37,758 nucleotides of DNA. It comes from Promethearchaeota archaeon (GTDB taxonomy: Archaea > Asgardarchaeota > Lokiarchaeia > Sigyniarchaeales > SOKP01). The position numbers and the translations under genes are program-made. The notes below the pieces were generated by a model that saw only the letters and a program-made list of their open reading frames with translations, searched no databases and was not told where the DNA came from. Of this stretch, positions 1-37,758 are shown one piece after another. The stretch is taken from assembly GCA_019058015.1 (NCBI GenBank), contig JAHLWH010000019.1:1-37758 (forward strand), written 5' to 3'. Every line of letters begins with the position of its first letter. Position 1 is the stretch's first letter.

Positions 1-1
1 T

Positions 2-265
2 AAAAATGAAGATGGGTACTGGCAATTAAAAAATGTGAATAAACATTGCTACTTTTTTGATGAAAAAACCAAATTATGCAGTATTTATGAGTTCCGTCCT
101 GAAGGATGTAGGTATTATCCTTTAATTTATCTTGAAGATATTAAGATGTGCTCTCTTGATACCGATTGTCCAAGATGCGACAAGTTTTATCAGGATTGGA
201 GAGAACGTAGAGTAGCAACACAAAATTTGATGCAATATTTAAAAAATTACAATTTTATTGAATGA
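2..265 (+). CDS. YkgJ-family (Zn/Fe-chelating Cys cluster) protein, 5' truncated by window edge
   Basis: Frame is open from the window edge (KNEDGYWQLKNVNKHC...); motif CYFFD-x5-CSIYEFRPEGCRYYP matches the YkgJ C-x-F...C-x-IY-x2-RP-x2-CR-x-YP pattern. Confidence 0.8.
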   Translation, partial: KNEDGYWQLKNVNKHCYFFDEKTKLCSIYEFRPEGCRYYPLIYLEDIKMCSLDTDCPRCDKFYQDWRERRVATQNLMQYLKNYNFIE

Positions 266-483
266 ATGGAAAATGTAATAAAAAACATGAGTTTAATGAA
301 TTTTTTTTAATTCTTATATTATTTTTTTCTTTAAGTTCATGGGGATCCAGATTTTTTTTAACACCAAAACTGTTTGGAATATTTTGAAATCTAATATGAG
401 AATAGATTATACTTTTTTCATAATTATCTTCTGTATTCTAATGGTTTCATTTACTTTTTAATAGATTAATGATATATGAAGAT

Positions 484-1374
484 ATGGATGATTCCTTTTA
501 TTTATTAGGAGTTTTATTAGCAATACTAACAGGAGTAGTAAATAATTTTGGAACTGTATTGCAAAAGAAAGTTGTAAATGATCTCCGAGAAGATTCAAAA
601 TTTATGAGGAGTTTGATTAAGAGACCATTATGGCTTCTAGGATTAGTTATGGGGCTAGGTCTCGGTACATCTTTTTTTCTAACAGCTCAAATATTTATTG
701 GACCAGCACTCATCCCAGGTCTCATGGCTTCAGGTTTAATTGTTCTAGCTCTGGGTTCAATTAAAATTGTAGGGGAGAAATTAAAGAGAGAAGAAATAAT
801 AGGAATTATATTGATGATTCTAGGTATATTTTTATTGGGCATTAGCGAATTATCAATTAATATCGCTGAAACAAATTTATTAGAAGTAGGTTTTCTTATT
901 AGAACAATAATTTTCACCATCCTTTTAACTATATTTGCTGCATTTTGCGGAATTTTTCAAAAAAAAAAAGAAAAATATAAAGGAATATTATTAGCAATTT
1001 TTTCAGGTTTTATGTTCGCACTTTCAAATTTTTGGATAAGCCCATTAATGGGTGTTATTTCTCATATTTTTGGAGGCATGTATAACTTAGGTGAACTTAT
1101 ACTATTTATTTCCTCATCGATAATTTTAGTTTTAACTAATATGATTGGTATAATGACAATTCAACAGTCTTTTAGAGTAGATCAAGCAAGTAATATGATT
1201 CCTATTCAACAAGTGCCGATACAAACAACACCGATAATAGTATATTTTTTAGTATTTTTATTAGCTGCTCCTAATGTCTATTCTATTTTTTATTTAATTG
1301 TTGGTGTCATTTTAATTCTTTTTAGTTCATTTTTATTAGGAAAAAAACAAGCTCAATTAGAAGAAATCAAATAA
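484..1374 (+). CDS. DMT-superfamily multi-pass membrane transporter, NIPA/Mg2+-transporter-like (copy 1)
   Basis: About 9 hydrophobic segments; G-x-x-LA...LQKK...PLWLLG pattern resembling NIPA; start placed at ATG 484 by alignment with paralog 8170..9063 (ORF extends to 469). Confidence 0.7.
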   Translation: MDDSFYLLGVLLAILTGVVNNFGTVLQKKVVNDLREDSKFMRSLIKRPLWLLGLVMGLGLGTSFFLTAQIFIGPALIPGLMASGLIVLALGSIKIVGEKLKREEIIGIILMILGIFLLGISELSINIAETNLLEVGFLIRTIIFTILLTIFAAFCGIFQKKKEKYKGILLAIFSGFMFALSNFWISPLMGVISHIFGGMYNLGELILFISSSIILVLTNMIGIMTIQQSFRVDQASNMIPIQQVPIQTTPIIVYFLVFLLAAPNVYSIFYLIVGVILILFSSFLLGKKQAQLEEIK

Positions 1375-1454
1375 AATTATTAAAAGGTTAAGATAATTGG
1401 TAATTAGAATTGAATTGTCTTAGAGTTAAAAAAAAATTTTTTTCTGAATGAAAT

Positions 1455-2252
1455 ATGGCAAAAATGATTTTCTTTCAAGCACATCCAGATGATTTGGAGC
1501 ATAAATGCGGGCATATAATGCATTATCTTGCCACAAAAAGTAATAATAAGTATATTATTAAAATTGCTTCAATGACTAAAGGTGAATTTGGCCTTCCAGG
1601 TGCTCAGTATGATAAGTTTAAAGGCGATTTCCTTGCAAAAGTCAGAATGCGCGAACTATTTAATGCTGAAAGTATTCATGGTATCCCTCCTGAAAATATC
1701 GAATTTTTTGGTTATATAGATGGTTTTGTAAAATTCAATAAAGAATTTATTAAAAAAATTACTGTTTATCTCACACGAGAAAAACCAGATATAATATTTG
1801 CCCCAGAAGCGCTTTACACTTGGTATTATCATATGGATCATGTCAATACTGGTAGAGCAATATTTTATATAATTCACAATAAATTAATTGATTTTACTCC
1901 TATTCTATATTTCTATACTTCATTAAGCCCGAATTTTTTCTTTGGGTTTAAAAAAGAAGATCTTGCATTAACATATCAATTACTTGCATGTCATAAAACG
2001 CAAAATTGGTTACTTAATTATACAACAATTCCTTATAAATTTACGAGTAGATTTGCTGGAAGAAAAATCAGAGGTTGGAAGTACGCAGAACCTTTTCGAC
2101 GTGTTTATTTTAATAAAATCAATTTACAAAAGAATAAACCATCGTTAATAGTGCGAATTTTTACTCATTTTTTTTCCAAACTACCATGGTTCAAGGCAAA
2201 ATATCCTCAAGACATATTGTTAGAACTTAAAAAGAAAAAAGGCAGAAAATAA
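1455..2252 (+). CDS. PIG-L/LmbE-family deacetylase
   Basis: AHPDD, T-x-GE-x-G, R-x2-E and H-x-DH (YHMDH) motifs. Confidence 0.85.
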   Translation: MAKMIFFQAHPDDLEHKCGHIMHYLATKSNNKYIIKIASMTKGEFGLPGAQYDKFKGDFLAKVRMRELFNAESIHGIPPENIEFFGYIDGFVKFNKEFIKKITVYLTREKPDIIFAPEALYTWYYHMDHVNTGRAIFYIIHNKLIDFTPILYFYTSLSPNFFFGFKKEDLALTYQLLACHKTQNWLLNYTTIPYKFTSRFAGRKIRGWKYAEPFRRVYFNKINLQKNKPSLIVRIFTHFFSKLPWFKAKYPQDILLELKKKKGRK

Positions 2253-2314
2253 TGTTATAAAATAAAGAAAAATTTAAGAAAAAAATCAAATCATATTATA
2301 TATAGGTATAAAAA

Positions 2315-3091
2315 ATGAGAGTAAAGGGTAAAATTGTTGTATTGACCGGAGCAGCTTCTGGAATTGGAAGATCTACCGCAATTTTATTTGCTAAAGAAGG
2401 TGCAATACAAGTTCTTTCGGATATAAATGAAGAAGGTTTAAAAAAAACATATGAAATGATAGAAGAAGGTAAAGATAGAACCACTATAATGAAAGTAGAT
2501 GTGAAAAATCCTGAAGAAGTTAAGAACATGATTGATATAACAATAGAAAAACATAGAAGAATAGATGTTTTAATTGTTAATGCAGGTGTAGTACGAGTGG
2601 GACAGGTTGAGACTTTTCCTGATGAAGATTATGATCTATTAATTGATGTTAATCTAAAGGGAACACATTATACATGTAAATACGCAGTTCCTTATTTTAA
2701 AAAACAAAAATCGGGTTCAATAATCACACTAGCTTCTGTTGCGGCTCATATTGGACAAGTTGCACACGCAAATTATTGCTCCACAAAAGCAGGTGTGTTG
2801 GGTTATACTAGAGCTTTAGCTTTGGATTTAGCTCCCTATAATGTTCGAGTTAACAGTGTTTCACCAGGAGCAACCGATACACCTATGTTACAAAGTGATG
2901 TAGCGAAACAAGCTAGAGATAGAGGTGTTACATACGAAGAAATTAAAAAAGAATTTGAACAGGAGGGTGTCATGGGACGGTGGGCAACCCCAGAAGAAAT
3001 AGCTTCAGGTATTCTTTTTTTGGCAACTGAAGAATCTTCCTATATGACAGGGGCTGATATACGCTTAGATGGCGGGTGGACAACTCAGTAA
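2315..3091 (+). CDS. Short-chain dehydrogenase/reductase (classical SDR)
   Basis: TGAASGIG, NAG, S...YCSTK catalytic motif, C-terminal DGG. Confidence 0.93.
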   Translation: MRVKGKIVVLTGAASGIGRSTAILFAKEGAIQVLSDINEEGLKKTYEMIEEGKDRTTIMKVDVKNPEEVKNMIDITIEKHRRIDVLIVNAGVVRVGQVETFPDEDYDLLIDVNLKGTHYTCKYAVPYFKKQKSGSIITLASVAAHIGQVAHANYCSTKAGVLGYTRALALDLAPYNVRVNSVSPGATDTPMLQSDVAKQARDRGVTYEEIKKEFEQEGVMGRWATPEEIASGILFLATEESSYMTGADIRLDGGWTTQ

Positions 3092-3180
3092 AAATTTTTT
3101 ATTAAAAATTATGAAACACGGTCTTATAGGATCTTACATCTGAAAAACTTTATTTTTAGAACAAAACTAATTAAATTAAA

Positions 3181-5103
3181 ATGGCATTAAAAATTAAAAA
3201 AGAATGGTTTATTGATGAAAAAGGTCGAATAGTATTATTGAGAGGAGTGAATTTAGGAGGGAGTTCAAAAGTTCCTGTGACTCCTAATGGAGCAACTCAT
3301 ATCAAAACAGATTTTAGTGATTATAGGGATGTTTCTTTTGTAGGTCATCCTTTTCCAATAAAGGAAGCAGATGAACATTATAAACGATTAAAACATTGGG
3401 GTTTCAATTGCTTGAGATTTCTAGTAACTTGGGAAGCAATCGAACACCAAGGGCCTAAGCAATACGATAAAGAATATTTAGATTATGTTGAAGAGTTATT
3501 AAAAATTGCTGAGAGCTATGGGTTTTATACATACATTGATCCACACCAAGATGTTTGGAGCAGAATGACGGGTGGAGATGGAGCCCCTAGCTGGACTTTT
3601 GAAAAGGTCGGTTTAGATTATACGAAGTTTGACGCTTCTGAGGCTGCTTTTATAATGCAATATCGATATGATCCTGAAGATCCGAAAAAATACCCTCCAA
3701 TGTATTGGGTTGGGAATACTTATAGATTTGCAAACGGATCGATGTGGACACTTTTCTTTGGTGGAAACGATTTTGCGCCATCGTTAAAAATAGAAGGTGT
3801 TAATGTTCAAGATTACTTGCAAAATCACTTTTTTGACGCAATTAAACAAGTAGCGTTAAGAGTAAAAGATAATCCCTATGTAATTGGATTTGAAACGTTA
3901 AATGAACCTAATGAAGGATGGATAGGGAAATATGTTGATGGAAGCGAATGGAAGGGCATTTCTGAAGTATTAGGATATGCATTTACCCCAAAAAATGCAA
4001 TGCTTACGGGAGCAGGATATCCTAGAACAGTTGGTTATAGAGAAGTTAAAAGATTTGGCGTTAAAGAAACCAGAAGAGACGAATTAAATAGAGACAAAAA
4101 TTCATGTTGGTTGGAAGGGTTAGAGGATATTTGGAAAAAGGAGGGTGTTTGGGATTTAGACGATAATGGCAATCCAATTGTTTTAAATAACGATTACTTT
4201 GTAATTAAGAACGGGAAAAAGATCGATTTCTGTCACGACTATTTATCTCCTTTTATAAAGAGATATACTGAAGCTGTCCGAAGTGTTATCACTAATGCAA
4301 TAATTTTTTTTGAGTGTTCATCGGAAAGTATGATGAAAGGGGAACCTTTACATTTAGATTTACCGAATAATATTGTGAATGCTGCACATTGGTATGATGT
4401 GGCTACGATAGGTACAAAACGAGCAATGATCAAGGCAAATTTCAATATCATCACGGGAAAACCAGTCGTTGGAAAAAAAAATGTCCAAAATATGTTTAAT
4501 TCACAACTTGAAAACATTAGAAGTTTCTCTAAATCGATACATGGAGGAATTCCAACTTTAATAGGAGAATTTGGGCTAACTTATGATATCAATAAAAAAG
4601 AAGCGTATGAAATATTTAAAACCGAGCCAAATCAAGCTTGGAAAACTCATGTAAAAGCACTTAATTTGTATTACAACGCTTTGGATATTAACCTCTTAAG
4701 TTCTACTCAATGGAATTATACTGCTGATAATAATAACGTGTGGGGAGACTTATGGAACTTGGAGGATTTATCAATCTTTAGCAAGGATCAACAGATCGAT
4801 CCAGCTGATATAAATAGCGGAGGAAGGGCAATTAATGGTTTCTGTCGTCCACATTTCATTCGTTGTGCTGGTATTCCATTAAAAATGGAGTTTAACATTA
4901 AGGATGGAACATTTAATTTTGAATTTGATGGAAAAACTTCAATTCAGGCGCCAACAATTATTTATATTCCAAAAATTCATTATCCGAATGGCTATGAAAT
5001 AAATGTTTCTGAAGGAGAAATTAAGAAAGAAGAAGATATACAATTAGTTTTGGTAAAAATAAAAGAGGATGGAGTTCATACCATAAATATTACAAGAATT
5101 TAA
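3181..5103 (+). CDS. Glycoside hydrolase family 5, endoglycoceramidase-related (EGCrP/GH5_12-like), with C-terminal beta-sandwich domain
   Basis: GRIVLLRGVNLGGSSKVP, SFVGHPFP, WEAIEH, DPHQDVWSRMTGGDGAP, acid/base NEP, nucleophile IGEFG, WNYT...WGDLWNLEDLSIFS...GGRA. Confidence 0.88.
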   Translation: MALKIKKEWFIDEKGRIVLLRGVNLGGSSKVPVTPNGATHIKTDFSDYRDVSFVGHPFPIKEADEHYKRLKHWGFNCLRFLVTWEAIEHQGPKQYDKEYLDYVEELLKIAESYGFYTYIDPHQDVWSRMTGGDGAPSWTFEKVGLDYTKFDASEAAFIMQYRYDPEDPKKYPPMYWVGNTYRFANGSMWTLFFGGNDFAPSLKIEGVNVQDYLQNHFFDAIKQVALRVKDNPYVIGFETLNEPNEGWIGKYVDGSEWKGISEVLGYAFTPKNAMLTGAGYPRTVGYREVKRFGVKETRRDELNRDKNSCWLEGLEDIWKKEGVWDLDDNGNPIVLNNDYFVIKNGKKIDFCHDYLSPFIKRYTEAVRSVITNAIIFFECSSESMMKGEPLHLDLPNNIVNAAHWYDVATIGTKRAMIKANFNIITGKPVVGKKNVQNMFNSQLENIRSFSKSIHGGIPTLIGEFGLTYDINKKEAYEIFKTEPNQAWKTHVKALNLYYNALDINLLSSTQWNYTADNNNVWGDLWNLEDLSIFSKDQQIDPADINSGGRAINGFCRPHFIRCAGIPLKMEFNIKDGTFNFEFDGKTSIQAPTIIYIPKIHYPNGYEINVSEGEIKKEEDIQLVLVKIKEDGVHTINITRI

Positions 5104-5196
5104 TAAATATTTTTTTCCTTATTATTGTTATTATTATTATTTTAACTAGTTAATTTGGATTAATTTATAATAAAAAAAAATGCAAAAATAAAATAA

Positions 5197-6330
5197 TTAT
5201 TCCCATTTCAAATTTCCATAATTTTTTTGCATTACCTCTTCTAAACCATCTAAAATGCTTTTTGTACCCATGGTTTTATAAGTTTTCATTAATTCATCCA
5301 TCGTTGTGATGGTCCCTTTTTTAGCAGAAAGATAAGAAAGAAGTACTACAGCAACACCTTGTTTTGCTTGTTCGGGAGTAAATTCTGGCTCCTTATCTTC
5401 TAGAATGCATTCGGCAAAATAAGCATCTTCATGTCCCATGGATATTTTATAATATTTTGGAAATGAACCGTGTTCAATTGAGGGGCTATAAAACTCTCCC
5501 TTTTTTTCTGCATCTGGATGTGAAGAAAGAATTTGAACGGGTTTTTCCCAGGAATGATCTTCAAGAATAGTACCTTTGGTTCCATGCAACTCCGTTCTAT
5601 TGGTGGGAGGATGAACTGTATTAGAAGAAATATCAACAGTTATTATAGCTCCACTTTTATATCGTAAGAGAACAATTGCAGTATCTTCTCCTTTATTAGG
5701 GGGAGAATTCATAGTTTTTCCCAGCCAGCATTGTGCAGAATCGACCTCTCCAAGAAACCAATTTAACATGGTAAATTTATGAACTCCTTGATCAGCAACA
5801 ACCCCACCACCTCCCCTATCATAAGTAAATGACCAAGAATCTGGATTGAGAAATTGATCAGGGCTAACATAGGCACCCTCATAAGTTCGACCAAGAAAAA
5901 CATCTCCAATAAAACCGCAATCTATAGCATCCTTTATAAATTGATGGGCAGGAAGAAAGCGATGATTTTCTGCAATCATGAATTTCACGTTTGCTTTTTT
6001 AGTTGCTGCTATCATTTCATCGCATTCTTCAAGCGTGGTTGCCATCGGTTTTTCGCAAATAACGTGTTTCCCTGATTCAGCTGCAGCAACAACCATATCT
6101 TTATGAAGATAATGAGGGACCATGATGAGTACAGCATCAATATCGCTCTTAAAAAAATTATCTAAATTTAAATAAGTCTCTAGTTTAGAATATTTGGTAA
6201 CACTGTTTAGTTTTTTCTCGTCGATATCATATGCAGTAACGAACTTTATTTTCGAATTATTTTTGGAGCCAAGCTTATGAAAACGCCATACCGCCCCCGT
6301 CCCAATTATACCAAATTTAACAAAATCCAT
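5197..6330 (-). CDS. Gfo/Idh/MocA-family oxidoreductase (copy 1)
   Basis: GIIGTG Rossmann motif, GKHVICEKP, GGG-x3-DQGVH. Confidence 0.92.
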   Translation of the reverse strand: MDFVKFGIIGTGAVWRFHKLGSKNNSKIKFVTAYDIDEKKLNSVTKYSKLETYLNLDNFFKSDIDAVLIMVPHYLHKDMVVAAAESGKHVICEKPMATTLEECDEMIAATKKANVKFMIAENHRFLPAHQFIKDAIDCGFIGDVFLGRTYEGAYVSPDQFLNPDSWSFTYDRGGGGVVADQGVHKFTMLNWFLGEVDSAQCWLGKTMNSPPNKGEDTAIVLLRYKSGAIITVDISSNTVHPPTNRTELHGTKGTILEDHSWEKPVQILSSHPDAEKKGEFYSPSIEHGSFPKYYKISMGHEDAYFAECILEDKEPEFTPEQAKQGVAVVLLSYLSAKKGTITTMDELMKTYKTMGTKSILDGLEEVMQKNYGNLKWE

Positions 6331-6432
6331 AAAATCATACCTCTAACATTTTATAATTTCGTGAATGAATTTCTTAAGTTTTTGCACGAATATTAGAAAT
6401 AAATAAATATTATTCTCATTTTTTATTCGACT

Positions 6433-7557
6433 TTATTTAACAAAAATGTTTTTATCTAAACTTGAAAGCCTTTCACAACCAGATTTGGTAATCCTATAGC
6501 AATCTTCTACCCCAATCAAACCCTGATTTTTGAAATTTTGCCAAATTTCAATATCAAGAACCATATTCTCTTCAAACGGAATATCAAGGGTCTTCATTGG
6601 ACTGAACAAATGAGTTTCCTCACATTCTAATCCAATGCTATGACCTGTAATGAAACACCTTCCTCGCCTTGCAAGAGATTTATGATAATTTTTAGCATTA
6701 TTGTATAATTCTTTCATGTTTAAACCAGGTTTAATGTTCTTTACGCAATATTCTTGTACCTTAATTATTCGATCCATAACTTCTTCAGCACCATCAGGTA
6801 TTTCTCCTATTACTAGTTCCCTACTAACATCTGATACATATCCTTTCCAAATGGTTCCAATATCAAATCTATTAAGATCCCCGGATTTCATGGTGGTTCC
6901 TATTCCTGGTGCTTCGGGATCAGAGGGTCCCAAGTTCATTGTAAGATGATCCCATCCTTCTGCACCTTCATCAACTATAGTTCTTCTAGCGATTTGTAAT
7001 AATTCATTATCTGTTATTCCTTCATGAGCCGCATCAATCATGGCTTTTATTGCCTTTTCAGAAATTTCCGTAGACTTTCTTATGCGTTTCACTTCCTCTT
7101 CTGATTTAATTAACCGCATGTCCAAAAAAGCTTGATCGCCATTAGCAAAGGTCGCATTTGGAAATTTATTTCTTAAATATTCAGATTGATAAGAGGGCAT
7201 TAGAGATTCATATCCGATATTTTTTTCTGATAACCCCCATTTTTCAATTCTATCTGATACTTCTACCATTGCTGCTTTAGGAGACCCAATTCCACTTACA
7301 TCCTTAACCCAAGAAAATTTATCTACACTACTGTATGTAATCCAAGTTATTAAACTTTCCTCTCCATCCCTCCGTACTAAAGATAAACTTGGATATTGAT
7401 TATATAAGACATATAAAATAGGATTGGGAGCCACATGTAACGTTGGTAAGCCAGTTGTATAAAATACATTTACCGGAATAGAAGCAACCAACACATCAAT
7501 ATCATGTTTTTCCAAAATGTTGCGCGCTTTTTCTTTACTAAAACCAATTGGTTCCAT
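6433..7557 (-). CDS. M24 (Xaa-Pro peptidase/creatinase fold) hydrolase
   Basis: R-x-IKSEEE, DIG-x4-GYVSDVSR, GHSIGLE, DIE, GVED metal-ligand pattern; N-terminal creatinase-like domain. Confidence 0.88.
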   Translation of the reverse strand: MEPIGFSKEKARNILEKHDIDVLVASIPVNVFYTTGLPTLHVAPNPILYVLYNQYPSLSLVRRDGEESLITWITYSSVDKFSWVKDVSGIGSPKAAMVEVSDRIEKWGLSEKNIGYESLMPSYQSEYLRNKFPNATFANGDQAFLDMRLIKSEEEVKRIRKSTEISEKAIKAMIDAAHEGITDNELLQIARRTIVDEGAEGWDHLTMNLGPSDPEAPGIGTTMKSGDLNRFDIGTIWKGYVSDVSRELVIGEIPDGAEEVMDRIIKVQEYCVKNIKPGLNMKELYNNAKNYHKSLARRGRCFITGHSIGLECEETHLFSPMKTLDIPFEENMVLDIEIWQNFKNQGLIGVEDCYRITKSGCERLSSLDKNIFVK

Positions 7558-7646
7558 TTTATATCAAATCATTAATTATTAATTTAGTTGTAATTTTCAA
7601 AATCTTTTTCAATTAAAGAAAAAAAATAAATAGAAGCTTAAAATTT

Positions 7647-7988
7647 CTAATCTATATCCATAAATATCTCTAATTTTTGTAGACTTCCCATATCTCCTTT
7701 GGTTTTAAGTTCTCCCTCCATAAATGCTTCCATTGGATCTTCTTCTCCAGTGGCAATACCAATAAAGACATCTGAGTTAACTTCTAAACCCATTACTGCA
7801 TTTTCGTCAAAACCATCCTCTATTCTTGCTTTTTTATTCTCAAAAATCATTTTTAGTTTATAATCAATATCAGGAAATTCGAATTGCATTATTTTATTAA
7901 ATCCCTCAAATTCATCTGCGATTTCTGGATCGTCTAACATTTTGACCCATCTATTTAGAGCATCTTTAATTTCTTCGGCAGTAGCCAT
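7647..7988 (-). CDS. SCP2 sterol/lipid-binding domain protein
   Basis: G-x-x-DPMEAFMEGELKTKGD signature of SCP2; ATG 7988 preceded by a GGTG Shine-Dalgarno-like motif. Confidence 0.85.
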   Translation of the reverse strand: MATAEEIKDALNRWVKMLDDPEIADEFEGFNKIMQFEFPDIDYKLKMIFENKKARIEDGFDENAVMGLEVNSDVFIGIATGEEDPMEAFMEGELKTKGDMGSLQKLEIFMDID

Positions 7989-8169
7989 TAAATACACCTT
8001 TCAATTATTTTTTTAATTACATTTTTATCTTTTTTTATTAAAACTTTTATTTTTAATTAAGAAATGTTTTGTTTTTGTAATTTATATAATTTTTTATACA
8101 TATTTTGTGGATTTAGCAATTCCTTAACGATGTTTTCAAATTTTTTTGCATCTATTAGATTTTCCCTTA

Positions 8170-9063
8170 TTATTTTATTGCTTCTAATTGCGCTTGCCTT
8201 TTTGCTAGTAAAAACGAACTTATTATGATAATAATAACACCAACACTCATGTAGATAATAGAAAGGAAGCTAGGAGGAGTTAACATAAATACTATAAAGT
8301 AAAATAATACTGGCGTCACTTGTATGGGAACTTGTTGAATCGGAATCATGTTTGATGCCTGAGCAACTTGAAAAGCTTGCGTAATTTTCATGATTCCAAT
8401 AATACTACCTACAATTAAAATTGCTACACAACAAAGAAATAAAATAAGTTCTCCTAAACTAGAAGTACCTCCGAAGACATGAGCGATGACGCCCATCAAT
8501 GGTGCAATCCAGAAGTTCGTGAGTGAAAATTGGAATCCTGAAGAAATAGCTAATAAAATCCCTTTAAACTTTTTACTTTTTCTTTGAAGAATTTCACATA
8601 AACCGGATCCTATAAATAAAACTACTGTAAAAATAGCCATTCTAAAAACAAGAGCTATTTCTAATAAATCTATATTAGAGATATCAATTGACAATTCACT
8701 AATACCGAGTAAGAAAATCGCAAGTATCATTAATAATATTCCCGTTATTTCTTCTTTTTTTAAGGTTTCACTAACAATTTTGACAGACCCGATAGCAAGA
8801 AAAATTAAACCAAAAGCCATTAATCCCGGAATTAATGCTGGACCAATATATAACTGAGCCAACATGAAAAATATTGATCCTATTGCTAGTTCCATCAATA
8901 AACCCATTATCCAAAGCGGTTTTTTCACTAAATTACGGAAAAATTTCTCCTCCTCTGCAACAACTTCATTAACTACTTTTTTCTGGAAAACTAACCCGAT
9001 ATTATTCACGCTTCCCGAAGTAATTGCTAGGAAGACCCCAAGCCAATATAAAGAAGCATCCAT
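8170..9063 (-). CDS. DMT-superfamily multi-pass membrane transporter, NIPA-like (copy 2)
   Basis: Full-length paralog of 484..1374 (shared IGPALIPGLMA, NFWI-x-PLMGVI-x-H, QASNMIPIQQVPIQ, QAQLE-x-IK). Confidence 0.7.
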   Translation of the reverse strand: MDASLYWLGVFLAITSGSVNNIGLVFQKKVVNEVVAEEEKFFRNLVKKPLWIMGLLMELAIGSIFFMLAQLYIGPALIPGLMAFGLIFLAIGSVKIVSETLKKEEITGILLMILAIFLLGISELSIDISNIDLLEIALVFRMAIFTVVLFIGSGLCEILQRKSKKFKGILLAISSGFQFSLTNFWIAPLMGVIAHVFGGTSSLGELILFLCCVAILIVGSIIGIMKITQAFQVAQASNMIPIQQVPIQVTPVLFYFIVFMLTPPSFLSIIYMSVGVIIIIISSFLLAKRQAQLEAIK

Positions 9064-9317
9064 TTCTTTCAGCTCATCTATTTTTTCTTTTTTATAAAAT
9101 ATATAATCATTAATTGGTTTAATCAGTTAATAAATCTTTTTTCGAAAAAGTCGAATTGTTCGTAATAATTTATGCATGGGAAAAAAAAAGCTGTTAAAGT
9201 TAATTTAAATTTTACTTCTTCTTTTAGCAATTTAACTAAAATATGTTATAAAATTAATCCTCTACCTCAATAAATCTAAAAACTTTTGAAAATCTTCAAT
9301 CTATGTATTATATCTAT

Positions 9318-9719
9318 TTAGACCGTCATGCCACCATCAATAGACAAGCTTATTCCAGTGCAAAATTTATTGAGAGCAAGAAATAGCACACCTTCTGCAA
9401 TTTCTTCGGGTGATCCTAACCTTCCCAAAAGTTGGCGTGCAATAAATTGACTTCTTGGTTCCTCAGGATGTTCAAATTTTGCTAATCGTTTAGCTAGAGA
9501 AGGTGTATCAGTTGTACCTGGGCAAATACAGTTTACTCTTATTCGATCTTCGATATAATCAATAGCCATAGCTCTCGTCATGGATAACACTGTACCTTTA
9601 GATGCAGTATACGCAGTTCTTTCCTTAACTCCTTTAAATGCAACAGATGAAGCATTATTTATTATTGTTCCTTTAGTTTTTTTCAAATAATGAATAGCAT
9701 ATTTTGATACTAAATAAAT
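9318..9719 (-). pseudogene. 3' remnant of an SDR gene, duplicate of the C-terminal half of 11096..11842
   Basis: 133 aa align ungapped with 11096..11842 with 19 differences by manual count; no Rossmann N-terminus; similarity stops abruptly near 9719. Confidence 0.9.
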
Positions 9720-9734
9720 AAATCTATTAATCAG

Positions 9735-9863
9735 ATGATTATTTATATTGAAGTTTGGCAAAATTTTCAAAATTTTGGCTTACTTGGAATTGAAGATTGT
9801 ATTACAATTATCAATACTGATTGCGAAAGGCTTTCGAGCCTTGACAAGAATATTTTTATTTAA
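9735..9863 (+). pseudogene. 3' remnant of an M24 hydrolase gene, inverted paralog of the end of 6433..7557
   Basis: Manual translation MIIYIEVWQNFQNFGLLGIEDCITIINTDCERLSSLDKNIFI* versus MVLDIEIWQNFKNQGLIGVEDCYRITKSGCERLSSLDKNIFVK*; not in the ORF track. Confidence 0.88.
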
Positions 9864-9895
9864 TAAAATTCTAAATTTAGAAAGTTAATTTTAAT

Positions 9896-11020
9896 TTATC
9901 CAGAATAATTATTCTGAATTACATGTTCTAAGCCTTCTATTATGCTCTTAGTTCCTTTTGTTTGATAAATTTCCATTAAGTCTTCAATATTAGCAGTTTT
10001 TCCCATTTTTGCAGATAAATAACCAAGAAGTATAGTGGAGATTGCCGATCTCGCTTGTTCAGGAGTAAATTCAGGCTCTTTATCTTCTAGAATACAATTA
10101 ATGAAATGTGAATCTTCAATTCGAGAAGAAATTTCATAATATTTAGGATAAGGTCCATGTTCAATTTTAGGTTCATACCAAATTCCAGAGTTTTTTCTGA
10201 AATCTTCATGAGTTGAATTAATTTTAACTGGATTTTTCCAAGCATGATTTTCTAAAATTGTTCCTTTTGTTCCATATATTTCTAAACTATTAGTTGGAGG
10301 AGTAACAACACAAAAGCTAACGACTGTTTCTGCGATTACTTTATTTTTATATTTTAAAAAAATCATTGCATTATCTTCTGCTTTTTCATTAAGGCTCGTA
10401 CATTGTTTTGTTAACCAGCAATAAGCAGATTCTACTTCATCATTCAATATCCAATTCATTGTAGCAAATTTATGAGCTCCCATATCCATTAAGCAACCTC
10501 CACCAGCCATAATTAGATGACCTTTCCAAGATTTAGGATCTAAAAGTGCTGGAATTTCATTAACGCCTTCATAAGAACGAACCAAAAACACATTTCCAAT
10601 CAATCCGTTCTGAACTGCTTCCATTATATATTTATGAGCAGGTAAAAATCTATGGTTCTCTGCAATCATAAATTTAACACTTGCTTTTTTAGTCGCCTTA
10701 ATCATTTTGTCACAACCTTCTAATGTTGTAGCCATTGGTTTTTCACAAAGAATATGTTTTCCAGCTTCAGCAGCAGTTATTACCATTTTTTCGTGAAGAT
10801 AGTGCGGCATCATTAAAAGAATTGCATCAATATCGCTATTAAGAAATTTTTCATAAGTTGGGAATGCAGTTAATTTAAATTTTTTAGCGTTTATTTTCGA
10901 TTTCTTCTTATCAGCGTCATAAATTGACATTAATTTAATTTTCGGGTTGCTTTTACAAGCATTACTATGAATTCTCCATGCTTCACCACATCCAACAATA
11001 CCTAATTTAACAAAATCCAT
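9896..11020 (-). CDS. Gfo/Idh/MocA-family oxidoreductase (copy 2)
   Basis: GIVGCG, GKHILCEKP, GGGCLMDMGAH; paralog of 5197..6330, start MDFVK chosen by alignment. Confidence 0.92.
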   Translation of the reverse strand: MDFVKLGIVGCGEAWRIHSNACKSNPKIKLMSIYDADKKKSKINAKKFKLTAFPTYEKFLNSDIDAILLMMPHYLHEKMVITAAEAGKHILCEKPMATTLEGCDKMIKATKKASVKFMIAENHRFLPAHKYIMEAVQNGLIGNVFLVRSYEGVNEIPALLDPKSWKGHLIMAGGGCLMDMGAHKFATMNWILNDEVESAYCWLTKQCTSLNEKAEDNAMIFLKYKNKVIAETVVSFCVVTPPTNSLEIYGTKGTILENHAWKNPVKINSTHEDFRKNSGIWYEPKIEHGPYPKYYEISSRIEDSHFINCILEDKEPEFTPEQARSAISTILLGYLSAKMGKTANIEDLMEIYQTKGTKSIIEGLEHVIQNNYSG

Positions 11021-11095
11021 AATATTTTCCTTTAAAAACATTCATATTCAAAAATAAATTTAATTAAAAATTATTTCTAGTTTTATAGTATCTCT

Positions 11096-11842
11096 TTAAA
11101 TTATCATGCCACCATCAACAGACAGGCTTATTCCAGTGCAAAATTCATTGAGAACAAGAAATAACACACCCTTCGCAATTTCTTCGGGTTTTCCTAGCCT
11201 TCCTAAAGGTTGGCGTGCAATGAATTGGCGTCTTGCTTCTTCAGGATCATCAAATTTTGCTAATCGTTTAGCCAGAGAAGAAGTATCAGTTGTACCTGGG
11301 CAAATACAATTTACTCTTATTCGATCTTCGATATAATCAATAGCCATGGCTCTCGTCATGGATAATACTGCACCTTTAGATGCGGTGTATGCAGCTCTTT
11401 CCTTGACTCCTTTTAATGCAACGGATGAAGCATTATTTACTATTGTTCCTTTAGTTTTTTTTAAATAAGGAATAGCATATTTCGATATTAAATAAATCCC
11501 ACGTACATTTACAGCCATTGTTTTATCCCAATCTTCAGTAGAAATATTGTCTATTCTCCCTGGAAGTACAATACCTGCATTATTAAAAAGAATATCAATT
11601 TTTCCATATTTTTCAATTGTTTTTATTATAATTCTCTTAGCATCTTCTTCTTTCGAAACATCCCCTTGAATAAAAATAGCATCACCACCCGAACTTTTAA
11701 TGGTATTCACAACTTTTAAAGAAGACTCAGATAAAGAGTTGCAACAAACTTTGGATCCTTCTTTAGCAAATAAGACAGCTGTTGCCCTTCCAATGCCCGC
11801 TCCCGCTCCAGTAATAATAGATACTTTTCCTTCCAATTTCAT
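11096..11842 (-). CDS. SDR oxidoreductase, BDH2/2-keto-3-deoxy-sugar-acid dehydrogenase-like
   Basis: TGAGAGIG, NNAG, YTASK; CPGTTDT-x-SL-x2-R...FIARQPLGRLG resembles BDH2/DHRS6-type SDRs; GGAGG Shine-Dalgarno. Confidence 0.88.
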   Translation of the reverse strand: MKLEGKVSIITGAGAGIGRATAVLFAKEGSKVCCNSLSESSLKVVNTIKSSGGDAIFIQGDVSKEEDAKRIIIKTIEKYGKIDILFNNAGIVLPGRIDNISTEDWDKTMAVNVRGIYLISKYAIPYLKKTKGTIVNNASSVALKGVKERAAYTASKGAVLSMTRAMAIDYIEDRIRVNCICPGTTDTSSLAKRLAKFDDPEEARRQFIARQPLGRLGKPEEIAKGVLFLVLNEFCTGISLSVDGGMII

Positions 11843-11874
11843 TATTTTCCCTCCTGTTATTAAAAATAGATTAA

Positions 11875-12672
11875 TTATAACTCAATAATTTTTCGCGCTT
11901 CAGAAGGATCAGCTACATCACGGCCCATTTCTTTACAAATTCTCACCATTCGAGCTACTAATTCCGCATTATTTTTTGCGGGAACTTCTTTCCTTATGAA
12001 AGGATAATCTTCAGTTCCAACACGAACATTCCCACCATGTGAAATAGCTAAGGTGGCGATTTTTGTTTGTTTTTCTCCCATAACACTAATAGTATGTAAG
12101 CAATTTTCTGGCATATATTTTATCCGATGTAAATATTCATCAGCTGTAGGAGGAGACCATGTGCCGCCAGCCCAGTTAAAAAATAATGTTAAGACATGAG
12201 GACTTTCAATTAAACCTTTCTCTATTAAATAGTTCAAATTCCAATATGATCCCGTGTGCCATACTTCCCACTCAGGTTTAATGTTAAACTCTCTACATTT
12301 TATACAATATTCTTCCAATTCTTCTAGAGAGTGAATTCGATTCAAGTTCACTTGGGTAAAATGTTCATCATGATGATTCAATATAATAGAAAGCATATCT
12401 GGTCTTGCTTCAAAATCTCCTTTTCTATCAGGGATAATATCACTAGACATACCTCCTTGAATTATTACATCACATTGTTCTCTAATTTTATTTACAATTT
12501 CAACCTCTTCTCCTCTAGGAAGATGTACATGAGCTATAGCAGCACCTGCCTCATAGCATTCTACTACATCTTGGATTAATGCATCAGTAGTTTCAGCCCA
12601 ATTTTTAACGTTTGGATAAATCCAAGAATTTGCAGTTGTAGCAGTTAAAATTAATTTTTCATATTCTTTCAT
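11875..12672 (-). CDS. Beta-keto acid cleavage enzyme (BKACE / DUF849 / Kce family)
   Basis: AGAAIAHVH Zn ligands, IKPEWEV, GGNVRVGTED; start ATG 12672 after GGGTGAT. Confidence 0.88.
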   Translation of the reverse strand: MKEYEKLILTATTANSWIYPNVKNWAETTDALIQDVVECYEAGAAIAHVHLPRGEEVEIVNKIREQCDVIIQGGMSSDIIPDRKGDFEARPDMLSIILNHHDEHFTQVNLNRIHSLEELEEYCIKCREFNIKPEWEVWHTGSYWNLNYLIEKGLIESPHVLTLFFNWAGGTWSPPTADEYLHRIKYMPENCLHTISVMGEKQTKIATLAISHGGNVRVGTEDYPFIRKEVPAKNNAELVARMVRICKEMGRDVADPSEARKIIEL

Positions 12673-12679
12673 TACTTTA

Positions 12680-13363
12680 TCACCCAATTTTTTGTTTTTT
12701 GAATTTTTTAATTAATGCTAATGTTCTAGCTATATTTCCTTCGATTTTTTCCCAATTTTCGGATTCAATATACTCTTTCGTTATTAATTTAGAGCCAATA
12801 CCAAGTGCAATGACTCCTGCATCAAACCATGCAATAATATTTTCTTCGTTTATATCAACTCCTCCAGTTGGCATTAATTTTAGCCAAGGCATTGGTGCTA
12901 ATATGGCTTTAGCAAATTTTGGGCCACCTAATTCACCAGCTGGAAAAATTTTAATTATTTCACATCCCAACTCCTCTGCTTTTGATATTTCAGAAGGTGT
13001 TCCGCAACCTGGACAATAGGGAATTCTTCTTCTATTACAAAGTTTGGCGATAGATGGATTTAATAATGGACCTACTACAAAGCTGGCTCCGTTGTTAATA
13101 TAAAGAGCAGCAGTATAAGGTTCAATAACCGATCCAACTCCAAAAATTAACTGTGGTTTTTCTTTTTCAAAATATTTAACAAGTTTTGTGAAAACATCAT
13201 AAGCAAAATCACCTCTATTTGTAAATTCAACAATCTTCCCACCACCTTTTGCAATACTCTCAACTATTTTTCGAGCAATGTCAAAATTCTTATTATAAAA
13301 TACTGGTACAAGACCTTGCTCAACAATTGTGTTATATACTTCCAAACTTGAAAATCTTGCCAA
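12680..13363 (-). CDS. eda: KDPG/KHG aldolase
   Basis: EFTNRG, GVGSV, PGCGTPSEI, Schiff-base KIFP, MPTGGV; TTG start. Confidence 0.9.
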   Translation of the reverse strand: MARFSSLEVYNTIVEQGLVPVFYNKNFDIARKIVESIAKGGGKIVEFTNRGDFAYDVFTKLVKYFEKEKPQLIFGVGSVIEPYTAALYINNGASFVVGPLLNPSIAKLCNRRRIPYCPGCGTPSEISKAEELGCEIIKIFPAGELGGPKFAKAILAPMPWLKLMPTGGVDINEENIIAWFDAGVIALGIGSKLITKEYIESENWEKIEGNIARTLALIKKFKKQKIG

Positions 13364-13385
13364 AATTAATCACATTTTTAATTAA

Positions 13386-14423
13386 TTATCTAGAGACACG
13401 CCCAGAAGTGTCTCCTCCCATCAATTTAAGAACTTCATCAATAGACACTAAATTAAAATCTCCATATATTGTATGTTTTAAACATGACGCTGATACTGCA
13501 AAATTTAATATTTTTTGATAATCATCTTTATACTTTAGAAATCCAAAGATTATACCTGCAGCGAAGGAATCGCCTCCACCAACTCGGTCTACTATTTGAG
13601 TTATGTCATATTTTGGTCCAATATATAATCTGTCTCCATTAAAAAGACCACCTGACCAAGTATTATGACTCGCAGATATTGAACCTCGTAAAGTTATTGC
13701 TATATTTTTCAAATTTGGAAATTTTTTCATCAATTGTTCTCCTACAAATTTATATTTTTGTGCATTTATTTTCCCAGAGGATATGTCAGTTTCTGGTGTC
13801 TTAATACTAAAGACTTTATCTGCATCCTCTTCATTCCCAATTGCAAGGTCGCAGTAATTAACAAGTTCTGACATAATATCAGATGGTTTTTTTCCATATT
13901 TCCATAATTTACTTCTATAATTTAAATCACAAGAAATAAAAACTCCTTTATTTTTTGCTACTTTTACTGCTTCGAGACAAATATCTGCTAAATTTTGTGA
14001 AATTGCTGGAGTAATCCCTGTCCAATGAAACCAATTTATTTCTTCAAAAATTTTATCCCATTCAAACATACCAATTTTAGCAGTTGAAATAGATGAATTC
14101 GCTCGATCATAAATCACCTTACTTCCTCGGGTTGAGGCTCCTTTCTCAAGATAATATATACCAAGCCGATCTCCACCCCTTATAATTTTATTAGTATTAA
14201 CACCATACTGACGTAAAAATTGAATACATGCATCTCCAATTTCATTTTGAGGCAATCTTGTCACATAATATACGGGGATGCCAAAATTCGCCAATGATAC
14301 AGCTACATTAGCTTCTCCTCCGCCATAGATTACTTCAAATGATCTAGCTTGTATAAAACGCAAATAACTTGGAGGTGAAAGTCTAAGCATTATTTCTCCA
14401 AAAGTAACAACTTTTTCATTCAC
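13386..14423 (-). CDS. kdgK: 2-keto-3-deoxygluconate kinase-like PfkB sugar kinase
   Basis: FGEIMLRLSP, GGGEANVA, DLNYR-x2-LW, DRVGGGDSF; adjacent to eda; GTG start. Confidence 0.85.
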   Translation of the reverse strand: MNEKVVTFGEIMLRLSPPSYLRFIQARSFEVIYGGGEANVAVSLANFGIPVYYVTRLPQNEIGDACIQFLRQYGVNTNKIIRGGDRLGIYYLEKGASTRGSKVIYDRANSSISTAKIGMFEWDKIFEEINWFHWTGITPAISQNLADICLEAVKVAKNKGVFISCDLNYRSKLWKYGKKPSDIMSELVNYCDLAIGNEEDADKVFSIKTPETDISSGKINAQKYKFVGEQLMKKFPNLKNIAITLRGSISASHNTWSGGLFNGDRLYIGPKYDITQIVDRVGGGDSFAAGIIFGFLKYKDDYQKILNFAVSASCLKHTIYGDFNLVSIDEVLKLMGGDTSGRVSR

Positions 14424-14505
14424 ATTAATTCTCTCTTTGATGGTTTGATCTTTAAATTAATGGTTTTTTTAAATTGCTTTAATATATTTTAATGACATTT
14501 TGAAA

Positions 14506-14519
14506 TATTAAATCCTTTT
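14506..14519 (-). promoter_or_regulatory. Putative archaeal BRE/TATA promoter of the kdgK-eda-BKACE-SDR operon
   Basis: Minus strand AAAAGGATTTAATA about 83 nt upstream of kdgK; the same 13-mer recurs at 22343..22355 upstream of another minus-strand gene. Confidence 0.45.
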
Positions 14520-14807
14520 ATTTAAATTTTTAATAAAAGATAAAAAAAGTAAAAATGATCGATTCTATCTTACATTAACTTAACAAAATTAACAGTATGA
14601 ACGTAATAACGGTATCTTCTGATTCTTTTGCTATCCTTAAAAATTCATTTGCTTTATATTGCTTAAATCCTTTTTACAAATAAAATTTTTAAAATATTCT
14701 TAAATAGAAATATAAAATAATGAAGGAAAACAAATACTCATTTTTGATATATTAAAAAAAAAAAAACAATAAAATAAGAAATATAAAAATTAAATTTTTC
14801 CAAAAAA

Positions 14808-15086
14808 TTAAGAATCTAATTGCTTTTGGAGATCAATATAAATCGGAATTTCTTTCCCTTTCTCTTCTACAACTACCTTTAATAATCCATCCTCAATGGC
14901 TGTACTAATTGGAACAATAGGGGCTTTTTTCTTTTCAGATTTCGTTCCCTTTGCGAGCATTCCCTTATTAGCTAAACAGGTATGCTCTTCATCATAAAGG
15001 TAACATTTTGAACAACAGAATCCAACAGGCATATGTCCTACTATTGAACATTTATCGTAATTATCACAATTACAATTATTACACAT
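14808..15086 (-). CDS. Small Cys-rich protein (8 Cys in the first 37 aa) with charged C-terminal extension; unknown function
   Basis: MCNNCNCDNYDKCSIVGHMPVGFCCSKC; GAGGAG Shine-Dalgarno; tandem paralog immediately upstream. Confidence 0.8.
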   Translation of the reverse strand: MCNNCNCDNYDKCSIVGHMPVGFCCSKCYLYDEEHTCLANKGMLAKGTKSEKKKAPIVPISTAIEDGLLKVVVEEKGKEIPIYIDLQKQLDS

Positions 15087-15172
15087 TTTTTTTACTCCTC
15101 TTTTACTTATGATGAATTTCTCTTATTTTTTCTGTTCCTTTAGTACGTATTTCCCTGCTCAAGATAAATTGT

Positions 15173-15343
15173 TTAAGACTCGAAAATGTCTAGAAATTGA
15201 TCTACTGTTTTCTCGATTCCTCTTGAACATTTCGAAGGAAGTGTTGCATCGTAACAAACGCATAAGTTGCAACAAAATCCATAAGGTTGGTAACCGACTA
15301 CGGAACATTTTTCTTGATTTTCACAATAACAATTATTACACAT
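15173..15343 (-). CDS. 56-aa Cys-rich microprotein, paralog of 14808..15086 (missed by ORF track)
   Basis: Manual translation MCNNCYCENQEKCSVVGYQPYGFCCNLCVCYDATLPSKCSRGIEKTVDQFLDIFES*; first seven Cys spaced as in the neighbour. Confidence 0.82.
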   Translation of the reverse strand: MCNNCYCENQEKCSVVGYQPYGFCCNLCVCYDATLPSKCSRGIEKTVDQFLDIFES

Positions 15344-15905
15344 TTTTACATCATTTTTAAAATTTTTTTTGTTGTGATATTAAAATCAAAATTTTTCACT
15401 AATGATATATTACGATAAATGAGTATTTAAATATGATCATTTTTTGCAATTTCTTTAAATAAGAATTTCATTCTCCTACTTTTTGTCACTTCTTATTATT
15501 GTCTAAGATCAAAATAAAATATTTCGAATTTATATCTAAATTTAATATTCTGGATCACAAACTTTTAAGAATTCTGATTAATAAATTAATCATTTCTTGT
15601 TAAATTAAGATATCTTCATAATAAAATGATCGAAATAGATCAAATATTAAACATGAATTAAAAGAATTCATAATAAAAATGGAAAATGGCTGTAAGATAA
15701 TATAAAATTTAATGAAAAAATTATAAGGAAATTTAATAAGAGAGAAATGAATACGCAATAAATTGAATATTAATTTTACAATTCCCTCTATCGATTATCA
15801 AATTTAAAATTTCTCCTTAATTTAATAGTCTTTAATGAAGTGATTGTGTGAAAAGTAGAAAATAAATATCAATTAATATGAAAAAAAAGTTAAAAAATCG
15901 AATTT

Positions 15906-16490
15906 TTAATTAAGTTTTTTTAACAGCCAAGCCATATTTTTCCCTAAATTCTCAAAAGTTTTTTTACCTTCTTTATCATCCTCTACTTCACCTGGTTCTA
16001 ATCCGAAACCCATGTTCCAATAGCTTGAACCTGGCACTATCATTTGGTTTATTAAAAAGAAGTAGTTAATTGCGCTCATAACCTGAGTTGCTCCGGCTCT
16101 TCTTACGGCAATAACAGCTGCACCCACTTTTCTTTTAAGCATATCACCATTTACCTTAGCTACTAGCCCTGCTCTGTCAATTAAAGCTTTTATTGGAGCT
16201 GTTACATTACTGAAAAATGTTGGAGACCCCATAATAATTCCATCTGCATCAAGCATCTTAGCAATATATTCGTTCATTTTATCGTCCTCAATACTACACC
16301 TTTTATTTTGATTTTCATCGCAAAGATAACACTCCCTACATTGGCTCAATTTCTCCATACCAATCCAAATTAACTCACACTTAATTTGTTCTTGCTCGAG
16401 CTCGTTCATCACCATTCGAAGGCAGTGATAAGTGTTTCCCTTTTCTCGAGGGCTTCCATTAAACAATACAACCTTTATTGCCTTTTCCAT
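15906..16490 (-). CDS. Iron-sulfur flavoprotein (Isf-like, flavodoxin/NADPH-FMN reductase family)
   Basis: GSPR-x2-GNT, C-x2-C-x2-C-x7-C, GSPTFF, K-x2-IDR. Confidence 0.88.
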   Translation of the reverse strand: MEKAIKVVLFNGSPREKGNTYHCLRMVMNELEQEQIKCELIWIGMEKLSQCRECYLCDENQNKRCSIEDDKMNEYIAKMLDADGIIMGSPTFFSNVTAPIKALIDRAGLVAKVNGDMLKRKVGAAVIAVRRAGATQVMSAINYFFLINQMIVPGSSYWNMGFGLEPGEVEDDKEGKKTFENLGKNMAWLLKKLN

Positions 16491-16620
16491 ATAATCACCT
16501 TTTTCAATTACTTTATTCTATCATAGATAATTAAATTATATTTCGGTTTAAATTTCAAAACAAATTTATTAATGCGAATAATATAAATAATAATACAGCC
16601 ATTTACCTTCTTGAAGAAAT

Positions 16621-16788
16621 ATGACCGATATCTAATTTTCTGTATCTGAGGAATTATTAAAAAGGATGAAAAAATATCCCGAAATTAAATGGGATACTAT
16701 TGTGCAGGCTGCTGTAAAATATTATCTCGAAAAATTAGAAATTGCGGATAATAATAAAGAAATTGAATCGATGACAAAATTATCATGA
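16621..16788 (+). pseudogene. Ribbon-helix-helix/CopG-like antitoxin or regulator interrupted by an in-frame TAA at codon 5
   Basis: MTDI*FSVSEELLKRMKKYPEIKWDTIVQAAVKYYLEKLEIAD...; resembles archaeal antitoxin-like proteins with pattern MxxITxSVxEELxxxMKKxPEIxW; adjoins PIN modules. Confidence 0.6.
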
Positions 16789-16835
16789 GTCATCTGAATC
16801 ATCTTAGAACGCATCAATTGAAAAAAAATTAATAA

Positions 16836-17162
16836 TTATACTACTAAATTTTTTTTATATTTTTTTAAAATTTTTACGATTTCTAATTCCGCTTCGGAGA
16901 TTCTATATTTTAAAGCAATATTTCTTTTTTTAAGTTCATCGATTATTTGCCATATTGATATACCCGCTATTTCCGCTGCTTTTCCCAAAGAAATTTTTTC
17001 ATCTATATAATCTTTAAGAGCATATTCAAGTTTTTCTTGAGCAATACTTTTCCATAATAATCGTCTTATCAATGAAGATTGCTCTTCTTTAAATAAATTT
17101 CGTAAATCATCAATTTCTTTTTTCAAATCATCAGGTATTACAATTGATATTTTATCTCCCAT
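16836..17162 (-). CDS. UPF0175-family putative antitoxin (RHH + HTH)
   Basis: ISIVIPDDL RHH strand; ISLGKAAEIAGIS-x-W HTH; start overlaps the end of the upstream PIN gene. Confidence 0.82.
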   Translation of the reverse strand: MGDKISIVIPDDLKKEIDDLRNLFKEEQSSLIRRLLWKSIAQEKLEYALKDYIDEKISLGKAAEIAGISIWQIIDELKKRNIALKYRISEAELEIVKILKKYKKNLVV

Positions 17163-17649
17163 ATTTTTCACCTTTTTCAATATATTCTTGAAGAATATCT
17201 GCTGATACCCAACTATCTTCAGCATAATTTTTTATATTTGATTTATATTCGAATAAATCAAACTTTTTTGAAATTAATAATTCGAACATCGTCGCAATAG
17301 TAGTTTGGAAGTTAATTCTTAATATTTGCGCAACATTTCGAGCTTTCTTGTCATCAATAATTAGAAGTCTATTCTGTTGTTTTGCTAATTCAAGCGCTTC
17401 TGTTTCACCTTTACCTAAATGTGGATATTGTGATTTTTCAAAATCCTTTAAATTTATCACAATTATTTTTTCCTCATTAATATATTTTTCAATAATATAA
17501 GATTCTGAGTAATTATTTTCTTTACCTTCAATAACCAATTCATTATAAACAGCCTTAGGAATTAAAATCTCATTAAAATGATCGATTACATAACCAATTT
17601 TGCCTAATTTTGTTAAATGAATTAATGGACTTGAATTTGAAATTACCAT
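17152..17649 (-). CDS. PIN-domain protein (DUF3368-type putative toxin)
   Basis: VISNSSPLI, IP-x-AVYNE, LGKGETEAL, IIDDKKAR. Confidence 0.85.
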   Translation of the reverse strand: MVISNSSPLIHLTKLGKIGYVIDHFNEILIPKAVYNELVIEGKENNYSESYIIEKYINEEKIIVINLKDFEKSQYPHLGKGETEALELAKQQNRLLIIDDKKARNVAQILRINFQTTIATMFELLISKKFDLFEYKSNIKNYAEDSWVSADILQEYIEKGEKYGR

Positions 17650-17667
17650 ATTATATTATATGAAATT

Positions 17668-17685
17668 ATCATATAAAAATATGAT
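17668..17685. promoter_or_regulatory. Perfect 7-4-7 inverted repeat overlapping a TATA-like box; putative TA autoregulatory operator
   Basis: ATCATAT-AAAA-ATATGAT, 19-36 nt upstream of the PIN start codon. Confidence 0.5.
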
Positions 17686-17828
17686 TATATAAGAAATCCT
17701 CCCCCATATAATTTTATTTATATTTTATAAAGATATTATGGAAAAAAAAAGATATCCCAATTCTTTCTAATACAGTTAGATTAGCCAAATATTAGATAAT
17801 TTCTCAAAAAACGGGGTTTTAATCCTTT

Positions 17829-17993
17829 TTATTGATTTTTTTGTTTTTTTAAATATTGCACAGTTCGAAAAAGATGTAATTCAAAAAGCATCTCATCATC
17901 AGGAAATTCCATTCTTACTTCTCGAATTATTTTTTCTTTTTCTTCCTCTGATAAATTTAATTCCTTTAACAAAATTTCTATATCATATAACAT
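17829..17993 (-). CDS. Small helical protein, putative antitoxin partner of the upstream PIN gene
   Basis: 54 aa starting 10 nt after the PIN stop with a GAGGG Shine-Dalgarno-like motif; EFPDDEMLFELH. Confidence 0.6.
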   Translation of the reverse strand: MLYDIEILLKELNLSEEEKEKIIREVRMEFPDDEMLFELHLFRTVQYLKKQKNQ

Positions 17994-18003
17994 TTTTATC
18001 CCT

Positions 18004-18456
18004 CTATAATTCTGGTGGAGCAAGAATTTCAATAGATCTATAACCTTCTTTTAAATTAATTAAATTGACTCCAATTCGAGTTTTTCTCTTTACAATATGT
18101 TTAAAATTCCAACTGATTAAAATGTCTATGGAATAAACTGTTGTCAAAGCTATATGTATAGCATCATTTTCATATTTTTTTGGAATAATCCCTTCTTTAA
18201 TGTAAATTTCTGTTAATTCCTTTACTTCTGGTGTAAATTTAATTTTTGTTCCATTTTTCAGAAGGTATTTCAATTTATTTTTTAATTCTTGATTTGTAAT
18301 ACCATTAATTTCATCAAGATTTATATCAGAAAAGAAAAGTTCATAATTTTTTATGAAATTCCAAAAGTTTTCTGTTTGTTTTTGACGATTCAAATTTCTC
18401 TTATCATATAATGCACTATATACCGATGTATCAAGATATATTTTTAATTTCTTCAT
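18004..18456 (-). CDS. PIN-domain (VapC-like) nuclease
   Basis: IYLDTSV, E, DAIHIA, SWNFKH, I-x2-P. Confidence 0.85.
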   Translation of the reverse strand: MKKLKIYLDTSVYSALYDKRNLNRQKQTENFWNFIKNYELFFSDINLDEINGITNQELKNKLKYLLKNGTKIKFTPEVKELTEIYIKEGIIPKKYENDAIHIALTTVYSIDILISWNFKHIVKRKTRIGVNLINLKEGYRSIEILAPPEL

Positions 18457-18643
18457 TTATCTTCTTTTTTTTTTGATAAAAATCTTTAATTTATCTTAAT
18501 ATCTGTTCTCTAACAATGTTAATATTATTTAAATATTAATATTTAACTTGGCCATTGTACTATTATATAATTCCTTCTTTTTATGATATTAAAATTAATC
18601 ATCATGAATTAAGTTGAATAAATATAATATAAATTGACTAACC

Positions 18644-19438
18644 ATGAAAAAAAGCAATAAAGAATTTGATTTTGTTAAGGGAATATTAACAGATATAGAT
18701 GGAACACTTTATTTTAAAGGAGTTCCAATTCCAGGAGCAATAGAAACTGTTTCTAGACTTCGTGATGTTGGTATTAAACTTATTTTTTTAACGAATACAG
18801 ACAGTAAATCACCACGAACAGTAATAAGAACCCTTCAGGAATATGGGTTTAATATTAAAGATGAAGAAGTTTTTACGCCCATTATTGCCTTAAAAGAATT
18901 TTTATCAAATTATCCCAATAAAAAATCTTATTTGGTGACTACCAAAGAGGTTAAAATGGAATTTCATGGTATTGCTCAGGTTAAAGGCTCTGAAAAAGCT
19001 GATTTTGTTATCATAAGCGACTTTCATGATGATTGGAACGTTAATCGCCTCAATAAAGCATTTAAATATATATTAAAGGGTGCAAAACTTCTGGGAACGC
19101 AGGGAAATCGATATTATCTTGATCGTAATGGTGAGCCAGTTATTGATACAGGTTCTTTCGTACAAATGCTAGCTAGTGCAGCTAATGTAACTCCAAGGAT
19201 ATTTGGGAAACCCTCAGCAGATTATTTCAGTAATTCTTTAAAAAAAATTAATCTTACTGCAAATGAAACTATTGTCATTGGTGATGACCTTGAATCTGAT
19301 ATCCAAGGAGCAAACAACGCCGGTATTAAAGGTGTGTTAGTAAAAACTGGGAAAGGACAATTTATAAAACCTTCAGAAATGTTAATAAAACCTTATAAGA
19401 TCATTAATTCCTTTAGTTCTATTTTTGAATTTTTTTAA
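18644..19438 (+). CDS. HAD-IIA hydrolase (LHPP/HDHD2/NagD-like phosphatase)
   Basis: DIDGTL, LTNT, GKPS, GDDLESDI. Confidence 0.9.
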   Translation: MKKSNKEFDFVKGILTDIDGTLYFKGVPIPGAIETVSRLRDVGIKLIFLTNTDSKSPRTVIRTLQEYGFNIKDEEVFTPIIALKEFLSNYPNKKSYLVTTKEVKMEFHGIAQVKGSEKADFVIISDFHDDWNVNRLNKAFKYILKGAKLLGTQGNRYYLDRNGEPVIDTGSFVQMLASAANVTPRIFGKPSADYFSNSLKKINLTANETIVIGDDLESDIQGANNAGIKGVLVKTGKGQFIKPSEMLIKPYKIINSFSSIFEFF

Positions 19439-19499
19439 AATTTATATATCACTCTTCTTATCAGATTATATTATATATTCTTGATTGAAAAATCGAATT

Positions 19500-21284
19500 C
19501 TAAAATCTTAATTTTCCTTCTTTTATTTTTTGATATGCAGAATTGTCGAGCGGCATATATTGTTTCTTATTTGAATTCCAGAAAAAAAGTGGATCTTTAA
19601 TTATTTTAATATTATATGCTTCTTTTCGGAGATCTGTTTTTTTTATTTTTTCTGGTCCAGTAGTCTCAAGTTCATCACATAACCTAAAAAACCTGGGGAT
19701 AGAATAACCAGGTAATACTTCGACAATAAATCGAGAAAAATCATCAATTTCAAATTTAATTGACGGATTTAATTTGATAGCTGCCATGCCCGCCTTCCCT
19801 TCTGTATTGGGAATTACAACACCATAAACAGCAGACATATATATTGCTTTATAGGAATTTAAAATTGCTTCAACCTCTAAAGTGGAAATATTTTCCCCTT
19901 TCCATCGAAATGTATCTCCAAATCTATCAGCGAAAGACACCCAGAGATCTTCATGGAGCTTTAACATATCACTTGTATTGAAATACTTGTCATTATTTTT
20001 AAAAACGTCACATAATATTTTCTTTTGAGTTTTTTCTTTATCTTTATATCCCGTAAAAAAGGTTTTTTTGTCTATCTTAATCAAAGCCATTCCAATGTCT
20101 TCAGGTTTGCATTTTAAACAAAAACCCCTTTCATTTTTATAGAGTTCACCTGTTTCTGGGTCAACTTTCGCTAATTCAAGCCCTCCTTGATTATTTCGTC
20201 CAATCATTCCTGGGATTTCCTCAACATTATATAATGATCGATGACCCTCAGTTAAACCATAGAATTCATAAATATGTTCAATTTGGAAACGAGACTGAAA
20301 TTGTTCCCAAATTTCCTTTCGAAATCCTAGTCCCAGCATTTTTTTAAGTGTTTTTCTCTGCTTTTGAATCATTTCATATTCAGATGGAGGTTGATTGAGA
20401 AGGTATCGAGGCATTTCTCCTACATATGTTGTAAAAGTCACTTGATATTTTTGAATATCTTTCCAGAATTCAGATGCAGAAAATCGTTTTCTTAATGCCG
20501 TTGCTGCACCTGCAAGAATTGCTGTCATCCAAGCGATTCCTATTGGAACATTGTGATATAAAGGCATTGCAATATAGACGATGTCATGAGAATCTACTTG
20601 AGCCAAAGCGAAGCCTAATATATACCCTTGAGTATATAACTTGAAACCTTGCATAATTACTGCTTTAGGTAATCCTGTTGTGCCTGAGGTAAACATATAA
20701 TATACAGTTTCTCGAACAATTGAGTTAAAGGTAGTATTAGGATTATTTTTAGAAATTGATTCAAGTTCTTTTGGCAACTCTATAAAATCATGTTTAATAT
20801 TTTGAGCATTATTAACAACAAAAATTTGGTTATTCTTATAAGGAAGCTTATCGACTATCTCATTAAATGACGATAAGCTATCTCCATCAATAATAATCCA
20901 CTTTGGTTCAACAATATTAAATGCATGAGTTAAGGCTTGCTTTTTTTGATTAACATTGATTAATGCACTAATTCCTTGAATTTTATTTATCCCAGTTGCA
21001 AAGAATAGATATTCAGGAGTATTTTCCAACATAATTGCGACGGTATCGTAGTGTTTTAACCCTAAATTTAGAAAATAATTAGCGATTCTATTGCTCTCCT
21101 TATTAAAATCTTGCCAAGTCCAAGAATTATCCTGAAAATATAAGGCTATATCTTTCGGTTTCTCCTTCGCTAATTGTTCAATGCGGATACCAATACTGTG
21201 TTTTGGATTTTGATGAACTTGTGTCATTTTTTTCGTAAATCGATTTAAAAATTCCACTTCTCTAAGAGTCATTGTTTTTACCAT
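19500..21284 (-). CDS. Long/very-long-chain acyl-CoA synthetase, FATP/SLC27-like
   Basis: FTSGTTGLPKA AMP-binding loop, EFYG-x-TEG, DRFGDTFRWKGENIST FATP signature, EGKAGMAAI. Confidence 0.9.
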   Translation of the reverse strand: MVKTMTLREVEFLNRFTKKMTQVHQNPKHSIGIRIEQLAKEKPKDIALYFQDNSWTWQDFNKESNRIANYFLNLGLKHYDTVAIMLENTPEYLFFATGINKIQGISALINVNQKKQALTHAFNIVEPKWIIIDGDSLSSFNEIVDKLPYKNNQIFVVNNAQNIKHDFIELPKELESISKNNPNTTFNSIVRETVYYMFTSGTTGLPKAVIMQGFKLYTQGYILGFALAQVDSHDIVYIAMPLYHNVPIGIAWMTAILAGAATALRKRFSASEFWKDIQKYQVTFTTYVGEMPRYLLNQPPSEYEMIQKQRKTLKKMLGLGFRKEIWEQFQSRFQIEHIYEFYGLTEGHRSLYNVEEIPGMIGRNNQGGLELAKVDPETGELYKNERGFCLKCKPEDIGMALIKIDKKTFFTGYKDKEKTQKKILCDVFKNNDKYFNTSDMLKLHEDLWVSFADRFGDTFRWKGENISTLEVEAILNSYKAIYMSAVYGVVIPNTEGKAGMAAIKLNPSIKFEIDDFSRFIVEVLPGYSIPRFFRLCDELETTGPEKIKKTDLRKEAYNIKIIKDPLFFWNSNKKQYMPLDNSAYQKIKEGKLRF

Positions 21285-21403
21285 AGAATTTCCTCTTAAT
21301 CACTTAATTTTTTAAAAATTTTTGAGATGAGTATAATTTAATTAGATTTAATTAATTAAACTTTTTTTTTACAAAATAGGAAAAAAAATAGAATTTGGGT
21401 TAT

Positions 21404-22279
21404 TTATGCTTTAAGTCTTCTAGGATTCTTAAAGAGGTCGAGTTCTTCTTTATCTGGGCTGAATTTATAATCAGATTTAGGGTCATCAAATTTTTTAAAA
21501 AGTTCTTTTACTGTTTTTTCAGCAACCTCTAAAAATTTGCAAGCACATGCAAATAAAGTGAGAATTTTAGTGAAAGTTTTATTTTTGCTTAATTCTTCAT
21601 CAAGAATTTCAATCTCCCATTTCCCGCCGAGATTAAGCTTTTTTCCATCAATGTCAGCGATCTTTCTTTCTTTTTCAGTGACTTCGAAATCAAGACCCAA
21701 CCCAACTTTCCCTTTAATTTCAAAAACTCTTAATGACTCATTATCTTTCTCTGGAAGTAACGGGAAAGCAAATTTCCATCCTTTTAATCTTCTGGATCTT
21801 ATAATTCTATATAAATTTTTATTCTGAGGTAAATTAACAATTAAAATAACGCCTGGATCACCTTTTATGTGATATGATTGGATCAAGGATTCTGTTGTAC
21901 TGATTTCAATTCCGCCTGTAAAATTTCCACCTTTATCATCTTTAATAGGGGTAAATGTTCTTATCTTTAAATCACGGTCTGCTAAATTTTTTTCTTTCCA
22001 AGACTTCTCATTATATGCAATTACTTGTCTTTTATCTGTATCTCCATCAATAGTAATATCTCCTTCGATTTCAAATCTTTTTGTAAAATATCTAGATTTA
22101 GCCGAATATTTTATACTTTTATGGAGTCCTAACTCGCTCATATGAGCAGAAGTTCTCCAAAAGTCGACTTCAATACGCTTGTAAACCTTATCTGAAGTTT
22201 TTTTGGTTTCAACCTTTTTTTCTTTTTTCTCTTTCTTTCTTTCTTTCTTGGTTTCTTTTTCTTTTTTCTTCTTAGCCAT
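21404..22279 (-). CDS. Hypothetical protein, Lys/Glu-rich N-terminus; possible tubby-C/LURP-one/scramblase fold
   Basis: FEIKGK-x5-DFEV-x6-IADIDGKKLNLGGKWEIEI followed by a hydrophobic helix (ILTLFACAC) resembles LURP-one/YxjI C-termini; fold call tentative. Confidence 0.55.
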   Translation of the reverse strand: MAKKKKEKETKKERKKEKKEKKVETKKTSDKVYKRIEVDFWRTSAHMSELGLHKSIKYSAKSRYFTKRFEIEGDITIDGDTDKRQVIAYNEKSWKEKNLADRDLKIRTFTPIKDDKGGNFTGGIEISTTESLIQSYHIKGDPGVILIVNLPQNKNLYRIIRSRRLKGWKFAFPLLPEKDNESLRVFEIKGKVGLGLDFEVTEKERKIADIDGKKLNLGGKWEIEILDEELSKNKTFTKILTLFACACKFLEVAEKTVKELFKKFDDPKSDYKFSPDKEELDLFKNPRRLKA

Positions 22280-22342
22280 AGAATTTCAACTTATAAATTT
22301 TTAATTTAAAAAATTTACTAAGGATATTATAAAAAATTAATC

Positions 22343-22355
22343 TATTAAATCCTTT
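22343..22355 (-). promoter_or_regulatory. Putative BRE/TATA promoter for 21404..22279
   Basis: Minus strand AAAGGATTTAATA, identical 13-mer to the kdgK upstream motif, about 64 nt from the start. Confidence 0.4.
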
Positions 22356-22432
22356 ATTTTATTTAAAAGAATAATAAATCAATTTATAAAATATTTTCCA
22401 AGATTTTTAATCTTAAAAAAAGTTTTTATTAA

Positions 22433-22936
22433 ATGGAAAGGATGTCGCAACTAAACTTTATGGATATTTATAAATTTTTACCAAAAACTAATTGTAAGGA
22501 ATGTGATTTGCCTACATGTATGGCATTTGCCTTAGCATTGGTTAAGGGTGAGAAACAGCCAAAAGATTGTCCTCCACTTCTCGAACCTAAGTATAAACAA
22601 AGTTTAGATAAATTAAATGAGTTATTTGAAGGGGTAGGAGTGGGGGGAAAAGACTTACATATTGATATTGATAATGAAAAATGTGATGGGTGCGGCGTAT
22701 GTGTGATTGTTTGTCCTGTTAATGCTCGATATTGTCCTAATTCTTTAAGTGGAAAATTACCAGATTTCCCTCCCAATGAATATCAATTATTTCAAATAAA
22801 AAACGGAAAATCAGAACTTTTAAATTTGGAATATTGTAGAAGATTAGAAGCAGAAGGACGAGAGCGTGAATGCCGAGTATGTGAAGTATATTGTCCACGG
22901 GATTCAATAGAAATTAAGTATTATACAGCCAAATAA
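22433..22936 (+). CDS. Fe-S protein: N-terminal CdhE/AcsC-type Fe-S domain fused to a FwdG-like 2x[4Fe-4S] ferredoxin
   Basis: LPKTNCKEC-x4-CMAFA...CP; CDGCGVCVIVCPVNA; C-x11-C-x2-C-x3-CP. Confidence 0.8.
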   Translation: MERMSQLNFMDIYKFLPKTNCKECDLPTCMAFALALVKGEKQPKDCPPLLEPKYKQSLDKLNELFEGVGVGGKDLHIDIDNEKCDGCGVCVIVCPVNARYCPNSLSGKLPDFPPNEYQLFQIKNGKSELLNLEYCRRLEAEGRERECRVCEVYCPRDSIEIKYYTAK

Positions 22937-22986
22937 CATCTTCAAATTAAATAATAATTATAACTTAAATTAATGGAATGATATAA

Positions 22987-24321
22987 ATGACTCAAAGTAC
23001 AAAAAATCAAGAAAGAATCCAGAGATTTGTGTGTCCTGGATGTTCATTATATTGCGACGATAATCAAGTCATATATTCCGAAAATAATGAAATTATCGAG
23101 ACTTATGGTTTATGCTTAAAGGGTTATAAAAAATTAAATGAAATTAATTCAAAAAATCGCATCAAAAAACCCTTAATTCGCAAGAATGGTGAGTTAAAAG
23201 AAGTATCATTAGATAAGGCACTAAATAAAGTTAAAGAAATTATTAACTCTTCCCAAAAATCCCTCCTATATGGTTTTGTTAATACAACTTGTGAAGCACA
23301 AATAAATGGAATATGGCTTGCCAAGAAAATAAATGGATTCATTGAGTCTAATGCATCAATTTGTCATGGTCAAACTTATTCGAATGCTATCGAGAGTGGA
23401 TTCCATTCTACTACATTAAATGAATGTATTAATAAAGCTGACGTATTTATATTTTGGGGTTCTAACGCTGCAGAGTCCAACCCGAAATTTTTAACAAAAA
23501 CAATTTTTTCAAGAGGTAAATTTAGAATAACGGGAAGAGAAATAAAAACATTAATTTTAGTTGATCCTCGAAAAACCGCGACTTATGGAGTTGCTGGAGT
23601 TCGGGATTTGTATATTCCTTTAAAACCTGGCAAAGATTTGGAGCTAATTCAATTTTTAAAAGATATGATTTTAAAGGAAAAATCCGAAGTACCAGCTGAT
23701 GGTTTTGTTGGTGTTGATAAACAGGATTTAAATCGTCTCATCCTAAATTTGAAAGGTTCAGAAAATGGTGTAATCCTTTTTGGACAAGGAGTAATTAATT
23801 CCAATCCTAATGGAAATGTTATAAAGGCTTTAATTGAATTGGTGGATTTGATTAATGAAACTTCTAAGAGAAGTCGTTTTTCAATTATTCCTATGACCGG
23901 GCATAATATGAATGGTTTTATCCAAGTTTCTTTATCTTTATTGGGAAAAATGGACCAAATAGAATTTTCTGATAACCAACTTATCGAATCAAATAAAGAC
24001 TTAATTTCTAAAATAAAGGATGACGAATTTGACATGTCCATTATCGTTGCTTCGGATCCAATATCTAATTTACCGATAACCCTAAGCTCCAAATTAGCAA
24101 AAAAACCCATAATTGCAATTGATTGCTTTATTACCCCTACAACAAAATTAGCTGATGTTATATTGCCCGTGGCAATTACAGGAATAGAAACTGATGGACT
24201 TGTGTATAGAATGGATAATATTCCTATGAATTTGCAAAAAATAATCGATCCACCAGCTAATCTGCCTTCTGATGAGCAGATTTTGCTGAAAATAATACAA
24301 AAAATGGAGGAAAAAAGATGA
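22987..24321 (+). CDS. Divergent formylmethanofuran dehydrogenase subunit B-like protein
   Basis: CPGCSLYCDD...C cluster motif, SICHG, WGSN, VDPR-x-T, GIE-x2-G-x2-YRMD; colinear with canonical FwdB at 28851..30167. Confidence 0.85.
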   Translation: MTQSTKNQERIQRFVCPGCSLYCDDNQVIYSENNEIIETYGLCLKGYKKLNEINSKNRIKKPLIRKNGELKEVSLDKALNKVKEIINSSQKSLLYGFVNTTCEAQINGIWLAKKINGFIESNASICHGQTYSNAIESGFHSTTLNECINKADVFIFWGSNAAESNPKFLTKTIFSRGKFRITGREIKTLILVDPRKTATYGVAGVRDLYIPLKPGKDLELIQFLKDMILKEKSEVPADGFVGVDKQDLNRLILNLKGSENGVILFGQGVINSNPNGNVIKALIELVDLINETSKRSRFSIIPMTGHNMNGFIQVSLSLLGKMDQIEFSDNQLIESNKDLISKIKDDEFDMSIIVASDPISNLPITLSSKLAKKPIIAIDCFITPTTKLADVILPVAITGIETDGLVYRMDNIPMNLQKIIDPPANLPSDEQILLKIIQKMEEKR

Positions 24322-24692
24322 AATTACTGTTAAGTACAATACGCGAGTTAAAATATGATCAAAAAATCCTTATTAATGAATTATCTGAGAAAGAGCTCAA
24401 AGATAATGTAGCTATCTGCTTAATTCATCCAGAAACATACAATAAAATTGTGTCAAAATCTGGAGTAAATTTAAAATTAACAACCAGTTATGGTTCAGTT
24501 GTTTTAAAGCCAGTTTGGGATGAATCTATTCCCTTAGAAATGATTTACATAAATAAATCAATTTGGGCTAATCAAATCACCGGGGATTTTAAGCAAAAAA
24601 TTCTTTTTAAAAATTTAGAGGTTGAAATTGAGCCAACGGAAGAGGATGTTCCAGAAATCTCTAATCTATTAGAAAAACTGAAAAATTTCTAA
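24318..24692 (+). CDS. Divergent FwdD-like (molybdopterin dinucleotide-binding domain) protein
   Basis: AICLIHPE, LTTSYGSVVL, IWANQI; ATGA overlap with the upstream B-like gene. Confidence 0.75.
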   Translation: MKLLLSTIRELKYDQKILINELSEKELKDNVAICLIHPETYNKIVSKSGVNLKLTTSYGSVVLKPVWDESIPLEMIYINKSIWANQITGDFKQKILFKNLEVEIEPTEEDVPEISNLLEKLKNF

Positions 24693-24708
24693 GAGAGGAA
24701 TTAAAATA

Positions 24709-26385
24709 ATGTCCAATTTAATTATAAAAAATGGGATTGTTTTTGATCCGATAAATAATATTTCTGGTGAAAAGAAGGATTTATTAATTGAAGCAGGAAA
24801 AATTGTTGATAAATTCAAACACACTAATCCAAAAGATGCAAAATCTATAGATGCCAGTGGTAAAACAGTCATCCCAGGCGCAATAGATATTCACACGCAT
24901 ATTGCCTCACAACAAACTAATAATATCCGATTATTGGGCTCAAAAAATAAAGAAGTTCTACAATTTTGGAATGGGCTTACACTGGATTACTTAACAAAAG
25001 AATATGTTCAAAAGGGGTATACTTTTATTGTTGAGGCAAATGTATTCCCATCCTTAGCCAAACAAACTATTTTTAATTTTGGTCAAATTCCAATTTTAGA
25101 TAAAGCAATGCTGATTAATGCCAGCAATTTATGGTCTCTTGAATTGGAATATCAGAAGGGAGATATTGAAAAATTGTCAATATTTATCTCTGACTTCTTG
25201 GATTTAATCAAAGGTTTTGGAATAAAGATATATAATCCTTTTGAAGCAGAAGAATGGGATTTTAAAGAAATCAGAGATGATATAACGACAAATGGTCGAC
25301 TTTATAATTTTAATGCACTGGACGTTTTCAGAAATATGACTAAAACAATTGAGCAAATTGGATTACCCCATTCCATCCATGCTCATATTGACGGATATGA
25401 ATCAAAGATCGGGGAGTTAAATGCCATAAAAGTATTAGAGGATATTAAAACTCAAGGACTCACACCAAATCAATCAAGTCAAACAAAAATTAAACGTTCT
25501 CAAATATTCCATTTAGCTCATGCATCTGCTTATTCTTTTAACGACGATACTAAATTGATTAATTTTTTCAATTCAAATGACAATTTTGACCTTGATTTAG
25601 GTTTTATAAGTTTCAATCCTATAAATCCCCTAATTACATCGGATAGAAGGTTAATTAATAAATATTTGGATAAGAAAAAAGCTCCTAAGAAGTACCCCAT
25701 AATTAAAGGTGCAATTGAATCTGAAGGGGATCATTTTGAAACTTTCAGGACACTAAAAAAAGATAATTCGGAGTATTGCATGCTCTGGTCAAATGCTTTA
25801 AATTTAGCTTTAAGGATAAAAGATAAATGGAAACTTCAATTTTCAATAAATTTTCCCAATTATGCCCATTTAACTGACATTCCAGAAATTATCTCATGGT
25901 TATTGAATAAAAATTCTAGGACCACTTTTATGGAAAATATGAATAATGAATTTAAACAAGACAATCCAATCTTTAATATAGAAGATACTTTTTCCATTAA
26001 TGATTTAATAATCATAACACGAGCAAGTCCAGCTAAATCTTTGGGCTTGGGAGATATAAAAGGAAATTTGGGTATTGGAGCCGATGCAGATATTAATATT
26101 TTAAATATAAATCTTCAAGAAAAAGACTCAGCTTCTCAAATAGATGAGATTAAGAAAGCTTTTTCTGATATAGATACCGTGATTAAGAATGGAATTATTG
26201 TAAAACAGGGTGAAAAGATAAATCTAAATCATAAAGGTTCACTTTATTGGTCAAAAGGCACAGTTAATACCCAAAATTATGAAAAAATTATGGATAAAAA
26301 AAAGGAATTTTATAAAAAATATAGCTCAATCTTCTATGAATCATTGAAACCAAATACTGATAAAATTAAGTTAATTAAAATATAA
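24709..26385 (+). CDS. Divergent FwdA-like amidohydrolase
   Basis: IKNG-x-VFDP-x-N, DIHTH, GIKIYNP, LPHSIHAH, TR-x2-PAK-x-LG, KG-x-LG-x-GADADI; the beta-8 Asp motif reads SINFPN. Confidence 0.85.
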   Translation: MSNLIIKNGIVFDPINNISGEKKDLLIEAGKIVDKFKHTNPKDAKSIDASGKTVIPGAIDIHTHIASQQTNNIRLLGSKNKEVLQFWNGLTLDYLTKEYVQKGYTFIVEANVFPSLAKQTIFNFGQIPILDKAMLINASNLWSLELEYQKGDIEKLSIFISDFLDLIKGFGIKIYNPFEAEEWDFKEIRDDITTNGRLYNFNALDVFRNMTKTIEQIGLPHSIHAHIDGYESKIGELNAIKVLEDIKTQGLTPNQSSQTKIKRSQIFHLAHASAYSFNDDTKLINFFNSNDNFDLDLGFISFNPINPLITSDRRLINKYLDKKKAPKKYPIIKGAIESEGDHFETFRTLKKDNSEYCMLWSNALNLALRIKDKWKLQFSINFPNYAHLTDIPEIISWLLNKNSRTTFMENMNNEFKQDNPIFNIEDTFSINDLIIITRASPAKSLGLGDIKGNLGIGADADINILNINLQEKDSASQIDEIKKAFSDIDTVIKNGIIVKQGEKINLNHKGSLYWSKGTVNTQNYEKIMDKKKEFYKKYSSIFYESLKPNTDKIKLIKI

Positions 26386-26407
26386 AATTGTTTAATTTTT
26401 GATAAAC

Positions 26408-26752
26408 TCACTCAAAAAGAAAAGATAGCATCTGTTCTACATCTTGAGGGGATAAATAAGCATATAATTCTTTATTTATTTCAAGATTATGCACAATTTT
26501 TTTATTTGGAAAAAATTTGCTAAAACAAATACAGCAGGGTATTCCAACTATTATTTTTTCATCAAAATTTTTTGATTGCTTCATTAGATTTAACAATTTT
26601 TTCTTAAGATTTATCGAATCGAGATCTTTTTTAAAATAAAAATCCAATAAATGACTTTTCTGAATTTTATTTTTACAAATCGGACATTTTGAATAGAATT
26701 CTAAAAATTCATTAAGTGTTTTTTTTTCATTATCAGTAAGTTTTCGGTTCAT
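26408..26752 (-). CDS. Hypothetical protein with CxxC and CCxC motifs (putative Zn-binding)
   Basis: KCPICK ... GIPCCICF; start ATG 26752 just downstream of the dehydrogenase stop. Confidence 0.65.
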   Translation of the reverse strand: MNRKLTDNEKKTLNEFLEFYSKCPICKNKIQKSHLLDFYFKKDLDSINLKKKLLNLMKQSKNFDEKIIVGIPCCICFSKFFPNKKIVHNLEINKELYAYLSPQDVEQMLSFLFE

Positions 26753-26768
26753 CTTAATCAAAAAAAAG

Positions 26769-27875
26769 TTAATGGTGGTGAATAGCATTTTCTATAATAT
26801 AGATTCCTCGTTTTTTGAGTTCTTTTATCATTTTAGTAATATTTAGATCTGGACAACCTTCAGGTGGAAATACACCGGGAGTCATTATCTCTTTCTCAAC
26901 GATCATCTGGCTTGCTATAGAAGCGGGTGTCGAGGTTAATTTTGCTACAGCCCCTACAGTTGCATAAGACAATCTGATATTCTTCTGTTGTTTTTGGCCT
27001 ATTATTTCACTACTGAAAGCAGAAATTATTTCTCTTTTCTCAATCTCACCAGTTAGAAGAGGTAAAATCTTTAGAAAGAATTTACAGATCAGCTTCATAA
27101 TTAAAATATTTTTAATAGGAATGAGCTTATCCATGGTTCGTGTTAATTGCACATTCGACTCAGGGAGTATTCCACCTTTACATACAGCCTCATTTGTATT
27201 GATAAAACGCGGAATAGTTACTGGTTCGGGGTGTCCAACAAAATAAAGCGGAATTAACCCGCAAGGATCTGGGAATTTAATAACTTCGCGTTCTGATAAA
27301 GCTTTTACTTTTAACCATTCTCCATCTCTATAAATAGGAATTTTTCCCATAGCGATATGAGCCCAGTGCATCATTTGTCCAAGACCAATTGTTTCCCCAG
27401 TATCTTCAAACCATAAAACACGCACTGAACTTACCTTATCCAGCTTCTCTGCACCCATTTTTGCCATTATATTCGTTAAACCAGGCGATGCACCGAAATT
27501 TATGAGATAGGTTAATCCTTCCCGCTCCACACTTTTATTCATATTTAGAAGTGTCAATGTCACATCATGGTCATCGCATATATCAGCGTAGTTTATCCCT
27601 GCTTGGAGAGCGGCTCTGGGGATCCAATCACCAAACTCAAAGTATGGCCCAATATTATTGATAACTAGTTTATAATTTTTAAGAACCTCTATCAAAGTAT
27701 CAAAATGCCGAATGTCTAGTCTCTGAAAGGAAGCTCTTTTCCCTAATCGCTTTGCAAGTTGTTCTCCTTCAATTTCCCTTAAGTCAGCTATTGTAACATC
27801 AAAACCGCTTCTAACGAGATCATCTGCAATAAATCTACCAATCTCTCCGCAACCACCCAAAATTATAATATTCAT
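26769..27875 (-). CDS. Saccharopine dehydrogenase-like oxidoreductase (lysine 6-/carboxynorspermidine dehydrogenase family)
   Basis: LGGCGEIG, N-x2-GPY, Y-x-DICDD, G-x-SPGLTN, HPEPVTIP, GVFPPE; GGAGG Shine-Dalgarno. Confidence 0.85.
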   Translation of the reverse strand: MNIIILGGCGEIGRFIADDLVRSGFDVTIADLREIEGEQLAKRLGKRASFQRLDIRHFDTLIEVLKNYKLVINNIGPYFEFGDWIPRAALQAGINYADICDDHDVTLTLLNMNKSVEREGLTYLINFGASPGLTNIMAKMGAEKLDKVSSVRVLWFEDTGETIGLGQMMHWAHIAMGKIPIYRDGEWLKVKALSEREVIKFPDPCGLIPLYFVGHPEPVTIPRFINTNEAVCKGGILPESNVQLTRTMDKLIPIKNILIMKLICKFFLKILPLLTGEIEKREIISAFSSEIIGQKQQKNIRLSYATVGAVAKLTSTPASIASQMIVEKEIMTPGVFPPEGCPDLNITKMIKELKKRGIYIIENAIHHH

Positions 27876-28033
27876 TTAATTACCTCCATTCAGCATTAAA
27901 ACAAGGTTATTAAAAAATATTTTGATTATGAATTTCAAAATTATAAAAGAGAATGAAAGTAAAGGCTCTTATAATTTAACTTGAGAAAGTATTAAATTAA
28001 TGAGATAATGATAAAAAGAGAATATAAAGAAAA

Positions 28034-28846
28034 CTACCTCGCTACATATAATCTTCCTTTAGTTTTTGCACTTGTTGCATGATCTCCACTATATTCAATA
28101 AACTTACCTGAGATCTTTTCACCGTCTGGCAATTCGATTTCTGAAACTTCTCCAATTTTTTTAAAGGATGGCATTATCCTGCCGATTTTTCCTTTCACTA
28201 CGACGAATCCACGCGCTTGATCGGCAGCAACTCGAGCTTCCGCATTACCTTCACAAATAATTATACCTCCGTGATTATGAAGGCCGAAAAACTGACCTGC
28301 AGAACCACAGATTAATTTTGGGAACCTTTTTTTTGGAGTAGAACCTCGAGCCCAAATCATTGATTCATATCCAACACTTCCTTTAACTTTTATCACTCCA
28401 TTTGTCATACCTTCCCAATTCCCTCTATATGCAGCACCTACATAATTCCCCGCATTCCCTGTAATTTCTAATTCGCCTCCTTCCATCATTGCTCCTGCCC
28501 AATCCGCAGCATTACCATTCACTACAATTTTTCCTCCATTCATTGTATTTCCTACGTGCATTCCCACATCTCCATTAATTGTAATTGCCCCACCGGACAT
28601 TTTTTCCCCGATTCTTTTTACTTTTGACAAATTTCCATTTATCACAATTTCAATATCATCTAAATTATTACCAGCCGTGCCTTTAATATCAAAATAATCT
28701 TTAAGTGAAAGTTTTTCATTACCATGAAATATTATTAGATTCGCTATGTCTTTTTGTGTTTTACCTTTGAAGTTATCAGGGGTTATGGATTCTGCTTCAA
28801 GAGAAAAAGTGGGTTCCTTCTTTAAAGTTAATTCAATCTTTCCCAT
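28034..28846 (-). CDS. fwdC: Formylmethanofuran dehydrogenase subunit C
   Basis: EAESITPD, GXGXG beta-helix repeats, GAAYRG-x-W-x-GM; ATG 28846 after GGTGA. Confidence 0.92.
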   Translation of the reverse strand: MGKIELTLKKEPTFSLEAESITPDNFKGKTQKDIANLIIFHGNEKLSLKDYFDIKGTAGNNLDDIEIVINGNLSKVKRIGEKMSGGAITINGDVGMHVGNTMNGGKIVVNGNAADWAGAMMEGGELEITGNAGNYVGAAYRGNWEGMTNGVIKVKGSVGYESMIWARGSTPKKRFPKLICGSAGQFFGLHNHGGIIICEGNAEARVAADQARGFVVVKGKIGRIMPSFKKIGEVSEIELPDGEKISGKFIEYSGDHATSAKTKGRLYVAR

Positions 28847-28850
28847 TCTT

Positions 28851-30167
28851 CTACTCACCTTTTAACTCCTTTACTTTTTCAATTAATTTTTCTATAATCT
28901 CATAATCTGCCATACAATCTTCGGGAGCATTTTTCACTTTTCTCAATCTAATTGGCACTTTATCCATACGATATGCCGTTCCTTCACATTCAATCCCGGC
29001 AATTGCTGGAGGGAGAATTATATCTGCCATTTCAGAAGTCGGCGTTTTATGGGGCTCAACGGATATTAAAGGTTTTTTTAGCATATTGATTACAGCATCT
29101 TTTGGAAAATTTGAAGCGGGGTCTGAGGCCACAATCAAGGTAACATCAAAATCGTTTCTTTTTAATATATCTACTGCTGAAAACTCACCTGGATTATAGC
29201 GGGGATAATCTCTTGAAAAATCTATGGAATATGGGTAACCAGTTGTCCATGTAAATACAATATTTGCTCCTGAAACATTATAATGACCTCTCATTGGAGT
29301 TAAATTAAATTTAGTATGCTCATTCAATTCCCTGATAAGACTTATTCCTGCATCTACATTTCTATGCTTGCCTTTTGACATAGTTAAGCCAAGACCAAAA
29401 AATAATACACCGAACTTACAAGATTTAAGGATTTCAACAAGCTCTTTAATTTGCTTGATAGGAACTCCTGCTACTTCTTTAACATCTAATTCTACACCAC
29501 GACACATAGCTCTAATAGCATTAAACAATTCATAATCTTCGCCAGGATTTAATCTAATATGCATATCTGCCATTTGGGCGGTATGAGTTGTTCTAGGATC
29601 TACAACAATTATTGTTCGGTCAAGATGGCCATCTACTCTGAAATAACCGCGAATAAAATCACTATATCGACTCATATGCCTTGGATGAGCATGAACTGGA
29701 TTGGAGCCCCAAAATAAAACTAAATCTGCCCGATTTTTATATTCACCCAAAGTACTTGTTGGGCAACCAACATCTTGAATAGCGAGAAGTGAAGGTCCGT
29801 GACAAACAGATGCGGTATTATCAAGAACTCCACCACAAATTTCCATTAATTCAACAGCCTTTCGCTGCGCATCACATTCGGTTGAACTCCATCCATATGA
29901 TAATGGTCTCTTTGCATTTGCTAATAGCTCAGCGGCTTTATTTAATGCTTCATCCCAAGTAACTTTCTCTAATTTGTCATTATTTCTCATCATAGGTTTT
30001 GTATATCTGTGCTCTGACACATTCGATGAGAAAAATTTTGCAGTTCCTATAGCACAAGCATTATCTACTTCAATAATCTTATTATCTTCTAAAATAATTT
30101 TTAAATCATCACAAAGCGTCCCACAGAAAGGACAAACTACATCTTCAAAATTTTTAAATTTTTTCAT
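28851..30167 (-). CDS. fwdB: Formylmethanofuran dehydrogenase subunit B (W/Mo-pterin subunit), canonical
   Basis: CPFCGTLCDD, SVCHGPS, NPVHAHPRHMSRYS, PMRGHYNV, GTAYRMD. Confidence 0.95.
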   Translation of the reverse strand: MKKFKNFEDVVCPFCGTLCDDLKIILEDNKIIEVDNACAIGTAKFFSSNVSEHRYTKPMMRNNDKLEKVTWDEALNKAAELLANAKRPLSYGWSSTECDAQRKAVELMEICGGVLDNTASVCHGPSLLAIQDVGCPTSTLGEYKNRADLVLFWGSNPVHAHPRHMSRYSDFIRGYFRVDGHLDRTIIVVDPRTTHTAQMADMHIRLNPGEDYELFNAIRAMCRGVELDVKEVAGVPIKQIKELVEILKSCKFGVLFFGLGLTMSKGKHRNVDAGISLIRELNEHTKFNLTPMRGHYNVSGANIVFTWTTGYPYSIDFSRDYPRYNPGEFSAVDILKRNDFDVTLIVASDPASNFPKDAVINMLKKPLISVEPHKTPTSEMADIILPPAIAGIECEGTAYRMDKVPIRLRKVKNAPEDCMADYEIIEKLIEKVKELKGE

Positions 30168-30182
30168 TTACTTTGCCTCTTT

Positions 30183-30563
30183 CTATTTATAACTTTTAAT
30201 TATTTCTAATGCTGTAAGAATCCTTCCACTTTTTACTACTTCAACCTCTGCTTCCGTTCCTTTGTATGAGGGCATACCGGTGCCATATGTTTCGGAATTA
30301 ATAACAGCATTTGCCCAAGGACCCATTGGAATAAAGATAATGCCAGGATGGGGTCCTTGTTCTGAAATTTGAGAATATACAACCACTTCCCCAAATTTTG
30401 TAGTGACCTTGACAGGTGTTCCAATCATACAATCCAATTTTGCAAAATCGTCTTTATCAAATTCACAAATTGCACAAGCTTTTATATTTTCCCTTCCTAG
30501 CTTTTGACCTTCAAGGGCAACTCCCTGGTCTATGGTTCGACCGGTGGTTAGAAAAAACTTCAT
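30183..30563 (-). CDS. fwdD: Formylmethanofuran dehydrogenase subunit D
   Basis: TTGRTIDQG, FIPMGPWAN, GTGMPSYKG; ATGA overlap with the upstream gene. Confidence 0.93.
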   Translation of the reverse strand: MKFFLTTGRTIDQGVALEGQKLGRENIKACAICEFDKDDFAKLDCMIGTPVKVTTKFGEVVVYSQISEQGPHPGIIFIPMGPWANAVINSETYGTGMPSYKGTEAEVEVVKSGRILTALEIIKSYK

Positions 30564-31273
30564 TTTATTCCTTTCCACCCCCTTCTCATTATTTTCAATC
30601 GTTCAACCATATCTGGCCAAAACGGCTCGTTATAATCACCAGAATATTTTACTTCAGTAATTTCAAGCTTTATTGCACCTGTTGGACAAGCATTATCACA
30701 AGTTCCACAATATATGCATTTTTTATCATCAAGCTCAATCTTAGGAGATTTTTCCCAACCAGGTGTTTCTTTTTGTTTTTCTGGAAGCGTTATAGCTCCC
30801 GTGGGGCAAACATCAACGCAAGTAGAACAACCACCTGCACATTCTTCTATAACAATACTGATCTTCCCTTCAACATACTGTTTAGCTTGACGGCCAATTT
30901 TTTCACAATCTTTTAATTCAAATTCTAATTTAGGTAGTGCTTTCTTTTGAACTAATGGTAAATCAATAGATTCTACTTTCTCATCATTATAATAAATTGA
31001 GAGCGCAAAGAATGGGCACATATAGACACAAACTCCACAAAAACTGCATTTATTCGGGTCATATATGTTTGGAACAAGATCTTCAGTAGATAACTTTATT
31101 GTTGCACCTATTGGTCCTCTAGATACAGCTTCCATAGGACAGACTTTGGAACATACTCCGCAACCCACACATTTTGTTTTATCCAAATCAAGCTGAGTAC
31201 TTTCAATCAAATATTTTACTCGAACACTTTCCATTTCTTTTGTTATTGTCCTTGATATTTTTGGAAATGACAT
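30560..31273 (-). CDS. fwdF: FwdF-like polyferredoxin with four [4Fe-4S] motifs
   Basis: CVGCGVCSKVCP, CSFCGVCVYMCP, CAGGCSTCVDVCP, CIYCGTCDNACP; GPIGA after the first motif; operon position. Confidence 0.75.
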   Translation of the reverse strand: MSFPKISRTITKEMESVRVKYLIESTQLDLDKTKCVGCGVCSKVCPMEAVSRGPIGATIKLSTEDLVPNIYDPNKCSFCGVCVYMCPFFALSIYYNDEKVESIDLPLVQKKALPKLEFELKDCEKIGRQAKQYVEGKISIVIEECAGGCSTCVDVCPTGAITLPEKQKETPGWEKSPKIELDDKKCIYCGTCDNACPTGAIKLEITEVKYSGDYNEPFWPDMVERLKIMRRGWKGIK

Positions 31274-31327
31274 CTTTATTTCTCAACTTCTAATTATTAA
31301 TAATCTTTTTAATTTCTTTAATTAAAA

Positions 31328-31594
31328 TTATTTGATTTCTAACATTTGAACTATTTTTATATTAATTGCCTTTTGCGGGCAAATTTCAACACAAACTCCA
31401 CAACCGGTACAATTTATAGTTCTATTCTCCTCATATATTTCATTTGCATAGCCATTTTTAACTAAAATAACTGCGTTTTTATCATTTAAATAACCTTTTT
31501 CTTTTAATTGATCAAAATTTACAGGACATGAAACCACGCAATCGTTGCATCCTGTGCACAAAACCTTATTTACTTCAATTCTATAAACTTTCAT
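31328..31594 (-). CDS. fwdG: FwdG-like 2x[4Fe-4S] ferredoxin
   Basis: CTGCNDCVVSCPVN and CTGCGVCVEICP; size and operon position. Confidence 0.7.
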   Translation of the reverse strand: MKVYRIEVNKVLCTGCNDCVVSCPVNFDQLKEKGYLNDKNAVILVKNGYANEIYEENRTINCTGCGVCVEICPQKAINIKIVQMLEIK

Positions 31595-31597
31595 TAT

Positions 31598-32026
31598 CTA
31601 TTCCTCCATTCTTAATGGATTTGGTCCAATTTCTTTTAATTCTTTAACAAATTCCTTTACAATTTCTGTTAATTCTGCACCTTCGCTTGCAGAAACTTGT
31701 GTGTATTTGACCCTTTTTGGATTAACTCCAAATTGTTCAAGCATTTTTATAAATAATGGCATCTTTCGAAATGTTTTAAGATTCCCTTCTACATAATGAC
31801 AATCACCGACATGACAATGACTTACAAGAACACCATCCGCACCATTTTTTAATGCTTGAATTACCATTAGTGGTTCCATCCGCCCCCCACACATAACTCT
31901 TAAAATTCTTAAATTTGCAGGTCTTTGCATACGGCTCGTACCTGCTTGGTCTGCACCAGCATATGTACACCAATTACAGCAAATTCCTAAAATATAAGGG
32001 TCAAAATCTTCTTTCACTTTAGCCAT
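31598..32026 (-). CDS. mvhD: MvhD/FlpD [2Fe-2S] subunit
   Basis: CCNWCTYAGADQAG, RVMCGGR, GADGV, CHVGDCHY, SASEG. Confidence 0.93.
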   Translation of the reverse strand: MAKVKEDFDPYILGICCNWCTYAGADQAGTSRMQRPANLRILRVMCGGRMEPLMVIQALKNGADGVLVSHCHVGDCHYVEGNLKTFRKMPLFIKMLEQFGVNPKRVKYTQVSASEGAELTEIVKEFVKELKEIGPNPLRMEE

Positions 32027-32027
32027 T

Positions 32028-34034
32028 TTATTTACTCCCATTTTCTGTTTTTGCTAGTGGTGGAATGGCTGTATTGATCATAGCAAAAATTTGATCATCT
32101 GAAAAGTGATTCTGGACAATAGCATCTGATGGACAAGCCGCAGCGCATGTTCCGCAGCCTTTACAAAGAGCTTTATTGATAACTGCAATATTTTTAAATA
32201 CATCAAAACTTATTGCATTAAATGGACATAAGCTTTGACATGATTTACATCCGCTACATTTATACTCCAGAACTACAGAATAATATGGTTCGATTGCAAA
32301 TTCTCCCATTGCCATTAACGAAGCGGCACCAGAAGCTGCTCCTTTAGCTTGTGCTACAGCATCAGGTATATCCTTGGGTCCTTGAGCTACACCTGCAACA
32401 AATATACCATCTGTTAATGTGTCAACTGGACGAAGTTTCGGATGTGCTTCCATGAAGAACCCATCTGCAGAGCGTTGAATTGTCAATATTGAAGCAATCT
32501 GATCTGCATCATATCGGGCTACTAAACCGCATGATAAAACCAACATATCCAACTTAATTTCTATCTGCTTTTGAAGTAAAGTATCTTCAGCACGAACTAT
32601 AATGCTGTGATCTTCATCCTCATAAACTTCACCTATTCTGCCGCGAATATATTTTATTCCGAAATTTCTTCCAGCGGATTCATAAAATTCTTCATACCCC
32701 TTGCCAAACGCACGAATGTCCATATAAAAAATATAAATAGATGCTTCTGGATGCTTTTCTTTGTACTGTCTTGCTTGTTTGGTTGCATACATACAACAAA
32801 CACGGGAACAGTAATTATTTCCACCAGGGCGGAAGTTTCTACTCCCTACACATTGTAAAAACCCTATACTATGAGGTGGTTCTAAATCTGAAGGCCTTGC
32901 TGGTTTCCCTTCAAGAGGCCCAAACGAACTCAATAACCTTTCCATCTCTAACCCATTAATAACATTCGGATATTTACCGTATCCATACTGTTTTAATTCG
33001 GTAGGATCATATAAATCCCAACCGGTTGCAACAATTATTGTTCCTACTTTAATCTCGACATATTCAAGTTTATCATCAAACCTTATGGCATCCGGCTCAC
33101 AAACTTCCGGAGTTGCACAAATACCGCATTTTATACATTTTGTCATATCAATTGTAAATTCTCCTGGAACTGCTTGCGGGAATGGAATATAAATAGCCTT
33201 TCTTATTCCCAATCCCACCTCAAATTCATTAGCACATATAACAGGACATTCTATAGCGCATAAACCGCAACCCGTACATGCTTCTTGATCAACATAATGA
33301 GGTTTTTTCTTAATGGTTACATCAAAATTTCCTACATATCCATCTACCTTCTCAACTTCGGAATATGTCATAAGATGGATTTTTTCTTCCCTGCCAACAT
33401 CAACCATTCTTGGAGTTAAAATACATGCACTACAATCCATTGTCGGAAAGGTTTTATCTAATTGAGCCATATGCCCCCCTATAGTTGCCGTCCTTTCCAC
33501 CAAATAAACATCATATCCTTCTTTAGCTAAATCAATAGAAGCATTCATCCCAGCAATTCCAGCACCAATCACTAAACAAGCAGGCTCTACTTTTACTCGC
33601 TCAACTTCTAACGGTTTTAATTCACTTAATTTAGCAACAGCCATCCTAACGTGATCTTTAGCAATTTTAAACGCCCCTTCAGGATCATCTAAATTTACCC
33701 ATGTTGCATGCTCACGAATATTTGCCATCTCAAATAGAAATTCATTTACTCCTACCTCTTTAACCACCATTCTAAATGTTGGTTCATGCATTCGAGGACT
33801 ACATGCAGCAACAATCACACGATTTATTAATCCAGCTTCTATATCTTCCTTAATCATCTCTTGCCCTATACTGCTGCATATGAATTTATATTCCTTCGCA
33901 AGAGCAACATTTGGTAAAGTCTTCGCATATTCAGTAAGAGCAGGTACATCTATTACTCCAGCAATATTGATGCCACAATGGCATACGTAAACACCAATCT
34001 TTATTTCTTCATCATTTCTTAATGAATTAGACAT
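32028..34034 (-). CDS. hdrA: Heterodisulfide reductase subunit A (bifurcating flavoprotein)
   Basis: GVYVCHCG, GAGIAG, LDKTFPTMDCSAC, inserted ferredoxin domain, CVGSR, YCSRVCCMY, C-terminal 2x[4Fe-4S]. Confidence 0.96.
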   Translation of the reverse strand: MSNSLRNDEEIKIGVYVCHCGINIAGVIDVPALTEYAKTLPNVALAKEYKFICSSIGQEMIKEDIEAGLINRVIVAACSPRMHEPTFRMVVKEVGVNEFLFEMANIREHATWVNLDDPEGAFKIAKDHVRMAVAKLSELKPLEVERVKVEPACLVIGAGIAGMNASIDLAKEGYDVYLVERTATIGGHMAQLDKTFPTMDCSACILTPRMVDVGREEKIHLMTYSEVEKVDGYVGNFDVTIKKKPHYVDQEACTGCGLCAIECPVICANEFEVGLGIRKAIYIPFPQAVPGEFTIDMTKCIKCGICATPEVCEPDAIRFDDKLEYVEIKVGTIIVATGWDLYDPTELKQYGYGKYPNVINGLEMERLLSSFGPLEGKPARPSDLEPPHSIGFLQCVGSRNFRPGGNNYCSRVCCMYATKQARQYKEKHPEASIYIFYMDIRAFGKGYEEFYESAGRNFGIKYIRGRIGEVYEDEDHSIIVRAEDTLLQKQIEIKLDMLVLSCGLVARYDADQIASILTIQRSADGFFMEAHPKLRPVDTLTDGIFVAGVAQGPKDIPDAVAQAKGAASGAASLMAMGEFAIEPYYSVVLEYKCSGCKSCQSLCPFNAISFDVFKNIAVINKALCKGCGTCAAACPSDAIVQNHFSDDQIFAMINTAIPPLAKTENGSK

Positions 34035-34049
34035 TTATTTTCCACACCT

Positions 34050-34997
34050 TTATATCATTTGCTCTTTTATTTTTTGTATTAATGGTTGAATTGAAATAAA
34101 TGGGGGAACTCCTTTCAAATCATGACCAGCCACAAGCCCTAAATCTCCCGGGTTCATACCCATTGCTAATCCTAATAATTGATTGTAATAAATAATGGGA
34201 ATTTTATATGACTCGCCTATAATATCTTTAAATTTATCATTTACTTGCATTTGACCAAGATCCATTTGTAAATGACAAAATGGGCAACAAACTATACAAC
34301 AATCCACATTAACTTTTCGCATATTTTCAAGTTTTTCCCTTGTAAAATCAAGAGAAACCTCTAATGATGCTGTTCGGACGGCTCCTCCAGCACCACAGCA
34401 CATAATCTTATCTTTATAATCGATGCTTTTTGCACCCGTTATCTCAACCAATTCATCAAAGAATCTCGGTTCTTCATATTCCCCTCCCCAAGGCCTATTG
34501 GATGAATCTTTAAGAATATGGCAACCATAATGCACGCCAACTCTTAAATCTGGAAACTTAATCTTGATATAATCTTTAAGTTTATCAATACCAAAATCAT
34601 AATATAATACTTCAATTAGATGTTTAACCTCAATTGTTCCTTTGAATTCCCTCCCAATTTTCGCAAGATGTTTATTAACCATATCCCGTTTTTTCTTATC
34701 ATGCTTTAATAGATGATTTACTTCAAGTAGAGTTCCATAGCAACCGTTGCATCCCAGTGTAATATCTGCTTCATTCTCTTCGGCTATTGAAATATTTCGT
34801 GCTCCAATAACGAGCCAAGTTGTGATATCAAAACCCCTAAAAACCCCAGGAGCTGGACAGCAACTCGCACCTTGCATATCTACTAATTCAATTCCCAATT
34901 CTTTAAAGGTATTGCGAATGGATTGTTCAATAAAAGGGTATCTATTGGGAATAACACATCCTAGATATAATGAATATCTTAAGTTTTTTTCAGACAT
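34050..34997 (-). CDS. hdrB: Heterodisulfide reductase subunit B
   Basis: LGCVIPNRYP, SCCPAPG, CNGC, HYGCH, CCGAGG, CPFCHLQ (two CCG domains); start MSEK chosen. Confidence 0.95.
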   Translation of the reverse strand: MSEKNLRYSLYLGCVIPNRYPFIEQSIRNTFKELGIELVDMQGASCCPAPGVFRGFDITTWLVIGARNISIAEENEADITLGCNGCYGTLLEVNHLLKHDKKKRDMVNKHLAKIGREFKGTIEVKHLIEVLYYDFGIDKLKDYIKIKFPDLRVGVHYGCHILKDSSNRPWGGEYEEPRFFDELVEITGAKSIDYKDKIMCCGAGGAVRTASLEVSLDFTREKLENMRKVNVDCCIVCCPFCHLQMDLGQMQVNDKFKDIIGESYKIPIIYYNQLLGLAMGMNPGDLGLVAGHDLKGVPPFISIQPLIQKIKEQMI

Positions 34998-35132
34998 AAT
35001 GGTTTTTCTTTCTTTGATTAAATTGGGGTAAAACACATTCTCTGAACTTAAGTAATTAATTATTCAATTTGTATTAAAATTTTAGATTAAAAGATATACA
35101 AAATTGTGGAGGAAAGGTTATATTTTAAAATA

Positions 35133-36383
35133 TTATTTTAGATCATCTTCTTTTTGCATTTTTATGAACTGTATCGGAATAATTGAGCTCAGGGTAAGTA
35201 TTCCTACGACAACAAGTAGAATACCAGTATCTATGAATCCAGAAAGAAAAGTACCTAATGGTCCGAAAATAAGCATAGAAATAATTACCATTAGTGCAAG
35301 CATCTGATATTTATAGCTAAATTTATTTCCTGCAAACTCCATCATTAAAGAAACAAATGCAATATAGGCTATTGCATTTGGAATTAATACAAACATTCCT
35401 AATATGATTAAAGTCCAAAGATCCATCAGTGGAATACACATATCAAATAAACCAACAATAATTATTGAAAAATAAAGAATTTTCTTTCTATTACTATATT
35501 TCAACGCGATATTTATTAAGAGGTATCCAATAATATTAATGAAAGGCGCAAAAATCAGAAAGAACAAAAATATTTCAAAACATTCTTGACCAAACCTTTC
35601 CACTAACCATGGTTCGTAGGGAACTTGCACAAGTGCTTCTGAGAAGAAAAGGAGCAAAAATACACTTATACAAATGAAACTAAGTTTTAAATATGATTGA
35701 TCTAATGTTTTCATACTTTTCTTTTTAGAGATTTCTTGCTTTATACCTTTTTCTTCAAGGCTTTCTTGTCTATTTCCTTCATTAATAGTTTTATTATATA
35801 TAAAATAAGAAAGAATTATTAATGGAAATAGTGTGATTAATTGGAAAGTAAAGAGATTATTCCATTCGTTTATGTTATAAATATTATTAATAATTAAAAT
35901 ATAGGATAAATAAGCTAAAATATTACCCAATGAATTTCCAATTTGTATTAAGACAATTTTCCTTTTTTTCGTTTGAATATTAGGTGAAGTATCGATAATA
36001 TCTCCATCAATTGCAACATCGATTATTGATATGCAGAAATAGTTTATACTCCAAAAAATACCAAAAATAATCATAATTTGAATTGAAATAATCATCAACA
36101 GAAAACTGATAAATAGGCCAATACTACCCAAAAATATGTAAATTTTCCTTTTAGGATGTTGACCAGTTTTTTCAAAGGTTTTATCGGATATTAGTGCGAA
36201 TATCGGTTTAATTAAAAATGCTGAATATGAAATTAACTGAGCAAAAGCAATTTCTAATTCAGGAATTCCCAAAACCGTAATTAGTAGAACAGGTAAAAAA
36301 GTATTGAAAAACACTAAAAGGAGTCCTTGGACTAAATATCCAAAAAGATATGTTAGGCTATTTACTATTTTCATTTTATTCAC
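35133..36383 (-). CDS. MFS transporter (about 12 TM)
   Basis: KPIFALISD...RK loop, DVAIDG, central hydrophilic loop; GTG start. Confidence 0.8.
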   Translation of the reverse strand: MNKMKIVNSLTYLFGYLVQGLLLVFFNTFLPVLLITVLGIPELEIAFAQLISYSAFLIKPIFALISDKTFEKTGQHPKRKIYIFLGSIGLFISFLLMIISIQIMIIFGIFWSINYFCISIIDVAIDGDIIDTSPNIQTKKRKIVLIQIGNSLGNILAYLSYILIINNIYNINEWNNLFTFQLITLFPLIILSYFIYNKTINEGNRQESLEEKGIKQEISKKKSMKTLDQSYLKLSFICISVFLLLFFSEALVQVPYEPWLVERFGQECFEIFLFFLIFAPFINIIGYLLINIALKYSNRKKILYFSIIIVGLFDMCIPLMDLWTLIILGMFVLIPNAIAYIAFVSLMMEFAGNKFSYKYQMLALMVIISMLIFGPLGTFLSGFIDTGILLVVVGILTLSSIIPIQFIKMQKEDDLK

Positions 36384-36501
36384 TTAAATTAGGATAGGTG
36401 GTCAATGTATTTAATATTAATATCCAGTACAAAGAATTCTTTTTTGTTTTTTATTAAAAAGAAGAAAAGAATGCCCTTTAAAGAAATATTTAAAGTATAA
36501 T

Positions 36502-37062
36502 TTACTTTTTTTCCGCTTTTTCTTCTTTTTTAGCGTATTTTCCCCAAGCAATAGTTTTATCAAAGCCCACACTACTAATTAATTCTTGCACTTCTTTAAC
36601 GTATTTAGGATCCGTATGGACTGTTGGAGGAACTCTGTTTACACCATAGGATTCTCTCATAATGTTCCATTTTTCATCATTAATGGGAACCCCATGACCT
36701 GTATCATAGAACATCCTACATAAATTGAGATGATTTGGCAAAATATACCCTCTTTGAACCGCTAAATTTCTTAAGAATATAATCATATCTGTAATCGGCA
36801 GATTACGCGGACATCTTTCAAAACAAGTATAGCAAGTAGTACAGAGCCAGAGTTCTTTATCTGAGAGAACTTCTTCAAGTCCTAAAATCGCTTTTCTAAT
36901 TATCGAGCGTGTTCTCAATGCAGTCCTTCTTCCGGAGGGACAACCGGCTGTGCAATTACCGCACTGAATGCAAGCACCAATTTCCGCATATCCTGCTTTT
37001 CTAAGTTCATTAGAGATATCATCTTTAATCTCTAAGATTCGATCAGATTTTAAATCTTCCAT
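36502..37062 (-). CDS. hdrC: Heterodisulfide reductase subunit C
   Basis: CIQCGNCTAGCPSGR, WLCTTCYTCFERCPR, TGHGVPIN, PPTVH; GGAGG Shine-Dalgarno. Confidence 0.94.
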   Translation of the reverse strand: MEDLKSDRILEIKDDISNELRKAGYAEIGACIQCGNCTAGCPSGRRTALRTRSIIRKAILGLEEVLSDKELWLCTTCYTCFERCPRNLPITDMIIFLRNLAVQRGYILPNHLNLCRMFYDTGHGVPINDEKWNIMRESYGVNRVPPTVHTDPKYVKEVQELISSVGFDKTIAWGKYAKKEEKAEKK

Positions 37063-37073
37063 TTTAATCCTCC

Positions 37074-37757
37074 TTAAGTGAGTGTAGTAATAATTTTTTG
37101 TTTAGGAAGATATGCTTCTTGAACGGGATAATTATTAAAATTAATTGAATAATGGTCTCTCCATTTCTCTTTTATATCTTGTATTACAGATTTCATGAGA
37201 TCATCACTTACACTTGCTTTTGTCCAAATGGTATTACCAAGTGGTGTGGCTACAACCTTTCCATCTATTACAACGATTTTTCCATCTTTTATTGTGTAAG
37301 ATGCATTTGTGAATGCTTTTTCGATTTCAATTCCTTTATGTCGATTATCAGGATTGAATTTATATAGGCAAACATCAGCTTGAGCACCTACTCCAAGATG
37401 ACCTTTCTCCGCAAAACCTAGGCATTTAGCTGTTCCAGAGCGAGTACATTGGGCTAATTCATAAAGTGTTAATTCGGTATCCAAATTTTCTAGTTCTGTA
37501 GCTGAGCTTGCTTTGGGTGATAATTCTTCCTTAAGCAAGATATCTCTGGATTTCTTATCCATAAGCCATTTTATAATTCTTGGATAAAACGTAAAAGGTC
37601 CACCATTGGGGTGGTCGGTCGTCAACAGTACTTGCTCTTTATTTTTCACAGATAACAACAATTCCAATCCAATAGCCCATTGAATTGCATTCACGGCAAC
37701 CTTTGGGCTAAATATATATGGCACAAGTCCGGAGCCGCATTCTGCCTCTACTTGACC
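37074..37757 (-). CDS. fwdA: Formylmethanofuran dehydrogenase subunit A, canonical; 5' part outside the window
   Basis: Frame open to the window edge (GQVEAECGSGLVPYIFS...); QWAIGLEL, TTDHPNGGPF-x2-YP, YS-x-NF-x-NYPV. Confidence 0.93.
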   Translation of the reverse strand, partial: GQVEAECGSGLVPYIFSPKVAVNAIQWAIGLELLLSVKNKEQVLLTTDHPNGGPFTFYPRIIKWLMDKKSRDILLKEELSPKASSATELENLDTELTLYELAQCTRSGTAKCLGFAEKGHLGVGAQADVCLYKFNPDNRHKGIEIEKAFTNASYTIKDGKIVVIDGKVVATPLGNTIWTKASVSDDLMKSVIQDIKEKWRDHYSINFNNYPVQEAYLPKQKIITTLT

Positions 37758-37758
37758 A

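Follow-up and report, generated by a model that had tools for sequence, protein, structure and literature searches.

A second, Fwd-like gene cassette with altered catalytic residues is conserved in a family of Asgard archaea

Gene content of the cassette

The window analyzed here is a 37,758-nucleotide stretch of a Promethearchaeota archaeon (GenBank assembly accession number GCA_019058015.1, contig JAHLWH010000019.1), in which four co-oriented open reading frames (ORFs), all of them free of internal stops, form a cassette at positions 22433 to 26385 of the plus strand (Table 1). The genes for the B-like and D-like proteins overlap in an ATGA at 24318 to 24321, in agreement with a preliminary description of the locus, and every motif string quoted there is present in the translations; in alignments with the structure 5t5i, the strings map to Arg288 of FwdB and Asp385 of FwdA. 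As that description also stated, the cassette of the window contains no fwdC homolog, and we found the same in 20 related loci (21/21); the fwdC copies seen at the loci examined belong to the canonical cluster only. In public records, all four proteins are labeled as formylmethanofuran dehydrogenase (Fwd) subunits.

Table 1. Genes of the Fwd-like cassette in the window
Feature	Position	Strand	Characteristics
FeS-domain ferredoxin ("FwdG2-type")	22433..22936	+	167-aa ORF, PF04060 + 2x[4Fe-4S]
FwdB-like Mo/W-bis-pterin subunit (predicted)	22987..24321	+	444-aa ORF, TIGR03129
FwdD-like capping domain	24318..24692	+	124-aa ORF, PF01568, NF042908
FwdA-like amidohydrolase-fold subunit	24709..26385	+	558-aa ORF, TIGR03121

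The product of the first gene starts with an "FeS" domain of four cysteines (PF04060; Pfam, 1.1e-14), followed by a 2x[4Fe-4S] ferredoxin part (Fer4 families) that holds a long insert, and its best NCBIfam match is restricted to the N terminus of the CdhE/ACDS gamma subunit. The gene had initially been named "G," i.e., FwdG-like, but this architecture speaks against orthology with FwdG, and the true FwdG of the window, a protein of 88 aa, is encoded at 31328 to 31594 inside the canonical cluster. The FeS-domain ferredoxin is thus a different protein. An internal methionine (MDIYKF...) corresponds to the start in most ferredoxin orthologs, and the true start of the gene may be at position 22457. 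The ferredoxin heads the cassette in 20/20 family loci (identity of 57 to 97%) with all of its cysteines conserved in the alignment, and it is likely the subunit through which electrons enter or leave.

Conservation and selection

Of 40 genomes from the Promethearchaeota family to which the window belongs, 35 contain an ortholog of the A-like gene (identity of 48 to 94%), and none was detected in the other five. The order of FeS-domain ferredoxin, B, D, and A is identical in all 20 family loci fetched, and the A-like gene follows D in 21/21 family loci. Pairwise dN/dS values of 0.10 to 0.27 for the four cassette genes, similar to those of 0.04 to 0.27 for canonical fwd genes and hdrA of the same genomes, are well below 1 and indicate purifying selection rather than neutral evolution. 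In one genome (G165), the A-like gene carries two in-frame TAA stops. Overall, the cassette is neither decaying nor genome specific, and the proposal of a maintained, syntenic paralogous unit with shared, clade-wide substitutions is supported. In the phylogenetic trees, it falls into none of the characterized Fmd, Fwd, or Fhc clades.

Residue patterns of the Fwd-like subunits

The B-like protein matches TIGR03129 (3.7e-107) with 358.5 bits at a cut-off of 327.8 (617 for the canonical FwdB of the window) and aligns with 5t5i_B at 6.4e-82; residues are numbered here by alignment to the solved Methanothermobacter wolfeii enzyme 5t5i. According to statements in PMC6926001, Cys118, His119, and Arg288 of FwdB are catalytic. 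In the window, the N-terminal [4Fe-4S] cysteines are kept, Cys126-His127 (ICHG) corresponds to Cys118-His119, and the position of Arg288 is taken by Thr304, followed by a one-residue deletion, so that the canonical set of Cys/Sec118, His119, and Arg288 is incomplete (Cys, His, Thr). The catalytic rewiring first reported for this subunit is hence real for Arg288 but not for Cys118-His119, and with His119 kept, the B-like protein of the window is less rewired than had been claimed. Of the 120 best B-like cluster representatives, every one carries Cys118 plus the four FeS cysteines and none carries Arg288 (Gly in 111, Thr in 5), while Gln occupies position 119 in 112 of them and His in 6. The combination CQG at positions 118, 119, and 288 occurs in 108/120, while the C-H-T of the window's genus is a minority form (5/120); the clade beyond this genus, with Gln119 and Gly288, is more strongly rewired. 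Cys or Sec, His, and Arg are all retained in 13/13 named canonical FwdB references and in the canonical copies of Asgard archaea.

The D-like protein is recognized by PF01568 (2e-06) and, below the cut-off of 175, by NF042908 (1.3e-12, 48 bits). In the alignment, the canonical TTGRT is replaced by STIRE in the window and by (N/S)T(V/I)R across the clade, and the loop ahead of the C-terminal strand is three residues shorter. FwdD caps the pterin, as described in PMC6926001, and alignment and dN/dS show that this cap is retained and under selection. Together with the kept Cys and FeS cysteines, it suggests that the B-like subunit binds a Mo/W-pterin.

The A-like protein scores 302.1 bits (5.9e-90) against TIGR03121, below the cut-off of 392.75, and aligns with 5t5i_A and 9sw6_I at about 1e-62. 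Its bit scores are 212 to 214 with archaeal FwdA versus 82 with FhcA, and its clade is excluded from the one uniting all other FwdA representatives (SH-aLRT of 99). The window protein retains the metal-ligand positions (His-x-His, Lys, and further His), but it has Asn381 in place of Asp385, Phe in place of a neighboring His, and Gln69 in place of the gate residue Lys64; the canonical FwdA site, which comprises four His and a carboxy-Lys as well as the catalytic Asp, is accordingly incomplete. Across 21 family sequences, the Asp385 position is Asn in 20 and Ser in 1, the counterpart of Lys64 is either Gln (19 sequences) or Glu (2 sequences), and the ligand positions His, His, Lys, His, and His are kept in 20. 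Section 2.3 of PMC11656701 describes the Asp of FwdA as abstracting the amine proton and Lys64 as a gate, and reports the residues of the dinuclear site as perfectly conserved in the formylmethanofuran dehydrogenases studied there. In Asgard clades that are sister to that of the A-like protein (P0129, P0134, P0139, P0143, P0180, P0141, P0171, and P0165), most or all metal ligands are missing, as they are in one family member (L056/G180), which indicates that A-like catalysis is dispensable in related lineages.

Docking of the A-like onto the B-like protein was predicted with an ipSAE of 0.94 (best control, 0.00), a partner pLDDT of at least 90, and at least 86% of the contacts shared by three runs, and it involves regions adjoining both active sites. 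The mark applied is attained by 58/80 solved complexes and 2/110 mismatched pairs, but since FwdA-FwdB structures have been solved, the pass may reflect only likeness to these complexes.

These patterns bear on whether the cassette could simply encode a second Fwd/Fmd isoenzyme, e.g., a Mo versus W variant, that produces formyl-methanofuran. The public annotation and the B-like score above the TIGR03129 cut-off would fit such an enzyme. We nevertheless regard it as very improbable given the loss of Arg288 and Asp385, the consistent absence of FwdC, the A-like and D-like scores under the NCBIfam cut-offs, the separate position of the A-like clade, and the intact catalytic residues of canonical FwdB proteins, including those of Asgard archaea.

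Relationship to fwdG2B2D2-type clusters

Gene clusters named fwdG2B2D2 are listed for Methanosarcina acetivorans, M. mazei, and M. barkeri in Table 1 of PMC2838876, where expression of the M. acetivorans cluster during growth on methanol and acetate is described as poor. The Fwd2-type module is defined here by its features, and the literature supplies the gene names only. Full-length homologs of the FeS-domain ferredoxin (identity of 35 to 44%) were detected in 65/201 Halobacteriota genomes, and in 31/31 loci the gene is located directly upstream of a FwdB-like gene. Of 12 extended loci, 10 contain the D gene, and none has a gene for an A subunit within 6 to 8 kb. One of the clusters is that of Methanosarcina, in agreement with the published fwdG2B2D2 genes (PMC2838876). 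Of the 31 Halobacteriota B proteins, 30 have Cys118 and none has Arg288, and their residue 119 is Gln or Leu (CQV, CLG, and similar).

The G-B-D part of the cassette thus matches fwdG2B2D2-type clusters: both have the same PF04060 ferredoxin and the gene order ferredoxin, B, D, and the B subunits of both keep Cys118 and the FeS cysteines and lack Arg288. In contrast to the three-gene clusters, the Asgard cassette has a FwdA-like gene, and it lacks the Arg that Halobacteriota B2 proteins have five residues downstream (NMRGF). The Asgard and Halobacteriota B proteins form separate, well-supported clades within an unrooted tree of three well-supported groups; when a formate dehydrogenase (FDH) outgroup was used for rooting, long branches disturbed the free tree. 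A constraint placing all Arg288-lacking B subunits in one clade yielded a tree 4.14 lnL units above the free quick-search tree and was not rejected (p-AU of 0.632), which is not proof of common descent.

Genomic neighborhood

In the window, the cassette faces the canonical fwd/hdr cluster, as originally described, but this arrangement recurs in only 2/20 related loci, which both come from the genus of the window. Synteny therefore lends no support to the earlier suggestion that the cassette products co-assemble with canonical Fwd. Genes for a NifX-like protein (PF02579) and a MinD/CbiA-type ATPase with ferredoxin inserts are found directly upstream on the same strand in 5/20 family loci and further upstream in 4 more; the Pfam assignment of these maturation-type neighbors refers to representatives. 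Among 12 Halobacteriota loci, 8 have a gene for HdrA (784 to 793 aa) close to the Fwd2-type cluster, with 2 of the 8 truncated at the edge of the locus; in three Asgard loci, hdrA separates the D-A pair from the ferredoxin-B pair. In genome G162, a degenerate A-like copy directly precedes an HdrA-MvhD fusion gene, and polyferredoxin is also among the genomic links of Fwd2-type modules.

Comparison with other Fwd-derived systems

Compared with canonical Fwd/Fmd (5t5i, 7bkb, 8rja, and 9sw6), the subunit folds match and the homology of B, D, and A is clear, with the same N-terminal [4Fe-4S] cluster and Cys ligand in the B-like protein and the His and Lys ligands of the dinuclear site in the A-like protein. 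The differences are the missing FwdC, another ferredoxin partner, the absence of Arg288 and mostly of His119, the exchanges of Asp385 to Asn and Lys64 to Gln, and the A-like and D-like scores below the family cut-offs.

A precedent for a Fwd-derived complex whose function changed through the loss of catalytic residues is FhcABCD (6s6y). As far as described in PMC6926001, FhcB has neither the Cys nor the FeS domain nor the FwdD cap, the FhcA site is intact, and FhcC and an Ftr-type FhcD are present. The pattern of the cassette is the reverse, with FeS cysteines, Cys118, and a FwdD-like cap in B and no Asp in A; that the two patterns differ had correctly been pointed out before. Unlike the Fhc operon, the cassette and the 20 related loci contain no FwdC/FhcC homolog, and no Ftr-type family was detected among the window ORFs scanned.

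FhcB is described as the scaffold of the bacterial Fhc complex (PMC6926001), and the cassette might correspondingly encode a pseudo-enzyme without turnover at the pterin and/or the dinuclear site, i.e., a structural or electron-wire module such as an HdrA-type adaptor. The loss of second-sphere catalytic residues at both sites, the nearest A-like relatives lacking all metal ligands, the degenerate copy in G162, and the HdrA genes near Fwd2-type clusters all point in this direction. We consider such a role a serious but rather unlikely alternative, because Cys118 and the FeS cysteines are invariant among the B-like representatives, the A-like ligands are kept in 20/21 sequences with a specific Asn instead of random residues, and cofactor-maturation-type genes are linked to the cassette. 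Moreover, an electron wire needs neither a pterin subunit nor the retained cap, which, according to PMC6926001, FhcB has lost along with the Cys and the FeS domain.

Another parallel is found in Methanonezhaarchaeia YNP3N, for which a second FwdBD cluster with HdrABC, FwdF, and FwdG has been proposed to serve formate oxidation (10.1101/2025.06.25.661132). Like the Fwd2-type clusters, it is an additional, presumably repurposed FwdBD module that lacks A and C and is located next to Hdr genes; in that description, with which the cassette is compared here, no A-like subunit is mentioned, and the formate role is itself a proposal. By analogy, the B/D part of the cassette could interconvert formate and CO2 independently of methanofuran and feed or drain Hdr-type bifurcation. 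The links to HdrA and polyferredoxin would suit this function, as would the Cys-His kept in the window; furthermore, no FdhA-type gene was detected in G000 at an E value of ≤1e-60, so formate metabolism would need another enzyme. However, Arg288 is absent from 120/120 B-like representatives and Gln119 is present in 112/120, both positions being catalytically important according to PMC6926001, and the conserved A-like subunit would be left without a role, which makes this function improbable.

Proposed function and implications

On balance, we favor the view that the four genes encode one metalloenzyme complex, an Asgard form of the Fwd2-type module to which a FwdA-derived subunit was added and whose chemistry has changed. 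The FeS-domain ferredoxin, with its three Fe-S clusters, would be the point at which electrons enter or leave, and they would pass through the [4Fe-4S] cluster of the B-like subunit to a Cys-ligated Mo/W-pterin under the D-like cap. The A-like subunit would hold a dinuclear metal site and bind to the B-like one in the manner of FwdA and FwdB. The reaction is probably a related redox step on another substrate, to which a binding or condensation step may or may not be added, and the redox partner is possibly a ferredoxin or an HdrA-type bifurcating system. Since residues for CO2/formate (Arg288 and mostly His119) and for amine deprotonation (Asp385 to Asn, Lys64 to Gln) are lost, the reaction is very probably not the formation of formyl-methanofuran from CO2 and methanofuran, and judging from the residue patterns, the second Fwd-like module probably has a different job from canonical Fwd.

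More tentatively, the Fwd2-type module may represent an undescribed class of archaeal Mo/W-pterin enzymes with Fwd architecture and a substrate other than CO2 or formate. Asgard archaea might have recruited to it a remodeled FwdA, in which Asn replaces the catalytic Asp and the metal-binding His is directly followed by a new conserved acidic motif, (D/E)GYE. The outcome would be an enzyme with two tunnel-linked sites that catalyzes a new reaction and is perhaps coupled to HdrA-type electron bifurcation.

In archaea, the Wood-Ljungdahl pathway and methanogenesis are entered through formylmethanofuran dehydrogenase, which is also a model for CO2 capture, and Asgard archaea are the closest archaeal relatives of eukaryotes. 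Throughout an entire Asgard family, selection maintains a second module with Fwd architecture whose active site has been systematically rewired, and a three-gene form of the module occurs in about one-third of the sampled Halobacteriota genomes, including the genetically tractable Methanosarcina. The plain annotation as formylmethanofuran dehydrogenase subunits may lead to inflated metabolic reconstructions for Asgard archaea. The findings point to an extra redox reaction in the carbon or energy metabolism of Asgard archaea, methanogens, and methanotrophs.

Conserved gene cassette and genomic context

The cassette for an FeS-domain ferredoxin and FwdB-, FwdD- and FwdA-like proteins is located on contig C228 of the 3.84-Mb metagenome-assembled genome G000 (94% complete). 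As proposed in the preliminary description, its four ORFs are full-length, co-oriented and uninterrupted, with an ATGA overlap between the B- and D-like ORFs. An AT-rich spacer precedes them. Among the B-, D- and A-like proteins, only the first exceeds its curated NCBIfam cutoff. The original assignment of the first gene as fwdG had to be discarded, as its product instead combines a PF04060 ("putative Fe-S cluster") domain with a 2x[4Fe-4S] ferredoxin. Most orthologs of this ferredoxin begin at a Met matching residue 9 of the window's protein (MDIYKF...), so the annotated start codon (ATG at 22433) may be incorrect.

Locations of the cassette genes and of further features in the window and in related loci
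Feature	Location	Strand	Remarks
FeS-domain ferredoxin	first ORF of 22433-26385, start 22433	+	167 aa; PF04060, then a 2x[4Fe-4S] ferredoxin
Ferredoxin start region	22433-22460		affected by the choice of start
FwdB-like	second cassette ORF	+	444 aa; TIGR03129, 3.7e-107
FwdD-like	third cassette ORF	+	124 aa; NF042908, 1.3e-12
FwdA-like	fourth cassette ORF	+	558 aa; TIGR03121, 5.9e-90
Canonical fwd/hdr operon	28034-37757	-	fwdA, hdrC, MFS gene, hdrB, hdrA, mvhD, fwdG (88 aa), fwdF, fwdD, fwdB, fwdC
MFS-transporter gene	35133-36383		between hdrC and hdrB
Short-chain dehydrogenase-like ORF	9318-9770	-	150 aa; matches profile 109-236 of 236
Pair of overlapping small ORFs	16836-17649	-	UPF0175 domain; weak PIN-domain match
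NifX-like and MinD/CbiA-type neighbors	L043 12215-14576; L048 3491-6299; L046 4728-5579; G000:C230 1272-2640		fetched loci and separate contig of G000
Interrupted A-like gene	G165:C453:2304-3899		two in-frame TAA stops
Extra A-like fragment	L046 10542-10907		121 aa; downstream of the full copy
Degenerate FwdA-like protein and HdrA-MvhD fusion	L254 8990-12950 (G162:C2)		507 aa and 776 aa

When 200 genomes of the phylum were searched with the A-like protein as the query, 35 of the 40 from the window's family yielded an ortholog (48-94% identity); the remaining five had a match at the level of canonical FwdA or none. In all 20 fetched family loci, the ferredoxin gene is followed by the B-like, D-like and A-like genes in that order, and fwdC is absent from the cassette; identities to the window across these loci are 57-97% (ferredoxin), 47-94% (B), 25-94% (D) and 47-94% (A). 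Pairwise dN/dS values among three members of the genus amount to 0.10-0.15 for the ferredoxin, 0.11-0.19 for B, 0.20-0.27 for D and 0.15-0.17 for A, those of canonical fwdB, fwdD, fwdC, fwdF and hdrA to 0.04-0.27. The suggestion of a maintained paralogous unit with shared substitutions is thus supported at the level of the family. One genome (G165) carries an A-like gene with in-frame stops, and an extra A-like fragment was observed in one family locus (L046). In a search for sequencing runs, only DNA data sets (metagenomes from sediments, cold seeps and vents) were listed, and none of RNA.

On its other strand, the window encodes the canonical enzyme in a single fused fwd/hdr operon with an inserted MFS-transporter gene, and the N-terminal portion of canonical fwdA is found at the end of contig C105. 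The cassette does face this operon, as first noted; a conserved link between the two was rejected because they are adjacent in only 2 of 20 related loci, both from the window's genus. A similar fwd/hdr order without the MFS gene was observed in a stretch of a genome of the same order (L255, G162:C11), in which no fwdB or fwdD was seen. Elsewhere in the window, an ORF whose similarity to short-chain dehydrogenases is confined to their C-terminal half is probably a truncated gene or one with a miscalled start, and two overlapping small ORFs look like a toxin-antitoxin pair.

In 5 of the 20 family loci, a NifX-like (PF02579) gene and two genes for MinD/CbiA-type P-loop ATPases with 4Fe-4S inserts immediately precede the cassette in the same orientation; NifX-like/MinD-type genes are located further upstream in four more, and an Mrp/NUBPL-type ATPase is divergently oriented at about -1.1 kb in six (neighbor families were assigned by Pfam for representatives and by BLAST clustering for the rest). 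In G000, homologs of the NifX-like and MinD/CbiA-type genes are present on a separate 2.7-kb contig (C230). Such a neighborhood would suit a metalloenzyme that needs maturation.

Relatives in Halobacteriota and other Asgard archaea

With the window's ferredoxin as the query, full-length homologs (35-44% identity) were detected in 65 of 201 sampled Halobacteriota genomes. A FwdB-like gene comes next in 31/31 loci, and after it a FwdD-like gene is present in 17 of the 31 short and 10 of the 12 extended loci; none of the 12 extended loci contains an A-like gene. One of these clusters, judged by the titles of 45 related loci, is that of Methanosarcina; it matches the fwdG2B2D2 genes of M. acetivorans, M. 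mazei and M. barkeri, whose expression on methanol or acetate was reported to be low (PMC2838876). In an unrooted B tree, the canonical proteins (support of 99), the Halobacteriota B2 proteins (100) and the Asgard Fwd-like proteins (93) formed supported groups. With FdhA included, a tree constrained to place all Arg288-lacking B proteins in one clade was 4.14 lnL units better than the free tree and was not rejected (p-AU of 0.632); all trees were quick searches. In an FdhA-rooted FwdB tree, the outgroup attached to the long branch of the Asgard proteins, which was judged a long-branch effect, so this rooting was set aside and not used for the direction of evolution.

Other Asgard families have a looser version with D-like plus A-like genes and FeS-domain ferredoxin plus B-like genes; in three such loci, genes for an HdrA-MvhD fusion (788-799 aa) and a polyferredoxin lie between the two gene pairs. 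In these families, Cys-His is retained in the B subunit, with position 288 being Ile or Ala, and the A subunit carries Asp or Asn. HdrA (784-793 aa) is also encoded near the cluster in 8 of the 12 extended Halobacteriota loci, two of these being cut by the locus edge, and polyferredoxin in five. For Methanonezhaarchaeia, formate oxidation has been proposed for a second FwdBD cluster beside HdrABC (10.1101/2025.06.25.661132). That the cassette is likewise a methanofuran (MFR)-independent formate/CO2 module feeding Hdr appears improbable to us. Neither a long HdrA-MvhD fusion nor a polyferredoxin was found beside the cassette in G000, whose 784-aa HdrA-MvhD fusion is located on contig C183, and no FdhA-type formate dehydrogenase (TIGR01591) was detected in this 94% complete genome at E <= 1e-60; Methanospirillum has six. 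At least 10 HdrA-like genes or gene pieces were observed in G000 (contigs C183, C134, C237, C125, C143, C72, C10, C136 and C228).

An exhaustive HMMER search with the A-like protein against 1.84 billion representatives yielded only 42 clusters at E <= 1e-30. In a quick IQ-TREE analysis, the family A-like clade joined Asgard-only clades that lost most or all metal ligands (SH-aLRT of 97) and was placed outside a clade (99) of all other FwdA-type representatives. Among the sampled genomes, this degenerate clade occurs outside the family only in G162, of the same order, where the ligand-less protein is encoded directly upstream of an HdrA-MvhD fusion and no B-, D- or ferredoxin-like gene was found nearby.

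Active-site residues

Positions were counted in alignments to the solved Methanothermobacter wolfeii enzyme (5t5i), which provides the numbering of FwdB residues 118, 119 and 288 and FwdA residues 57, 59, 64, 178 and 385. The catalytic residues of FwdB are Cys118, His119 and Arg288, and its tungstopterin is capped by FwdD (PMC6926001); Cys or Sec, His and Arg are all kept in 13/13 named canonical FwdB references. The preliminary description had regarded the catalytic motifs of the cassette as altered, which is true of Arg288 (replaced by Thr, plus a one-residue deletion) and of Asp385 in the A-like protein (replaced by Asn); the B-like protein of the window still has Cys118-His119 (ICHG), together with the four N-terminal FeS cysteines. 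Across 21 family sequences, Cys118 is invariant; 17 have Gln and 4 have His at position 119, and 18 have Gly and 3 have Thr at position 288. Among the best 120 representatives of 90% clusters from a search of 5.8 billion proteins, the four FeS cysteines and Cys118 are present in all 120, Gln119 in 112 and Arg288 in none, 108 of them showing the pattern C-Q-G and 5 the C-H-T of the window. Of the 31 Halobacteriota B2 proteins, 30 have Cys118 and none has Arg288, and residue 119 is Gln or Leu. The D-like proteins contain (N/S)T(V/I)R in place of TTGRT and have one loop shortened by three residues.

The four His residues, Asp and carboxy-Lys are invariant in the FMDs studied; the Asp takes the proton from the methanofuran amine, and Lys64 may gate the formate cavity (PMC11656701). 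The window's A-like protein keeps His57, His59, Lys178 and the later His positions, with Phe at the His following Asn385 and Gln for the gate Lys64. The His/Lys ligand set is intact in 20 of the 21 family sequences, the exception being a degenerate protein (L056, genome G180); at position 385, 20 carry Asn and one carries Ser, and at position 64, 19 carry Gln and two Glu. Directly after the metal-binding His, the family conserves a new acidic motif, H-x-H-(I/V)-(D/E)-G-Y-E, and one may speculate that it could supply a substitute base.

Since Arg288, His119, Asp385 and Lys64 are lost in a fixed manner, the reaction is probably not the conversion of CO2 and MFR to formyl-MFR. Public records name the cassette proteins plain formylmethanofuran dehydrogenase subunits; an ordinary Fwd isoenzyme is, in our opinion, highly improbable.

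Proposed function

The B-like and A-like proteins were predicted to form a complex (ipSAE of 0.94 versus 0.00 for the best control; at least 86% of contacts shared between runs; partner pLDDT of at least 90), a pass that may show only likeness because FwdA-FwdB complexes have already been solved. Of 80 solved complexes, 58 reached the docking mark, as did 2 of 110 mismatched pairs. In B, the predicted interface would comprise the segments that directly follow the Cys126 and Thr304 regions; in A, it would comprise the segment directly following His-x-His.

A paralogous complex with either a new substrate or a pseudoenzyme role had originally been proposed, and a maintained unit with fixed changes is indeed present. 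A scaffold or electron wire is the less probable of the two options, though one with genuine support: related A-like clades and one family member lack the metal ligands, the A-like gene of G165 is interrupted by stops, and in Halobacteriota the module functions with no A subunit. That the complex bears cofactors is suggested by purifying selection on each of the four genes and by the retention of the ferredoxin clusters, the [4Fe-4S] site of B, the Cys ligand, the cap and the A-site ligands.

In the literature searched, no description of the Asgard four-gene form or of the FwdB2-type residue pattern was found; the paralog could already appear in the FwdB trees of the supplementary data of PMC9012536 or in gene tables elsewhere. 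Genome counts refer to samples, and absences to the genomes searched. Judging from the conserved residues, the complex, whose cofactor content, substrate and partners we infer, would carry the ferredoxin clusters, the [4Fe-4S] cluster of B, a Cys-ligated site under the cap domain and the A-site metals, and we lean toward the view that the cassette encodes a redox enzyme with a changed substrate.
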